Source: Lutibacter sp.
GTDB lineage: Bacteria > Bacteroidota > Bacteroidia > Flavobacteriales > Flavobacteriaceae
DNA length: 64,000 bases
Assembly: GCF_041555395.1 (NCBI RefSeq)
Contig: NZ_JBFFKM010000008.1
Location: 936 to 64,935 of the forward strand
Direction: 5' to 3'
The position numbers were made by a program, and so were the translations under genes. Below the pieces are notes generated by a model. It was not told the DNA's origin, made no database searches, and saw nothing but the letters and a program-made list of their open reading frames with translations. Shown here piece after piece: positions 1 to 64,000 of the stretch (position 1 is its first letter; the number at the start of each line of letters is the position of its first letter).

Positions 1-363
1 TTTATGCTCTTTAAGTTGATTTGAAGAAAATAAAATACTGCCATTTTCTGCAATGAGGTGTTCACAACTTAAAAAAAAAGGCAATGTTATATTAATTTTT
101 TCTGCAGTTTCAACTTTAATTCCTTTCAAAAGTTTAAGCAAATCGTAATCGTTACAACTTATAGTTTTCCAAGAATTTTCCTGAATTATTTTGGATAAAT
201 TCACAGTCACTTCTTCTAAAGAGGTACAATACAAAAACTTGCCTTTATTTTTGATGAATTTTTTTACAAAAATCTGATCAATTGGCAAGTCTTTAAACTC
301 TGAAGAATCCTCCAAAGTTTCTTTTTGTTTTGGGGTATTAAATAATTTTTTGAAAAAGCTCAT
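1..363 (-). CDS. LUD-domain (lactate utilization B/C-like) protein, truncated by window edge
   Basis: Manual translation from ATG at 363: MSFFKKLFNTPKQKETLEDSSEFKDLPIDQIFVKKFIKNKGKFLYC...SCEHLIAENGSILFSSNQ, open to base 1; follows ftsH on the same strand. Family from recall. Confidence 0.6.
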   Translation of the reverse strand, partial: MSFFKKLFNTPKQKETLEDSSEFKDLPIDQIFVKKFIKNKGKFLYCTSLEEVTVNLSKIIQENSWKTISCNDYDLLKLLKGIKVETAEKINITLPFFLSCEHLIAENGSILFSSNQLKEHK

Positions 364-406
364 TATTTATATTGAATAAATCCAAAATTATAAAAAAGTT
401 TACAAT

Positions 407-2410
407 TTACTCTTCTGTTTCTAATGAATTTTCATTTTTTGTTTCATCTGTAACTTCTTTTTCTTTATCCACGACTTCAGTTACCAATTCCGCATACTCA
501 TTTTCAAAAGCTCTTTTCCCAAAAATAATTTCTAAATCTTTTTTGAAGATAACTTCTTTTTCCAATAACAGTTCAGCCAAAGTAGTTAACTTATCTTTGT
601 TTTCACTCAATATTTGAATAGCTCTTTGATACTGTTCTTCAATTAATTTTGAAATTTCTTTATCAATAATTTGAGCGGTATCTTCACTGTAAGGTTTGGT
701 AAAATTGTAATCGGATTGTCCGGAGGAATCGTAATAGGTTATATTCCCAATTTTATCGTTCAAACCATAAATAGAAACCATTGCCCTTGCTTGTCTGGTC
801 ACTTTTTCAAGGTCGTTTAAGGCGCCCGTAGAAATTCTGTCGAACATTAATTTTTCTGCAGCCCTACCAGCAAGTGTTGCGCACATTTCATCCAACATCT
901 GTTCGGTTTGTACAATTTGACGTTCTTCGGGCAAATACCAGGCAGCTCCCAAAGATTGTCCTCTCGGCACGATAGTCACTTTCACAAGTGGTGCGGCGTG
1001 CTCTAACATCCAACTGGCAGTTGCGTGGCCAGCTTCATGAAAAGCGATTGTTTTCTTTTCTCTTGGTGAAATAAGCTTATTTTTCTTTTCAAGTCCGCCA
1101 ACAATTCTATCAACTGCATCAAGAAAATCTTGATGATGAACCGCTTTTTTGCTTTTTCTGGCAGCAATTAAAGCCGCTTCATTACATAAATTTGCAATAT
1201 CAGCTCCTGAAAATCCAGGTGTTTGTTGTGACAAAAATTTGATATCAACATCTTTGTGAAGTTTCAAAGGCTTAATATGAACTTTAAAAATAGCTTCGCG
1301 CTCTGTTAAATTTGGCAAGTCTACATAAATTTGACGGTCAAATCGTCCGGCTCTTAGTAATGCTTTATCTAATACATCTGCGCGATTGGTCGCCGCAATT
1401 ACAATCACGTTGGTATCGGTTCCAAAACCATCCATTTCGGTCAATAATTGGTTTAAAGTATTTTCTCTTTCGTCGTTTCCTCCCGTAACATTGTTTTTTC
1501 CACGGGATCTTCCAACAGCATCAATTTCATCAATAAAAATGATGGATGGCGCTTTTTGCTGTGCTTGCTTAAATAAATCTCTCACTCGGGAAGCTCCGAC
1601 TCCTACAAACATTTCAACGAAATCTGAACCTGATAGGGAGAAAAACGGAACGCCCGCTTCACCTGCAACGGCTTTAGCCAATAAGGTTTTACCTGTACCT
1701 GGAGGGCCAACTAATAAGGCTCCTTTCGGAATTTTTCCACCAAGTGAAGTATATTTATCAGGACTTTTTAAGAAGTCTACTATTTCTTGAATTTCCTCTT
1801 TTGCACCTTCTAATCCGGCCACATCTTTAAAAGAAGTTTTTACTTTTTGATCTTGGTCAAATAATTTTGCTTTAGATTTTCCAATGCTAAAAATTTGTCC
1901 GGCACCTCCTCCGGAACCGCCTCCCGACATTCTTCTCATAAAATAGATCCACAAACCAATTAAAAATATGAAAGGCAAGTACATCAATATTTGTTCAAAA
2001 AAATTGGTTCTTTCAATGTTTTTTACATCAAAATCAAGTTGTTTTGCTTCTTTTTCCTCGCTCAATTCTTTTTCAAAATTCTGTAAATCACCAAAGGAGT
2101 AAGAATACATTGGAGAATCACCGGCATATAATGAAGTTTTATTTTTCTTATGCTTTTCCTTGTCTTGAGCCTCTTTTTTAATATAAATATTGGCCACATT
2201 TTTGTTTACAATGTCTATCCTGGAAATATCATTGTCTACAAGGATTGTTTTAAATTCATTTTGGCTCAAATTTTTAGAGGATAAATCTCCTGCAGTAAAA
2301 AATTGATAAATAAGAAATAGAACGAAAATGCCTCCATAAACCCAATAAAAATTAAATTTAGGTGGTTTTAGGCCTTTATTATTGGGCGTATTTTTAGTAT
2401 TCTGAGTCAT
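407..2410 (-). CDS. ftsH: ATP-dependent zinc metalloprotease FtsH
   Basis: Two TM segments, Walker A GPPGTGKT, Walker [17 protein letters not shown] zinc motif. Confidence 0.98.
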
Positions 2411-2447
2411 TTATATTTTTTCAATTATTTGTAAAAAATTAATTTGT

Positions 2448-2810
2448 TCAAGCTATTTTTGTGATTTTTGCATCACCCCATAAACGTTCAATATCATAAT
2501 ATTCACGAATATGTTTCTGAAAAACATGAACTACAATGTTTACGTAATCCAGTAAAATCCACTCTGCGATACCTTCGCCTTCAACGTGCCAAGGTTTTTC
2601 TTTTGCTGATTTGCTTACTTGTTTTTGTATAATGCCGGAAATAGCATTTACATGGGTATTTGAAGTTCCTGTACAAGTAATAAAATAATCACAAACTGTA
2701 TTATCAATTTCCCTCAAATCTAAAATTTGAACGTTTACCCCTTTTACATCATCTATCGCTTTCAAAATTGCTACAATTAAGTCGTCTGCGTTATTATTTT
2801 TTTTTGCCAT
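2448..2810 (-). CDS. rsfS: Ribosome silencing factor RsfS
   Basis: KGxNVQILDLRE...CDYFITCTGTSNTHVNAI...WILLDYVNIVVHVF...YYDIERLWGD; start set at MAKK (2810), downstream of the promoter element. Confidence 0.93.
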   Translation of the reverse strand: MAKKNNNADDLIVAILKAIDDVKGVNVQILDLREIDNTVCDYFITCTGTSNTHVNAISGIIQKQVSKSAKEKPWHVEGEGIAEWILLDYVNIVVHVFQKHIREYYDIERLWGDAKITKIA

Positions 2811-2831
2811 TAAATTTTTTTTAGTTTTGTG

Positions 2832-2839
2832 CAAAGTTA
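2832..2839 (-). promoter_or_regulatory. Bacteroidota sigma70 -7 element (TAACTTTG) for rsfS-ftsH
   Basis: CAAAGTTA on + strand = TAnnTTTG on - strand, about 20 nt before rsfS ATG. Confidence 0.65.
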
Positions 2840-2869
2840 TTATTTTTTTATAACATAATGTGCTTAAAG

Positions 2870-2877
2870 TAACTTTG
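2870..2877 (+). promoter_or_regulatory. Bacteroidota sigma70 -7 element (TAACTTTG) for birA
   Basis: Exact TAnnTTTG match 19 nt before birA ATG. Confidence 0.65.
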
Positions 2878-2896
2878 CTAAAATAATCTATACTAA

Positions 2897-3634
2897 ATGA
2901 ATATTATCAAACTTGATGCCATTGAATCTACAAATTATTACTTGAAGAAGCTTGCTGTTGAAAATGAGGTGGAAAGTTATACGGTGGTGTCTGCAAAATA
3001 TCAATCTGCCGGCAGGGGACAAATGGGTGCAAGATGGCACTCTGAAAAATGTAAAAACCTGACATTTAGCCTATTGATTAGACTTTCTTCGTTAGAGATT
3101 GAGCATCAATTTTATTTGAGTATGGCAGTTTCCTTAGGATTATTCACAGCTATTCGAACACATATTGCAACACCATTATTTATTAAATGGCCAAACGACA
3201 TTTTGGCAGAGAAAGACAAACTTGCTGGAATTTTAATCGAAAATATTGTTAGTGGCAATACTATTAAGCAATCTGTAATTGGCATTGGACTTAATGTGAA
3301 CCAGGAAAAATTCCCTTTAATTATTGGAAATGTTACCTCCTTAAAAAAGGTTACAGGAAATTACTTTGATACCGATTCATTATTAGAATCGATTGTAATT
3401 TCAATTGAAAACTTCATGGGTTATATAGATAGAAAGGAATTTCAACCATTAAAAAAATTATATTTAAAATCACTTTACAGGTTTGAAAAGCCATCAATGT
3501 TTGAAGATAAAAACGGAACTGTTTTTTTAGGAAAAGTCATCGATGTTTTTGAAGACGGGAAATTAGTTGTTGAATTGGAAAATGAAAAAACCTGCAAATT
3601 TAATTTCAAGGAAATTAAATTTGCAGGTTCTTAA
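2897..3634 (+). CDS. birA: Biotin--[acetyl-CoA-carboxylase] ligase (no N-terminal HTH)
   Basis: STN, QSAGRGQMG, IKWPNDI, KLAGILIE, GIGLNVNQ motifs. Confidence 0.95.
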   Translation: MNIIKLDAIESTNYYLKKLAVENEVESYTVVSAKYQSAGRGQMGARWHSEKCKNLTFSLLIRLSSLEIEHQFYLSMAVSLGLFTAIRTHIATPLFIKWPNDILAEKDKLAGILIENIVSGNTIKQSVIGIGLNVNQEKFPLIIGNVTSLKKVTGNYFDTDSLLESIVISIENFMGYIDRKEFQPLKKLYLKSLYRFEKPSMFEDKNGTVFLGKVIDVFEDGKLVVELENEKTCKFNFKEIKFAGS

Positions 3635-3649
3635 AATTGAATTTAATAT

Positions 3650-4039
3650 TTATAATTTCTCTGAATTTTCAGCCAACGTATCAATAAATTTTTGCAACGG
3701 ACCTTTTACCATCATCGCCATCATTGGATTAAAATCTCCTGCAAACAGCAATTGCAAGTCACATGTGTTTTCTGAAATAGGTTGAATCAAGGTTGTTAAT
3801 GAAAAATTTAATTTACTGCTTGCTGCACTTAATATAACTTTATCAAATTCATTTTTTTCTTTAATGACAAGCCTAATTTCAGGCATTCCTTTTAAGCTGA
3901 AAAGAAAGGAATCTCCGTCAACTTCAAATTTGTCAATATTTTTAGGCATCAATTGTTCAAAATTTCTCAGGTTGGTTAAAAATTCAAATAATTCTTTTTG
4001 AGATTTCTTTACTGCTGATTTTTTACTTTCTAAGTTCAT
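3650..4039 (-). CDS. SRPBCC/START-like family protein
   Basis: 129 aa, pattern LFEFLTNLRNFEQLMP and C-terminal helix FNPMMAMMVKGPLQKFIDTL typical of helix-grip fold. Confidence 0.6.
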   Translation of the reverse strand: MNLESKKSAVKKSQKELFEFLTNLRNFEQLMPKNIDKFEVDGDSFLFSLKGMPEIRLVIKEKNEFDKVILSAASSKLNFSLTTLIQPISENTCDLQLLFAGDFNPMMAMMVKGPLQKFIDTLAENSEKL

Positions 4040-4049
4040 AATTTATAAT

Positions 4050-4691
4050 TTATTGTTTCCAATCACTCGGATCTTCTCTCCATTGTTTAAGCGTTTCTAA
4101 TTCTTTTTCTGTGATATAATTATTGTCGAGAGATTGCTCCAACAAATAATCGTAATTGCTTAAAGTATGTAATTTAACGTTGGCCTCTTTAAAATTTTCT
4201 CGTGCAATATCAAAGCCATATGAGAAAATGGCCACCATTCCTTTTACGTTTGCCCCTTCTTCCTGTAATGCTTTAACGGCATTCAAACTGCTTTTTCCCG
4301 TACTGATTAAATCTTCAATAACTACTATATTTTTATTTTTTTCCAAATACCCCTCAACCTGGTTTTTTCTACCATGGCTTTTAGGTTCAGGTCTTACATA
4401 AACGAAAGGGACGTTTAATTGCTGGGCCACTAAAATTCCTATGGCGATGGCGCCGGTCGCAACTCCTGCAATAACATCTGGTTTTCCGTATTCTTGTTCA
4501 ATAATTTTAACTAAATTTTCTTTTATGTAAGTCCGTATTTCTGGAAAAGAAAGTGCGGTTCTGTTGTCGCAGTATATAGGTGATTTCCATCCTGAAGCCC
4601 AGGTAAATGGCTCGTTTGGCTGTAATTTAATTGCTTTTATCTGCAGCAAAAGCGCAGCTGTTTTTTTTGCAGTATCTTTGTTTAAAATCAT
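4050..4691 (-). CDS. pyrE: Orotate phosphoribosyltransferase
   Basis: FTWASGWKSPIYCDNR, RPEPKSHG, PRPP motif VVIEDLISTGKS; start set at MILNKDTAKK (4691). Confidence 0.96.
   Translation of the reverse strand: MILNKDTAKKTAALLLQIKAIKLQPNEPFTWASGWKSPIYCDNRTALSFPEIRTYIKENLVKIIEQEYGKPDVIAGVATGAIAIGILVAQQLNVPFVYVRPEPKSHGRKNQVEGYLEKNKNIVVIEDLISTGKSSLNAVKALQEEGANVKGMVAIFSYGFDIARENFKEANVKLHTLSNYDYLLEQSLDNNYITEKELETLKQWREDPSDWKQ
4673..4680 (+). promoter_or_regulatory. -7 element (TATCTTTG) for NUDIX gene, inside pyrE CDS
   Basis: Exact TAnnTTTG 18 nt before NUDIX ATG at 4699. Confidence 0.55.
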
Positions 4692-4695
4692 AACG

Positions 4696-4703
4696 CAAAT
4701 GTA
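4696..4703 (-). promoter_or_regulatory. -7 element (TACATTTG) for pyrE, overlapping NUDIX start codon
   Basis: CAAATGTA on + strand; 4 nt from pyrE ATG. Confidence 0.55.
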
Positions 4704-5280
4704 TAAAGTTTTTGTGAATGACTGTCCAATAATTTTAACAGATAATAAGAAAAATACAACAAATTTTAACGCGGTCAATTTTGAAAGCATCCAAGTTGAT
4801 GAAATTGTTGCTCAAATTTTTCAGAATAGGTTAGAAGGTATCTTCTTGTTATGTGAAAATTTATCAGCAAGTTGGCAGCAGTTTAAATCTTATTTTATAA
4901 GTCAAAAAGCGGCAGGAGGAAAGGTTTTAAATTCCAATAGTGAAGTGCTTTTTATTTACCGTTTTAATAAATGGGATTTGCCTAAAGGAAAATTGGAAAA
5001 GGGAGAATCTATTTCAGAATGCGCTATTCGGGAAGTAGAAGAAGAATGCGGCATTACAAATCTTCAAATCTTAAAACCTTTAGGAACTACCTATCATATT
5101 TATAAAGAGAAAGGAAACACCATTTTAAAAACCACCTATTGGTTTTTAATGAGTACTGATTATTCAGGTAAATTAACGCCCCAAATTAAAGAAGGAATTG
5201 AACAGGTGGTTTTTAAAAATGAGGCAGAAATCGATAAAGCATTAGAAAATACTTACGAAAATATTAAGTTGCTTTTTTAA
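4699..5280 (+). CDS. NUDIX hydrolase
   Basis: Nudix box GKLEKGESISECAIREVEEECG; start set at MYKVFVND (4699). Confidence 0.9.
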   Translation: MYKVFVNDCPIILTDNKKNTTNFNAVNFESIQVDEIVAQIFQNRLEGIFLLCENLSASWQQFKSYFISQKAAGGKVLNSNSEVLFIYRFNKWDLPKGKLEKGESISECAIREVEEECGITNLQILKPLGTTYHIYKEKGNTILKTTYWFLMSTDYSGKLTPQIKEGIEQVVFKNEAEIDKALENTYENIKLLF

Positions 5281-5284
5281 TTGG

Positions 5285-5308
5285 CCCCCTAACCTCCGAA
5301 TAGGGAAT
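5285..5308. repeat. Short GC-rich hairpin between convergent genes (possible degenerate REP-like element or terminator)
   Basis: CCCCCTAACCTCCGAATAGGGAAT: CCCTA/TAGGG stem in an AT-rich context. Confidence 0.3.
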
Positions 5309-5943
5309 TAATTTTTCTCTTCATTTAAATAAGAAATCCACGCTGTTTTGGCATTTAAGTTTTTCACGGTTGAAGCATCATTTACTTTTATAATTGTAAT
5401 TTCTTCTGAATTTAATTTTTTGATTTGTAAATCGAGACGAGAATTTTCCTTAGAAACATCCAACGAAATTAGTTTTTGCCAAAAATTTGCAGCCATTTTT
5501 ATGGGATGCCCATTTTTGCCTTCAAAATTCGGAATTACAATGTTATTTTTTACTGAAAGGATGTTGTTTAGTTCTTCTGAATTTAAAAGTGGAACATCTA
5601 TTGGTATTACAAGCACATCACCATTGAATTTTATATTTTTCAATACTGTTTGAAGTGTAGAAAATGAACCCAATTCAGGAGTCGGATTTACAATGGTTTT
5701 TACTTTTAATCCTTGATAATCAATATTATTTGTCAATGCGTCCTTTAACCAAGGAATTGCATCAAAATAGTGCTCGTAATTGTAGCCCAAACCGAGATAA
5801 ACCTTTTTTATTTTTGTAGTTGAAATGCGGTTTAATTGCTCTAAAATCCAAAAAGTGAGTTTGTATTTAAGCAAACCTTTATCCACACCCATTCGTTCCG
5901 ATTTTCCGCCAGCGAGCAAAACAAAAACAGGGTCATTTTCCAT
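5308..5943 (-). CDS. MocA/MobA-like nucleotidyltransferase (molybdenum cofactor dinucleotide synthesis)
   Basis: LLAGGKSERMGVDKGLL, PIDVP, GKNGHP motifs; last gene of Mo-hydroxylase cluster. Confidence 0.8.
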   Translation of the reverse strand: MENDPVFVLLAGGKSERMGVDKGLLKYKLTFWILEQLNRISTTKIKKVYLGLGYNYEHYFDAIPWLKDALTNNIDYQGLKVKTIVNPTPELGSFSTLQTVLKNIKFNGDVLVIPIDVPLLNSEELNNILSVKNNIVIPNFEGKNGHPIKMAANFWQKLISLDVSKENSRLDLQIKKLNSEEITIIKVNDASTVKNLNAKTAWISYLNEEKN

Positions 5944-6694
5944 AGTATTTTTTCAATAATTCCGAAGCAATGCTGATGGCAATTTCTTTAGGCGTGAAGC
6001 CGCCGATGTCCAGACCAATCGGACAGTGAACGGGAGAAATTCCAAGTTCAAAATTCAGTTCTTTTTTTAGCAGATTATTGAATTTGTTTTTTTTCGTTTT
6101 ACTGCCAATAAGTCCTATGTATTTTGTTTCGGAATGCAGGGCCAACGCGGTTATTTCAAAATCCAATTTATGGTCGTGTGTCATGATGGCTATGTAACAA
6201 TTTGGACCCCAGTTTATAAATTGTTTGTAAAAATTAAAATCAATGTCGCTAAACGTAATGGATTTGTCGATTTCAATAGTGCTTTTCCAGTTTTCGCGAA
6301 CATCTAACAAAGTAATATTAAAGGGCGTGTTTTTTAAAACATTGCACAATTCAATACCAATATGTCCGGCGCCAAAAAGATATAATTCGGGAGATTGATT
6401 CATAGGTTCAATAATTAATTCCACTTTTCCACCGCAGCATTGCTCAAATTCCGGGCCTAAAGTATAGGATAATTCTATTATTTTATTTTCATAAATGGAA
6501 ACAACAGCTTCATCAATCACTTTAAATTCCAATTTGCCGCCGCCAATGGTTCCAAAGATTTCTTTTTGCTTGGTGACAATCATTTTTGAAGCTACTTTAC
6601 AGGGCGCAGATCCTAAAATTTTTGTAACGGTAACTAATGCTACAGGCTGTTTTTTTCTTTTAAACTCATGTAATAATTCAATCCAATTGTTCAT
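5933..6694 (-). CDS. xdhC: Xanthine dehydrogenase accessory/Moco chaperone XdhC family
   Basis: GSAPC, GTIGGGKLE, CCGG, FGAGHIG, MTHDHKLD, YIGLIGSKTK, CPIGL, TPKEIAISI. Confidence 0.9.
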   Translation of the reverse strand: MNNWIELLHEFKRKKQPVALVTVTKILGSAPCKVASKMIVTKQKEIFGTIGGGKLEFKVIDEAVVSIYENKIIELSYTLGPEFEQCCGGKVELIIEPMNQSPELYLFGAGHIGIELCNVLKNTPFNITLLDVRENWKSTIEIDKSITFSDIDFNFYKQFINWGPNCYIAIMTHDHKLDFEITALALHSETKYIGLIGSKTKKNKFNNLLKKELNFELGISPVHCPIGLDIGGFTPKEIAISIASELLKKYYGK

Positions 6695-6697
6695 TAA

Positions 6698-6770
6698 AAT
6701 TGTTGAGTTGTTTATTTGTTGAATCGCTTATTTGTTGAATCGTTGAATTGTGTAATTGTTGAATTTTTCA
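6698..6770. repeat. Intergenic short tandem repeat patch (TTGTTGAA-type)
   Basis: TTATTTGTTGAATCG exact at 6712-6726 and 6728-6742, plus further TTGTTGA(G/A)T units. Confidence 0.75.
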
Positions 6771-6830
6771 ATTATTTCATTGACTAATTTTCAAATTTCC
6801 AAATTTTATCCTAGCAACTTTCTACTAAAA

Positions 6831-9020
6831 TCAAACCAGACCGTAATCCGATAACGGCAAATTGTAATATCTTTTTCCGGTTAATTTATAAATTGCATTT
6901 ACAATAGCCGGAGCAATCACAGGAACACCAGGTTCACCAACCCCGGTTGGATTTTCGCTGCTTTCCACGATTTCCACATGAACAGTCGGAATTTCATTTA
7001 TTCGTATCATTTTATAATCGTGAAAATTACTTTGTTCAATAGCGCCATTTTTAGCGGTAATTTTTCCGTAATATGCCAATGACATTCCAAAAATTGCAGC
7101 GCCTTCCATTTGCGCTTTAACGGTATCGCGATTTACGACGGTTCCGCAATCAATAACGGTATAAACATTGTGGACTTTCAACTTATTGTCAATCAAAGAA
7201 ACTTCAACAACAGAAGCCACATAGGAATAAAAACTGTAATGAACCGATAATCCGTAAGCGTGACCTTCGGGAAGTTGTTTTCCCCATTCCGCATTTTTTG
7301 CGGCTATTTTTAACACATTTTTAAGTCGTGCAGTATTGTATTTTATTTCATTTTCTGTTTCTTCAATGCGATCGTTTCCAATTAGATTCAACCTAAATTC
7401 CAGCGGATCTTTTCCAGCTGCAATCGCCAATTCATCTGCAAACACATTTTGTGAAAATCCGTGAGGAATATTAATGACTGAACGCAGCCATCCAATTCTG
7501 ACGTGTGCAGGAGATTGTCCCACTTCAACTTTCATGTTTTTTATGTCAAACGGAACATTGGCAGCGCTTGCAATTTCAAATCCGGCCGGATAATCCACAC
7601 CGGGTGAAAATGTGGAAGCAATTGAAGGAAGCGCAAATCGATGCAACCAGCCACTGACATTGCCGGCGCTGTCGAGCGACGCTTTCAGGTATTGTGAACT
7701 TACGGTATGGTAATAACCATGATTGATATCATCTTCTCTGGTCCAAACAACTTGAACAGGCGCGTTGATTGCTTTTGAAATCACAACAGCTTCAACCACA
7801 TAATCGGGTTTGGATTTCCGTCCAAATCCACCGCCTAAAAAAGTCACATTGATGGTAACTTTATCCTCGGGAGTTTCTAAATAATCACTGACTTCTTTTC
7901 TGGCAGATTGCGGATCTTGTGTTGGCGCCCAAACTTCGCAGGAATCACCTTGAACCCAAGCCACAGCATTTGGAACTTCCATTGGTGCATGTGCTAAATG
8001 AGGCAATTGAAACGTGCTTTCAACAATTTTTGCAGCATTTTTAAAAGCCTTGTTAACATTGCCCACATCTTTTCCGACTTTCCCCTGTTTGTGAACATTT
8101 TCAGTAATTTGTGCCATATAGTTTGCTGAATCGTATGTCACATTATCGCCATAATTCCATTCAATTTTTAAGGCTTCTTTTCCTTTAAAGGCCGCCCAGG
8201 TATTTGAGGCAATGACAGCTATACCACCTAGCGTTCCAAAAGGTTTTTCAATTCTTGGAATTTCAATAATATCAATAACTCCAGGAATTTTTAAAGCGTC
8301 GGTTTTATCAAAAGATTTTACGGTTCCGAAGGTTACAGGGCAACGTTGTATTGCCGCAAATTTCATATTTGGCAACCGCTTATCCAATCCAAAAACAGCA
8401 CTTCCGTTTGCATATTCTTCTACATCAACACTTCTTAATTTTTTACCGATATATTTGAAATCCTTTGGATTTTTATAAGTTATCTCAGTTGGAACTTCCA
8501 ATGTTTTAGCTATTTCAACCAAATCACCATAGGTAATTTTTTTGCCGCTTGAGTGTATTACAAAATGGTTTTCGGTCGAACATTCAGATTCAGGAACTTG
8601 CCATTTTTGCGCTGCAGCTGTGATTAACATAGCTCTTGCCATAGCGCCCATTTTTCTCATCGGTTCATATAAATATCGAACACTTCTTGAGCCATCGGTA
8701 TTTTGATCACCATATTTTACGTCACCAACTGCCTGTTGTACAGTAACTTTAGTCCAGTCTGCATCCATTTCATCTGCAATAACCGATGTTAAAGAAGTTC
8801 TGACGCCATTCCCCATTTCTGAACGCGAAGCGATTAAAATTAAGCTTCCGTCATCATTTAACTGAATAAATAAATTTGGGTTGAAATTGACTAAATCTTT
8901 ATTTTTCCCTTTTTCTTTATCTGAAAAGATGGAAGTATTGCAGGCTAAAATCAATCCTCCTGATGCCAAACCAATACTTTTTACGAAAGTTCTACGACTT
9001 ATATTTCTAATTGGATTCAT
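6831..9020 (-). CDS. Molybdopterin-binding subunit, xanthine dehydrogenase family (isoquinoline 1-oxidoreductase beta-like)
   Basis: SRRTFVK twin-Arg leader, RSEMGNGVRT, QNTDGSRSVR, HAPME, GGGFGRK, GWLRSV, GVGEPGVP. Confidence 0.92.
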   Translation of the reverse strand: MNPIRNISRRTFVKSIGLASGGLILACNTSIFSDKEKGKNKDLVNFNPNLFIQLNDDGSLILIASRSEMGNGVRTSLTSVIADEMDADWTKVTVQQAVGDVKYGDQNTDGSRSVRYLYEPMRKMGAMARAMLITAAAQKWQVPESECSTENHFVIHSSGKKITYGDLVEIAKTLEVPTEITYKNPKDFKYIGKKLRSVDVEEYANGSAVFGLDKRLPNMKFAAIQRCPVTFGTVKSFDKTDALKIPGVIDIIEIPRIEKPFGTLGGIAVIASNTWAAFKGKEALKIEWNYGDNVTYDSANYMAQITENVHKQGKVGKDVGNVNKAFKNAAKIVESTFQLPHLAHAPMEVPNAVAWVQGDSCEVWAPTQDPQSARKEVSDYLETPEDKVTINVTFLGGGFGRKSKPDYVVEAVVISKAINAPVQVVWTREDDINHGYYHTVSSQYLKASLDSAGNVSGWLHRFALPSIASTFSPGVDYPAGFEIASAANVPFDIKNMKVEVGQSPAHVRIGWLRSVINIPHGFSQNVFADELAIAAGKDPLEFRLNLIGNDRIEETENEIKYNTARLKNVLKIAAKNAEWGKQLPEGHAYGLSVHYSFYSYVASVVEVSLIDNKLKVHNVYTVIDCGTVVNRDTVKAQMEGAAIFGMSLAYYGKITAKNGAIEQSNFHDYKMIRINEIPTVHVEIVESSENPTGVGEPGVPVIAPAIVNAIYKLTGKRYYNLPLSDYGLV

Positions 9021-9022
9021 GG

Positions 9023-9481
9023 CTATCCTTGTTTTTTAAGTTCAACAGTTCGGTGAATGGCACTTTTTATGCGTTGGTAAGTGCCGCAACGGCAAATATT
9101 TCCGATCATGGCTTCGTTAATTTCTTCATCGGTTGGGTCATTATTTTTGTCGAGCAATGCAGTCGCCGCAATAAGTTGACCTGGTTGGCAAAATCCGCAT
9201 TGAGGAACATTTAGCGCTGCCCAAGAATCTTGCAGCAACTTCAAATTTTCTGAGACACCTTCTATAGTCACTACATTTTTGCCTTCTGCGGCCGATACGG
9301 GAATCATACAAGACTGCACAGGGGAATTATCCAGTAATACTTTACATGAACCACATACGCCAATTCCGCAGCCATATTTTGTTCCTGTAAGTCCAACGAT
9401 ATCTCTAATTGCCCAAAGCAAAGGCATTTCAGGAGCAACATCAATGTTGTGTTTTTCTCCGTTAATTTGAAGTGTAATCAT
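9023..9481 (-). CDS. (2Fe-2S)-binding subunit (isoquinoline 1-oxidoreductase alpha-like)
   Basis: GTKYGCGIGVCGSC, QCGFCQPGQ, GNICRCGTY. Confidence 0.95.
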   Translation of the reverse strand: MITLQINGEKHNIDVAPEMPLLWAIRDIVGLTGTKYGCGIGVCGSCKVLLDNSPVQSCMIPVSAAEGKNVVTIEGVSENLKLLQDSWAALNVPQCGFCQPGQLIAATALLDKNNDPTDEEINEAMIGNICRCGTYQRIKSAIHRTVELKKQG

Positions 9482-9627
9482 CGTGAAATTTGGTTTTCGT
9501 TTAAGAATAACAAGTTATGAAATTTTTATTAAAGTCAAAAAGAAAATAGAGAAGATCAAATAGACCAAAAAAGTCAAAAGTTTGAAAGTAGAAAAGGGAA
9601 TTAGCCAATATGCCAATAATCTAAAAT

Positions 9628-10224
9628 CTAAAATTCAAAATCCAAAATTTCTTTCACGTCACCAGCTTTCATATCGTTTATGTGAATTGTCCCAACGCGA
9701 ACTCTTACCAATCTTAGGGTTGGAAAACCCACAGCGGCAGTCATTTTTCGAACTTGCCTAAATTTCCCTTCTCTTAAAGTGATAGAAATCCAATTTGTTG
9801 GCCCGTGCCTTTCATCTCTTATTTTTTTAGCTCTTTCGGGCAAATTTGGAATCTCGTTTAATTTAAAAACCTGGCAAGGTTTTGTGGTATATTTGATTCC
9901 GCCAAATCCAATTTCAACACCAATTTTTAGCTTTTCAAGGGCTTCATCAGTAATGTCGCCGTCAACTTCTGCAAAATATTCTTTTTCTATCTTGCTGCTT
10001 CTAACCAATTCACTCATATTTCCATCGGTGGTAAGCAATAATAAACCTTCCGACTTTTCATCTAACCGGCCAATAGCCATTATTTTTTCAGGAAATACGT
10101 AAAATTCGCCCAATAATTTTTTCTTATGCTTGCTGATGTCATTATTCGCAAACTGACTTAAATAACCATAAGGTTTATAAATAATAAAATGCTGATGCCG
10201 TTTATTTTCGTTAGGATTTTCCAT
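9628..10224 (-). CDS. RsuA/RluE-family pseudouridine synthase
   Basis: YKPYGYLSQF, GRLDEKSEGLLLLT, EGKFRQVRKMTAAVGFPTLRLVR. Confidence 0.9.
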   Translation of the reverse strand: MENPNENKRHQHFIIYKPYGYLSQFANNDISKHKKKLLGEFYVFPEKIMAIGRLDEKSEGLLLLTTDGNMSELVRSSKIEKEYFAEVDGDITDEALEKLKIGVEIGFGGIKYTTKPCQVFKLNEIPNLPERAKKIRDERHGPTNWISITLREGKFRQVRKMTAAVGFPTLRLVRVRVGTIHINDMKAGDVKEILDFEF

Positions 10225-12514
10225 TTAAAATAGCATAAACCAATGCTGCGGAAAGCGTTTGTCCGGCAGCTTTTTTTCTGATGTCCTCAAAACTAAAAAG
10301 GAAATCGCAACCGTCTTTATAGTCGCTGCAACCGTAAGCTGTTTTTCCTTTTAAGATGGTGCCTTTTTGACATTTGGGACAACTAATTTTATCAGGAACA
10401 TTTTGGTTACTGAGCGTAGTCGAAGTATTCTTTTCTTCCAAAACCAAATTAAATTGTTCGTCAAATCGAATTAAACCCTCAGTTTCGCCCGTTTCTGTTT
10501 TAAAACCTTTTAAATTGACGGTGCACTGTTTTTGCAATAAGCGAATATATTGCTTTTCCGATATTTTTTTGTCTAGAAAACTGAAAGGCAGCCTAAAATC
10601 ACAGCCGTTATTATATTCACTGCAACCATAAGCGGATTTCCCTTTTAGAATTTTTCCTTTTTTACATTTCGGACATTTTTCAGAAGAAATTCCGGTGGAA
10701 GTCATGTTATTTTTTTTAACGGCAGGTTTGGCAGTTTCGGCGTGGTAAATATTCGCCGTTATTTTTTCGGAACGAACTTCGTACACTAAATTGTCTACCA
10801 TTTTTTTCATATTTTTAATGAAAGTTCCCGCATTGAAGGTTCCTTTTTCAATTTCCTTCAATTTTTTCTCCCATTGGCCAGTTAATTCGGCCGATTTTAA
10901 CTGTTCACTTTGGATGATATCAATCAGTTGAATTCCTGTTTGAGTTGGCAACAACTGTTTTTTATTGCGAATAATATATTTTCGTTTAAACAGCGTTTCA
11001 ATAATATTTGCTCTGGTTGAAGGGCGTCCAATGCCATTTTCTTTCATTAATTCTCGCAATTCATCGTCGTCAATTTGTTTACCGGCAGTTTCCATGGCCC
11101 TAAGCAATGTGGCTTCAGAGAATAAGTTAGGCGGCTTTGTTGTTTTCTCTAAAAATGAAGGTTCGTGCGGACCTTTTTCTCCTTTAGTGAAATTTGGCAG
11201 GATATCTGCTTCCCTTTTTTCTTGAACATTGGCAGATTCAAAAACAATGCGCCATCCTTTTTCCAGGATTTCCTTTCCGGTTGTTTTAAAAGTGACCTTA
11301 GCCGCAACGCCAATAACAGCTGTGTTTGAGACGGTACAATCATCATAAAACACTGCAATAAATCGCCTCGTGATAATATCGTAAACCTGTTGTTGGCTGT
11401 AGGGCAAATTAATTTGAACGCCAGTTGGAATAATGGCATGATGATCGGTTACCTTTTTGGTATTAAAAACCAAAGGCGATTTTTTTATTTTTTTTCCTAA
11501 TAAAGGTGAAGTTAAAGCTTGGTAAGCAATTAAGTTTTTTAATATTCCGGGTACCTTCGGATACACATCATCAGGTAAAAATGTGGTGTCGACTCTTGGA
11601 TACGTCACTACTTTTTGTTCATATAATTTTTGAACAATTTTCAGCGTTTCATCGGCTGAAAAATCGAATTTATTGTTACAATAAACCTGTAATCCAGTTA
11701 AATCAAATAGTTTAGGTGCTTTTTCTTTTCCTTTTTTCTTTGTGATGGAAACAATTTCAAAATCGCTTTCTTTTACTTTATTTGCAAGCAATTCCCCGTC
11801 TTCCTTTTTCTGAAAGCGCCCTTCTTCACAATTAAAAAGTGTTTCCCTGTAAAGTGTTTGCAGTTCCCAATAATGTTGCGGAACAAAATTTTCTATTTCC
11901 TTAAATCGGTTCACCACCATGGCCAAAGTTGGCGTTTGCACTCTTCCAACAGATAAAACTTGTTTGTTTCCGCCGTGTTTTAGGGTGTATAATCTTGTGG
12001 CATTCATTCCAAGCAACCAATCGCCAATCGCTCTTGAATAGCCGGCATAATATAAATTGTCGTAGTTTTCTGAAGGTTTTAGATTTTGAAATCCTTCTTT
12101 GATGGCTTCCGTGGTTAATGAGGAAATCCATAAGCGTTTTACTTCTCCTTTGTAATTTGCCTGCTGAATTACCCAGCGTTGAATTAATTCTCCTTCTTGC
12201 CCGGCATCACCGCAATTGATAATTAAACTGGCTTTATCAAACAGACTTTTAACAATGTTGAATTGTTTTTTAATTCCTTGATTGTCATTAACCTTGGTTT
12301 CAAACTTTTCCGGAAGCATGGGTAAATTGTTCAAATCCCAGCTTTTCCAATGCGGTTTGTAATCGTTGGGTTCAAACAAAGTACATAAATGTCCGAAGGT
12401 GAAGGTAACCGCATACCCATTTCCTTCAAAATAACCGTCGTGTTTGGTGTTTGCGCCTAAAACGGCAGCAATTTCACGCGCAACACTTGGTTTTTCGGCA
12501 ATACATACTTTCAT
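10211..12514 (-). CDS. topB: Type IA DNA topoisomerase (topoisomerase III)
   Basis: IAEKPSVA Toprim, DAGQEGELI, GRVQTPTL, TYPRVD active site, DHHAIIP, GIGRPSTRA; C-terminal CPKC...C zinc ribbons. Confidence 0.92.
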   Translation of the reverse strand: MKVCIAEKPSVAREIAAVLGANTKHDGYFEGNGYAVTFTFGHLCTLFEPNDYKPHWKSWDLNNLPMLPEKFETKVNDNQGIKKQFNIVKSLFDKASLIINCGDAGQEGELIQRWVIQQANYKGEVKRLWISSLTTEAIKEGFQNLKPSENYDNLYYAGYSRAIGDWLLGMNATRLYTLKHGGNKQVLSVGRVQTPTLAMVVNRFKEIENFVPQHYWELQTLYRETLFNCEEGRFQKKEDGELLANKVKESDFEIVSITKKKGKEKAPKLFDLTGLQVYCNNKFDFSADETLKIVQKLYEQKVVTYPRVDTTFLPDDVYPKVPGILKNLIAYQALTSPLLGKKIKKSPLVFNTKKVTDHHAIIPTGVQINLPYSQQQVYDIITRRFIAVFYDDCTVSNTAVIGVAAKVTFKTTGKEILEKGWRIVFESANVQEKREADILPNFTKGEKGPHEPSFLEKTTKPPNLFSEATLLRAMETAGKQIDDDELRELMKENGIGRPSTRANIIETLFKRKYIIRNKKQLLPTQTGIQLIDIIQSEQLKSAELTGQWEKKLKEIEKGTFNAGTFIKNMKKMVDNLVYEVRSEKITANIYHAETAKPAVKKNNMTSTGISSEKCPKCKKGKILKGKSAYGCSEYNNGCDFRLPFSFLDKKISEKQYIRLLQKQCTVNLKGFKTETGETEGLIRFDEQFNLVLEEKNTSTTLSNQNVPDKISCPKCQKGTILKGKTAYGCSDYKDGCDFLFSFEDIRKKAAGQTLSAALVYAILNGKS
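10406..10427. repeat. REP-like repeat half-unit inside topB CDS
   Basis: GTTACTGAGCGTAGTCGAAGTA; core matches 14/16 to 49771-49786. Confidence 0.5.
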
Positions 12515-12657
12515 TTATAGGTTTTTTTGAGATGTGCAAAATACTCATTTTTGAATGAATTGCCGCTGTTAAAAATGGAATGATTTTATTATTTTTTATC
12601 CATAAATTATAGGCAATAAACTATTATATTTGTTGTGATAATCTAAATCTGAAAATA

Positions 12658-13137
12658 ATGAAAAAAGTACTAAAAGAAATAAAGCCAGGTTACGGATTGG
12701 GTTCTCTTAAGTTTGGAATGACAAGAGATGAAGTGAAAGCAATGCTTGGTAAACCTTCATTTATTGATAAATATTCTCATTCGGATTCTGAAAAAGATTT
12801 GACGGAATCCTGGCAATATGACGATTTATTGATATCGCTCAGTTTTGATGAAGAGGAAGACTGGAAATTAATTATGATTTCTGTGAATGATGATTTTTAT
12901 GAATTGGAAGGGAAAAATTTAATTGGGCTGACTGAGGAAAAGCTCATTGCACATTTGGATGAAATGAATTTAGGAGAATGGAACCTTGAGGATTGTTCCG
13001 AGGATGACGACGAAGATCAAAAAGTGATTGAAGCTGAAGATAAATCAATTAATTTTTGGATAAATGACGGTGTTTTGGACGAAATTCAATGGACGCCTTT
13101 TTTTATTGATGATGACACCATTGAGTGGCCTGAGTAG
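12658..13137 (+). CDS. Acidic hypothetical protein
   Basis: 159-aa ORF with -7 element TATATTTG at 12625-12632; GMTRDEVKAMLGKP motif; D/E rich. Confidence 0.8.
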   Translation: MKKVLKEIKPGYGLGSLKFGMTRDEVKAMLGKPSFIDKYSHSDSEKDLTESWQYDDLLISLSFDEEEDWKLIMISVNDDFYELEGKNLIGLTEEKLIAHLDEMNLGEWNLEDCSEDDDEDQKVIEAEDKSINFWINDGVLDEIQWTPFFIDDDTIEWPE

Positions 13138-13147
13138 TATTTAGCAT

Positions 13148-13178
13148 TTAGTCAGAAGAAAAATGTTTTTCTGACTAA
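13148..13178. terminator. Probable intrinsic terminator hairpin
   Basis: TTAGTCAGAA-(11 nt)-TTCTGACTAA inverted repeat right after the stop. Confidence 0.55.
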
Positions 13179-13211
13179 CAAATATCAATTAATAGCTGTT
13201 ATTTACTGCAA

Positions 13212-13709
13212 ATGATTAGAACAGTAAAATTGGAAGATGCACAGGAAATCGCTGAAATATACAATTATTATATTCTTAATTCTTGCGTAACTTTTGAAGA
13301 AATACCTGTAAGTAATGAAGAAATGGGCGAAAGAATTCAAGCTGCCCATTCAAAATTTCCTTGGCTTGTTTATGAAAAAGGTAAGGAAATTATAGGTTAT
13401 GCTTATGCAAGTGTATGGAAACCCCGATCAGCTTATAAATACACAATAGAAAGCACTGTTTATCTGAAAAAGGAGGCAAGAAAAAAGGGAATAGGATCTC
13501 TGCTTTACAAAGAATTGTTAATGCAGATAAGAGATTTGGGTTTTCATGCGGTAATTGGAGGAATATCACTTCCTAATGAAGCGAGTGTCGCTTTACATGA
13601 GAAATTCGGATTTGAAAAAATAGCGCAATTTAAAGAAGTGGGCTACAAGTTTAAAAAATGGATAGATGTTGGTTATTGGGAGTTGCTAATTAATAAAAAC
13701 AGCATTTAA
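13212..13709 (+). CDS. GNAT N-acetyltransferase (phosphinothricin/methionine-sulfoximine acetyltransferase-like)
   Basis: IAEIYNYYI...TFEE, RSAYKYTIESTVYL, GIGSLLY, PNEASVALHEKFGF, GYKFKKWIDVGYW. Confidence 0.9.
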   Translation: MIRTVKLEDAQEIAEIYNYYILNSCVTFEEIPVSNEEMGERIQAAHSKFPWLVYEKGKEIIGYAYASVWKPRSAYKYTIESTVYLKKEARKKGIGSLLYKELLMQIRDLGFHAVIGGISLPNEASVALHEKFGFEKIAQFKEVGYKFKKWIDVGYWELLINKNSI

Positions 13710-15463
13710 AACACTTTATAAATGGGTAGTTTTAAATGTGCATCTTCATAATAAGGAGAATTTTTGTACACAAAATCCAACTGTGCTTCTGGGTTTTCTG
13801 CAAAATCTTTATCTGCTTTCATTTTTTGATTCAGTAGACTTCTTAAAGTCGGATTTTCTTGTAACAACTTTTCTGCAATATCTTCAAAAACATAGGATGA
13901 AAAGTGTTCTTTTTGCGCTAATACGGTATCGAAAAAATTCCAGTTAAAGAAGGAATCCGTTGCTTCAGCTTCTAAGGTTTCTATAATATAACGAACACCA
14001 TTTTGTTGGACAGGAATATAAATATCTCCCTTATTAAATAACACATTTTTGGTTTCAGCTGAAACGGTGGTATTAAAATGTGGATAATGTCCTTCAAAAG
14101 GTTTTGTATTTGTTTTGAAATCTTTAATATGTTGTTCTTCAACAGTTAACATTGTGTCCTTTTTAAAAGAAATATATTCAATATTGTTATCTTCTAACCG
14201 TTCCACAACTTTCCACCATCCTTGTTTTAAAATATAGCCTTTCGGAATTTGAATTTCATTTGAAGGGATATAATTATTGAAATATTTTACAGGTTTTATG
14301 TAGGGTTTTGTTCTGTCATAAAACAAACGTTTGCCATTGGTTACTTTACTGTCAATATAACTTCCGTCGTAGCCCTCGAATTGCAGTGTTGAATAGTTGT
14401 TTTTATCAAGTTCAAAAGAAATGGGATAGGTTTTTTTTGCTAAAATATTTGCAACAGCATTGTTGCGAAGTTCTTTAATTTCTGCACCTTTTTCAATGGT
14501 AAAATCAATCACAGATTCTAATAAACTGTAGGTTTCTTCAACACGTTGCTTGTAGGGTTTTAACATATGGGTTTCCACCATCATTCCCAGGGTGTTGAAT
14601 AAAGTGGTGTAACCTGTCGAATATCTCGGACTGTCGAAAAACTGGCTGAAACCGGTTTCAGGCGTTGTTCTCCAAACATTCACATAAGGTGTAATGATAA
14701 TATCTTTTTTTAGCAATGAAGCTTCTATATTGGGTCTCATTTCATTTTCAATAAAATCACCTAAGTCATTTCCTAAATTATTGTGTTGGGTAAATAAATG
14801 CGTAATTCCGTATTGATAATCGGCGCCATTGCTTACATGGGTGTCAATAAAAATATCAGGTTTGATCAAATGAAAAATTTTTGCAAATGCTTTGGCGTTT
14901 TTTGTGTCGGCTTTGATAAAATCCCGATTTAAATCAAAATTTTGGGCATTTCCTCGAAATCCATATTCCTTCGGACCGTTTTGGTTTGCACGTGAGTGAC
15001 TGCTTCTGTTTAAAGCACCGCCAATATTGTAAATTGGGATAATAGCGATTATCATATTTTTTAATCGCGGAATCCTGTTTTTATCCTGAACCAGATCTCT
15101 CAACAACATCATAGAAGCATCAACACCATCAGATTCTCCTGGATGAATGGCGTTGTTGATTAAAATAATATTTTTTTTACGGAGGTGAATATTATTAAAG
15201 TCGAATTCTTTTGAAGTATTAAAAACAAGCAGATACAAGGGGAATCCGCTGTCTGTTTCGCCAAATTCCAACATAGAAATTTCGGGATAAGCAGCGGCCA
15301 ATTCTTTGTAAAAGGTGATGGTTTCTTGGTAAGTGGAAGTTTCTGCGCCCTTTGATTTTTCAAATGTAGTCGTAAAATCTTTCAGTGTTTTTTGCGCTGA
15401 AATTGTACAAGAAAATAACGTGAATAACCCTAAAAAAAGTAATTTTTTAAAGTCCATTCTCAT
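13706..15463 (-). CDS. M14 family zinc carboxypeptidase, secreted
   Basis: Signal peptide, IHPGE, NLNRDF-like (DLNRDF), IDTHVSNG; start set at 15463 (ATGA overlap with coaD stop). Confidence 0.85.
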   Translation of the reverse strand: MRMDFKKLLFLGLFTLFSCTISAQKTLKDFTTTFEKSKGAETSTYQETITFYKELAAAYPEISMLEFGETDSGFPLYLLVFNTSKEFDFNNIHLRKKNIILINNAIHPGESDGVDASMMLLRDLVQDKNRIPRLKNMIIAIIPIYNIGGALNRSSHSRANQNGPKEYGFRGNAQNFDLNRDFIKADTKNAKAFAKIFHLIKPDIFIDTHVSNGADYQYGITHLFTQHNNLGNDLGDFIENEMRPNIEASLLKKDIIITPYVNVWRTTPETGFSQFFDSPRYSTGYTTLFNTLGMMVETHMLKPYKQRVEETYSLLESVIDFTIEKGAEIKELRNNAVANILAKKTYPISFELDKNNYSTLQFEGYDGSYIDSKVTNGKRLFYDRTKPYIKPVKYFNNYIPSNEIQIPKGYILKQGWWKVVERLEDNNIEYISFKKDTMLTVEEQHIKDFKTNTKPFEGHYPHFNTTVSAETKNVLFNKGDIYIPVQQNGVRYIIETLEAEATDSFFNWNFFDTVLAQKEHFSSYVFEDIAEKLLQENPTLRSLLNQKMKADKDFAENPEAQLDFVYKNSPYYEDAHLKLPIYKVF

Positions 15464-15918
15464 AATTTTTTTGAAACACTCTCCGGAACCAAGCAAGAAA
15501 TATCTCCGCCATTTTTTAAAACATCGCGCACAATGCTTGAGCTTATAAAGGAAGTGTCGGCCGAGGTTAATAAAAAAACCGTTTCAACAGTTGATAATTT
15601 TCTGTTGGTTTGGGCAATTGCTTTTTCAAATTCAAAATCAGCCGGATTTCGCAAGCCTCTTAGAATAAAATGTATGTTTAATTTTTTACAGAAATCGATG
15701 GTTAAGCCAGAATACGTTTCAACCTTTATTTTAGGTTCATTGGCATAATGTTTTTTGATAAAATTGATGCGGTCTTCAAGAGAAAACAGGTAGGTTTTAT
15801 CGGTATTTACGCCAACAGCAATTATAATTTCACTAAATAGGGGCAAAGCCCTGTTAATAATATCAACGTGACCTAATGTAATTGGATCAAAGGATCCTGG
15901 AAAAATTGCTTTTTTCAT
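15460..15918 (-). CDS. coaD: Pantetheine-phosphate adenylyltransferase
   Basis: FPGSFDPITLGHVDII, RGLRNPADFEFE, ISSSIVR. Confidence 0.97.
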   Translation of the reverse strand: MKKAIFPGSFDPITLGHVDIINRALPLFSEIIIAVGVNTDKTYLFSLEDRINFIKKHYANEPKIKVETYSGLTIDFCKKLNIHFILRGLRNPADFEFEKAIAQTNRKLSTVETVFLLTSADTSFISSSIVRDVLKNGGDISCLVPESVSKKL

Positions 15919-16006
15919 CTGTTTAAATTTTATTTTTTAGCGGCAACAGATGCTGTTCGCCAATAATAATTCCTTTATGTGTCAAAATTTGTAATGCTCG
16001 TTTCAT
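15913..16006 (-). mobile_element. Putative 88-bp start-codon insertion element, copy 1 (with ATGAAA flanking repeats)
   Basis: About 93% identical to 16981-17074; ATGAAA at both ends, 88 bp apart; removal restores a ddl-stop/coaD-start ATGA overlap. Confidence 0.55.
15923..16006 (-). CDS. Putative 27-aa peptide MKRALQILTHKGIIIGEQHLLPLKNKI
   Basis: ATG overlaps ddl TGA (ATGA); TAA lies 4 nt before coaD ATG. Confidence 0.4.
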   Translation of the reverse strand: MKRALQILTHKGIIIGEQHLLPLKNKI

Positions 16007-16986
16007 GAGTTTTTGTTTAAAGCCATTTCAATGGCGTTGTGAAAAATTTCCTCTAAAGTAATGCCCGCAGCTTCCGCTTGTTGGGGAATTAAACTAGCAG
16101 ATGTTAACCCAGGTACCGTATTCAATTCCAGGAAATAAGGCTCGCCATTTACCAAAATATATTCGGAACGTGAAAACCCACTCATGTTTAGAATTTGATA
16201 GACATGAGAAGCTGTTTTCTCCAATTTTTTATGAATTTCAGGGGAGATTCTGGCAGGCGTAATTTCCTGGGATTTTCCCAAATACTTTGCGTCGTAATCA
16301 AAAAACTCGTTTTCTGATACAATTTCTGTCATGGGCAGCACTTTAATTTTTCCTTTGTACTCTATAACGCCAATGGTTATTTCAGGTCCGTCTAAAAATT
16401 CTTCTATTAAAATCTGGGAGTCTTCTTTAAAAGCTTTTTCTATTGCAGGAATCATTTCCGAAGTTGTTTTTGCTTTGGAAATTCCAAAACTGGAACCTGC
16501 ATTGTTGGGTTTTACAAAACAAGGCAAACCCACTTTGGCAATTATTTCTTCCACTTTAATATTATCACCTTTATTAAGGAAGTAAGATTTTGCAGTTTTT
16601 ATGCCGTATTGTTTCACCACACTTAGACAATCTCTTTTGTTAAAGGCTAAGGCCATTTGGTAAAATGGCGCTGATGTGTGTTTAAGCCCAATCAATTCAA
16701 AATATGCCAAAATAGTTCCGTCTTCGCCTGGATGCCCGTGAATGGCGTTAAAAACACAGTCGAAATTAATTTTTTCGCCATTAATTTTAGTAGAAAAATC
16801 GTGTTTGTTTATGGGAAATTCATTTTCAAGATCGTCAACAAGCACCCATTTATCTTTAAGAATATGAACTTTGTAGGTGTTGTATTTTTCTTTTGAGATA
16901 TTTTGATAGACAACTTGGCCACTTTTTAAAGAGATTTCAACTTCCGAGGAGTATCCGCCCATAATTATGGCAATATTTTTTTTCAT
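16003..16986 (-). CDS. ddl: D-alanine--D-alanine ligase
   Basis: GGYSSEVEISLKSG, HGHPGEDG, VKPNNAGSSFGI, FFDYDAKY, ELNTVPGLT. Confidence 0.97.
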   Translation of the reverse strand: MKKNIAIIMGGYSSEVEISLKSGQVVYQNISKEKYNTYKVHILKDKWVLVDDLENEFPINKHDFSTKINGEKINFDCVFNAIHGHPGEDGTILAYFELIGLKHTSAPFYQMALAFNKRDCLSVVKQYGIKTAKSYFLNKGDNIKVEEIIAKVGLPCFVKPNNAGSSFGISKAKTTSEMIPAIEKAFKEDSQILIEEFLDGPEITIGVIEYKGKIKVLPMTEIVSENEFFDYDAKYLGKSQEITPARISPEIHKKLEKTASHVYQILNMSGFSRSEYILVNGEPYFLELNTVPGLTSASLIPQQAEAAGITLEEIFHNAIEMALNKNS

Positions 16987-17074
16987 CTGTTTAAATTTTA
17001 TTTTTTAGCAGTAACAGCTGCTGTTCGCCAATAATCATTCCTTTGTGTATCAAAATTTGTTATGCTCGTTTCAT
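16981..17074 (-). mobile_element. Putative 88-bp start-codon insertion element, copy 2 (ORF broken by TAA at codon 5)
   Basis: 7 mismatches to copy 1 over 97 bp; ATGAAA at 17074-17069 and 16986-16981. Confidence 0.55.
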
Positions 17075-17097
17075 TTTATGTTTACTAAGTTGAAATA

Positions 17098-17105
17098 CAA
17101 ACTTA
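17098..17105 (-). promoter_or_regulatory. -7 element (TAAGTTTG) for ddl-coaD-M14 operon
   Basis: CAAACTTA on + strand. Confidence 0.6.
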
Positions 17106-17119
17106 CATATTAAAAGCTT

Positions 17120-17148
17120 AAAGTTGAAAGTTTGAAAGTTGAAAGTTG
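17120..17148. repeat. Heptamer tandem repeat (AAAGTTG) x4
   Basis: AAAGTTG AAAGTTTG AAAGTTG AAAGTTG; nearby ATTAAACA x2 at 17181-17196. Confidence 0.8.
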
Positions 17149-17205
17149 AAAAGAAAATTGATTAATTAGGTAATAAGTCCATTAAACAATTAAACAATAA
17201 AAAAG

Positions 17206-17213
17206 TATCTTTG
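17206..17213 (+). promoter_or_regulatory. -7 element (TATCTTTG) for PASTA-rluD-cat operon
   Basis: Exact TAnnTTTG 24 nt before ATG at 17238. Confidence 0.65.
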
Positions 17214-17237
17214 CACAATATCAAAAAAAACGGGAAT

Positions 17238-17834
17238 ATGAGTTTAATTCAATTTATAAAATCTAAAGTATTTGTTAAGCAGTTGCTAATTGCTTTTGCA
17301 GTATTATTTGCATTGGTTTTTGTGATGGTGATGTGGTTAAATATATCCACCAATCACAATCAAAAAATTGAAGTTCCCAACTTGGAGAAAATGAGTTTAA
17401 CCAAAGTTGAAAATACGCTGGATGAGCTGGATTTGAACTGGGAGGTTATAGACTCTGCCAGTTATAATGCGAATTATCCGAAGAAATCAGTCATTGAGCA
17501 AAGTCCGGAAGCTGGAGATTTTGTGAAAGAAAACAGGAAAATATATTTAACATTGAATCCCTCAGGATATAAAGACGTTGAAATACCCGATTTTTACGGC
17601 AAAACAAAAAGACAGGCTACTTCACAATTAACAGCCATAGGTTTCAGAATAAGCGCAGAGGAAATTTATGTTAATGATATTGCGAAAGATGTCGTGAGAG
17701 GTCTAATATATAATGGAAAGGAATTAAAAACGGGTGATAAAATTCCACAAGATTCAGAGCTTATCCTAAAATTAGGAGATGGAGATGGTGGCGATCAGCA
17801 AATAGATAATTCTGAACAAGAGAATATAGAATGA
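17238..17834 (+). CDS. PASTA domain-containing membrane protein
   Basis: N-terminal TM, IEVPNLEKMSL...VIEQSPEAG and VEIPDFYGKTKRQA repeats. Confidence 0.88.
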   Translation: MSLIQFIKSKVFVKQLLIAFAVLFALVFVMVMWLNISTNHNQKIEVPNLEKMSLTKVENTLDELDLNWEVIDSASYNANYPKKSVIEQSPEAGDFVKENRKIYLTLNPSGYKDVEIPDFYGKTKRQATSQLTAIGFRISAEEIYVNDIAKDVVRGLIYNGKELKTGDKIPQDSELILKLGDGDGGDQQIDNSEQENIE

Positions 17835-18859
17835 AAATAGAAGACATAGACGAATTAGGAAAAGAAGAATTTTACGAACATTACAGATATGTTGCCAGCG
17901 AAGGTCAGGAGCCATTGCGGGTGGATAAATATTTAATGAATTTTATAGAATACTCTACTCGAAATAAAATTCAGCAGGCAGCAAAAGCAGGAAATATATT
18001 AGTGAATGACATTCCTGTAAAATCAAACTACAAAGTAAAGGCAAAAGATGTTGTTCGTGTTGTTTTAGCCCATCCGCCTCACGAAAACTTATTGGTTGCC
18101 GAAGACATTCCTTTGGATATTTTATTTGAAGATGATGAGGTTATGGTGGTAAATAAACCTGCAGGAATGGTTGTGCATCCAGGACATGGAAATTACAGCG
18201 GCACTTTGGTGAACGGATTGATTTTTCATATTGAAAATTTACCTACGAATTCTAACGAACGTCCGGGCTTGGTTCATAGAATTGATAAAGATACCAGCGG
18301 TTTGTTGGTGGTGGCAAAAACCGAATTTGCGATGGCTCATTTGTCTAAACAATTTTTTGACAGAACAACAGAACGTTTATATTATGCTTTAGTTTGGGGG
18401 AATATAGCCGAAGAAGAAGGGGTTATTGAAGGACATATAGGAAGAAGTTTAAAAAATCGCTTACAAATGGATGTTTTTCCTACCGGTGAATTTGGAAAAC
18501 CTGCAATTACACATTATAAAGTATTGGAGCGTTTTAGTTATGTTACCTTAATTCAATGTAAATTGGAAACTGGCAGAACGCATCAAATTAGAGCACATGT
18601 GAAACATATTGGACACACACTTTTTAACGATGAACGTTATGGGGGAAATATTATCTTGAAAGGAACAACGTTTACCAAATACAAACAATTTGTAGAAAAT
18701 TGCTTTAAAGTATTGCCAAGACAGGCGCTTCATGCAAAAACGCTGGGTTTTCAGCATCCAATTACGAAAGAATTTATGCAGTTCAATTCTGAAATGCCTC
18801 AAGACATGCAATTGTGTTTAGAGAAATGGAGAAGCTATACCATAAATCAAAAAGATTGA
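17831..18859 (+). CDS. rluD: RluA-family pseudouridine synthase (RluD-like, with S4 domain)
   Basis: RVDKYL S4, NKPAGMVVHPG, HRIDKDTSGL, LETGRTHQIRAH, RQALHA. Confidence 0.9.
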   Translation: MKIEDIDELGKEEFYEHYRYVASEGQEPLRVDKYLMNFIEYSTRNKIQQAAKAGNILVNDIPVKSNYKVKAKDVVRVVLAHPPHENLLVAEDIPLDILFEDDEVMVVNKPAGMVVHPGHGNYSGTLVNGLIFHIENLPTNSNERPGLVHRIDKDTSGLLVVAKTEFAMAHLSKQFFDRTTERLYYALVWGNIAEEEGVIEGHIGRSLKNRLQMDVFPTGEFGKPAITHYKVLERFSYVTLIQCKLETGRTHQIRAHVKHIGHTLFNDERYGGNIILKGTTFTKYKQFVENCFKVLPRQALHAKTLGFQHPITKEFMQFNSEMPQDMQLCLEKWRSYTINQKD

Positions 18860-18860
18860 A

Positions 18861-19490
18861 ATGAAAGAATTTGATGTTGAAAACTGGAACAGAAAAGCGC
18901 AATACCAATTTTTTAAAACGTATGCAGATCCTTTTTTTAATATTACTGCCAATTTAGAAGTCGCTAATCTTTACAAGTATTGCAAACAACATCATTTGTC
19001 GTTTTCGTTGGCTTGTTTATATGTTGCTTTAAAATCAGCAAATGATATTACCGAATTTAAATTGCGATTTAAAAACGATAAAATTTACTTATTTGATAAC
19101 GTAAATATTGGCGCCACTGTTTTAAATGATGACCTAACTTTTTCATTTTGCGATTTCGAGTTTCAGAAAACGATGTCTGAATTTGATATTAAGGGTAAAA
19201 TAGTGCTCGAAAATCATAAAAATGGAATCGTATTTAATGTTCAGGATAATAATCTGGGCATTATTCATTGCTCAACAATTCCCTGGGTTTCTTTTACCGG
19301 ATTTAAGCATGCAAGAAAGGGAAATGAAGGCTTGCAAGGAATTCCAAAATTGGTTTTCGGTAAATTATTTACAGAAAATGAAATTCAAAAAATCCCTTTT
19401 TCGGTGGAAGTTCACCACGCATTAATGGATGGTTATCACGTTGGATTGCTCTACAAAAAAATACAGCAATTTATAGATGAGCTGATTTAA
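18861..19490 (+). CDS. Chloramphenicol acetyltransferase (CatA-type) family protein
   Basis: WNRKAQYQFF, STIPWVSFTGF, PKLVFGK, catalytic HHALMDGYH. Confidence 0.85.
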   Translation: MKEFDVENWNRKAQYQFFKTYADPFFNITANLEVANLYKYCKQHHLSFSLACLYVALKSANDITEFKLRFKNDKIYLFDNVNIGATVLNDDLTFSFCDFEFQKTMSEFDIKGKIVLENHKNGIVFNVQDNNLGIIHCSTIPWVSFTGFKHARKGNEGLQGIPKLVFGKLFTENEIQKIPFSVEVHHALMDGYHVGLLYKKIQQFIDELI

Positions 19491-19684
19491 CAACGAAGAA
19501 TTTGAATAAATACGAATCCTAATCTTAGTTACAAGATTGCAAAATGCAGATTATTTCAATAATAATTTTGAAAAACGCGAATATTTATTAATTAATTTTT
19601 AATTTTAATCAATTGTTTTTAAAATTCAATTATAAAATTGTATGGTTGGATGAATTTCAACTAAAAAAAGATAAAAAATAATTA

Positions 19685-20443
19685 ATGAAAATCGTTATAT
19701 CACCAGCTAAATCATTGGATTATGAGACTCCAATTTCCACAAAGCAATTTACCCAAGGAATTTTCTTAGAAGAATCCGCAAAAATAAATACTGTTTTAAA
19801 AAAGAAATCACCAAAACAACTTTCTGAATTAATGAGTATTTCCCCAAATTTAGGTGAATTAAATTGGCAACGAAGTCAGGAATGGGAATTGCCTTTTACG
19901 CTAAAAAATTCACGCCAGGCAATATTTGCTTTTAAAGGAGATGTTTATTTGGGCCTGGATGCTTATTCCTTGCCGCTTGATAAATTGGATCAACTCCAAA
20001 ATAAATTAAGAATCTTGTCAGGACAATATGGTTTGCTAAAACCCTTAGATTTGATGCAGCCTTATCGTTTGGAGATGGGGACTAAATTAAAGATTGATAA
20101 AAAGGAGAATTTATACCAGTTTTGGGGTGATACGATTACTGAGAAATTAAATATGGAACTTGCTGAAAATGAATTATTTGTTAACTTAGCTAGCCAAGAG
20201 TATTTTAAAGTTGTAAAACCAGCGTTATTGAAAGTTCCAATAATTACGCCCGTTTTTAAAGATTTTAAGGATGGAAAATTAAAAATAATTGCTTTTTTTG
20301 CCAAAAAAGCGAGGGGTTTAATGGTTCGTTTCATCATTGATCACCATATTGAAACTATAGAGGGTTTGAAAAATTTTAATTATGATCGCTATGCTTTTGA
20401 CGCAAACTTATCCTCAGAAAATGAGTTGGTTTTTACGCGATAA
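19685..20443 (+). CDS. yaaA: Peroxide stress protein YaaA
   Basis: ISPAKSLD, AIFAFKGDVY, LSGQYGLLKPLDLMQPYRLEMG, NLASQEY, AKKARG. Confidence 0.95.
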   Translation: MKIVISPAKSLDYETPISTKQFTQGIFLEESAKINTVLKKKSPKQLSELMSISPNLGELNWQRSQEWELPFTLKNSRQAIFAFKGDVYLGLDAYSLPLDKLDQLQNKLRILSGQYGLLKPLDLMQPYRLEMGTKLKIDKKENLYQFWGDTITEKLNMELAENELFVNLASQEYFKVVKPALLKVPIITPVFKDFKDGKLKIIAFFAKKARGLMVRFIIDHHIETIEGLKNFNYDRYAFDANLSSENELVFTR

Positions 20444-20479
20444 ATTTAGATTTTTTTTAATTTGTATTGATTTTTTATA

Positions 20480-20487
20480 TAAGTTTG
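20480..20487 (+). promoter_or_regulatory. -7 element (TAAGTTTG), probable speA operon promoter
   Basis: Exact TAnnTTTG about 280 nt upstream of speA ATG. Confidence 0.5.
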
Positions 20488-20765
20488 CGCCAACGTTTTT
20501 AAAGGCCATAAAGAAAATTAGTTTTTTATCATCTAACGCTAATGTTTTCAAGTCTTTAAAACACAAAATTATTGAAAAATATAACGAAGAATTAAGCATT
20601 TTAATGACTTCTTTTAAACACATTTTAATGTTGTTCAGCCCATTGAAAGTTGTTAGGTTTAAAAAAAATTATTTAGTATTAAGAGTATAAATATAACAAA
20701 CCTTTTTTGAACTTAATATTAGTCGAAAAATGACTACCCTATTAATTGTAAAATTAAAATACTAA

Positions 20766-22163
20766 ATGAACACAAAATACATCGATTTAATAAGCCAAAC
20801 ATTCGATTTTCCCCAAGAAGAATTTGAGGTTGACTCCGATAAAAACTTACATTTTCATGATATTGACACGATGCAGTTGGTTGAAGAATTTGGAACACCC
20901 TTAAAATTCACCTACTTACCAAAAATTAGCGAGAATATTCAACAAGCGAAAGAATGGTTTCATAAATCCATGAAGACGCATAAATATAAAGCTAAATATC
21001 ATTATTGTTATTGCACTAAAAGCTCTCATTTTAAACATGTGCTGGATGAAGCATTAAAAAATGATATTCATATTGAAACGTCTTCTGCAGTTGATATTGA
21101 TATTGTTGAGAATTTAAAAAAAGACGGTAAAATAACGGATAAAACTTTTATTTTATGTAATGGCTTCAAGAGAGATGATTACATTACAAATATTCAAAGG
21201 TTAATCAATAACGGTCATAAAAATTGTATTCCAATTATTGATAATTATGAAGAAATAGGGTTACTTACTGAAGGAACCAAAAAGAAAATAAACATAGGTA
21301 TCAGAATTGCTTCTGAAGAAGAACCAAAGTTTGAATTTTACACCTCTCGATTGGGAATTGGATATAAAAATATTGTTGATTTTTATAGGCGTGAAGTAAA
21401 AGACAATCATAAGGTGAACCTAAAAATGCTGCATTTCTTTATCAATACGGGTATTAAAGACAATGCCTATTATTGGAATGAATTAAGCAAATGTTTAAAG
21501 GTCTACATCAATTTGAAAAGAATTTGTCCAAGTTTGGACAGCTTAAACATTGGTGGTGGATTTCCAATAAAAAATTCCTTGGCTTTTAATTACGATTATG
21601 AATATATGATTGGTGAAATTATCAGTCAAATAAAGGAAGCCTGTGATGATGCAGAGGTACAAGTGCCACATTTATTTACTGAATTTGGTAGTTATACGGT
21701 AGGAGAGAGTGGAGGAGCTATTTACAAGGTTTTATACCAAAAAAAGCAAAACGACAGAGAAAGATGGAATATGATAAACTCTTCGTTTATAACCACATTG
21801 CCAGACAGTTGGGCGATAAATAAGCGATTTATTTTATTGCCTTTAAACCGCTGGAACGATGTTTATGAACGGGTGTTGTTAGGAGGTTTAACTTGTGACA
21901 GTGATGATTATTACAATTCGGAACAGCATATAAATGCCATTTATTTACCGATTTATAAAGAAGAAAAACCACTGTATTTAGGTTTTTTTAATACAGGCGC
22001 ATATCAGGAATCAATAGGAGGTTACGGAGGTTTACAGCATTGTTTAATTCCACAGCCGAAACATATTATTATATCAAAAAATAACGAAGGAAAACTAGAA
22101 TTTAAAGTGTTTAAAGAAAAACAAACAGCAAGCGATTTTTTAAAAATATTAGGTTATGAATAA
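20766..22163 (+). CDS. speA: Arginine decarboxylase (PLP, alanine-racemase fold)
   Basis: YCYCTKSSHF PLP lysine, CNGFK, FYTSRLG, LHFF, NIGGGF, TEFG, GGLTCDSDDYY, GAYQESIG. Confidence 0.88.
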   Translation: MNTKYIDLISQTFDFPQEEFEVDSDKNLHFHDIDTMQLVEEFGTPLKFTYLPKISENIQQAKEWFHKSMKTHKYKAKYHYCYCTKSSHFKHVLDEALKNDIHIETSSAVDIDIVENLKKDGKITDKTFILCNGFKRDDYITNIQRLINNGHKNCIPIIDNYEEIGLLTEGTKKKINIGIRIASEEEPKFEFYTSRLGIGYKNIVDFYRREVKDNHKVNLKMLHFFINTGIKDNAYYWNELSKCLKVYINLKRICPSLDSLNIGGGFPIKNSLAFNYDYEYMIGEIISQIKEACDDAEVQVPHLFTEFGSYTVGESGGAIYKVLYQKKQNDRERWNMINSSFITTLPDSWAINKRFILLPLNRWNDVYERVLLGGLTCDSDDYYNSEQHINAIYLPIYKEEKPLYLGFFNTGAYQESIGGYGGLQHCLIPQPKHIIISKNNEGKLEFKVFKEKQTASDFLKILGYE

Positions 22164-23091
22164 AAGAACTTACGCAGGGATATCTGAACAATATGCCAAA
22201 ATTGAAACTTCAAAAATAGTTTTGATTCCTGTTCCGTATGATGGAACAAGTACTTGGCAAAAAGGAGCCGATAAAGGGCCTGAAGCATTTTTAAATGCTT
22301 CAGACAATATGGAACTTTACGATATTGAAACCGATTCTGAAGTTTATAAAAATGGAATTCATTTGGCTGATGCCGTTACTGAGAATTCTTCTCCTGAAAA
22401 AATGGTTGCTGCGGTTCATGCAGTTACCAAAACTTTTATCAGAAAAAATAAATTTGTTACCATTATAGGTGGTGAACACGCTATTTCTATTGGAACTATA
22501 AGAGCTTTTAATGAATGTTTCAATGATTTAACGGTGGTTCAAATTGACGCTCATGCCGATTTAAGAAAGGAATATAACGGATCAGCCTGCAATCATGCCT
22601 GTACGGCATACGAAGCAAGTCAAAATACCAATTTAATTCAAGTGGGTATTAGAAGTATGGATGCAATTGAAAAAACGGTAATGGATGAAGATAAAGTGTT
22701 TTTTGCTCATGAAATGGCCATAGATGATTATTGGATGGAAAATGCCATTGACTTAATGACTAAAAATGTATTTATAACTTTTGATTTGGATGCCTTTGAC
22801 CCTTCAATCTTGCCTGCAACGGGTACGCCTGAACCAGGAGGATTACTTTGGTACGAAACATTGGATTTTTTGAAAAAAATATTCAAACAAAAGAATGTGG
22901 TCGGATTTGATATCGCTGAATTGTGTCCGAATGAAAAAGACAAATCATCAGATTTTCTTGCCGCAAAATTGTATTATAAAATGTTGAGTTATAAGTTTAA
23001 TAACTTGGAATTAGACGATTACGAAAATGAATCTGGTTTTAAAGAACCAAATAATAAATCAACAAAATTTGAAGACGAGGATTATGACTAA
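22156..23091 (+). CDS. speB: Agmatinase
   Basis: GGEHAIS, IDAHADLR, GIRS, TFDLDAFDPS, GTPEPGG. Confidence 0.93.
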   Translation: MNKRTYAGISEQYAKIETSKIVLIPVPYDGTSTWQKGADKGPEAFLNASDNMELYDIETDSEVYKNGIHLADAVTENSSPEKMVAAVHAVTKTFIRKNKFVTIIGGEHAISIGTIRAFNECFNDLTVVQIDAHADLRKEYNGSACNHACTAYEASQNTNLIQVGIRSMDAIEKTVMDEDKVFFAHEMAIDDYWMENAIDLMTKNVFITFDLDAFDPSILPATGTPEPGGLLWYETLDFLKKIFKQKNVVGFDIAELCPNEKDKSSDFLAAKLYYKMLSYKFNNLELDDYENESGFKEPNNKSTKFEDEDYD

Positions 23092-24058
23092 TAAAGGAGA
23101 AATTTCACAATTTATTGAAAAGTATTACTTGCACTTTAATTCCGCAGCACTGGTTGATGCAGCTAAAGCTTATGAAGATCAGTTAGCTGCCGGCTCAAAA
23201 ATGTTGGTTTCTTTGGCAGGAGCAATGAGTACCGCTGAAATAGGAAAAATATTTTCTGAAATGATCAGACAGGACAAAGTTCAAATAATTTCCTGTACTG
23301 GTGCGAATTTGGAAGAAGATGTTATGAATTTGGTGGCTCATTCCCATTACAAAAGAGTGCCAAATTATAGGGATTTAACTCCTCAGGATGAGTGGGATTT
23401 AATGGAAAGTGGATTGAACAGGGTTACTGATACCTGTATTCCTGAAGAAGAAGCTTTTAGAAGATTGCAAAAACATATTTTCAAAATTTGGAAAGATGCC
23501 GAAGATAAAGGAGAAAGATTTTTCCCGCATGAATTTATGTACAAATTGGTGCTTTCAGGAGTGTTGAAACAATATTATGAAATTGACCCAAAAAATAGTT
23601 GGATGATTGCTGCTGCTGAAGCCAATTTGCCAATGGTGGTTCCGGGCTGGGAAGACAGTACTATGGGAAATATTTTCGCTTCCTACGTGTTAAAAGGGGA
23701 ACTTAAAGCAAGTACAATGAAATCTGGAATTGAATATATGACTTTCTTAGCCGATTGGTATACTGAAAATTCTAAAACCGGTATTGGATTCTTCCAAATA
23801 GGTGGTGGAATTGCAGGTGATTTCCCAATTTGTGTGGTACCAATGTTATACCAAGATTTAGAACGTACCGACACGCCATTTTGGAGTTATTTTTGTCAGG
23901 TTTCAGATTCTACCACAAGTTATGGATCATATTCCGGCGCGGTTCCAAATGAGAAAATAACCTGGGGAAAATTAGACATTAATACACCGAAATTTATAAT
24001 AGAATCTGACGCAACTATTGTTGTGCCGTTAATTTTTGCCTATTTATTAAATATGTAA
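23084..24058 (+). CDS. Deoxyhypusine synthase-like protein (probable homospermidine synthase)
   Basis: AGAMSTAE, CTGANLEED, PGWEDST, IGGGIAGDF, SYSGAVPNEKITWGK, ESDATIVVP; operon with speA-speB; start set at MTNK (23084). Confidence 0.85.
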   Translation: MTNKGEISQFIEKYYLHFNSAALVDAAKAYEDQLAAGSKMLVSLAGAMSTAEIGKIFSEMIRQDKVQIISCTGANLEEDVMNLVAHSHYKRVPNYRDLTPQDEWDLMESGLNRVTDTCIPEEEAFRRLQKHIFKIWKDAEDKGERFFPHEFMYKLVLSGVLKQYYEIDPKNSWMIAAAEANLPMVVPGWEDSTMGNIFASYVLKGELKASTMKSGIEYMTFLADWYTENSKTGIGFFQIGGGIAGDFPICVVPMLYQDLERTDTPFWSYFCQVSDSTTSYGSYSGAVPNEKITWGKLDINTPKFIIESDATIVVPLIFAYLLNM

Positions 24059-24067
24059 TTGAAGTTT

Positions 24068-24364
24068 ATGAAAAGAGTAATAGTAGATTATAGTAAATTA
24101 ACAAGTGAGATATTAGACTTATTGGTTGAAAAATTTCCAACCGGATATGGGTATAAAGACATCATTACCTTTAAAAACGCTAAAGGTGAAACGGTTAGGG
24201 CAGTGGAGGTAAGTTTTGAGGATACGATATATCTTGTTAAAATAAGTCTGAAACTGGAAGAAACCATGGAGGACTATGATGCTGATGAGGATAATTTTGA
24301 GGATGTATATGACAGTGATATTGAAGATATCGCAGATGAGGAAAGTGACGGGGAGGAAGATTAA
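24068..24364 (+). CDS. Conserved hypothetical protein with acidic C-terminal tail
   Basis: 98-aa ORF 9 nt after the DHS-like stop; tail DYDADEDNFEDVYDSDIEDIADEESDGEED. Confidence 0.8.
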   Translation: MKRVIVDYSKLTSEILDLLVEKFPTGYGYKDIITFKNAKGETVRAVEVSFEDTIYLVKISLKLEETMEDYDADEDNFEDVYDSDIEDIADEESDGEED

Positions 24365-24410
24365 TCCAATTCATTAAAATACTTCAATATTGAATAATCA
24401 AAAAAAGGAT

Positions 24411-24443
24411 AATAAGAAACCCGCAAATTGCGGGTTTCTTATT
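24411..24443. terminator. Bidirectional intrinsic terminator
   Basis: AATAAGAAACCCGCAA-A-TTGCGGGTTTCTTATT perfect inverted repeat between convergent genes. Confidence 0.85.
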
Positions 24444-24455
24444 TATATATAAATA

Positions 24456-24794
24456 CTAATTGTACTTAGACTCTTGGCCCAATTCTTTTACCAATTCATA
24501 ATAAACAATAGCTCTGTATTTATTTCTGTTTGATTTTCCTACCTTTTCAATTACAGATTCAACTGCATGGTCTAATTTCGGACTGTCAGTCAATCCTAAT
24601 TTTTTCATCAAAAAGTTCTTTTTTAAAGTCTCAAGTTCCTTTTTATCGGAACCTGATACAGTTTCAGCATCAGCTTTGTAAATTGAAGGCCCTAAGCCTT
24701 TAGTTACTTTTGTCAATAAATCGGCATCAAATTTAAGACCCAATTTCTTCATTTCACTTTGATAAAGTGCAATTTTTTCATCGAATTTACTCAT
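24456..24794 (-). CDS. DUF2853 family protein
   Basis: DLLTKVTKGLGPSIY, KELETLKKNFLMKKLGL, RNKYRAIVYY pattern. Confidence 0.8.
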   Translation of the reverse strand: MSKFDEKIALYQSEMKKLGLKFDADLLTKVTKGLGPSIYKADAETVSGSDKKELETLKKNFLMKKLGLTDSPKLDHAVESVIEKVGKSNRNKYRAIVYYELVKELGQESKYN

Positions 24795-24871
24795 GATTAC
24801 AATTATTTAAATTAAAAATAGAATTCTCTACTTAAAGTTAAAAAATAATATTGATAAAAAATAAATTTTCG

Positions 24872-26296
24872 CTAACAATCTGAAATATTAACACTTACGG
24901 CCAAACCGCCTTCTGAAGTTTCTTTGTATTTTGAATTCATGTCTTTTGCTGTTTCCCACATAGTTGCAATAACTTTATCCAGCGGTACTTTGGCATTTAA
25001 AGCATCAGATTCCAATGCCAACTCAGCTGCATGGATGGCTTTTATGGCGCCCATGGCATTGCGTTCAATGCAAGGAATTTGCACCAAGCCGCCAATGGGA
25101 TCACAGGTTAGTCCTAAATGATGTTCCATCGCAATTTCACTGGCCATTAAAACTTGTTCCGGGCTTCCGCCAAGCAATTCTGTTAATGCACCTGCCGCCA
25201 TGGCCGATGATACGCCAATTTCTGCTTGGCAGCCTCCCATAGCTGCTGAAATGGTTGCGCCTTTTTTAAAGATGCTGCCAATTTCTCCGGCGACCAATAA
25301 AAATTGTTTCACATGTTCAAAATTCGCCTGGTGATTTTCAATAACCATATAATACATTAAAACAGCAGGAATCACGCCTGCGCTTCCATTTGTTGGCGCG
25401 GTTACAACCCTTCCTAACGATGCATTTACTTCGTTTACGCTTAAGGCCAAACAACTTACCCATTTTAAAATTTCCCTAAACTTAATTTCAGTTTTTCTTA
25501 TGGATTGTAACCATTCAGCAGGAGAGTTGTAGGTGAAATCAATATGTAATTTTTGATGAATGTCATAGGCTCGGCGTCTTACATTCAATCCGCCAGGAAG
25601 CGTTCCGGATGTATGGCAACCAATATACATGCACTCAAGCATGGTATTCCAAATTCTATTAATTTGATGGTCAATTTCCTCATCGCTTTTTAACGATCTT
25701 TCATTTTCCAAAACAATTTCTGATATTTTTAAATTTTCCTGATTACAATAAAGCGCCAATTCTTTGGCTATTTGTATTGGATAGGGAAAGGTTTTATGAA
25801 TTTTAATGTTTTCTTTGGCGTGGATCAATTCTTCTCTCACGACAAATCCGCCACCAATGGAGTAATAGGTATCTGAAGAAATTTCCACACTTTTTTCATA
25901 CGCAGTAAATTTTATTCCGTTTGCATGAAATGGCAAAAACTCTCTGTTAAAAATTATGTCTGCAGTTGCGTCAAATGCAATTAAATTTGTTCCTCCAAAA
26001 TTTATTTTTTTATCGGTTTGAATTGTTTTTGTTACAGGAATAATTGCTTCAGTAGGAATATGTTCCGGGTCCTTTCCTGACAAGCCCAAAAGTATGGCCA
26101 AATCAGAAGCATGGCCTTTGCCGGTTAATGAAAGAGAACCATATAAATCGACCTTTATTGACGTAACTTTGGTGAAATTATTTTCTTTTTTAAGATGATT
26201 AATCCATCTTTCAGCAGCCCGCCATGGACCCAAAGTATGTGAACTTGAAGGACCGATTCCTATCTTTAACATATCAAAAATCGAAATACACTCCAT
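24872..26296 (-). CDS. sdaA: L-serine ammonia-lyase, Fe-S dependent
   Basis: GIGPSSSHTLGP, YSIGGGF, VTAPTNGSAG, ISAAMGGCQAEIG, MEHHLGLTCDPIGGLVQIPCIERN. Confidence 0.96.
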   Translation of the reverse strand: MECISIFDMLKIGIGPSSSHTLGPWRAAERWINHLKKENNFTKVTSIKVDLYGSLSLTGKGHASDLAILLGLSGKDPEHIPTEAIIPVTKTIQTDKKINFGGTNLIAFDATADIIFNREFLPFHANGIKFTAYEKSVEISSDTYYSIGGGFVVREELIHAKENIKIHKTFPYPIQIAKELALYCNQENLKISEIVLENERSLKSDEEIDHQINRIWNTMLECMYIGCHTSGTLPGGLNVRRRAYDIHQKLHIDFTYNSPAEWLQSIRKTEIKFREILKWVSCLALSVNEVNASLGRVVTAPTNGSAGVIPAVLMYYMVIENHQANFEHVKQFLLVAGEIGSIFKKGATISAAMGGCQAEIGVSSAMAAGALTELLGGSPEQVLMASEIAMEHHLGLTCDPIGGLVQIPCIERNAMGAIKAIHAAELALESDALNAKVPLDKVIATMWETAKDMNSKYKETSEGGLAVSVNISDC

Positions 26297-26408
26297 TTTT
26301 ACCGTTTATTAAAAAGTATGTAAATATATAATATTGCGATATATCCCTATCATTTTTATGAAATTTATGCTACACAAAGCGGGTTCAGTGACAAATAAAG
26401 GAAGTCAT

Positions 26409-26426
26409 TTGTGATAATTATGACAA
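26409..26426. promoter_or_regulatory. Palindromic operator-like site upstream of dnaK
   Basis: TTGTGA-TAATTA-TGACAA near-perfect dyad. Confidence 0.35.
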
Positions 26427-26445
26427 GTTGACATAATTTTTGTAA

Positions 26446-26460
26446 TGGCATAATCATTGA
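26446..26460 (+). promoter_or_regulatory. Sigma54-like -24/-12 promoter for dnaK
   Basis: TGGCAT-N5-TTGA; no TAnnTTTG or CIRCE seen in this spacer. Confidence 0.5.
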
Positions 26461-26515
26461 ATAATGTAATTCTGAGTTTAAAAATATAAAATCATAAAAT
26501 TAAATATATATCGTT

Positions 26516-28420
26516 ATGGGTAAAATTATAGGAATAGATTTAGGAACAACCAACTCGTGTGTCGCCGTAATGGAAGGAAACGAACCCGTTGTAATTCCTA
26601 ATGCAGAAGGGAAAAGAACAACACCTTCTATTGTAGCATTTATTGAAGGAGGAGAAAGAAAAGTGGGTGATCCTGCTAAACGTCAGGCTGTTACAAATCC
26701 TTTAAAAACAGTTTATTCGATTAAACGTTTTATGGGGAACAAATATTCTGAATCTAAAATGGAAGCAGAGCGCGTACCGTATAAAGTCGTAAAAGGAGAT
26801 AATGACACCCCTCGTGTAGATATCGACGGAAGATTGTATACGCCTCAAGAAATTTCAGCAATGATTCTTCAAAAAATGAAGAAAACTGCTGAAGATTATT
26901 TAGGTACAGAAGTAACGGAAGCAGTTGTAACAGTGCCTGCATATTTTAATGACGCACAACGTCAGGCCACTAAAGAAGCTGGAGAAATTGCCGGATTGAA
27001 AGTTAGCCGTATTATCAACGAGCCTACTGCTGCGGCATTGGCTTATGGTTTAGATAAAAAAGGAATCGATCAAAAAATTGTTGTTTTTGACTTTGGTGGA
27101 GGAACGCATGACGTTTCCATATTAGAATTGGGAGATGGCGTATTTGAAGTATTGTCAACTGATGGAGATACCCATTTAGGTGGGGATGATGTTGACCAAA
27201 AAATTATAGATTGGTTGGCAGCAGAGTTTAATGCTGAAGAAGGTATTGATTTACGTAAAGATCCAATGGCATTGCAACGTTTAAAAGAAGCTTCTGAAAA
27301 AGCCAAAATTGAATTGTCATCATCTGCAACAACTGAAATTAATTTACCTTATGTAACTGCCACTGCAAGTGGTCCAAAACATTTGGTTCGCAGTTTAACC
27401 AAAGCTAAATTTGAACAATTAATCGATGATTTAATCAAAAGAACTATTGAACCTTGTAAAACTGCGCTTAAAGGTGCCGGTTTAAAAGTAGGTGATATTA
27501 ATGAAATTATTTTGGTTGGTGGATCAACCCGTATTCCTGCTGTTGTTGAAGCTGTAGAAAAATTCTTCGGAAAATCACCGTCAAAAGGGGTGAATCCTGA
27601 TGAAGTCGTTGCTATTGGTGCCGCTATTCAAGGAGGTGTATTATCTGGTGATGTGAAAGATGTATTGTTGTTAGACGTTACGCCGCTTTCACTGGGTATT
27701 GAAACTATGGGAAATGTGATGACCAAATTAATTGAGGCAAACACGACCATTCCAACTAAAAAATCACAAGTATTTTCAACAGCGGCAGACAATCAGCCAT
27801 CTGTAGAAATTCACGTGTTGCAGGGTGAACGCGCAATGGCAGCCGATAATAAAACAATTGGACGTTTCCATTTGGATGGCATTCCGCCGGCACAAAGAGG
27901 AACACCTCAAATTGAAGTAACTTTTGATATTGATGCCAATGGTATTATTCACGTAACTGCCGGCGATAAAGCCACAGGAAAAACACAGGATATCAGAATT
28001 GAAGCTTCTTCTGGATTGACTGAGGATGAAATCAAAAAAATGAAAGCCGATGCGGAAGCAAATGCTGATTTAGATAAAAAAGCAAAAGAAACTGCTGAAA
28101 AAATCAATGCGGCAGATTCGATGATTTTCCAAACTGAAAAACAATTAAAAGAATTTGGAGAAAAATTGTCGGATGATAAAAAAGGCCCAATCGAAGCTGC
28201 ACTTGCTGAATTGAAAAAAGCTCATGAAACAAAAGATATTGCACAAATTGATGCTGCAATGGAAAAAATTAATGAAGCTTGGAAAGTTGCCAGCGAAGAA
28301 ATGTACAAAGCCGAACAAGAAACACAAGGTGCTCCTGCAGGTGATACAGGAAATGGACAACCTAAAGGTGAGGGAGACCATGTAGAAGATGTTGACTTTG
28401 AAGAAGTAAAAGAAGATTAA
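26516..28420 (+). CDS. dnaK: Chaperone DnaK (Hsp70)
   Basis: [51 protein letters not shown]. Confidence 0.99.
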
Positions 28421-28438
28421 TCTTTGTTGAAATAAAGA

Positions 28439-28470
28439 AAAAAACGCTTCCAATTTTGGAAGCGTTTTTT
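28439..28470. terminator. Intrinsic terminator after dnaK
   Basis: AAAAAACGCTTCCAA-TT-TTGGAAGCGTTTTTT. Confidence 0.88.
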
Positions 28471-28486
28471 GTTTAAATAGTTATTG

Positions 28487-28500
28487 TTATGCGTGCATAA
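28487..28500. promoter_or_regulatory. Palindromic operator-like site (TTATGC-GT-GCATAA)
   Basis: Perfect 6+6 dyad 7 nt upstream of -7 element TATATTTG (28508-28515). Confidence 0.5.
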
Positions 28501-28529
28501 TATTTAGTATATTTGGTCAAATTATAATT

Positions 28530-29480
28530 ATGAATTCAACTAAATTAACGCAGCTTTTAAACATAAAACACCCCATTATTCAAGCACCCATGTTTTTAGT
28601 TTCCAATACATCTATGGTTGTTGAAGGGATGAAAGGCGGCATTGCAGGTTGTATTCCTGCATTAAATTACAGAACACTCAACGATTTAAAATCAGCTATA
28701 AAGGAACTGAAAGCAGCAAAAACGGAAGGTGGATCATTCGGTTTTAATTTGATTGTAAACAAATCGAACATAAAATATAAAGGTCAGTTAGAAGTTATTT
28801 GCAACGAAGGTGCAGATTTTATTATAACATCGCTTGGGAATCCGGAAGCAACCATTAAAATGGCTCATAAAAATAATATTAAGGTTTTTTGTGATGTAAC
28901 GGATTTAAACTTTGCACAAAAAGTAGAAAGTTTAGGTGCTGATGCCATTATTGCTGTAAATAATGAAGCAGGTGGCCATAGGGGAAATTCGTCTCCTGAA
29001 GCGTTGATAAAGTTATTGGTTGCCAATTGCAAGATTCCTGTAATTTCTGCCGGAGGCGTAGGCTGCAAAGCTGACATTGACAAAATGACAAGTTATGGCG
29101 CCGAAGGTGTATCCGTAGGAAGTCCTTTTATTGCTTCTTTAGAGGCAGGGGTAACACAAGAATATAAACAAGCTTGTGTGGATTATGGTGCCGAAGATAT
29201 TGTGATGACCGAGCGAATTTCCGGAACGCCTTGTACCGTAATTAACACGCCTTATGTACAAAAAACAGGGACAAAGCAAACATGGATTGAAACGGTATTA
29301 AATAAAAATAAAAAGTTTAAAAAGTGGGTTAAAATGATTCGGTTTTCAATAGGAATGAAAGCAACCGAAAATGCCGCAACAAAGGTAACTTATAAAACAG
29401 TTTGGGTGGCCGGACCAAGTATTGAGCATACCAAAGAAATTTTATCGGTAAGAAAAATCATTGACAATTTGGTTAATTGA
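28530..29480 (+). CDS. Nitronate monooxygenase/FabK-like FMN oxidoreductase
   Basis: PIIQAPMFLVS, EAGGHRG, PVISAGG, GVSVGSPF. Confidence 0.85.
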   Translation: MNSTKLTQLLNIKHPIIQAPMFLVSNTSMVVEGMKGGIAGCIPALNYRTLNDLKSAIKELKAAKTEGGSFGFNLIVNKSNIKYKGQLEVICNEGADFIITSLGNPEATIKMAHKNNIKVFCDVTDLNFAQKVESLGADAIIAVNNEAGGHRGNSSPEALIKLLVANCKIPVISAGGVGCKADIDKMTSYGAEGVSVGSPFIASLEAGVTQEYKQACVDYGAEDIVMTERISGTPCTVINTPYVQKTGTKQTWIETVLNKNKKFKKWVKMIRFSIGMKATENAATKVTYKTVWVAGPSIEHTKEILSVRKIIDNLVN

Positions 29481-30372
29481 TTAAATCTTTCAAGGCTGTT
29501 TCTATGGTTGGAAACTTAAATTTAAATCCTGTTGACGCTATTTTTTCTGATGAAATACGGCTCCCTTCCAATATTATTAAGGCCATTTCTCCCAAAATTA
29601 GTTTTAAAAAGAAAGCTGGAATATTGGGTAGCCATAATGGTTTTTTAAGTTTTTTTGCAATATTTTTGGTGAGTGATTTATTGGTGATGTGCTCTGGAGC
29701 CACGGCATTATAAATTCCATTTAATTCATTATTTTCAATGGCTTCAACGTACATATTGCTTAAGTCATCTTCATGAATCCAGGGAATATATTGTTTGCCG
29801 TTTCCAAGTGCAGCGCCAACACCAAATTTTATGGGCTTGCTTAATTTCTCTAAAGCACCGCCATTACTTGAAAATACTACGCCAGTTCTAAAAATGACGG
29901 TTTTTATGTTTAGTGCATTAAATTGGGTTGAAGCTTTTTCCCAAACTTTACAAATATCACTGATGAAATCTTCTCCGGGAGCGTGATTCTCATTATAAAT
30001 TTTTTCTGAAGTTGTCGCACCGTAATAGCCAATTCCGGAAGCTGCAATAAATCCTTTTAAGTTGGGATTTAATTCTTTCACTTTTTCAAATATAAGATTG
30101 GCGGTTTCAACCCGGCTGTTTATTAAAACCCGCTTTCTTTCTGCAGTCCAGCGTTCATCAGCAATGCCTGCGCCTGCCAAATGAATAATATAATCTGCTT
30201 CAATAATGGCTTTTGCATCTATGTAACGCGTATCTGGATTCCAATAATATGTATTGGGTTTTATGTTTTGGTTTCTGCTTAATACGGCAACTATATGGCC
30301 TTTGTTTCTAAGTAATTCGCAAACTTTTTTTCCTATTAATCCGGTTCCGCCGGTCACTAAAATTGAAGCCAT
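29473..30372 (-). CDS. TIGR01777 family NAD-dependent epimerase (YfcH-like)
   Basis: ILVTGGTGLIG, HLAGAGIADERWT, GNGKQYIPWIH, YNAVAP. Confidence 0.9.
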   Translation of the reverse strand: MASILVTGGTGLIGKKVCELLRNKGHIVAVLSRNQNIKPNTYYWNPDTRYIDAKAIIEADYIIHLAGAGIADERWTAERKRVLINSRVETANLIFEKVKELNPNLKGFIAASGIGYYGATTSEKIYNENHAPGEDFISDICKVWEKASTQFNALNIKTVIFRTGVVFSSNGGALEKLSKPIKFGVGAALGNGKQYIPWIHEDDLSNMYVEAIENNELNGIYNAVAPEHITNKSLTKNIAKKLKKPLWLPNIPAFFLKLILGEMALIILEGSRISSEKIASTGFKFKFPTIETALKDLIN

Positions 30373-30374
30373 AA

Positions 30375-30422
30375 AAAATTCGGTTATTGGTGGTATAAAG
30401 AAACAAAAAATAACCGAATTTT
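30375..30422 (-). terminator. Large-loop hairpin/terminator between oxidoreductase operon and TIGR01777 gene
   Basis: AAAATTCGGTTATT-(20 nt)-AATAACCGAATTTT; U-run follows on - strand. Confidence 0.55.
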
Positions 30423-30443
30423 GAAATAAAGAACAATTAAAAA

Positions 30444-31013
30444 CTAATTTTGAAACATGTGCTCCTTAACTTTATAAGGAACAATATTTTTCATTCCCAT
30501 GGTGATGGCTTCCAAATTTAACGGAATTAGGTTATGGTAACGTTCAGAGATTGATTTTTTTAGGCCTTCAATCACATTTTCTAATTTTACAATGGGTTTT
30601 ACTTTTAGATAGCCACCCAAAATAATCATATTAAAAATTTTCTTATTTCCCATTTCTGAAGCCAGTTTTGTGCCTTCAATTTGGAAAATTTTGATATCTG
30701 TTCTTGTGGGATGTGCAGTAATTCCATTGGGATCATAAATTAAAATGCCTCCAGGTTTTACGGATTCCTCAAATTTATCCATGGACTGCTGATTCAAAAT
30801 AATGGCGGTATCCACTATTTTTAAGTATGGAGAACTAATTTTTTCATCACTTAAAATAACGGTAACATTTGCAGTTCCACCGCGCATTTCCGGTCCGTAA
30901 GAAGGCATCCAGCTCACTTCCTGATCTTGCATGATGCCAGAATAGGCTAATATTTTCCCCATTGACAGCACTCCTTGTCCACCAAAACCTGCGATAATAA
31001 TTTCTTCTGTCAT
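30444..31013 (-). CDS. 2-oxoacid:ferredoxin oxidoreductase gamma subunit
   Basis: AGFGGQGVLSMG, PSYGPEMRGGTA, NMIILG. Confidence 0.92.
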   Translation of the reverse strand: MTEEIIIAGFGGQGVLSMGKILAYSGIMQDQEVSWMPSYGPEMRGGTANVTVILSDEKISSPYLKIVDTAIILNQQSMDKFEESVKPGGILIYDPNGITAHPTRTDIKIFQIEGTKLASEMGNKKIFNMIILGGYLKVKPIVKLENVIEGLKKSISERYHNLIPLNLEAITMGMKNIVPYKVKEHMFQN

Positions 31014-31016
31014 TTT

Positions 31017-31793
31017 TTATTTTTTTAAGATACCATCTACTTTTATATCACCTAGCGGAAAGTATGGGAACATATTTTCTTCCATCCAAATATTTGATTC
31101 ATTTGGTCCCATTTTCCAACCGGAGTTGCAGTTTGACACGATTTCAATAAAGGAAATTCCTTTGTTCAGCCGAGTGTTTTCAAATGCTTTTTGAATCGCT
31201 TTTTTAGCTTTACGCGCGTGTTTGTGCGTATGAACAGCGTGACGGGTTACGTAATAAACACCGGGAAGATTGGCGATTAACTCTGTTATTTTTAGTGGTG
31301 AACCCATTGTTTCAATGTCTCTTCCATAAGGTGATGTGGAAGATTTCATTCCTGCTAAAGTTGTTGGTGCCATTTGCCCGCCTGTCATTCCATAAATACC
31401 GTTATTTACAAAAATAATGACAATATTTTCTCCTCTGTTGCATGCGTGAATGGTTTCTGCAGTTCCGATAGCGGCCAAATCACCGTCGCCCTGGTAAGTG
31501 AACACATATTTTTCAGGCCAAAGTCTTGAAATAGCTGTTGCTACTGCTGGTGCGCGTCCATGGGCAGCTTGTGTCATATCTATATTCATAAAATCATAGG
31601 CCAAAACAGAGCAGCCAACTGGTGCAACACCAATGGTTTCTTCTGAAATTCCCATTTCATCAATGACTTCCATAGTTAAATTGTGCGCAGTGCCATGACC
31701 ACAACCCGGACAATAAGACAGGGCGTTGTCGGTCATTAATTTTGATTTACAGAATACTTGATTCTCTGGTTTTATGATGTTTAATACTTCCAT
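31017..31793 (-). CDS. 2-oxoacid:ferredoxin oxidoreductase TPP-binding (beta) subunit, Vor-type
   Basis: YCPGCGHG, PVGCS, HGRAPA, YQGDGDL, NNGIYGMTGGQMAPTT. Confidence 0.92.
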   Translation of the reverse strand: MEVLNIIKPENQVFCKSKLMTDNALSYCPGCGHGTAHNLTMEVIDEMGISEETIGVAPVGCSVLAYDFMNIDMTQAAHGRAPAVATAISRLWPEKYVFTYQGDGDLAAIGTAETIHACNRGENIVIIFVNNGIYGMTGGQMAPTTLAGMKSSTSPYGRDIETMGSPLKITELIANLPGVYYVTRHAVHTHKHARKAKKAIQKAFENTRLNKGISFIEIVSNCNSGWKMGPNESNIWMEENMFPYFPLGDIKVDGILKK

Positions 31794-32871
31794 GTTTAAT
31801 AATTTTTTGTTCTAAAGCTTCTAAAATTTCTTCTGGAGTGTGAATAATTCCTCCGGTTCTGCCAAAATGTTCAACAGGTACTTTATGTTCAACAGAAAGC
31901 CTTACATCTTCTACCATCTGACCGGCATTTAATTCAACGCTTAAAATTCCTTTTACCTGATCGGCCAATTCAAATAGGGCTTGTTTAGGATAAGGAAATA
32001 AGGTTATTGGTCGTAATAGACCCACTTTTATTCCTTTTGCTCTTCCCAATTCTACCGCTTTTTGTGAAATTCTTGCACTTGACCCATATGCAACAATTAA
32101 ATATTCCGCGTCATCACAGTTTATTTTTTCAAAACGCAAATCCTCTTTTTCCATTTGTTCATATTTTTTCATTAACCTATGAACTCTGGCTTCCATTTTT
32201 TCCGATTGTAAATCGAGAGACGTAATAATATTACGTTCTCTTCCTTTTCTTCCGGTTACTGCCCAATCGCCATATTTTTCGATCAGCTCCTTATCGGTCA
32301 TTCTTTGTTTTTGTGGTTTAAGAATTACCTTTTCCATCATTTGGCCAATTAATCCATCGGAAAGAATTAAAACAGGGGCGCGATATTTAAAAGCAATATC
32401 AAAGGCGTCTTCTACAAAATCCGACATTTCCTGAACCGATGCCGGTGCTAAAACATAGAGTTTGTAATCTCCATGTCCGCCGCCTTTTACCGATTGAAAA
32501 TAGTCGGCCTGAGAAGGTTGAATAGTTCCCAATCCTGGTCCGCCGCGAACAACATTGACAATTACTGCAGGCAATTCTGCACCTGCTAAATAGGAGATTC
32601 CTTCAAGTTTAAGAGAAATCCCAGGACTTGATGATGAAGTCATTGCTTTTTTACCGGTACTTGCAGCGCCGTAAACCATGTTTATTGCTGCTATTTCGCT
32701 TTCAGCTTGTAAAACAACCATCCCCGTTCTTTTTTCGGGACGTTCGGTCATTAAATATTCAATAATTTCTGTTTGTGGTGTTATAGGATAACCGAAATAA
32801 CCATCAACTCCAGCCCTAATTGCAGCTTCAGCCAAGGCTTCGTTACCTTTCATTAATTTTAATTCTGACAT
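31747..32871 (-). CDS. 2-oxoacid:ferredoxin oxidoreductase alpha subunit (VorB-like)
   Basis: MKGNEALAEAAI, GYPITPQTE, QAESE, TSSSSPG, RGGPGLG; start set at MSELKLM (32871). Confidence 0.92.
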   Translation of the reverse strand: MSELKLMKGNEALAEAAIRAGVDGYFGYPITPQTEIIEYLMTERPEKRTGMVVLQAESEIAAINMVYGAASTGKKAMTSSSSPGISLKLEGISYLAGAELPAVIVNVVRGGPGLGTIQPSQADYFQSVKGGGHGDYKLYVLAPASVQEMSDFVEDAFDIAFKYRAPVLILSDGLIGQMMEKVILKPQKQRMTDKELIEKYGDWAVTGRKGRERNIITSLDLQSEKMEARVHRLMKKYEQMEKEDLRFEKINCDDAEYLIVAYGSSARISQKAVELGRAKGIKVGLLRPITLFPYPKQALFELADQVKGILSVELNAGQMVEDVRLSVEHKVPVEHFGRTGGIIHTPEEILEALEQKIIKHGSIKHHKTRESSIL

Positions 32872-32891
32872 TCTTTGAAATGTTTTAATGG

Positions 32892-33122
32892 TTATGCTGA
32901 AACTTTTACTCTGTATACGGAGATTGCTCTGTCTGGACATACAATTCCACAGTTTGTGCAGCCTGTGCAAGCTTCAGGGTTTTTCATATAAGCATAGTGA
33001 TAGCCTTTTCTGTTTATGTTTGTTGACATGCCAATCACATCTTCCGGACAAACAGGAATACAAACTTCGCAGCCCTTGCAGGTTTGCGTATCAACAACTA
33101 TAGCTCCTTTTACTTTTGCCAT
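32892..33122 (-). CDS. 2x[4Fe-4S] ferredoxin (delta subunit)
   Basis: CKGCEVCIPVCP and CTGCTNCGIVCP. Confidence 0.93.
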   Translation of the reverse strand: MAKVKGAIVVDTQTCKGCEVCIPVCPEDVIGMSTNINRKGYHYAYMKNPEACTGCTNCGIVCPDRAISVYRVKVSA

Positions 33123-33168
33123 ATCAATAAATTTATATATGATTATTCTACTGTAATTTTAGTATTCT

Positions 33169-33176
33169 CAAAGATA
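33169..33176 (-). promoter_or_regulatory. -7 element (TATCTTTG) for ferredoxin-oxidoreductase operon
   Basis: CAAAGATA on + strand, 46 nt before ATG. Confidence 0.6.
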
Positions 33177-33198
33177 TGGGTTATTTATTGTAAAAAGA

Positions 33199-33212
33199 AT
33201 GATAAATATCAA
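33199..33212. promoter_or_regulatory. FNR/CRP-family binding-site-like dyad
   Basis: ATGAT-AAAT-ATCAA, 9/10 match to TTGAT-N4-ATCAA. Confidence 0.5.
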
Positions 33213-33251
33213 TACGAAAAGTTTTCCGATACTTTTAAATGATTTGCTAAA

Positions 33252-33281
33252 AATAAAAACACCCAAGAGGGTGTTTTTATT
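33252..33281. terminator. Intrinsic terminator after E1 dehydrogenase gene
   Basis: AATAAAAACACCC-AAGA-GGGTGTTTTTATT. Confidence 0.85.
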
Positions 33282-33311
33282 GATAAATTTTAAAATGTAA
33301 TTTGTGTTACA

Positions 33312-35762
33312 TTAATACAATGGTTTATATTTTGTTGGATTTGCCTCATTCATAATACTATAAATTGCTTCAAAAATATCTTCTTCATTGGGTTTTGAAA
33401 AATAATCGCCATCAGTTCCATAAGCTGCTCTGTGTGGTTTGGCAGTTAAAGTAACCGGTTTGCTGTCTAAATAGGCATAGGCATTTTGTTTTTCCAAAAT
33501 TTCATTTAATAAATAGGCCGAAGCGCCTCCGGGAACATCTTCATCAATAATAATTAACCTGTTTGTTTTTTTGATACTTTTAACAACATCTTTATTGTTG
33601 TCAAAAGGCAGCAGACTTTGAACATCAATTATTTCGATATCAATATCAACCTGTTTTAAACTATTGACCACATCTTCTACTAGTTTTAATGTTGAGCCAT
33701 AAGAAACTACAGTAACATCAGTACCGGTTCTAATGGTTTCGACAATGCCAATGGGTGTTTTAAATTCTCCTAAATTGTTAGGGAATTTTTCCTTAAGTCG
33801 GTATCCGTTTAAATTTTCAACAATTAAAGCAGGCTCATCACACTCCAATAAAGTATTGTAAAATCCGGCAGCTTTTGTCATATTTCTCGGAACCAAAATA
33901 TTCATTCCTCTTAATAAATGCACAATAGCGCCCATAGGTGATCCAGAATGCCAGATCCCTTCCAAACGGTGACCACGGGTTCTAACAATTAACGGGGCTT
34001 TTTGTTTGCCTACGGTCCTGTAATGCAGCGTTGCCAGATCATCGCTAAGTATTTGTACAGCATATAATAAATAATCCAAATATTGAATTTCAGCAATTGG
34101 TCGCAATCCTCTAAGCGCCATTCCAATTCCTTGGCCTATTATAGTTGCTTCTCTAATTCCTGTATCGGCAACATGAAGTTTCCCATATTTTTCCTGAAGA
34201 CCTACAAGACCCTGATTCACATCGCCAATATTTCCTGCATCTTCACCAAAAATGAATAAATCGTTATACTTTGAAAACAGAATGTCAAAATTGTCTTTTA
34301 TAATTATTCTTCCGTCAACCAGCTCTGCGTTTGCATCATAAGTTGGTAAAACTTCTTTTACATGGCTTGCTTTTTTGTCACTTTGGCTGTATAAAAAGGA
34401 ACTGTAGTTTTGTTGTTCTGTTTTTAAATAATGGGTAATCCAATTTTGAAGTTGTGTTTTTTCAGCAGATTTTTCATCTCTTACATACACAATGGATTTT
34501 CTCGCAGCAACTAAAAGATCTTTTCTTGAAGTGTCAATTATGGCGGACAAATCGTTTTTTAATTTAACGATAAAAGATTTGTTATGGCTTTTTTCGGAAA
34601 GGTTCACGAGCAATTGAATTACCTTAATTTTTTCTTCCCTAACCGGGTTTAAAAAAGCATTCCAAGCATCTCTCCTGGCTTGATTGACCTCTTTTTTTGC
34701 CTCTTTTTCTATTTTTATTAATTCTTCTTCGTCATCAATAAAACGCAGCAAGTTATTGTTGCTGTCTTTTAATTCGAATTCAATAATCCAATCACGCATT
34801 TTGGCCAAACAGTCATTTTGTTTTTCCCAAATTAAACGCTCTTTAGATTTATAACGTTCGTGCGAACCGGAAGTTGAATGGCCTTGCGGCTGTGTTAAAT
34901 CTTTTACGTGAATTAGTACAGGAACATGTTCTTCACGCGCTATTTTTGCCGCTTTATTGTATACCGAAATCAACTGGGGATAATCCCAGCCTTTAACCAC
35001 AAAAATTTCAAATCCATCTTCAGTTTCATTCCGTTGAAATCCTTTTAATATCTCAGAAATACTTTCTTTGGTGGTTTGATATTTTGCAGGAACCGAAATA
35101 CCATAATCATCATCCCAAACACTAATAATCATAGGAACCTGTAATACGCCGGCTGCATTTATGGTTTCAAAAAACAAGCCTTCGGAAGTGCTTGCGTTTC
35201 CAATGGTTCCCCAAGAAACTTCATTTCCGTTGTTTGAAAATTTCGGCTTTTTTAATTCAGGAATGTTTCGAAATATTTTTGAAGCCTGTGCAATTCCAAG
35301 CATTCTGGGCATTTGGCCTGCTGTTGGTGAAATATCTCCGGTTGAATTGTATTGTTCTGTTAAGTTTTTAAAATGGCCATTTTCATCCAAACTATGGGTT
35401 GCGAAATGACCGCCCATTTGTCTTCCGCCCGACATTGGCTCAGCATTAATATCGGCATGTGCATACAAACCTGCAAAAAATTGTCGTGGCGTTAATTCAC
35501 CAATCGCCATCATAAAAGTTTGATCACGATAATAACCCGATCTAAAATCACCTTTTTTGAAAGCTTTCGCCATAGCCAATTGCGGCACTTCTTTGCCATC
35601 TCCAAAAATACCAAATTTTGCCTTTCCGGTTAAAACTTCTCTACGGCCCAAGTAACTGCACTCTCTACTTGTCACCGCAATTTGGTAATCGTGCAGGACT
35701 TCTTTTTTAAACTGATTAAAAGATAATTGTTCTTGGTTTGTGGATGTAGATTTTACCTGCAT
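33312..35762 (-). CDS. Fused E1 alpha/beta 2-oxoacid dehydrogenase (2-oxoisovalerate dehydrogenase-like), TPP dependent
   Basis: GDGKE, SGYYRDQT, GNASTSEG, GHSTSGSH, FGEDAG, DTGIREATIIG, EIQYLDY; start set at MQVKS (35762), consistent with -7 element at 35787-35794. Confidence 0.9.
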   Translation of the reverse strand: MQVKSTSTNQEQLSFNQFKKEVLHDYQIAVTSRECSYLGRREVLTGKAKFGIFGDGKEVPQLAMAKAFKKGDFRSGYYRDQTFMMAIGELTPRQFFAGLYAHADINAEPMSGGRQMGGHFATHSLDENGHFKNLTEQYNSTGDISPTAGQMPRMLGIAQASKIFRNIPELKKPKFSNNGNEVSWGTIGNASTSEGLFFETINAAGVLQVPMIISVWDDDYGISVPAKYQTTKESISEILKGFQRNETEDGFEIFVVKGWDYPQLISVYNKAAKIAREEHVPVLIHVKDLTQPQGHSTSGSHERYKSKERLIWEKQNDCLAKMRDWIIEFELKDSNNNLLRFIDDEEELIKIEKEAKKEVNQARRDAWNAFLNPVREEKIKVIQLLVNLSEKSHNKSFIVKLKNDLSAIIDTSRKDLLVAARKSIVYVRDEKSAEKTQLQNWITHYLKTEQQNYSSFLYSQSDKKASHVKEVLPTYDANAELVDGRIIIKDNFDILFSKYNDLFIFGEDAGNIGDVNQGLVGLQEKYGKLHVADTGIREATIIGQGIGMALRGLRPIAEIQYLDYLLYAVQILSDDLATLHYRTVGKQKAPLIVRTRGHRLEGIWHSGSPMGAIVHLLRGMNILVPRNMTKAAGFYNTLLECDEPALIVENLNGYRLKEKFPNNLGEFKTPIGIVETIRTGTDVTVVSYGSTLKLVEDVVNSLKQVDIDIEIIDVQSLLPFDNNKDVVKSIKKTNRLIIIDEDVPGGASAYLLNEILEKQNAYAYLDSKPVTLTAKPHRAAYGTDGDYFSKPNEEDIFEAIYSIMNEANPTKYKPLY

Positions 35763-35866
35763 GTTTTTGATTTTTTTTAGTAGGTGCAAAGTTACAATTT
35801 TAAAAGGTATTTAAAATTGGATTTAAAAAATGAATATAAGTTTAAAAATAATCAAAAAAAATGAAG

Positions 35867-35894
35867 TAGGTTAAAATTTGAAATTTTAAACCTA
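35867..35894. terminator. Possible terminator hairpin
   Basis: TAGGTTAAAAT...ATTTTAAACCTA with one bulge. Confidence 0.4.
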
Positions 35895-35919
35895 TATTTT
35901 TATTCAGTTGAATTTAAAA

Positions 35920-38730
35920 TCAATAGAAACCTCTTTTCGCGAAATTATAGATTTTCTTAGGGTTTATTACCAATACAAATCTAATTTTGGTGCTGTAATG
36001 GGGTTGTGACAATTCCCAACCTAAATTGGAATAAAAAGGAAAATACACTTCTAATATATCTTGTATGAAGTTTAGTCTAACCCCATTTTCGTAGGCGAAA
36101 TAAACTTTTTCTTTTTTGTTTTTCACAAAACCAACATCATTATATAATTCAATCCAACGCCATAATCCAACGCTTGAGTTTATGGTTGTAAGCCATTGAT
36201 TTGCATAAGCTACTGGAAGTTTTGATTTAAAACCACCTTCATTTATGATTACTTGCTGGCTTAGAATACCTGTAGTTTCCGATCTTCCCAAATATTCATA
36301 CTGAAATAAATAATCCCTTGGCCTGTCAAGGGCAAAACTAAAGAAATCCGTTTCGGTTTTATTGGACAAAAATGCTCCTGCAAAAACTCTGAAATCAAAT
36401 TGTCTATTGGTGTCTGTCAATATTCTGTAATGTGCCGTTGCCGAAAGTTTGCTGAATTTATCAGCAACCTGAAGCCCACCCGAAAATCTAATATCTTCTA
36501 TAATATTGGGCTTTGAATATCCGTAGCTTAAATTGAATACATTGTATTTGTTGGTTTCAATATGTTGTACCTGTGTTGGTGACTTTTCCCTATCTACCAA
36601 AGTAAAAGATGTTAAAATGGCACTGCTACTCACATCTCTTAGGCTTTTTCGTTTAAATTCGAGAAGGGCAAACGGAGTTAAAGTGGTGTAAGAAAGTTCT
36701 TTTGCATACTGAAAACTGCTACCCGAAATTCCAGCCAAAAATTTATTAATTTTTTTGTTTTCAGGCAGGTATTCATAAAGCATCGAAAAACTACCGGAAA
36801 ACGAATTGCTTTTTGTTCCATATGAAGGGGTCACTTTATAAAGAAAACTCTTTTTTAATAATGTTTTGTTTGAAATGCTCAATCCTAAAATCAAACCGTC
36901 ATAAAAATTGTATCTGGCTTCAGGCGTATAAAAAAACTGATTGTAATAAGGGTCTTCTATATCCTTCATAAACTTTAACTGCAACGGTCTGTTAAATAAT
37001 TTTTTGTCAATATTTTTCCAATTGTTTCTTAAATTATATTCGGGCACATGGAATTCATGATTTAATGAAAGCCTGTCAAAACCATTGGCAGGAATGGTAA
37101 TTGTTGTTAATGAATCTATGCCATCAATCCATTTTTTAAATCTGATTTCTTTATTTTTAATGCCATACAGTTGAATAGGTGCCGTAAATCCCCGTTTATT
37201 TAAAATACTGACTTCAAGGGAATCATTTTTTTTGACTATTTTTTTAATGGTATAATCTATTTTTTTACTGGTATTCAAATAAGCTGTTTTAAACCAGTCA
37301 ATATCCTTAGGTGTATCAATTAAATTTAAAAAGAAATCGCTATTTGTATTTTTTCCGGTATATTTTTTTGAAAAACTGAGAATAGCTTCTGAGATTTTGG
37401 CCTCTCCTAAATAATTTTCTAAATATTGAATTCCTAAGCCAGCCTTATATTTATTTACAATTTTTCTATTGAAATTTGACAGGGAATCGGCGCGGGTCGT
37501 TAATGGTTGATCCAGATTTTTTCTGGCGGCAAATTGGTAAACAAAAGGGTATTTCTCGTTAAAACTAATTTTGGACAGATTAAAGCTTCTAATGCCAAAA
37601 AGTTTTGAAATATCACCAATGGCTTTAACTTCGGGATAATATTTTTCAACATATTTAATCGTTAAATAGGTTTGTAAACCATCGGCAAGCCAAGCATCTT
37701 CTCTTTGATTAAACAAAAAAACGTTGTCTATATATTTTCTGCTTAGAATTTTGAACAGTTGAATGTCAAATTCAAAAGAATCACTGAAGGGTTTTAAGTA
37801 GGAAGGCAATTGGTTAAACCCATATACTGGGTTTTTTTCATATTCAATTTTATTTATAAAAAGTTTTTTGTGCGGATATGCCCCCAAATAAGATTGAATA
37901 AAAGAGAGCTCTCTATTGATGATTTCGGTTTTGAGATTAGGATCTAATTTTTTAGAATCCATATTGGTTACTACGGCAACAGGACTAGATCTATACTCCG
38001 TGAAATCATTTTCTTTTGTGATGTTTAATGCAATATCCTGTCTTTTTTTTCCAGTTAATTTATAACTGGTGAAATTGGTTAGAGAATCGACAGAAATTAT
38101 TAAATCGCTATTTACCACAAAATCTTTCGGAACCCTTATGTTTATTAAATAATTTGTAAAATCAACATACAAATCATCCATATCCAGATTGTTGTAAATC
38201 TGCCATTTATCATTAAAAATAGCCGGAATTAAGTACCAGTAACGTAAATTATAACCGGTTCTATTCGCTCCATAATCTGTAAACTTATCATTGGGTATTT
38301 TTACCGAATACGTTGCAATTATTTTTATGGAATCTTTTGGAATTAAGGCTTCTTTCAGGTTAATTTTTAAGATATCCGGATTTTTATCATTAATTTCCCA
38401 TATAACAAGGTCATAATTAACATAAACGCTATTAATTTTGGAGTTTCCTCTGTTTTTTTCCGAGGTAAAATGAAATGAGTTTGAGTAGTTTTCTATAAAA
38501 CGATTGGCTAACGGGGTATTTTTATCTTTATAGGCATTTGCCCAATTATGGAAATAAACCGAACTTAAAATACTGTCTGACTTGTTGTGAAAAACAATCT
38601 CCTGCTGTATTTTAAGTTCATTTGTCTGCGTATTTAAAACGGCAAGTATACTGGTGCTGTTTGTTTGGGAATACGTGTTATTCAAACAAATAATACTAGA
38701 TATAAGCGTTAAAAAAATATATTTTTTCAA
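35920..38730 (-). CDS. Secreted/outer-membrane M1 aminopeptidase-like protein with degenerate active site
   Basis: Signal peptide; VYFHNWANAY N-terminal motif; NQREDAWLADG aligns to the M1 WxxEG region, no HExxH; aromatic beta-strand-rich C-terminus. Confidence 0.7.
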   Translation of the reverse strand: MKKYIFLTLISSIICLNNTYSQTNSTSILAVLNTQTNELKIQQEIVFHNKSDSILSSVYFHNWANAYKDKNTPLANRFIENYSNSFHFTSEKNRGNSKINSVYVNYDLVIWEINDKNPDILKINLKEALIPKDSIKIIATYSVKIPNDKFTDYGANRTGYNLRYWYLIPAIFNDKWQIYNNLDMDDLYVDFTNYLINIRVPKDFVVNSDLIISVDSLTNFTSYKLTGKKRQDIALNITKENDFTEYRSSPVAVVTNMDSKKLDPNLKTEIINRELSFIQSYLGAYPHKKLFINKIEYEKNPVYGFNQLPSYLKPFSDSFEFDIQLFKILSRKYIDNVFLFNQREDAWLADGLQTYLTIKYVEKYYPEVKAIGDISKLFGIRSFNLSKISFNEKYPFVYQFAARKNLDQPLTTRADSLSNFNRKIVNKYKAGLGIQYLENYLGEAKISEAILSFSKKYTGKNTNSDFFLNLIDTPKDIDWFKTAYLNTSKKIDYTIKKIVKKNDSLEVSILNKRGFTAPIQLYGIKNKEIRFKKWIDGIDSLTTITIPANGFDRLSLNHEFHVPEYNLRNNWKNIDKKLFNRPLQLKFMKDIEDPYYNQFFYTPEARYNFYDGLILGLSISNKTLLKKSFLYKVTPSYGTKSNSFSGSFSMLYEYLPENKKINKFLAGISGSSFQYAKELSYTTLTPFALLEFKRKSLRDVSSSAILTSFTLVDREKSPTQVQHIETNKYNVFNLSYGYSKPNIIEDIRFSGGLQVADKFSKLSATAHYRILTDTNRQFDFRVFAGAFLSNKTETDFFSFALDRPRDYLFQYEYLGRSETTGILSQQVIINEGGFKSKLPVAYANQWLTTINSSVGLWRWIELYNDVGFVKNKKEKVYFAYENGVRLNFIQDILEVYFPFYSNLGWELSQPHYSTKIRFVLVINPKKIYNFAKRGFY

Positions 38731-38739
38731 AGGGCCTTC

Positions 38740-39447
38740 TTAGAAATTAGGGCTTAAACTGTATTTTTTATAAAAGGTATTAATTACATCCAAAACTTCA
38801 TCTTCAGTATCAACAATAGAAATTAAATCAAGATCATCCAAGTGAATGCTTCCTTCATTCACCAGCGTGTTTTTAATCCAATCAACAAGTCCAGACCAAT
38901 ATTTTGTTCCAACCAATATAATGGGAAATTTACCAATTTTTTTTGTTTGAATTAATGTAATTGCCTCAAAAAGCTCATCCATGGTTCCAAAACCTCCGGG
39001 CATAACCACAAATCCCTGTGAGTATTTTACAAACATGACTTTACGAACAAAAAAGTAATCAAAATCTAAACTTTTGTCGGAATCAATATATGGATTGTTA
39101 TGTTGCTCCATTGGTAATTCAATATTTAAACCAACAGAGATGCCTTTGCCACGTTGCGCACCTTTATTTCCGGCTTCCATAATTCCGGGACCACCTCCGG
39201 TAACAACTCCATAACCATGAGTGGTTAATTTATAAGCAATATTTTCGGCAAGTATGTAATATTTATGATCTGGTTTTACACGTGCTGATCCAAAAATAGT
39301 TACGCAAGGTCCAATTTTACCAAGGCGCTCAAAACCCTCAACAAACTCTGCCATAATTTTAAATATGGCCCAGGAGTCGTTGGTTTTAATTTCATTCCAG
39401 GTTTTTTGTTTGAATTTATCCCTTATTTGTCTGTCGTCATTTGTCAT
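38740..39447 (-). CDS. LOG family protein (TIGR00730 Rossmann fold)
   Basis: VTIFGSAR, TGGGPGIMEAGN, FFVRKVMF, PGGFGTMDELFE. Confidence 0.92.
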   Translation of the reverse strand: MTNDDRQIRDKFKQKTWNEIKTNDSWAIFKIMAEFVEGFERLGKIGPCVTIFGSARVKPDHKYYILAENIAYKLTTHGYGVVTGGGPGIMEAGNKGAQRGKGISVGLNIELPMEQHNNPYIDSDKSLDFDYFFVRKVMFVKYSQGFVVMPGGFGTMDELFEAITLIQTKKIGKFPIILVGTKYWSGLVDWIKNTLVNEGSIHLDDLDLISIVDTEDEVLDVINTFYKKYSLSPNF

Positions 39448-39509
39448 AATTAGGTTCTAATTTCTTTTTTAATTTCTAAAATTAAGGATTTTCTGTAAAA
39501 ATATACGGG

Positions 39510-42335
39510 CTAATTTAATTCTTTTTTTAAGAATTTGGCTGTATAGCTTTTTTTATGTTCACTTACTGCTTCAGGAGTACCGAAACAAATTAAATTTCCT
39601 CCTTTTTTGCCGCCTTCCATTCCGATATCTATAACATGATCTGCAAGTTTTACGACATCTAAATTATGTTCTATAACGAGAATTGTATTGCCTTTATTTG
39701 TCAATTTATTCAAAACTTCCATAAGTACGCGAATATCTTCAAAATGAAGTCCGGTGGTAGGTTCGTCTAAAATATAAAAAGTGTTTCCTGTGTCTTTTTT
39801 TGCCAATTCAGACGCTAATTTTATCCGTTGTGCTTCGCCTCCGGAGAGTGTTGTAGATTGCTGTCCTAGTTTAATATAACTCAACCCAACATCATGAATT
39901 GTTTTTAGTTTTCGATGAATTTTAGGAATGAGCTCAAAAAAGGAAGTCGCTTCTTCAATGGTCATATTTAATACGTCGGAAATTGATTTCCCTTTGTATC
40001 TGATTTCCAGAGTTTCTCTGTTGAAGCGTTTTCCCTGACAAGTTTCGCATTCCACTTGAACATCGGGCAAAAAGTTCATTTCTATCACGCGAACACCGCC
40101 GCCTTGACAAGTTTCGCATCTACCATCTTTAACGTTAAATGAAAATCGGCCAGGTTTGTAACCCCTTATTGAAGCCTCGCTTGTTTTGGAAAACAAATCT
40201 CTGATTTCGCTAAAAACACCGGTGTAAGTGGCCGGATTTGAACGTGGTGTTCTTCCGATTGGCGATTGATTTATCGCAATTACTTTGTCTATATGCTCCA
40301 AACCTGCAATACTTTTGTAAGGCATTGGTTTTTTTACTCCGTTGTAAATGTGTTCGTTTAAAATAGGGTATAAAGTTTCGTTAATTAAAGTCGATTTTCC
40401 GCTGCCTGAAACCCCTGTAACACAAATAAATGTTCCTAAGGGAAATTCAACCGTGATATTTTTTAAATTATTGCCTGAAGCACCTTTTAATATGATTTTA
40501 TGTCCGTTTCCTGTTCTTCTTTTTTTAGGAACCTCAATAGATTTTGTACCATTTAAATAATCGGCAGTTAAGGTATGATGTTGTTTTAATTCTTCAAAAG
40601 TTCCTTCGCTTACAATTTCTCCCCCATGAATGCCCGCGCCTGGACCAATATCCAGCACAAAATCGGCATTCTGAATCATTTCTTTATCGTGTTCCACAAC
40701 AATTACAGAGTTTCCAATATCTCTTAAATTTAACAGCGAGTTAATCAATTTTTGATTATCACGTTGGTGCAGGCCAATGCTCGGCTCATCCAAAATATAA
40801 AGCACGCCAACCAATTGAGAACCAATTTGTGTTGCAAGTCTAATTCGTTGTGCTTCACCGCCAGACAGTGATTTTGAGCTTCTGTCGAGGGCTAGATAAT
40901 CCAAACCAACATTCAATAAAAACTGAATTCTGGTCCTAATTTCTTTTAGTATTTCTGAAGCGATTTTTACCTGTTTTTCAGTTAATTTTTCTTCAATACT
41001 TGAAAACCAATTAGAAAGTTCGTTAATGTCGAGTTGCGCCAGTTCCGAGATGTTTTTGTCATTGACCTTAAAGAATAATGCTTCTTTTTTAAGTCGTTTC
41101 CCATCGCAGGTTTCACAATTAATCTCGTCCATAAATTCTTTTGCCCAACGTTTGATGGAAGCTGAATCACTTGTATTGTGTTGATTTTCAATAAAATGAA
41201 TGATTCCTTCAAAATCAATTTCGTAATTGCGTGTAATTCCTGCGGTTTTTGAAACAATATCAAATTTTTCGCTGCCTCCATATAAAATAATTTCTAAGGC
41301 TTCACTTGGGATTTTTGATATAGGATCATTTAATTGAAAATTATAGCGGTTGGCAATTAACTGAAGCTGTTTGAAAATCCAGCTGTTTTTTTGTTCCCCA
41401 ATGGGTTTGATGCCACCATTTTTAATTGAAATCGAAGGGTTTGGAATTATTTTTTTGATGTTGACTTTATCTAGTTTTCCCAATCCGTTACAAGTTTCAC
41501 AAGCGCCTTTTGGAGAATTGAAAGAGAACGAATTTGGCTCAGGGTTTGGGTATGAGATTCCTGTGGTCGGACACATTAAATCGCTGCTGAAGTAACGCGG
41601 ATTGTTTGTTTCGTGCTCTAGAATCATCACAACATTGTCGCCCGAATATAAGGCTGTTGTGATGCTTTCTTCCACTCTTTTTTCAGAAGATTGATTTACC
41701 GTTAACCGGTCTATTACAATTTCAATATCGTGGGTTTTGTAACGGTCGAGGCGCATTCCTTTCGTAATCTCCATAAGTTCACCGTCAACTCTGACACGCA
41801 CAAATCCCTGTTTTGAAATTTGTTCAAAAAGTTCTCTGTAATGCCCTTTTCTCGATTTAACGACGGGTGCCAAAATCACTATTTTTTTTTGGTCAAATTC
41901 CTTTAAGATAAGTTCTTTTATTTGCGCATCAGCATAACTTACCATTTTCTCATTGGTGTTATACGAATAAGCATCTGCTGCCCGGGCATAAAGCAAGCGC
42001 AAAAAATCATAAATTTCCGTGATGGTTCCCACTGTGGAGCGCGGGCTTTTATTAGTTGTTTTTTGTTCAATGGAAATAACAGGAGAAAGTCCGTCAATTT
42101 TATCAACATCAGGTCGTTCCAAACCTCCTAAAAATTGCCTAGCATACGCCGAAAAAGTTTCAATATATCTGCGCTGGCCTTCAGCATAAATAGTGTCAAA
42201 CGCCAATGACGATTTCCCGCTGCCGCTTAAACCGGTAATTACAACCAATTTTTCTCTGGGAATACGAACATCAACATTTTTTAAATTATGGACTCGCGCT
42301 CCCAAAACTTCAATATATTCTATCTGTTTTGTCAT
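39510..42335 (-). CDS. uvrA: Excinuclease ABC subunit A
   Basis: GARVHNLKN, GLSGSGKSSLA, two LSGGEAQR signatures, zinc fingers; start set at MTKQIEY (42335), -7 element at 42354-42361. Confidence 0.98.
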   Translation of the reverse strand: MTKQIEYIEVLGARVHNLKNVDVRIPREKLVVITGLSGSGKSSLAFDTIYAEGQRRYIETFSAYARQFLGGLERPDVDKIDGLSPVISIEQKTTNKSPRSTVGTITEIYDFLRLLYARAADAYSYNTNEKMVSYADAQIKELILKEFDQKKIVILAPVVKSRKGHYRELFEQISKQGFVRVRVDGELMEITKGMRLDRYKTHDIEIVIDRLTVNQSSEKRVEESITTALYSGDNVVMILEHETNNPRYFSSDLMCPTTGISYPNPEPNSFSFNSPKGACETCNGLGKLDKVNIKKIIPNPSISIKNGGIKPIGEQKNSWIFKQLQLIANRYNFQLNDPISKIPSEALEIILYGGSEKFDIVSKTAGITRNYEIDFEGIIHFIENQHNTSDSASIKRWAKEFMDEINCETCDGKRLKKEALFFKVNDKNISELAQLDINELSNWFSSIEEKLTEKQVKIASEILKEIRTRIQFLLNVGLDYLALDRSSKSLSGGEAQRIRLATQIGSQLVGVLYILDEPSIGLHQRDNQKLINSLLNLRDIGNSVIVVEHDKEMIQNADFVLDIGPGAGIHGGEIVSEGTFEELKQHHTLTADYLNGTKSIEVPKKRRTGNGHKIILKGASGNNLKNITVEFPLGTFICVTGVSGSGKSTLINETLYPILNEHIYNGVKKPMPYKSIAGLEHIDKVIAINQSPIGRTPRSNPATYTGVFSEIRDLFSKTSEASIRGYKPGRFSFNVKDGRCETCQGGGVRVIEMNFLPDVQVECETCQGKRFNRETLEIRYKGKSISDVLNMTIEEATSFFELIPKIHRKLKTIHDVGLSYIKLGQQSTTLSGGEAQRIKLASELAKKDTGNTFYILDEPTTGLHFEDIRVLMEVLNKLTNKGNTILVIEHNLDVVKLADHVIDIGMEGGKKGGNLICFGTPEAVSEHKKSYTAKFLKKELN

Positions 42336-42440
42336 TGGTTTTCCGGAAAGTTGCAAAGTTAAAAAAATGTCACTACAATTTTGGCATACAGTTACATCTT
42401 TATTTTGAAAATTAGTATATTGCATCAAAATTTATAGTTT

Positions 42441-42668
42441 GTGGGTTGGATAGTTTCTTTGCGTCATTTTTTTGAAAAACATGGATTTGCGGTGTCCTCA
42501 AGATTTGCCGATAAATTAGGAATTGACGTATCCAATGTGCGTTTATTTTTTATTTATATTTCATTTGTTACCTTGGGTTTTTCCTTCGGAATATACTTGA
42601 CACTTGCTTTTTTATTGCGACTGAAAGATATGGTTTACACCAAACGAAAATCTGTTTTTGATCTATGA
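42441..42668 (+). CDS. PspC-domain small membrane protein
   Basis: GTG start; FAVSSRFADKLGIDVSNVRLFFIY + hydrophobic helix + GIYLTLAF. Confidence 0.7.
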   Translation: MGWIVSLRHFFEKHGFAVSSRFADKLGIDVSNVRLFFIYISFVTLGFSFGIYLTLAFLLRLKDMVYTKRKSVFDL

Positions 42669-42674
42669 CAACTT

Positions 42675-43670
42675 ATGATATTTAAAACAAAATTATACAT
42701 TTCAATTACGCTGTTAATTATTGTTGTTTTAATAGGAGTTTCCGGTTTTATGATTATTTCTAATGAAACTTTTGTAGATTCATTATATATGACCGTAATA
42801 ACCATGTCAACCGTAGGCTATGGCACACTTCACGAATTAAATGAGACAGAAAAGATTTTTACGATATTTTTAATAATTATAAGTATCGTGTTTTATGTAT
42901 ATTCAGTTACCGTTTTATCTGAATATTTGATCAGCGAAAAATTTCTTCAACAATTAAATGAAAAAAGGGTGCGAAAAAAGATTCAAAAACTAGAAAATCA
43001 CGCCATTGTTTGTGGTTATGGCCGTAATGGTAAACAGGCAGTTATAAAGTTAAAGAGTTTTAAAATGCCTTGCGTAGTTATTGAAAAGGACAAAGCTTTA
43101 ATTGAAGAACTGGAGCGCGACAATATACTTTATGTTGAAGGCGATGCAACAGAAGATGAGTCAATAAAGAAAGCAGCAGTGCATAATGCCAAGAGTTTAA
43201 TTACAGCTTTGTCTTCTGATGCCGATAATTTGTTTGTTGTGCTTTCTGCAAGACAGTTGAATAAAAACATGATTATTATAAGCAGGGCTTCAAATGAATC
43301 ATCTATAAATAAATTAAAAATTGCAGGGGCAAACAACATTATAATGCCCGATAAAATAGGAGGTATGCATATGGCATCATTGGTAGTAACTCCCGATTTA
43401 GTTGAATTTGTTGACAGGTTAACAATGCTTGATGAAGGTTCGACAAATTTAGAAGAAATTTCGGTAAATGACCTGCCGCCAGAATTTTTAAACAAAACCA
43501 TAAGAGATTTGGATTTACGCAGAAGAACGGGCTGTTCAATAATAGGTTTTAAAACTGCAACTAATCAATACATTGTAAATCCGGAATCAGAAACAGAACT
43601 AACATTAAATTCCAATCTAATTGTGCTTGGCCGCCCCAATCAAATTAGAAAATTAAGAGAAATATTATAA
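42675..43670 (+). CDS. Potassium channel with RCK (TrkA-N/TrkA-C) domains
   Basis: 2 TM + pore TMSTVGYG; VCGYGRNG Rossmann; GDAT. Confidence 0.92.
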   Translation: MIFKTKLYISITLLIIVVLIGVSGFMIISNETFVDSLYMTVITMSTVGYGTLHELNETEKIFTIFLIIISIVFYVYSVTVLSEYLISEKFLQQLNEKRVRKKIQKLENHAIVCGYGRNGKQAVIKLKSFKMPCVVIEKDKALIEELERDNILYVEGDATEDESIKKAAVHNAKSLITALSSDADNLFVVLSARQLNKNMIIISRASNESSINKLKIAGANNIIMPDKIGGMHMASLVVTPDLVEFVDRLTMLDEGSTNLEEISVNDLPPEFLNKTIRDLDLRRRTGCSIIGFKTATNQYIVNPESETELTLNSNLIVLGRPNQIRKLREIL

Positions 43671-43790
43671 CGTTCATTATTAGGTACTTAACAAAAAATA
43701 AATAAGTTTCGCACTAAAAATTTGTGGCAAGCTAAATTTTTTAGCATCTTGGAGGCTTTTTAGCAAGATATTCTAACCAACTTATAAACT

Positions 43791-45869
43791 ATGAATTCAA
43801 AATTTATTATACCAATCCTTCTGCTGTTTTCTGCAGTGGCTTTTTCCCAAGATTTTACTGTAAATGAAAATGTTGTAAATCCGTCCAAATTAATTAACGA
43901 CGGAATTATAGACGTTAATGTTTTTGGCGGTACACCTCCATATACTTACAAGTGGAGCAATCAAAGCGCCCCTTTAGCTTCCAATAAAGCTTTCGGATTG
44001 GTAGAAGGCTTGCCTTATAGTGTTCTGATAACGGATGCTTCAGGAAAAACGGTCACTAAAGAATATACCGTTCCTATGGAAAATATTTCCGAGCGGTTTA
44101 ACGGTACTTTTACCCCAGTTGTAAACGCCATTGCTATGGTGTTATTTTGGGATCCATTTTCCGCAGTTGGAATTTATGATCCAAATATCTATGTTGAAAA
44201 AAAGACTATTCCTATTCCTGGATGGAGTCCGGGGATAAAAGGATCGTTTTTGATTAAAAAATGGGTGGTTGAAGATGGCGCTAAAGTTCAGGAGGGAGAC
44301 ACCATCGCAATTATTTCTAGAGGTGATTCAGAAATCATAGGAATGGCTTTTGTGGACGGGACTTTAAAACACCTGGCAAAAGAAGGCGGCTCTATATACG
44401 ATTCTTCCAATAAAGGAGATGTTATTGAGGAAGGAGCACACAATTATGCAGCTGTTTATTATGATGAAAAAATAGCTTTGCTCCATCCAAATGGAGACAT
44501 TCAAAAAAAGAATATTCCATTTATTGTGATATGGTTGTCTATTGGCGCCTTGTTCTTTACAATTCGAATGGGATTTATAAATATAAAAGGATTTAGGCAT
44601 GCCATTGATTTGGCTCGTGGAAAATATGATGATCCAAACGCTCCTGGCCAGGTTACCCATTTCCAGGCACTTGCCACTGCGGTTTCAGGAACTGTTGGTT
44701 TAGGAAATATTGCCGGGGTCGCGGTAGCGATTTCCTTAGGTGGCGCAGGTGCTACTTTCTGGATTATTCTTGCCGGATTATTAGGGATGTCTTCCAAATT
44801 TGTGGAGTGTACTTTAGGTGTGAAATATCGGGATATAGCTGCTGACGGAAGGGTTTTTGGTGGTCCTATGAATTATTTGCGCAATGGGTTGGAAAAACAA
44901 AACAAAAAAGTTTTAGGAAAAGTTTTGGCCGGTGTGTTTGCGGTGTTATGTGTTGGCGCTTCATTTGGTGGCGGTAATATGTTTCAAGCCAATCAGGCAT
45001 TTGAGGCTGTTTCGGGGCAAATTCCAGAATTGGTTGGTTATGGATTTTGGTTTGGAACCGTTATTTCTTTGCTTGTTGCTGCTGTTATTGTTGGTGGTAT
45101 TCAAAGTATTGCTAAGGTTACTGAAAAAATCGTTCCTATTATGGCATCAATTTATGTTGTTGCCTGTTTGGCCGTAATTATTATAAATATTGAAAATATA
45201 GGTCCTGCATTTGCTGCGATATATGACGGGGCATTTAATCCGTCTGCCTTAAAAGGTGGTATTATAGGTGTATTGATTGTAGGTTTTCAAAGAGCCGCTT
45301 TTTCTAATGAAGCTGGGGTTGGTTCTGCAGCAATTGCGCACAGTGTGGCAAAAACGAACAATCCGCCTTCTGAAGGATTTGTATCTTTATTAGAACCTTT
45401 TATTGACACAGTTGTAGTTTGTACTTTAACGGCTTTGGTGTTAATTTTCACTGGTAAACATGAAGTATCAGGAATGGGCGGAGCTCAATTAACTTCCGAT
45501 GCTTTTGGTACCGTAATTTCGTGGTTCCCTTATGTATTGACTGTCGCAATCTTTTTGTTTGCTTTTTCTACGATGATTTCTTGGTCTTATTATGGAATGC
45601 GAGCTTGGACTTATTTATTCGGAAAAAGCAAAAAAGCTGAAATGATTTATAAAATGTTCTTCTTAGTATTTGTTGTTGTAGGTGCATCAGTGAGTTTGGG
45701 CGCTGTTTTAGACTTTTCTGATATGATGATTCTTGCTATGGCATTTCCAAACATTATAGGATTGTATTTAATGTCTGGTGAAGTAAAAGGAGATTTGAAC
45801 GAATATTGGCGCAAACTGAAAGCGGGAGAACTTTATAAAGCACAAAGCCTCACAAAAAAAATAAGATAA
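43791..45869 (+). CDS. AGCS-family Na+/alanine-glycine symporter with N-terminal SprB repeat and lipoyl-like domain
   Basis: ATAVSGTVGLGNIAGVA, GMSSKFVECTLGVKYR, GGPMNY, GGGNMFQ, FSNEAGVGSA, FAFSTMISWSYYG, MAFPNIIGL; extra N-terminal domains. Confidence 0.92.
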   Translation: MNSKFIIPILLLFSAVAFSQDFTVNENVVNPSKLINDGIIDVNVFGGTPPYTYKWSNQSAPLASNKAFGLVEGLPYSVLITDASGKTVTKEYTVPMENISERFNGTFTPVVNAIAMVLFWDPFSAVGIYDPNIYVEKKTIPIPGWSPGIKGSFLIKKWVVEDGAKVQEGDTIAIISRGDSEIIGMAFVDGTLKHLAKEGGSIYDSSNKGDVIEEGAHNYAAVYYDEKIALLHPNGDIQKKNIPFIVIWLSIGALFFTIRMGFINIKGFRHAIDLARGKYDDPNAPGQVTHFQALATAVSGTVGLGNIAGVAVAISLGGAGATFWIILAGLLGMSSKFVECTLGVKYRDIAADGRVFGGPMNYLRNGLEKQNKKVLGKVLAGVFAVLCVGASFGGGNMFQANQAFEAVSGQIPELVGYGFWFGTVISLLVAAVIVGGIQSIAKVTEKIVPIMASIYVVACLAVIIINIENIGPAFAAIYDGAFNPSALKGGIIGVLIVGFQRAAFSNEAGVGSAAIAHSVAKTNNPPSEGFVSLLEPFIDTVVVCTLTALVLIFTGKHEVSGMGGAQLTSDAFGTVISWFPYVLTVAIFLFAFSTMISWSYYGMRAWTYLFGKSKKAEMIYKMFFLVFVVVGASVSLGAVLDFSDMMILAMAFPNIIGLYLMSGEVKGDLNEYWRKLKAGELYKAQSLTKKIR

Positions 45870-45877
45870 AAATTAAA

Positions 45878-46750
45878 ATGAATACACTAAAATCCCATTT
45901 CAGGTACAATACAAGCCAAAGAAATGGGATTTTCTTTTTACTGTTGTTTATTGTTTTTCTTCAAGGTATTTTCTTTTTTGTAGATTTTTCTTCGGATGAA
46001 ACCAATGCGGTGTCTCAAAACGAAATTGTTGCTTTTCAACATGAAATGGATTCGTTAAAGAGGGTGGAACTGGAAAACCGCATTCCGAAAATTTATCCAT
46101 TCAATCCCAATTTTATAACAGACTTTAAGGGGCATCAACTTGGAATGGGCCTTGATGAAATTGATAAATTGCTCGCGTTTCGTGCAAAAGGAAATTATAT
46201 CAATTCAACAAAACAATTTCAGGAAACAACAGGTGTAAACGATAGTTTATTGGCTGCAATAAGTCCCTATTTTAAATTTCCTGAATGGACAACTTCAAAG
46301 AATATCATTGAAAAACCCTATTCAAAAATCACGATAGAAAAATCAATCCTGAAAAAAGATATCAACTCAGTTTCTGCAGAAGATTTGAAAATGATTAACG
46401 GCATTGGAGAGAAATTGGCAAAAAGAATAATTGACTATAGAACAAAATTGCAGGGATTTTCAATAAATGATCAAGTATATGAAGTTTGGGCGCTGGATAA
46501 AGAAATTGCTGGTAAAGTTTTGCAGTATTTTGAAGTCACAAACCTGCCGAAAATTCAAAAGATCAACATCAATACTGCTACTTTTAAAGAAGTGTTGTCC
46601 ATTGTTTATTTAGATTATGAACTTACCAAAAAAATCTTCAATTATAAAAATCAGGTTGCTGAAATACAGTCCATACAAGAACTGAAAAAAATTGATGGTT
46701 TTCCTCTAGATAAATTTAACAGAATAGCGTTATATTTGGATGCTAAATAA
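45878..46750 (+). CDS. ComEA-like helix-hairpin-helix protein
   Basis: N-terminal TM; DINSVSAEDLKMINGIGEKLAKRII; ININTAT; LKKIDGF. Confidence 0.82.
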   Translation: MNTLKSHFRYNTSQRNGIFFLLLFIVFLQGIFFFVDFSSDETNAVSQNEIVAFQHEMDSLKRVELENRIPKIYPFNPNFITDFKGHQLGMGLDEIDKLLAFRAKGNYINSTKQFQETTGVNDSLLAAISPYFKFPEWTTSKNIIEKPYSKITIEKSILKKDINSVSAEDLKMINGIGEKLAKRIIDYRTKLQGFSINDQVYEVWALDKEIAGKVLQYFEVTNLPKIQKININTATFKEVLSIVYLDYELTKKIFNYKNQVAEIQSIQELKKIDGFPLDKFNRIALYLDAK

Positions 46751-46780
46751 TAAAACTAATATTTTAAGCTAACAGCCCCT

Positions 46781-47947
46781 ATGAATAGTATGTATTTTAC
46801 AGAAGAACACCAGGCATTCAGAAAAAGTTTTCAGGATTTTTTGCAGAAGGAAGTAGTTCCTCACATAGATAAATGGGAAAAAACCGGGACTGTAGAACGC
46901 TTTATTTGGAAGAAGTTTGGAGAAATGGGATATTTCGGATTAAATGTTTCTGAAGAAAATGGTGGTTTAGGTCTGGATATTTTTTATACCGTTATATTTT
47001 TAGAAGAACTTCAAAAAGTGAATTCGGGAGGTTTTGCGGCAGCGATGTGGGCACATGCTTATTTAGCGATGACTCATTTGGAAAAAGAGGGAAGCGAAGC
47101 CATAAAAAAGAACTATTTAACAGCAAGTATTGAAGGCGAAAAAACAGGTTGTTTGTGCATTTCGGAACCAATTGGGGGCTCTGATGTCGCTGCAATGAGA
47201 ACAACAGCAGTTAAAAAAGGTGATACTTATGTAATTAACGGCTCAAAAACATTTATTACCAACGGTGTTTATTCAGATTATTTAATAGTTACTGCAAAAA
47301 CAAATCTGGCAGCCAGAAACAAAGGTATCAGTATTTTTATAATGGATAGAAATACACCGGGAATTTCGGCAACAAAATTAGATAAGTTAGGCTGGAGAGC
47401 CTCAGATACGGCTGAAATCGCTTTTGATAACGTGGTGATTCCTGCTGAAAATTTAATGGGTGACGAAGGAAAAGGTTTTCAATATATTATGAATCATTTT
47501 GCCTTGGAGCGCTTGGTGATGGGAATCAATGCGCACGCAAGATCAGAATATGCTTTGGATTACGCGATGCAATATATGTCTGAACGCCATGCTTTCGGTA
47601 AATCAATAGATCAATTTCAGGCATTGCGACATAAAATTGCCGATTTGGCCAGTGAAGTTGAAATGTGCAAAGAATTTAATTATTCCGTAGCCAAAAGATT
47701 GAATGAAGGTCAGTATATTGTAAAAGAAGCGAGCATGTCTAAATTGGTTTCAACCAAAATAGCGGACAATGTAATTTATGAATGCCTGCAGTTTTTAGGC
47801 GGTTATGGTTATATGGAAGATTATCCCATGGCAAGATTGTTAAGAGACAGTCGTCTTGGCCCAATCGGAGGAGGGACTTCAGAGATTTTGAGAGAAATTA
47901 TTGCAAAAATGATTATTGATAAAAAGGAATATAAACCAGCGAAATAA
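46781..47947 (+). CDS. Acyl-CoA dehydrogenase
   Basis: CISEPIGGSD, INGSKTFITNG, KLGWRASDTAE, RHAFGK, QFLGGYGYMED, IGGGTSEI. Confidence 0.95.
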   Translation: MNSMYFTEEHQAFRKSFQDFLQKEVVPHIDKWEKTGTVERFIWKKFGEMGYFGLNVSEENGGLGLDIFYTVIFLEELQKVNSGGFAAAMWAHAYLAMTHLEKEGSEAIKKNYLTASIEGEKTGCLCISEPIGGSDVAAMRTTAVKKGDTYVINGSKTFITNGVYSDYLIVTAKTNLAARNKGISIFIMDRNTPGISATKLDKLGWRASDTAEIAFDNVVIPAENLMGDEGKGFQYIMNHFALERLVMGINAHARSEYALDYAMQYMSERHAFGKSIDQFQALRHKIADLASEVEMCKEFNYSVAKRLNEGQYIVKEASMSKLVSTKIADNVIYECLQFLGGYGYMEDYPMARLLRDSRLGPIGGGTSEILREIIAKMIIDKKEYKPAK

Positions 47948-47998
47948 TTCTAGCTACAATTATTTTGTCATATTTATAGTATATAATATAAATAGATG

Positions 47999-48006
47999 TA
48001 TATTTG
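47999..48006 (+). promoter_or_regulatory. -7 element (TATATTTG) for rpsU
   Basis: Exact TAnnTTTG. Confidence 0.65.
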
Positions 48007-48036
48007 CATTCCAAAAATTTAAAAGAGAACAGTTTG

Positions 48037-48046
48037 AAAGGAGGTG
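48037..48046 (+). promoter_or_regulatory. Strong Shine-Dalgarno of rpsU (AAAGGAGGTG)
   Basis: 7 nt before ATG; other starts I checked have A-rich non-SD leaders. Confidence 0.85.
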
Positions 48047-48053
48047 CTATACT

Positions 48054-48251
48054 ATGTTAATTATACCAATAAAAGACGGAGAAAATATTGATAGGGCGTT
48101 AAAACGTTATAAAAGAAAATTTGATCGTACAAAAACGATGAAAAATTTGCGTGCACGTAAACAATTCATAAAACCTTCAGTAACAAATCGTGCTAAAAAC
48201 ATTAAAGCCAAGTACGTTCAAAATTTAAGAACTACAGAAGAGCAAGGTTAA
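48054..48251 (+). CDS. rpsU: 30S ribosomal protein bS21
   Basis: MLIIPIKDGENIDRALKRYKRKF...FIKPSV; start set at 48054 after SD. Confidence 0.96.
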   Translation: MLIIPIKDGENIDRALKRYKRKFDRTKTMKNLRARKQFIKPSVTNRAKNIKAKYVQNLRTTEEQG

Positions 48252-48269
48252 TTTTTTAACCATTTCCAT

Positions 48270-48321
48270 AAACCGTTAGTAAATACAAATAACAATTCGT
48301 AAATTTGTGTACTAACGGTTT
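48270..48321 (+). terminator. Long hairpin/terminator after rpsU containing a -7 element (TAAATTTG, 48300-48307)
   Basis: AAACCGTTAGTA..TACAAAT / ATTTGTG TACTAACGGTTT then T-run. Confidence 0.6.
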
Positions 48322-48325
48322 TTTT

Positions 48326-49213
48326 ATGCCCATAACCTCATTTTTAAATTACCTAGCCTTAGAAAAAAAATATTCGAAACACACCATAACGGCTTATCAA
48401 AACGATTTAAATTCATTTCAAGCATTTTGCGATCAGGAATTTGGCAATGAAAGCATCGCAACTGTTAATTATGCTCAAATCAGAAATTGGATTGTTAGTT
48501 TGGTGAATTCAAAGATTTCCAATCGTTCCATAAACAGAAAAGTCTCCTCTTTAAAATCATTTTATAAATTTCTTCAGAAAATAAAACAAATAGAGGTAAA
48601 TCCTTTAGTGAAGCATCAGGCTTTAAAAGTATTGAAACAAGTTCAGGTTCCTTTTTCAGAAAAAGAAATTTTTAGCGTTCTAAATGCAGTAGATAAAGAA
48701 GGTGATTTTGAATCAGTGCGAAATAAATTAATTGTTGAATTGTTTTATTCAACCGGAATGCGGAGAAATGAACTTATCAATATTAAAATTACCGATATAG
48801 ATGATGTTAATGAAACTGTTAAAGTATTAGGAAAGCGGAATAAGGAACGTTATATTCCGTTATTAAAATCAGTGCGGGAATCATTAAAAAAATATCATGA
48901 GTTCAGGGGGGAAATTGAAAACGAGGAGCCTTATTTATTTTTAACAAAAAGCGGTAAAAAAATATATGATACACTTGTGTATCGTGTAATAAATAATTAT
49001 TTTAGTGCGGTGTCATCAAAAGTTAAAAAAAGCCCTCATGTAATAAGGCATTCTTTTGCAACACACCTGCTTAATGAAGGTGCTGATTTAAACGCAGTAA
49101 AAGAATTACTTGGACATTCTAGTTTAGCGTCAACACAAATTTATACCCACAGTAGTTTGGGGAAATTAAAGGAAGTATATAACCAGGCCCACCCAAGGAG
49201 CCAAAAAAACTGA
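48326..49213 (+). CDS. xerC: Tyrosine recombinase XerC-like
   Basis: SxHTITAYQND, STGMRRNEL, VKVLGKRNKER, SPHVIRHSFATHLLNEGADL, LLGHSSLASTQIY; start set at MPITSF. Confidence 0.85.
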   Translation: MPITSFLNYLALEKKYSKHTITAYQNDLNSFQAFCDQEFGNESIATVNYAQIRNWIVSLVNSKISNRSINRKVSSLKSFYKFLQKIKQIEVNPLVKHQALKVLKQVQVPFSEKEIFSVLNAVDKEGDFESVRNKLIVELFYSTGMRRNELINIKITDIDDVNETVKVLGKRNKERYIPLLKSVRESLKKYHEFRGEIENEEPYLFLTKSGKKIYDTLVYRVINNYFSAVSSKVKKSPHVIRHSFATHLLNEGADLNAVKELLGHSSLASTQIYTHSSLGKLKEVYNQAHPRSQKN

Positions 49214-49219
49214 TTTATT

Positions 49220-49519
49220 ATGAAAGTAATTGTACAATCTGTGAATTTTAATGCAGACAGGGAGCTTATTGATTTTGTTGAGAAAAAAGTAGCCAGTTTG
49301 GAAAAGTATTATGATAAAATTGTAGATTCTGAAGTGTTTTTAAAGGTGCAACAAACGAGTGAAAAGGAGAATAAATTGGTTGATATTAAAATTAATATTC
49401 CGGGGAATGATATTGTAGTTAAAAAACAATGCAAAACATTTGAGGAAGGCACTATGGTCGCGGTAGATTCTCTTAAAAGAAAGTTAACCAAAGAGAAAGA
49501 AAAAGTACGTGAAAAATAA
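49220..49519 (+). CDS. hpf: Ribosome hibernation factor HPF/RaiA
   Basis: QSVNFNADRELIDFVEKKVASLEKYYD, KLVDIKINIPG, LKRKL. Confidence 0.85.
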   Translation: MKVIVQSVNFNADRELIDFVEKKVASLEKYYDKIVDSEVFLKVQQTSEKENKLVDIKINIPGNDIVVKKQCKTFEEGTMVAVDSLKRKLTKEKEKVREK

Positions 49520-49567
49520 AATATTAAAAATTATCATAAAAGTTTTGTTTAAAAAATAAAACTTTAA

Positions 49568-49575
49568 TACATTTG
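49568..49575 (+). promoter_or_regulatory. -7 element (TACATTTG) for tRNA-tuf operon
   Basis: Exact TAnnTTTG 41 nt before the first tRNA. Confidence 0.7.
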
Positions 49576-49616
49576 CAGTCCGTTAGAAATAGCGGGCTTC
49601 TTTTATGGAGTAAAAA

Positions 49617-49690
49617 GCCGATGTAGCTCAGCTGGCTAGAGCAGCTGATTTGTAATCAGCAGGTCGTGGGTTCGAGTCCCTCTATCGGCT
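49617..49690 (+). tRNA. tRNA-Thr(TGT)
   Basis: GCCGATG/TATCGGC acceptor, GCTGA-TT-TGT-AA-TCAGC anticodon arm, GGTTCGAGTCC T-arm. Confidence 0.97.
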
Positions 49691-49802
49691 CAAAAATTTG
49701 AAATAATGCTCAGATGAAAAATGACTTCAAATGGAAGTGATTTAGATGGTGTAAAAGTGGAAATTTTATTCCGAGCGCAGTCGAAGAAGTATCTCTATCG
49801 GC
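49680..49802. repeat. 10-bp duplication of tRNA-Thr 3' end bracketing a REP-like sequence
   Basis: CTCTATCGGC at 49680-49689 and 49793-49802; CCGAGCGCAGTCGAAG at 49771-49786. Confidence 0.45.
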
Positions 49803-49818
49803 CAGATCTTTGAAAAAT

Positions 49819-49899
<81 letters not shown>

Positions 49900-49949
49900 C
49901 AAATGTTTTATAGTAATATAAAACATTAGGGAAATGAAAAAAAAATATT

Positions 49950-50022
49950 GCGAGAGTAGCTCAGTTGGTAGAGCTTCAGCCTTCCAAGCTGACTGTCGCC
50001 GGTTCGAGCCCGGTCTCTCGCT
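49950..50022 (+). tRNA. tRNA-Gly(TCC)
   Basis: GCGAGAG/CTCTCGC, TCAGC-CT-TCC-AA-GCTGA. Confidence 0.97.
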
Positions 50023-50032
50023 CTTTTTTTTG

Positions 50033-50104
<72 letters not shown>

Positions 50105-50168
50105 CAAAATTAGAATTGAAATTAACACTATTATATAACTAAGATTTAAAAATTAAAATTTAATAATC

Positions 50169-51356
50169 ATGGCAAAAGCAACCTTTGATCGTTCAAAACC
50201 ACATTTAAACATCGGGACAATTGGACACGTTGATCACGGTAAAACAACTTTAACAGCTGCTATTACTGTAGTATTAGCAGAAAAAGGATTTTGTGAAATA
50301 AAAAACTTTGATCAAATTGATAATGCTCCAGAGGAGAAAGAAAGAGGTATCACTATCAATACCGCACACGTAGAATATTCAACAGCGAATCGTCACTATG
50401 CTCACGTTGACTGTCCAGGTCACGCCGATTACGTTAAAAACATGGTAACTGGTGCTGCACAAATGGACGGCGCAATCATCGTTGTTGCTGCAACAGACGG
50501 ACCAATGCCTCAGACTAGAGAGCATATCTTATTAGGTCGTCAGGTTGGTATTCCAAGATTGGTTGTATTCATGAATAAAGTGGATATGGTTGATGACGAA
50601 GAGTTATTGGAACTTGTAGAAATGGAAATCAGAGATTTATTGTCTTTCTATGACTATGATGGTGACAACACTCCAGTTATTCAAGGATCTGCTTTAGGTG
50701 CTTTAAACAAAGAGCCAAAATGGATGGATAAAGTTATTGAATTGATGGATGCCGTTGATACTTGGATTGAATTACCAACACGTGATATTGACAAACCTTT
50801 CCTTATGCCGGTTGAAGATGTATTTTCAATTACTGGTCGTGGTACAGTTGCAACTGGTCGTATAGAAACAGGTGTTGCAAATACAGGTGATGCAGTTGAG
50901 ATTATTGGTATGGGAGCTGAAAAATTAACTTCTACAGTTACTGGAGTTGAAATGTTCCGTAAAATATTAGATAGAGGTGAAGCAGGTGATAACGTTGGTA
51001 TCTTATTAAGAGGTATTGCAAAAGAAGATATCAAAAGAGGTATGGTAATTTGCAAACCAAAATCGGTTACACCACATGGTAAATTTAAAGCTGAGGTTTA
51101 CGTTCTTAAAAAAGAAGAAGGTGGTCGTCATACACCATTCCATAATAACTATCGCCCACAGTTTTACGTTCGTACAACGGATGTAACAGGTACAATTATG
51201 CTTCCTGAAGGTGTTGAGATGGTTATGCCAGGTGATAACTTAACGATTCACGTAGAATTACATCAAAAAATCGCATTAAATGTTGGTTTACGTTTTGCAA
51301 TCCGTGAAGGTGGTAGAACAGTTGGTGCAGGTCAAGTAACAGAATTATTAGATTAA
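50169..51356 (+). CDS. tuf: Elongation factor Tu
   Basis: [31 protein letters not shown]. Confidence 0.99.
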
Positions 51357-51418
51357 TAAAATACACCTGATACAAGATAAATTATAGGTGCTTCTTATAA
51401 GAGGGGCACCTTGTATTT

Positions 51419-51491
51419 ACGGGTGTAGCTCAGTTGGTAGAGCACTGGTCTCCAAAACCAGGTGTCGGGAGTTCGAGTCTCTCCACCCGTG
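51419..51491 (+). tRNA. tRNA-Trp(CCA)
   Basis: ACGGGTG/CACCCGT, CTGGT-CT-CCA-AA-ACCAG. Confidence 0.97.
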
Positions 51492-51505
51492 CAAAATTTG
51501 AAAAA

Positions 51506-51694
51506 ATGAATTTAATCAATTACATAAGAGACTCATTTGAAGAGTTACGCAATAAAGTCTCCTGGATTTCTTGGGAAGAAGCTCAAAAATCGACTGTTGT
51601 TGTTGCTATATTTACAATATTATTTGCATTGGCGGTATTTGCTGTAGATAAAGTTTTTCAATCAGTATTAACTGAATATTTTAAACTATTTTAA
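51506..51694 (+). CDS. secE: Preprotein translocase SecE
   Basis: YIRDSFEELRNKVSW..WEEAQKSTVVV + TM; start set after tRNA-Trp. Confidence 0.93.
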   Translation: MNLINYIRDSFEELRNKVSWISWEEAQKSTVVVAIFTILFALAVFAVDKVFQSVLTEYFKLF

Positions 51695-51708
51695 TTGGTA
51701 AAATTAGT

Positions 51709-52260
51709 ATGACAGATTCTGTTAAAAAATGGTATGTTGTTAGAGCAATTGGAGGACAAGAGAATAAGGTGAAAACTTATATCGAAAATGAGATTGCCCG
51801 TTTAGGCATGACCGATTATGTTGATAGAGTTCTTGTACCCTCAGAAAAAGTTATTCAAGTGCGTAATGGAAAAAAAATAAACAAAGAACGTGTTTATTTT
51901 CCTGGGTATGTAATGATTGAAGCAAACTTAAGTGGTGAACTGCCGCATATCATTAAATCAATTCCTGGAGTTATCGGATTTTTAGGAGAGGTTAAAGGAG
52001 GAGATCCTGTACCTATGAGAAAATCTGAAATTAACCGAATGCTGGGCAAAGTTGATGAGTTATCAGTTCAAAATGATAATGTTGCAATTCCTTTTACTGT
52101 TGGAGAAACGGTAAAAGTAATTGATGGACCATTTAATGGTTTTGACGGCACTATTGAAAAAATAAATGAAGAAAAAAGAAAACTTGAAGTAATGGTTAAG
52201 ATTTTTGGCAGAAAAACGCCATTAGAATTAAGTTACATGCAAGTTGAAAAAATTTCATAA
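51709..52260 (+). CDS. nusG: Transcription factor NusG
   Basis: WYVVRAIGGQE, FPGYV, KOW GETVKVIDGPFNGF, IFGRKTPLEL. Confidence 0.98.
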   Translation: MTDSVKKWYVVRAIGGQENKVKTYIENEIARLGMTDYVDRVLVPSEKVIQVRNGKKINKERVYFPGYVMIEANLSGELPHIIKSIPGVIGFLGEVKGGDPVPMRKSEINRMLGKVDELSVQNDNVAIPFTVGETVKVIDGPFNGFDGTIEKINEEKRKLEVMVKIFGRKTPLELSYMQVEKIS

Positions 52261-52334
52261 TTGTTACAGAAATAATGAGAGATATTATGCATTAGCTTCC
52301 AATTTTTGTATAATATATAATTTAAGATTTAAAG

Positions 52335-52778
52335 ATGGCAAAAGAAATTAGTAAAGTAGTAAAATTACAGGTTAGAGGAGGTGCGGCAAACCCATCACCA
52401 CCAGTTGGACCTGCTTTGGGTGCTGCCGGAGTTAATATTATGGAGTTCTGTAAGCAATTTAATGCAAGAACTCAAGACAAACAAGGAAAGATTTTACCAG
52501 TAGCAATTACTGTTTATAAAGACAAGTCTTTTGAGTTTGTTGTTAAAACTCCACCAGCGGCAATGCAAATTATGGAAGCTGCTAAAGTTAAAAAGGGTTC
52601 TTCTGAACCTAACCGTAACAAGGTAGCTACAGTAAGCTGGGATCAATTAAGAGTTATTGCTGAAGATAAAATGCAAGATTTAAATGCATTTACAATCGAA
52701 TCAGCTATGATTATGATGGCTGGTACAGCACGCTCAATGGGTGTTAATGTAAGTGGAGAAGCTCCTATAAAAAAATAA
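52335..52778 (+). CDS. rplK: 50S ribosomal protein L11
   Basis: [28 protein letters not shown]. Confidence 0.99.
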
Positions 52779-52791
52779 AACAGTTATTAAA

Positions 52792-53481
52792 ATGGCAAAA
52801 TTAACTAAAAAGCAAAAAGAAGCACATGCTAAGATTGATAAAAATCTTGCATACTCTTTAAAAGACGCTTCCGCTTTAGTAAAAGAAATTACAAGTGTAA
52901 ATTTCGATGCATCTATTGATATAGCTGTTAGATTGGGAGTAGATCCTCGTAAAGCGAATCAAATGGTTAGAGGCGTAGTTACATTACCGCACGGAACCGG
53001 AAAAGATGTTAAAGTATTGGCATTGGTAACTCCAGATAAAGAAGCAGAAGCTACAGAAGCTGGCGCTGATTATGTTGGATTAGATGAATACCTTCAAAAA
53101 ATTAAAGAGGGTTGGACTGATGTGGATGTTATTATCACTATGCCAAGTGTAATGGGTAAATTAGGTCCCTTAGGTCGTGTTTTAGGGCCAAGAGGTTTAA
53201 TGCCAAACCCTAAAACAGGTACAGTTACAATGGACGTTGCAAAAGCAGTAAAGGAAGTTAAAGCTGGTAAAATTGACTTTAGAGTTGATAAAACTGGTAT
53301 TGTACACGCAGGTATTGGGAAAGCATCATTTGATGCCGAACAAATTACTGACAATGCACATGAAATCATCAATACTTTGGTAAAACTTAAGCCTACAACG
53401 GCTAAAGGAACTTATATTAAAAGTATTTATATTTCAAGTACAATGAGCCCTGGAGTTAATATTGACACAAAATCAGTTTAA
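52792..53481 (+). CDS. rplA: 50S ribosomal protein L1
   Basis: [36 protein letters not shown]. Confidence 0.99.
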
Positions 53482-53503
53482 TTAAAGTTAAAACTTAGTA
53501 ATT

Positions 53504-54019
53504 ATGACGAGAGAAGAAAAATCACAAGTAATAGAAGCTTTAACAACCAAATTAACTGACGGAAAGGTTATCTATTTTGCAGATATATCAGGGTTAAATG
53601 CTTTACAAACATCAAATTTACGCAGAGCTTGTTTTAAAGCAAATATAAAACTGGCAGTTGTTAAAAACACATTGCTTAATAAAGCAATGGACAAATCTGA
53701 TAAAGATTTCGGAGATTTACCATCGGTATTAAAAGGAAACACTTCTTTAATGATATCCGAATCAAGTAATGCTCCGGCTAAATTAATTAAAGATTTCAGA
53801 AAAAAATCACTTATTCCTTTGTTAAAAGGAGCTTATGTTGAAGAAGCAATCTATATTGGTGACAATCAATTAGAGTCTTTGGTTAACATAAAATCTAAAG
53901 AACAAGTTATTGGAGATATCATTACTTTATTACAATCGCCTGCTAAAAATGTTATTTCAGCATTGCAATCAGGAGGTAATAAATTATCTGGAATTCTTAC
54001 AACATTATCAGAAAAATAA
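53504..54019 (+). CDS. rplJ: 50S ribosomal protein L10
   Basis: VVKNTLL, LKGNT, KSKEQVIGDII; position between rplA and rplL. Confidence 0.96.
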   Translation: MTREEKSQVIEALTTKLTDGKVIYFADISGLNALQTSNLRRACFKANIKLAVVKNTLLNKAMDKSDKDFGDLPSVLKGNTSLMISESSNAPAKLIKDFRKKSLIPLLKGAYVEEAIYIGDNQLESLVNIKSKEQVIGDIITLLQSPAKNVISALQSGGNKLSGILTTLSEK

Positions 54020-54065
54020 ATACGCGCACTAAATAAACTAAATAATAAAATTTAAACAAAGAGAA

Positions 54066-54440
54066 ATGGCAGATTTAAAAGATTTCGCAGAGAAACTTGT
54101 TAACTTAACAGTTAAAGAAGTAAATGAGTTGGCTAAAATATTAAAAGATGAATACGGTATTGAACCGGCAGCAGCAGTTGCGGCAGCAGGTCCTGCAGCA
54201 GGTGGAGGTGAAGAAGAAGCAGAAGTAAAAACTGAATTCGATGTAATTTTAAAAGCAGCTGGAGACTCTAAATTAGCAGTCGTTAAATTGGTTAAGGAAT
54301 TAACCGGTTTAGGCCTTAAAGAAGCTAAAGGTATTGTAGATAGCGCACCAGCACCAATTAAAGAAGGTATTTCTAAAGATGAAGCAGAAGGTTTAAAAGC
54401 TGCATTAGAAGAAGCTGGAGCTGAGGTTGAGCTTAAATAA
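54066..54440 (+). CDS. rplL: 50S ribosomal protein L7/L12
   Basis: EKTEFDV-like, [23 protein letters not shown]. Confidence 0.99.
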
Positions 54441-54465
54441 GCTTTCATTAGCTAACACAATTTAA

Positions 54466-54500
54466 GGTTTAGGTCTGGGTGAAAGCCTCAGACCTAAACC
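54466..54500 (+). other. Stable GNRA-capped hairpin in rplL-rpoB spacer
   Basis: GGTTTAGGTCTG-GGT-GAAA-GCC-T-CAGACCTAAACC. Confidence 0.7.
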
Positions 54501-54562
54501 GCTTTGTGTATATATTCGTTCTTATATTTTCATAGTTTTTATTAACTTAAAGTTTTTGTCCA

Positions 54563-57500
54563 TTGGCAACAAAAAAAATCACCGAAAGAATAAACTTCGC
54601 ATCAGCTAAATTGGTAATGGAATATCCTGATTTTTTAGATATTCAAGTAAAATCATTTCAAGATTTTTTTCAACTAAAAACCAAAGCTGACGAAAGAAGT
54701 ACCGAAGGATTATATAAAACCTTCCTCGACAACTTCCCAATTAGTGATACTCGCAACCAATTTGTGTTAGAGTTCGTGGACTACTTTGTAGATCCGCCTA
54801 GATATTCAATTCAAGAATGTATCGAAAGAGGTTTAACCTATTGCGTGCCTTTAAAAGCGCGTTTAAAACTCTATTGTACTGATCCTGAGCACGAAGATTT
54901 TGAAACAATTGTACAAGATGTTTATCTTGGTACAATTCCATACATGACACACAGTGGTACCTTTGTAATTAATGGTGCTGAAAGGGTTGTGGTTTCTCAA
55001 TTGCATCGTTCACCAGGGGTATTCTTTGGGCAGTCATTCCACGCAAATGGAACAAAATTATATTCAGCAAGGGTAATTCCTTTTAAAGGTTCTTGGATAG
55101 AATTTGCAACTGATATCAATCAAGTAATGTATGCTTATATTGATAGAAAGAAAAAATTGCCGGTAACCACTTTGTTCAGAGCTATTGGTTATGAAAGAGA
55201 TAAAGATATTTTGGAAATTTTTGATCTTGCAGAAGAAATTAAAGTTTCTAAAAGCGGACTTAAAAAATATATAGGCAGAAAACTGGCCGCACGTGTTTTA
55301 AAAACCTGGTTTGAAGATTTTGTTGATGAAGATACCGGCGAGGTTGTTTCTATAGAAAGAAATGAAATCGTATTGGACAGAGATACCATTTTAGAAAAAG
55401 ACCAAATAGAAGAAATTATTGAGTCAGGATCAAAAACAATCCTGCTTCATAAAGAAGATAATGAAATGGCTGATTATGCCATTATTCACAATACCTTACA
55501 AAAAGATCCAACAAACTCTGAAAAAGAAGCTGTTGAACATATTTACAGACAGTTGCGTAACGCTGAACCGCCTGATTTCGAAACTGCAAAAGGTATTATT
55601 GATAAATTATTCTTCTCAGAACAACGCTACAATTTAGGTGAAGTTGGACGTTACAGAATGAATAAAAAGTTAAACTTGAATGTTGATATTGATGCAAAAG
55701 TTTTAACTAAAGAAGATATTATTACCATTATCAAAAACTTGATAAAATTAGTCAATTCAAAAGCAGAAGTTGATGATATTGACCATTTATCAAACCGTCG
55801 TGTGCGTACTGTTGGCGAGCAATTGGCTAGCCAGTTTGGCGTTGGCCTTTCTCGTATGGCAAGAACCATTCGCGAACGTATGAATGTGCGTGATAATGAG
55901 GTTTTTACGCCAATTGATTTGATAAACGCAAAAACGTTGTCATCTGTAATCAATTCGTTTTTTGGGACAAACCAATTGTCTCAATTTATGGATCAGACCA
56001 ATCCATTGGCTGAGATTACGCATAAACGAAGATTATCAGCGCTAGGACCTGGAGGTTTATCCAGAGAAAGAGCAGGATTTGAGGTTCGTGACGTTCACTT
56101 TACACACTATGGCCGTTTATGTCCAATTGAAACTCCAGAGGGACCAAATATTGGGTTAATTTCATCTTTGGCGGTTTTTGCAAAAGTGAATAATCTAGGA
56201 TTTATTGAGACTCCTTACAGAAAGGTAACTAATGGTCAGGTTAATATTAATGATGAACCAGCTTATTTAAGTGCTGAAGAAGAAGAGGGAATGAAGTTTG
56301 CTCAATCAAATCTTCCTTTAGATAATGAAGGTAATTTTGTGAACGACAAAATAATTGTTCGTGAAGAAGCAGATTATCCTGTAGTTGAGCCGAAAGCGGT
56401 AAACTTTATGGATGTTGCTCCTAATCAAATTGCCTCAATCTCAGCTTCTTTAATTCCATTTTTGGAGCATGATGATGCAAACCGTGCCTTAATGGGATCG
56501 AATATGATGCGTCAGGCGGTTCCTTTAATCAGACCTGAAGCACCAATTGTTGGTACAGGTTTGGAGAGAAGAGTTGCAAAAGATTCACGTATTTTAATCA
56601 ATGCTGAAGGAGAAGGTACTGTTGAATATGTTGATGCCAACACCATTAAAATTAAATATGATAAAACTGATGAAGAGCGCATGGTTAGCTTCGAAAGCGA
56701 CAGTAAAACATACAATCTAATCAAGTTTAGAAAAACAAACCAAGGAACTTCAATCAATCTAAAACCTATTGTTAAAAAAGGAGACAGGGTTGAAGAAGGC
56801 CAGGTGCTTTGTGAAGGTTATGCCACACAAAACGGTGAATTGGCTTTGGGAAGAAATATGAAGGTGGCTTTTATGCCTTGGAAAGGATACAACTTTGAGG
56901 ATGCAATTGTTATTTCTGAAAAAGTGGTGAAAGAAGATATTTTCACTTCTATTCATATTGATGAATATTCAATGGATGTTAGAGATACAAAATTAGGTGC
57001 TGAAGAATTGACAAACGACATTCCAAATGTTTCTGAAGAAGCTACAAAAGATTTGGATGAAAATGGAATGATTCGTATTGGTGCAGAAGTAAAACCGGGA
57101 GATATTTTAATCGGTAAAATTACGCCTAAAGGAGAATCTGATCCAACACCTGAAGAGAAATTATTGAGAGCTATTTTTGGTGACAAAGCTGGCGACGTAA
57201 AAGATGCTTCATTAAAAGCTTCTCCATCATTGCGTGGGGTAGTTATTGATAAAAAGTTATTTGAGCGTGCTGTAAAAGACAAGTCTAAAAGAGCTAAAGA
57301 TAAAATCAGTATTAGCAATTTAGAGCACAAGTATACTGCAAAATTAGAAGATTTACGTACTGTTTTAACCGAAAAATTATTCAACTTAATCAGTGGAAAA
57401 ACTTCTCAGGGAGTGATGAACGATTTGGGAGAAGAAATTCTTCAAAAAGGTAAAAAGTTTACGTTAAAAATGCTAAACGCAGTTCCTGATTTTGTTTATT

Positions 57501-58378
57501 TAACTAGGGGAGTTTGGACTACAGATGACCATATTAATATGCTTGTGAATGAATTGATTCACAATTACAAAATCAAAGTAAATGATTTACAAGGATCTTT
57601 ACGTCGTGAGAAATTTACGGTTTCAGTGGGTGATGAATTGCCTGCAGGAATTTTAAAACTTGCCAAAATTTACATCGCTAAAAAACGTAAGTTAAAAGTG
57701 GGTGATAAAATGGCCGGACGTCATGGTAATAAAGGTATTGTTGCCCGTATCGTTCGTCAGGAAGACATGCCGTTCTTAGAAGATGGAACTCCGGTTGATA
57801 TTGTGTTGAACCCGCTTGGTGTGCCTTCACGTATGAATATTGGACAAATCTATGAAACGGTTCTTGGATGGGCTGGTCAGAAACTTGACAAGAAATTTGC
57901 AACACCAATTTTTGATGGCGCTAAAATTGACCAGATTAATCAGTTAATTGAAGATGCCGGAATTCCAAAACATGGCCATACGTACTTATATGATGGAGGT
58001 ACAGGAGAACGTTTTGACCAACCTGCAACAGTAGGCGTTATTTATATGATCAAATTAGGCCATATGATTGATGACAAAATGCACGCACGTTCAATTGGAC
58101 CATATTCATTAATTACACAACAGCCATTGGGTGGTAAAGCACAATTTGGAGGTCAGCGTTTTGGTGAGATGGAGGTTTGGGCACTTGAAGCTTATGGAGC
58201 ATCAAGTACCTTGCGTGAAATCTTAACAGTAAAATCTGATGATGTTTTGGGTAGAGCCAAAACTTACGAGGCTATTGTAAAAGGTGATGATATGCCAGAA
58301 CCAGGATTGCCAGAATCATTTAACGTATTAATGCACGAACTAAGAGGTCTTGGATTGGACGTTAGATTAGAGGAATAA
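54563..58378 (+). CDS. rpoB: RNA polymerase beta subunit (TTG start)
   Basis: [50 protein letters not shown]. Confidence 0.99.
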
Positions 58379-58387
58379 CAAAAAATG

Positions 58388-58419
58388 ATAGTCAGGAGGC
58401 ACCATTGTTTCCTGACTAT
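58388..58419 (+). other. Hairpin in rpoB-rpoC spacer
   Basis: ATAGTCAGGA-(12 nt)-TCCTGACTAT. Confidence 0.6.
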
Positions 58420-58467
58420 TCAATAATATTTTTACATTTTTAAATTCGAATCCATTATTAACATATT

Positions 58468-61400
58468 ATGGCCAGAAAAACCGATAATAAATACACTGTA
58501 AAAAAATTCAATAAAATTTCTATTGGATTGGCGTCTCCAGAAGTGATTCTTGAGAAATCAAATGGAGAAGTTTTAAAGCCGGAAACTATCAATTACCGAA
58601 CTCACAAACCTGAAAGAGATGGATTGTTTTGTGAGCGAATTTTTGGACCAATAAAAGATTTTGAATGTGCTTGCGGAAAGTACAAGAGAATTCGCTATAA
58701 AGGAATAGTTTGTGACCGTTGCGGCGTTGAAGTAACTGAGAAAAAAGTTCGTAGAGATAGAGTAGGACACATTAATTTGGTTGTTCCTGTTGCTCATATC
58801 TGGTATTTTAGATCATTGCCTAACAAAATGGGTTACCTTTTAGGGTTGCCTTCAAAAAAGTTAGACATGATTATTTACTACGAACGTTATGTAGTCATTC
58901 AACCTGCCGGAGCTTCAAATGCTGCCGGAGAACCATTGCAAAAAATGGATTTCTTAACGGAAGAAGAATACTTGGATATTCTTGAATCATTTCCTGTTGA
59001 AAATAGATATTTAGACGACAATGACCCAGAAAAGTTCATCGCTAAAATGGGTGCTGAGTGTTTAATTGATTTATTTAACCGTATCAATTTAGATGAATTG
59101 TCTTATGAACTTCGTCATAAAGCAAACACAGAAACATCTAAACAACGTAAAACAGAAGCATTAAAAAGACTAAACGTAGTTGAGGCTTTTAGAGATGCAG
59201 GCAAAAACAGAGAGAATCGTCCGGAATGGATGATCATGAAAGTGATTCCTGTGACACCACCAGAATTACGTCCGTTGGTGCCGTTGGATGGTGGCCGTTT
59301 TGCCACTTCCGATTTAAATGATTTATACCGAAGAGTTATTATAAGAAACAATCGTTTAAAAAGATTGGTTGAAATAAAAGCTCCTGAGGTAATTTTACGT
59401 AATGAAAAACGTATGTTACAGGAATCTGTGGATTCATTATTTGACAACACGCGTAAATCTTCAGCAGTAAAAACAGAATCAAACCGTCCGTTAAAATCAT
59501 TATCAGATTCCTTAAAAGGTAAGCAAGGACGTTTCCGTCAAAACTTATTGGGGAAACGTGTTGATTATTCTGCACGTTCTGTAATTGTTGTTGGACCAGA
59601 ATTAAAATTATTCGAATGCGGATTGCCAAAAGATATGGCAGCTGAATTGTACAAGCCATTTGTTATCAGAAAATTGATTGAAAGAGGTATTGTAAAAACA
59701 GTAAAATCTGCAAAGAAAATTATAGATAAAAGAGAACCGGTTGTATGGGATATTTTAGAAAATGTTTTAAAAGGACATCCTGTATTGCTGAACCGTGCTC
59801 CTACATTACACCGTTTGGGTATTCAGGCTTTTCAACCAAAATTAATTGAAGGAAAAGCAATTCAGTTACACCCACTGGTTTGTACTGCATTTAATGCCGA
59901 TTTTGATGGTGACCAAATGGCAGTACATTTACCATTAGGCCCTGAAGCTATTTTAGAATGTCAATTATTGATGTTAGCATCACATAATATTTTAAATCCG
60001 GCAAACGGAGCCCCTATTACAGTGCCTTCTCAAGACATGGTTTTGGGATTGTATTATATGACCAAAGAAAGAAAATCAACTCCTGAGCGTAAAGTAAAAG
60101 GAGAAGGATTGACTTTTTATTCTCCTGAAGAAGTAACCATTGCATTCAACGAAAAAGCAGTTGAACTTAATGCGGTTATTAAAGTTAGAACAAAAGATTT
60201 TAATGCAGAAGGGGAATTGGTTTCACAAATAATTGAAACAACTGTTGGAAGGGTTTTATTTAATGAAGTAGTTCCTGAGAAAGCAGGTTATGTCAATGAA
60301 GTATTAAATAAGAAAAACTTACGAGATATTATTGGGCAAGTTCTGAAAATGACAGATGTGCCAACAACCGGAAAATTCCTTGATGATATGAAGGATATGG
60401 GATACAAATTTGCATTCCGTGGAGGCTTATCATTCAGTTTGGGAGATATTATTATCCCGCCGGAAAAAGTTCAAATGATTGCGAATGCAAATGAACAGGT
60501 TGACGCTATTAGAGCAAACTATAATATGGGTATGCTAACGAATAAAGAGCGTTACAATCAGGTAATTGATATTTGGGGTTCTACAAACAACCGTTTAACT
60601 GAACTTTCAATGAAACGTTTGCGTGAAGACCAACAAGGATTTAACTCTGTGTTTATGATGCTAGATTCTGGTGCAAGGGGTTCTAAAGAACAAATTCGCC
60701 AGTTAACAGGTATGCGTGGATTAATGGCGAAACCTAAAAAATCTTCATCAGGTGGAGGAGAAATTATTGAAAATCCAATTTTGTCAAACTTTAAAGAAGG
60801 TTTGTCAATTCTTGAATACTTTATTTCTACACACGGTGCACGTAAAGGTTTGGCGGATACGGCATTAAAAACAGCCGATGCGGGTTACTTAACACGTCGT
60901 TTGGTTGATGTTTCGCAAGATGTGATTATTAATGAAGTAGATTGCGGTACTTTAAGAGGTTTATTTGTTGAACCACTTAAAAAGAATGATGAGATTGTTG
61001 AATCATTAAGTGAAAGACTTGATGGTCGTGTATCATTGCATGACGTTTCAGATCCTATCACTGACGAGTTATTTATAAAATCAGGAGAAGAAATTTCTAC
61101 TGAAATTGCCAAACGTATCGAAAATTCATCTCTTGATGGCGTTGAAGTTCGTTCTGCTTTAACTTGTGAATCCAAAAAAGGTATTTGCGCTAAATGTTAC
61201 GGGCATAGCTTATCAACAAGAAAAATGGTGCAAATTGGAGAAGCAGTAGGCGTTGTTGCGGCACAGTCAATTGGGGAACCAGGTACACAGTTAACATTGA
61301 GAACATTCCACGTTGGAGGGGTTGCAGGAAATATTTCAGAAGAAAATAGTTTAATTGCAAGACTTTCAGGAACAGCTTCAATAGATGACTTAAAAACCGT

Positions 61401-62745
61401 TGAAGGTAAAGACAATGAAGGAAATGCAATTAACATTGTAATTTCAAGAACATCTGAAATTAAAGTTGTTGACGATAAAACCGGATTAACCTTAAGCACA
61501 AACAACATTCCTTATGGATCTACCATTTTTATAAAAGATGGTGAAAAAATTAAAAGAGGTGATGTTATTTGTAAATGGGATCCATTTAACGGTGTTATCG
61601 TTTCTGAATTTGCAGGTAAAATTGAATTCGATAATGTGGAGAAAGGAGTTAACTACCTTGTTGAAATAGATGAACAAACTGGTTTTCAGGAAAAAGTAAT
61701 TATTGAATCTAAAAGCAAAAAAACAATACCAACGTTATTGCTAAAAGATAAAAAGGACAACGTACTAAGATCATACAACCTGCCTTTAGGTGCCCATTTA
61801 ATTGTAGAAGATGGTGAGAAAATACCTGAAGGTAAAATAATTGTTAAAATTCCACGTAAATCTGGTAAAGCAGGTGATATTACAGGAGGTTTACCACGTG
61901 TAACCGAATTATTTGAAGCGCGTAATCCATCAAATCCAGCAGTAGTTTCGGAAATTGACGGTGTTGTTTCTTTCGGAAAAATTAAACGAGGTAACCGTGA
62001 AATAGTTGTTGAGTCTAAATTGGGAGATGTTAAAAGGTATTTAATCAAGCTTTCAAACCAAATTTTAGTTCAGGAAAACGATTATATAAAAGCAGGAATG
62101 CAACTTTCTGAAGGTGCAACTGCACCGGATGACATCTTAAATATTCAAGGACCGTCAAAAGTTCAGGAATATTTGGTGAATGAAATTCAGGAGGTTTACC
62201 GTTTGCAAGGGGTGAAAATTAACGACAAACATTTTGAAGTGGTTGTTCGCCAAATGATGCGTAAAGTAAAAATTATTGATTCTGGAGATACCTTATTCTT
62301 AGAAAATCAATTGGTGCATAAAAACGACTTCTTTGAAGTAAATGATGAAATTTACGGATTGAAAGTTGTGGAAAATGCAGGTGATTCAGATGTTTTAAAA
62401 GAAGGACAAATTATTACTCCTCGCCAATTACGTGATGAAAACTCCGTATTGCGCAGAGAAGATAAAAATTTGGTGGAAGCAAGAGATTCAAACCCGGCAA
62501 CGGCTGAACAAATTTTGCAAGGAATTACAAGAGCATCATTACAAACGAAATCATTTATTTCTGCTGCATCATTCCAAGAAACAACAAAAGTATTGAATGA
62601 AGCTGCAGTTAGCGGTAAAATTGATTACTTGGAAGGTTTAAAAGAAAATGTTATTGTTGGAAAACGTATTCCGGCAGGAACAGGAATGAAACAATATGAT
62701 AATATTATTGTTGGGCCAATGGATGAAATGATGTCAAAAATTTAG
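58468..62745 (+). CDS. rpoC: RNA polymerase beta' subunit
   Basis: Zinc ribbon CACGKYK...CDRCG, NADFDGD catalytic motif, GEPGTQLT. Confidence 0.99.
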
Positions 62746-62747
62746 TT

Positions 62748-63062
62748 ATGAGCGATCAAAAACCTAATGAGGAAGGGAAAATAAATATTGAGATGGACGA
62801 TAAAACTGCTGAAGGAATTTATTCTAATTTGGCAATTATCAATCATTCAGTTTCAGAATTTGTTGTTGATTTTATAAGTGTAATGCCCGGGCAACCAAAG
62901 GCTAAAGTAAAATCAAGGATTATTTTAACTCCGCAACATGCAAAACGTTTGGTAAAAGCGCTTGCAGATAATGTTCATAGGTTTGAGAAAAGTCATGGTG
63001 ACATAAAGGATTATGACCAACCAACAATCCCATTAAATTTTGGGCCCACGGGAGAAGCATAA
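62748..63062 (+). CDS. DUF3467 family protein
   Basis: GIYSNLAIINHS..EFVVDF, RIILTPQHAKRL; directly after rpoC. Confidence 0.85.
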   Translation: MSDQKPNEEGKINIEMDDKTAEGIYSNLAIINHSVSEFVVDFISVMPGQPKAKVKSRIILTPQHAKRLVKALADNVHRFEKSHGDIKDYDQPTIPLNFGPTGEA

Positions 63063-63069
63063 AAAGTAA

Positions 63070-63103
63070 AAAAAAAGGCCAAACGAAAGTTTGGCCTTTT
63101 TTT
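63070..63103. terminator. Intrinsic terminator of rpoBC operon
   Basis: A7-GGCCAAAC-GAAA-GTTTGGCC-T7. Confidence 0.92.
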
Positions 63104-63170
63104 ATTATTTCACTTTCTTTTTAATTACATTTTAATAGATTTGCCAACTACTAACAATGAATCTATTTTA

Positions 63171-64000
63171 ATGAAAATATATTACAGCCTATTGTTGGCC
63201 CTGTCAATTTTAAGCACTTCAGTAAATGCTCAAAAGGATACCATTAAATTAAAAGAAATTGAAGTTTCTTCAAACAGAATATCCTTGCCTTTTTCTAAAA
63301 CTTCACGCACCATAACGATTTTAACGAACGATGATATTGTCAAATCAGCAGCAACAAACCTGTCCGATATGCTGCAAAATGTTGCAGGAGTTGATATCAG
63401 AAGAAGAGGAATTGACGGAATGCAGTCGGACTTATACATAAGAGGCGGAAATTTCGATCAGACATTGTTATTGATTGATGGCGTAAAAATGGATGATGCG
63501 CAAACGGGACATCATACAATGAACGCTATTCTGTCTTTGGAAAACATAGAAAGAATTGAAATTATAAAGGGGCCTGCAGCACGTATTTACGGACAAAATG
63601 CCTTTACAGGCGCCATAAATATTGTCACAAAATCTGTAACCGAAAATAGGACAGCCATTAATTTAAATTATGGTTCCTATAACAATAAAAAAGGAGAGGT
63701 TTCTTTGGCGCACAAATTTAAAGAAGTTGCTATTTTGGCTTCGGCTGGTTATCAGGAATCGGATGGATACAGATTTAATACGGATTTTGAAAACGTTTCT
63801 GCTTTTTTAAAATCCAATTTTAAAAATTATAGTTTAATCACTTCTTTTGGACAGCGTAAATTTGGTGCAAACGGCTTTTATGCGAGCCCTGCTTATAAAG
63901 ATCAATATGAAGAAACCCAAACTAGTTTGGTGGCACTTTCTTCTAATTATGTTGCTGGAGAAACCACTGTTAAACCAAGAATTTATTGGAGAAGAAATGA
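63171..64000 (+). CDS. TonB-dependent receptor (plug + start of barrel), truncated by window edge
   Basis: Manual translation MKIYYSLLLALSILSTSVNAQ...LQNVAGVDIRRRG...YIRGGNFDQTLLLIDG...IERIEIIKGPAARIYGQNAFTGAINIVT; -7 element TAGATTTG at 63136-63143. Confidence 0.9.
   Translation, partial: MKIYYSLLLALSILSTSVNAQKDTIKLKEIEVSSNRISLPFSKTSRTITILTNDDIVKSAATNLSDMLQNVAGVDIRRRGIDGMQSDLYIRGGNFDQTLLLIDGVKMDDAQTGHHTMNAILSLENIERIEIIKGPAARIYGQNAFTGAINIVTKSVTENRTAINLNYGSYNNKKGEVSLAHKFKEVAILASAGYQESDGYRFNTDFENVSAFLKSNFKNYSLITSFGQRKFGANGFYASPAYKDQYEETQTSLVALSSNYVAGETTVKPRIYWRRN

What the first reader, a model, noticed from the sequence alone, without database searches (positions are those of the whole stretch)
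15913..17074. 88-bp unit at the start codons of two consecutive genes (ddl, coaD), each bounded by ATGAAA direct repeats
Seen: 15910-16006 and 16978-17074 differ at 7 of 97 positions. On the coding strand each reads ATGAAA-cgagca...aaaaaataaaatttaaacag-ATGAAA, with the second ATG being the start of coaD or ddl; the spacing is 88 bp in both. Deleting copy 1 fuses the ddl TGA with the coaD ATG in a normal ATGA overlap. Deleting copy 2 puts the ddl ATG right after the short promoter leader. There are no terminal inverted repeats and no transposase nearby. The 3' end supplies an A-rich translation-initiation region like that before rplL. Inference: a small non-autonomous element that targets ATGAAA start codons and regenerates a working start, so it can sit inside essential operons.
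Basis: partly seen in the sequence, partly recalled or inferred. Interest (0 to 1): 0.8.

Follow-up and report, generated by a model that had tools for sequence, protein, structure and literature searches.

The report
Mini mobile element targeting start codons
The two look-alike 88-base stretches in front of coaD and ddl are copies of a tiny gene-less mobile element, widespread in Flavobacteriales, that inserts exactly on ATGAAA start codons and leaves the gene an intact start; the enzyme that moves it is unknown.

Summary
Window 15910-16006 and 16978-17074 are 93% identical, and each is an 82-nt unit bracketed by ATGAAA. They are 2 of 37 copies in this Lutibacter genome, all in one orientation. 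28 of 34 independent sites sit exactly on a gene start (p=4e-23 against all ATGAAA sites). Close relatives have precise empty sites at both loci. A covariance model finds the same ATGAAA-bracketed unit in 126 of 300 other Flavobacteriaceae genera and in four more Flavobacteriales families. It is not in Rfam, and I found no published description. The unit has no terminal inverted repeats and no conserved ORF. An internal CATNTG is complementary to the 3' junction CAN|ATG, and N covaries (C:G 22, G:C 18, plus A:T and T:A cases). Rare variant copies suggest the truly shared core is ATGA, with a strong preference for AA after it. The mobilising enzyme was not identified. Y1/IS200, TnpB, IS110 and small GIY-YIG nucleases were each tested and none is specifically linked. 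There is no replication-strand bias. My preferred mechanism is inferred: trans-mobilised, junction-pairing insertion at ATGA, with loss by slippage between the repeats.

The parts
15913..16006 (-). Copy 1 of the element with both bracketing hexamers (94 nt), at the ddl-coaD junction
   Evidence: cmsearch 110 bits; the site is empty in L041, L044, L047 and L057
16001..16006 (-). 5' ATGAAA of copy 1: the original coaD start position, its TGA doubling as the ddl stop (ATGA overlap)
   Evidence: empty-site comparison
15913..15918 (-). 3' ATGAAA of copy 1: the working coaD start codon plus Lys codon
   Evidence: ORF 15460-15918; MKKAIFPGSFDPITLGH, 152 codons
15945..15952 (-). Internal arm CATCTGTT of helix H2 (copy 1)
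   Evidence: present in the minimum-energy fold of copy 1
15916..15923 (-). Terminal arm AACAGATG of helix H2 (copy 1), including the coaD ATG
   Evidence: 90% and 84% of cells paired; N:N' covaries; 0 of 500 shuffles reach the observed score
16981..17074 (-). Copy 2 of the element with both hexamers (94 nt), between the ddl promoter and ddl
   Evidence: 111.6 bits; the site is empty in L040, L041, L044-L048 and others, and filled with an orthologous copy in L043
17069..17074 (-). 5' ATGAAA of copy 2: the original ddl start position behind the native short leader
16981..16986 (-). 3' ATGAAA of copy 2: the working ddl start codon
   Evidence: ORF 16003-16986; MKKNIAIIMGGYSSE, 327 codons
17013..17020 (-). 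Internal arm of H2 in copy 2, in the CAGCTGTT subtype (G opposite the A of ATG)
   Evidence: 12 copies carry this mismatch subtype; H2 is absent from the minimum-energy fold of copy 2
16984..16991 (-). Terminal arm AACAGATG of H2 in copy 2, including the ddl ATG
17098..17105 (-). TAAGTTTG, matching the Bacteroidetes -7 promoter box TAnnTTTG, 23 nt upstream of the 5' ATGAAA. It is the ddl promoter that now transcribes copy 2 as an extended leader. The promoter consensus is from my own knowledge.
   Evidence: Read directly; conserved in all relatives, empty or filled

Best explanation
SHOWN. The two units are copies of a non-autonomous, non-coding mobile element with 82-90 nt of unique sequence. 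It integrates in one fixed orientation at ATGA, strongly preferring ATGAAA, and in these AT-rich genomes that is mostly a gene's Met-Lys start. After integration the gene still begins with ATGAAA. It is now preceded by the element's A-rich 3' segment, which provides A at -6, -12 and -13. A second ATGAAA is left behind the native leader, opens only a short reading frame that is not conserved, and decays. Because the start is rebuilt, copies are tolerated in front of essential genes and inside operons (ddl, coaD, ackA, fabF, dapA, dapD, lpxD, coaE). Some junctions are hit repeatedly. INFERRED (about 40%). Movement is in trans by an enzyme not encoded next to the copies. It acts on a single-stranded or locally melted form in which the conserved internal segment GCGAA-N3-CATNTG pairs with the 3' junction CAN|ATG. 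The same CAT can pair with the ATG of a new target, which would explain the fixed orientation and the ATG specificity. INFERRED (about 60%). Copies are lost by slippage or recombination between the flanking direct repeats. This restores the empty site, or when the crossover is offset it leaves 2-3 nt of element terminus as a footprint.
For: Family and orientation: 37 copies, all ATGAAA...ATGAAA with period 88. Start-codon association: 28 of 34 sites, p=4e-23 against all 5674 ATGAAA sites and p=1.4e-6 against the 1330 sites that are starts or non-coding. Mobility: exact 88-bp filled/empty polymorphism at both window loci and at pta-ackA. At least 3 copy subtypes occupy each of the ddl-coaD and pta-ackA junctions. 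Filled sites are confined to one 12-taxon clade with 100/100 support. Tandem arrays share the hexamer. Breadth: 126 of 300 other genera plus four other families, always ATGAAA-bracketed and on long ORFs. Pairing: H2 is 90% paired with 4 covarying pairs, 0 of 500 shuffles. Across genera N:N' is CG 22, GC 18, UA 1, UG 1; score 0.150 against 0.046; slid controls 14-39% paired. Non-coding: stops at codon 3-6 in most subfamilies, and variation at first and second codon positions. Decay of the 5' copy: GTG in this genome against ATG in L211, while native ackA starts with ATG. Footprint: L044 and L057 differ from sister L047 only at the bases flanking ATGAAA, converted to ...ACAG|ATGAAA|CGAGCA. Translation-initiation fit.
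Against: No mobilising enzyme was found, so transposition itself is inferred from population patterns and not observed. H2 is thermodynamically marginal (alifold -0.36 kcal/mol; z-scores -0.07 to -0.57). A 12-copy subfamily (CAGCTG, including copy 2) carries a mismatch opposite the A of ATG. Covariation rests mainly on one position. Nothing in the element pairs with the AAA part of the target. Evidence on what is duplicated is thin and mixed: positions 5 and 6 do not co-vary in 4 copies, position 1 co-varies in 1 copy, and position 5 co-varies in 1 old copy. The footprint needs two insertion/excision cycles or a conversion event.
Confidence: 0.75

Rival explanations
1. It is a PATE: a gene-less derivative of an IS200/IS605-type element, moved as single-stranded DNA by a Y1 HUH transposase (TnpA or a RAYT). 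It would insert 3' of the tetranucleotide ATGA, with the internal CAT(NTG) acting like the guide sequences of IS608.
For: Fixed orientation, no TIRs, a roughly 4-nt core target, and internal-to-junction base pairing resembling IS608 guide/cleavage-site pairing. In Lutibacter, 12 of 17 element-bearing genomes have Y1 against 0 of 8 element-free (p=0.0016). Across 301 genomes the odds ratio is 2.7, rising to 3.9 at 10 or more copies.
Against: This genome has 37 copies and no Y1 or TnpB. 58 of 127 element-bearing genomes lack Y1. IS110, used as a control, gives the same odds ratio of 2.65, so the association looks like mobilome richness. Every Y1 element examined (L120-L148, L178-L186) has unrelated ends and hairpins and unrelated insertion sites (TTTATT|GGTCTC...). 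There are no strong subterminal hairpins. There is no replication-strand bias: 22 of 33 against a 62% baseline, and 4 co-oriented against 8 head-on in the complete genome G209.
Confidence: 0.15
2. It is a non-autonomous passenger of an IS110/IS1111-family recombinase, whose bridge or seek RNA recognises the ATGAAA target and the element's joined ends. An earlier agent of this scan proposed this for a related repeat.
For: IS110-family elements insert site- and orientation-specifically, lack TIRs, and share only a short core with the target. IS110 co-occurs with the element at an odds ratio of 2.65.
Against: There is no IS110 in this genome or in its congener G163. The odds ratio falls to 1.5 in genomes with 10 or more copies, and 15 of those 27 lack IS110. 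The conserved target is only 4-6 nt, far shorter than bridge-RNA targets. An 88-bp double-stranded circle is a poor recombinase substrate. The last two points are from my own knowledge.
Confidence: 0.05
3. The unit is primarily a cis-acting translational device: a leader that hides the start codon in helix H2 and relays ribosomes through a short upstream ORF. It would be kept by host selection, with spread secondary.
For: It is always sense-oriented and transcribed as a 5' leader. H2 includes the AUG, and its loop is the A-rich initiation region. In copy 1 a 27-codon ORF starts in the ddl stop and ends 4 nt before coaD. An in-frame internal ATG gives 13-15-codon ORFs ending 4-20 nt before the gene in many copies. 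This resembles MIRUs.
Against: The downstream genes are functionally unrelated. ORFs are not conserved in length or frame, and the 5' ORF stops at codon 3-6 in most subfamilies. Codon positions 1 and 2 vary as much as position 3. The helix is too weak to block initiation on its own. Filled and empty alleles of the same essential genes coexist among close relatives, so the unit is dispensable.
Confidence: 0.1
4. There is no dedicated enzyme. Copies spread by microhomology-mediated template switching or short-patch recombination at ATGAAA plus A-rich flanks, and are lost the same way.
For: No enzyme was found. Tandem copies share private substitutions, which points to local duplication. The footprints fit slippage. 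The element's ends resemble ordinary gene starts.
Against: The unit boundaries are exact in thousands of copies across an order. Orientation is strict. The internal motif GCGAA and the N:N' pair are conserved with covariation, which implies selection for a recognition function. Six-nucleotide microhomology is not known to drive dispersed copying at this rate (my own knowledge).
Confidence: 0.05
5. The two copies are a one-off local duplication, or a small protein gene (MKRALQILTHKGIIIGEQHLLPLKNKI).
For: Only the local pair and the open 27-codon frame in copy 1.
Against: There are 37 copies here and thousands elsewhere. Copy 2 and 12 or more other copies have a stop at codon 5, and the sister family has a stop at codon 3.
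Confidence: 0.01

Closest known systems
Neisseria REP2 repeats and Borrelia IR-A/IR-B (reviewed in PMC3184786)
   Same: Dispersed repeats of about 120-180 bp without TIRs, lying immediately upstream of unrelated genes, that carry the translation-initiation region and the ATG of the downstream gene. Their mechanism of proliferation is unknown.
   Different: There is no sequence similarity and the phylum is different. REP2 also carries a promoter and an SD-type RBS. No specific hexamer target, no bracketing direct repeat and no filled/empty evidence of exact start-codon insertion is described for REP2.
Mycobacterial interspersed repetitive units (MIRUs; PMC3184786 citing Supply et al. 1997)
   Same: Units of 40-100 bp inside operons, co-transcribed, with short ORFs whose ends overlap the neighbouring genes. 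They have filled/empty sites and short flanking direct repeats. Copy 1 at ddl-coaD looks exactly like this.
   Different: MIRUs are GC-rich with imperfect TIRs and usually occur as variable-number tandem repeats. The overlapping ORF is characteristic there, whereas here it is incidental. No start-codon target is reported for MIRUs.
IS200/IS605 elements (IS608, ISDra2) and their PATE derivatives
   Same: No TIRs, orientation-specific insertion next to a 4-5-nt target, and recognition of cleavage sites by pairing with internal guide bases (my own knowledge, and the abstract of PMC6006769).
   Different: No Y1 enzyme in this genome, no subterminal hairpins, no strand bias, and the flanking repeat is present at both ends.
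MITEs (e.g. Correia/NEMIS, Chunjie, MITEAba12)
   Same: Small, non-autonomous, multi-copy, tolerated close to or inside operons, with filled/empty polymorphism.
   Different: The defining TIRs are absent, no parent IS shares the ends, and insertion is strictly one-way into an asymmetric target.
Ssn (GIY-YIG) nucleases with NTS/SRM hairpin repeats (PMC11893778), and the start-codon GIY-YIG mini-elements reported by earlier agents of this scan in CPR bacteria
   Same: Abundant short repeats tied to a tiny site-specific single-strand nuclease. The CPR elements are also reported to rebuild start codons.
   Different: Here the single small GIY-YIG gene has no element in its flanks, and such genes occur equally in element-free congeners. 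No gene-carrying long form was found.

Membership tests
MITE | Terminal inverted repeats matching those of a parent IS | tested here: not met
   No inverted repeat at the ends. Only a 7-nt AT-only subterminal match in Lutibacter, and it is not conserved across genera.
MITE | Target-site duplication of fixed length | tested here: inconclusive
   ATGAAA is at both ends, but positions 5 and 6 do not co-vary (C65b, C12b, L209, L210). Position 1 co-varies once (L168). The best fit is a 4-nt ATGA core.
MITE | Small, non-coding, multi-copy, with filled and empty sites | tested here: met
IS200/IS605-derived PATE | Y1 HUH transposase available in the genome | tested here: not met
   None in G000, and none in 58 of 127 element-bearing genomes.
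IS200/IS605-derived PATE | Subterminal imperfect hairpins at both ends, shared with an autonomous element | tested here: not met
   The local hairpin H1 has no covariation support. The Y1 elements examined have unrelated ends.
IS200/IS605-derived PATE | Insertion biased to the lagging-strand template | tested here: not met
   22 of 33 against a 62% baseline, p=0.72. In G209, 4 co-oriented against 8 head-on.
IS200/IS605-derived PATE | Short asymmetric target 5' of the left end, with guide-to-cleavage-site pairing | tested here: inconclusive
   The ATGA core and the CATNTG:CANATG covariation are compatible with this feature, but cleavage positions are unknown.
IS110/IS1111 passenger | DEDD recombinase with bridge/seek RNA in the genome | tested here: not met
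   No PF01548 hit in G000 or G163, and absent from 15 of the 27 genomes with 10 or more copies.
REP2 / IR-A-like start-supplying repeats | TIR-less repeat directly upstream of genes that contributes the initiation region and ATG | tested here: met
   This is a functional resemblance only; there is no sequence homology.
REP2 / IR-A-like start-supplying repeats | Carries its own promoter | not tested
   Only a near-match to the -7 box (AAATTTTG) inside Lutibacter copies was noted.
MIRU | ORF within the unit overlapping the stop and start of the flanking genes | tested here: inconclusive
   True for copy 1. Not true for copy 2 or for most copies.
Any Rfam family (riboswitch, ribozyme, leader) | Match to a curated covariance model | tested here: not met
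   No hit at E<=1 over window 15700-17300.
Ssn/GIY-YIG-associated repeat | Cognate small GIY-YIG gene flanked by the repeat and co-distributed with it | tested here: not met

The most novel reading that the evidence does not exclude
This is a previously unrecognised class of prokaryotic transposition. An order-wide family of roughly 85-nt elements carries its own internal guide (GCGAA-N3-CATNTG), which base-pairs with the start codon of the target and with its own 3' end. The enzyme that moves it would be a yet-unknown, possibly housekeeping or widely conserved, Flavobacteriales protein and not any catalogued transposase. That would make start codons themselves a niche for selfish DNA, and would give a natural, minimal, sequence-programmable insertion system.
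Probability: 0.25. Interest if true: 0.9.

Novelty: new variant of a known kind. Interest (0 to 1): 0.75.

Why it matters
Small non-autonomous repeats are known, but one that lands precisely on start codons, rebuilds them, and has colonised essential genes and operon junctions across an entire bacterial order is unusual. Six literature searches and Rfam turned up no description of it. It matters in five ways. (1) Genome annotation: the duplicated ATGAAA creates false upstream starts and spurious small ORFs in hundreds of Flavobacteriales genomes. (2) Gene expression in SD-less Bacteroidota: thousands of natural "leader swaps" form a ready-made experiment on what an initiation region needs. (3) Mobile-DNA biology: the covarying internal/junction pairing, without any catalogued transposase, points to a recognition mechanism that is not yet understood. 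(4) Strain typing: filled/empty and tandem-copy polymorphism among close relatives could be used as MIRU-VNTR is. (5) If the guide idea holds, it is a very small programmable insertion module.

Tried and rejected
Local duplication or small-protein gene: rejected.

Known RNA family: none.

Y1/IS200/RAYT partner: examined in about 30 loci from 12 genomes. The ends and targets are unrelated, and the gene is absent from this genome.

TnpB: absent from the genus except one genome.

IS110: absent here, with only a generic co-occurrence.

GIY-YIG/Ssn: not co-distributed, and the flanks are clean.

A multi-copy repeat I first took for an IS (CAGAAAAAGATCATCAGACTAG): it has no transposase ORF, lies on short repeat-ended contigs that look like rRNA-operon fragments (not verified), and flanks the GIY-YIG gene.

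Split copies with cargo (an autonomous form): none in this genome.

Phage or plasmid carriage: no match.

Local hairpin H1 as the functional structure: no covariation.

Peptide-level conservation of the internal ORF: rejected from alignment A2.

Extended target beyond the hexamer: none seen in the flanks.

5' TTG/GTG variants as evidence that the 3' ATG is element-borne: rejected for ackA, whose native start is ATG.

Full report
OBSERVATION. The repeat is real. Window 15910-16006 and 16978-17074 are 97 nt long and 93% identical. On the minus strand each reads ATGAAA-[82 nt]-ATGAAA. The second ATG is the start of coaD (ORF 15460-15918) or of ddl (ORF 16003-16986). The first ATGAAA of copy 1 overlaps the ddl stop as ATGA. 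Copy 1 contains an open 27-codon frame, and copy 2 has a stop at codon 5.

IT IS A DISPERSED FAMILY. The window's genome is a 2.73-Mb Lutibacter draft with 33.8% G+C. It holds 37 full-length copies at 83-100% identity, plus tandem arrays in which neighbours share one hexamer at a period of 88. Every copy has the same orientation relative to its bracketing ATGAAA. Of 34 independent sites, 28 have the 3' ATG opening a long ORF. The genes are unrelated housekeeping genes: fabF, dapA, dapD, ackA, lpxD, coaE, xth, leuB, ddl and coaD. Only 555 of the genome's 5674 ATGAAA sites (9.8%) are gene starts, giving p=4e-23. Suppose every insertion inside a coding region is lost. The enrichment over the remaining 1330 sites is still p=1.4e-6. 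About 5% of ATGAAA-start genes are occupied. One copy sits at a gene's end (C7:59487), so the target is the sequence and not the start codon as such.

IT HAS MOVED. Named relatives fetched with the Ddl protein show exact filled/empty polymorphism. L041, L047, L044 and L057 are empty at both sites. L042 and L043 are filled at both. L040, L045, L046, L048 and L065 are filled only at the ddl-coaD junction. On a ddl tree all filled sites fall in one 12-taxon clade with 100/100 support. The ddl-coaD junction carries at least three different copy subtypes. The window's sister taxon L040 lacks the upstream-of-ddl copy that the window and L043 share. L040 and L043 have identical leaders that differ by exactly the 88 bp. 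The pta-ackA junction behaves the same way. It has many empty alleles (…TTTTAA|ATGAAAATA), at least three copy types, and one tandem of two families. These junctions are hot spots hit repeatedly.

AN APPARENT FOOTPRINT. The empty alleles of L044 and L057 differ from their sister L047 only at the bases flanking the hexamer. AAAAAC-TC-ATGAAA-AAA-GCA has become AAAAAC-AG-ATGAAA-CGA-GCA, which is exactly the element's last and first bases. Offset crossovers between the imperfect repeats AAAC-NN-ATGAAA and ATGAAA-NNA-GCA would give each half. Both together need two insertion/excision cycles or a conversion by the joined ends. This is inference.

THE FAMILY IS ORDER-WIDE. Within the genus, 17 of 24 other Lutibacter genomes carry dozens of copies. 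This genome also holds an older sister family with the same architecture. I built a covariance model from both families. It gives full-length hits of 60-83 bits in 126 of 300 other Flavobacteriaceae genera, one genome per genus, often reaching the scoring cap. It also gives weaker hits (42-58 bits) in four other Flavobacteriales families. In about 25 genera read by eye, every copy is ATGAAA-bracketed and the 3' ATG almost always opens a long ORF. Rfam 15 has no match. Plasmid and phage collections have none. Six full-text searches found no description (and the reviews read). Other agents of this scan had met the same family in other genomes and disagreed about the enzyme. I treated those notes as leads and tested them.

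ANATOMY. Four features are conserved across all subfamilies. These are the 5' end ATGAAA-YGAGC(C)AT, an internal (A)ATGATTAAT-NGCGAA, a hexamer CATNTG, and an A-rich stretch ending CAN-ATGAAA. There are no terminal inverted repeats. The unit is not coding. The frame opened by the 5' ATG stops at codon 3-6 in most subfamilies. The internal ATG-initiated frame varies at first and second codon positions as much as at third.

The one structural signal is that CATNTG is the reverse complement of the junction CAN|ATG. On 39 sequences the 8-bp helix H2 is 90% paired, has four pairs with double-sided changes, and is reached by 0 of 500 shuffles; slid controls are 26-41% paired. On 43 distinct cross-genus sequences the N:N' pair is C:G 22, G:C 18, U:A 1, U:G 1 and other 1. 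The covariation score is 0.150 against 0.046 for shuffles, again 0 of 500. A:T and T:A cases come from this genome's variants. The competing local hairpin H1 has no covariation support.

The helix is weak. The alifold energy is -0.36 kcal/mol. Whole-unit fold z-scores are -0.07 to -0.57. A 12-copy subfamily that includes copy 2 has a mismatch opposite the A of ATG. So the pairing probably matters inside a protein complex or only transiently, and not as a stable hairpin.

WHAT IS SHARED BY THE TWO ENDS. Pattern scans over 301 genomes show the 3' hexamer is almost invariably ATGAA. Only one true copy has a non-ATG codon there, and it has TTGAAA at both ends. Only two copies have a non-A at position 5, and both read 5' ATGAAA / 3' ATGAC(A/C). 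Two copies in this genome differ at position 6 in the same way. One old copy has ATGAG at both ends. The simplest reading is a shared ATGA core, with the following AA at the 5' side belonging to the element, and a strong target preference for ATGA-A-A (position 6 is A in 32 of 34 sites, p=1e-4). Variation in the 5' hexamer (TTG, GTG, ATC, ATA) is decay of a now redundant start. ackA natively starts with ATG, and a close relative's orthologous copy still has ATG where this genome has GTG.

THE ENZYME: FOUR CANDIDATES TESTED, NONE SPECIFIC.

(1) Y1 HUH transposases. In the genus, 12 of 17 element-bearing genomes have one and 0 of 8 element-free genomes do (p=0.0016). Across 301 genomes the odds ratio is 2.7, rising to 3.9 at 10 or more copies. 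However, this genome has none, and 58 of 127 carriers have none. Every Y1 element inspected, including the multi-copy active ones, has unrelated ends and insertion sites.

(2) TnpB. Essentially absent.

(3) IS110. Absent from this genome. The odds ratio of 2.65 falls to 1.5 in copy-rich genomes, so both associations look like mobilome-richness confounding. Seven of the 27 richest genomes have neither Y1 nor IS110.

(4) Small GIY-YIG nucleases. Present in carriers and non-carriers alike, and the only one in this genome has clean flanks.

No split copy with cargo exists in this genome. Replication-strand bias, the hallmark of IS608-type single-strand insertion, is absent. By local GC skew, 22 of 33 copies are positive against a 62% baseline. 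In the complete genome G209 the origin lies near 2.35 Mb and the terminus near 0.1-0.4 Mb by sampled skew, and there are 4 co-oriented and 8 head-on copies.

HOW IT MOST LIKELY WORKS. Shown: orientation-specific integration at ATGA(AA), retention of a working start, an element-supplied leader, decay of the upstream copy, repeated hits at operon junctions, and loss that restores the empty site. The leader carries A at -6, -12 and -13, three of the positive determinants measured in F. johnsoniae. It has C at -3, which the CAN arm requires (PMC6847099).

Inferred: trans-mobilisation by an unidentified enzyme, using pairing of the internal CATNTG with CAN|ATG at the 3' junction and of its CAT with the target ATG (about 40%). 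A Y1/HUH enzyme is the best catalogued candidate (about 15%), and IS110 follows at about 5%. An RNA-level role for the helix, in start-codon masking or ribosome relay, is possible but poorly supported (about 10%). Enzyme-free spread is unlikely (about 5%).

COMPARISON WITH KNOWN SYSTEMS AND NOVELTY. In what it does, the element is closest to Neisseria REP2 and Borrelia IR-A/B, which are TIR-less repeats that donate the initiation region and ATG. It is also close to MIRUs, which are intra-operon units overlapping the neighbouring genes. In how it may move, it is closest to IS200/IS605 PATEs. It fails the defining tests for MITE (TIRs), PATE (Y1 enzyme, hairpins, strand bias) and IS110 passenger (recombinase). 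I file it as a new variant of the known kind "small non-autonomous bacterial insertion elements". Its distinctive traits are start-codon targeting with start regeneration, a covarying guide-like pairing, and order-wide spread.

LIMITS. So there is no read-level evidence for ongoing excision, transcription or RNA processing.

Noticed in passing
G000 C12:6832-6952, C21:33039-33152; L040:2481-2615; L043:2472-2577; L065; L149:1589-1803: Some copies carry a nested GC-rich insert (CCTGCCTGCCGG..GGCAGG, or (GGCA)n up to 9 units) at one fixed point, between GCGAAC and AGCATCTG. It is a second tiny hairpin element or a slippage-prone extension inside the first element.
   Followed up: partly
L044 and L057 (about 2470-2500), ddl-coaD junction: These 'empty' alleles have both flanks of ATGAAA converted to the element's terminal bases (ACAG|ATGAAA|CGAGCA) compared with sister L047. 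It looks like an excision footprint. It also changes CoaD residue 3 from Lys to Arg.
   Followed up: partly
L216, about 370-420 (pta-ackA junction): An 18-bp tandem duplication (TTTTAAATGAAAATATTA) lies exactly at the hot-spot start codon in an otherwise empty allele. Its origin is unexplained.
   Followed up: no
window 17106-17151: A run of GTTGAAA/GTTTGAAA heptamer-like repeats lies just upstream of the ddl promoter. Relatives have variable numbers of TTTCAAA/TTTTCAAA units at the same place, so this is a microsatellite-like variable tract next to an essential gene's promoter.
   Followed up: no
G000 C91:1842-2168 and its flanks; also C17, C69, C73, C94, C98, C104, C121: A multi-copy 55-nt repeat (TTTTACAGAAAAAGATCATCAGACTAG...TTTTTTATCA) lies on short repeat-ended contigs that may be rRNA-operon fragments (not verified), and also directly downstream of the genome's only small GIY-YIG nuclease gene. 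It could be that nuclease's cognate (Ssn-type) repeat.
   Followed up: partly
L121:1900-2080 (G003:C12): An IS200-like element has inserted immediately upstream of the 5' ATGAAA of a sister-family copy on a lipoprotein gene. A 13-nt TTAATATTTTATT occurs at both IS boundaries.
   Followed up: partly
G000 C7:59390-59487: One copy sits at the 3' end of a gene (...LLMK*). The gene's last codons now read MKRA*. This shows that ATGAAA, and not start-codon function, is what is targeted.
   Followed up: partly
G000 C12:39141-39231: In this copy the 3' start codon has become ATT while the 5' hexamer is TTGAAA, in front of a 76-codon yidD-like ORF. The gene may now initiate elsewhere or be impaired.
   Followed up: no
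G000 C51:18979-19194 and C80:1-116: A tandem array of at least 4 identical copies breaks the assembly, with one contig ending and another beginning inside the array. Such arrays probably fragment many Flavobacteriales draft genomes.
   Followed up: partly
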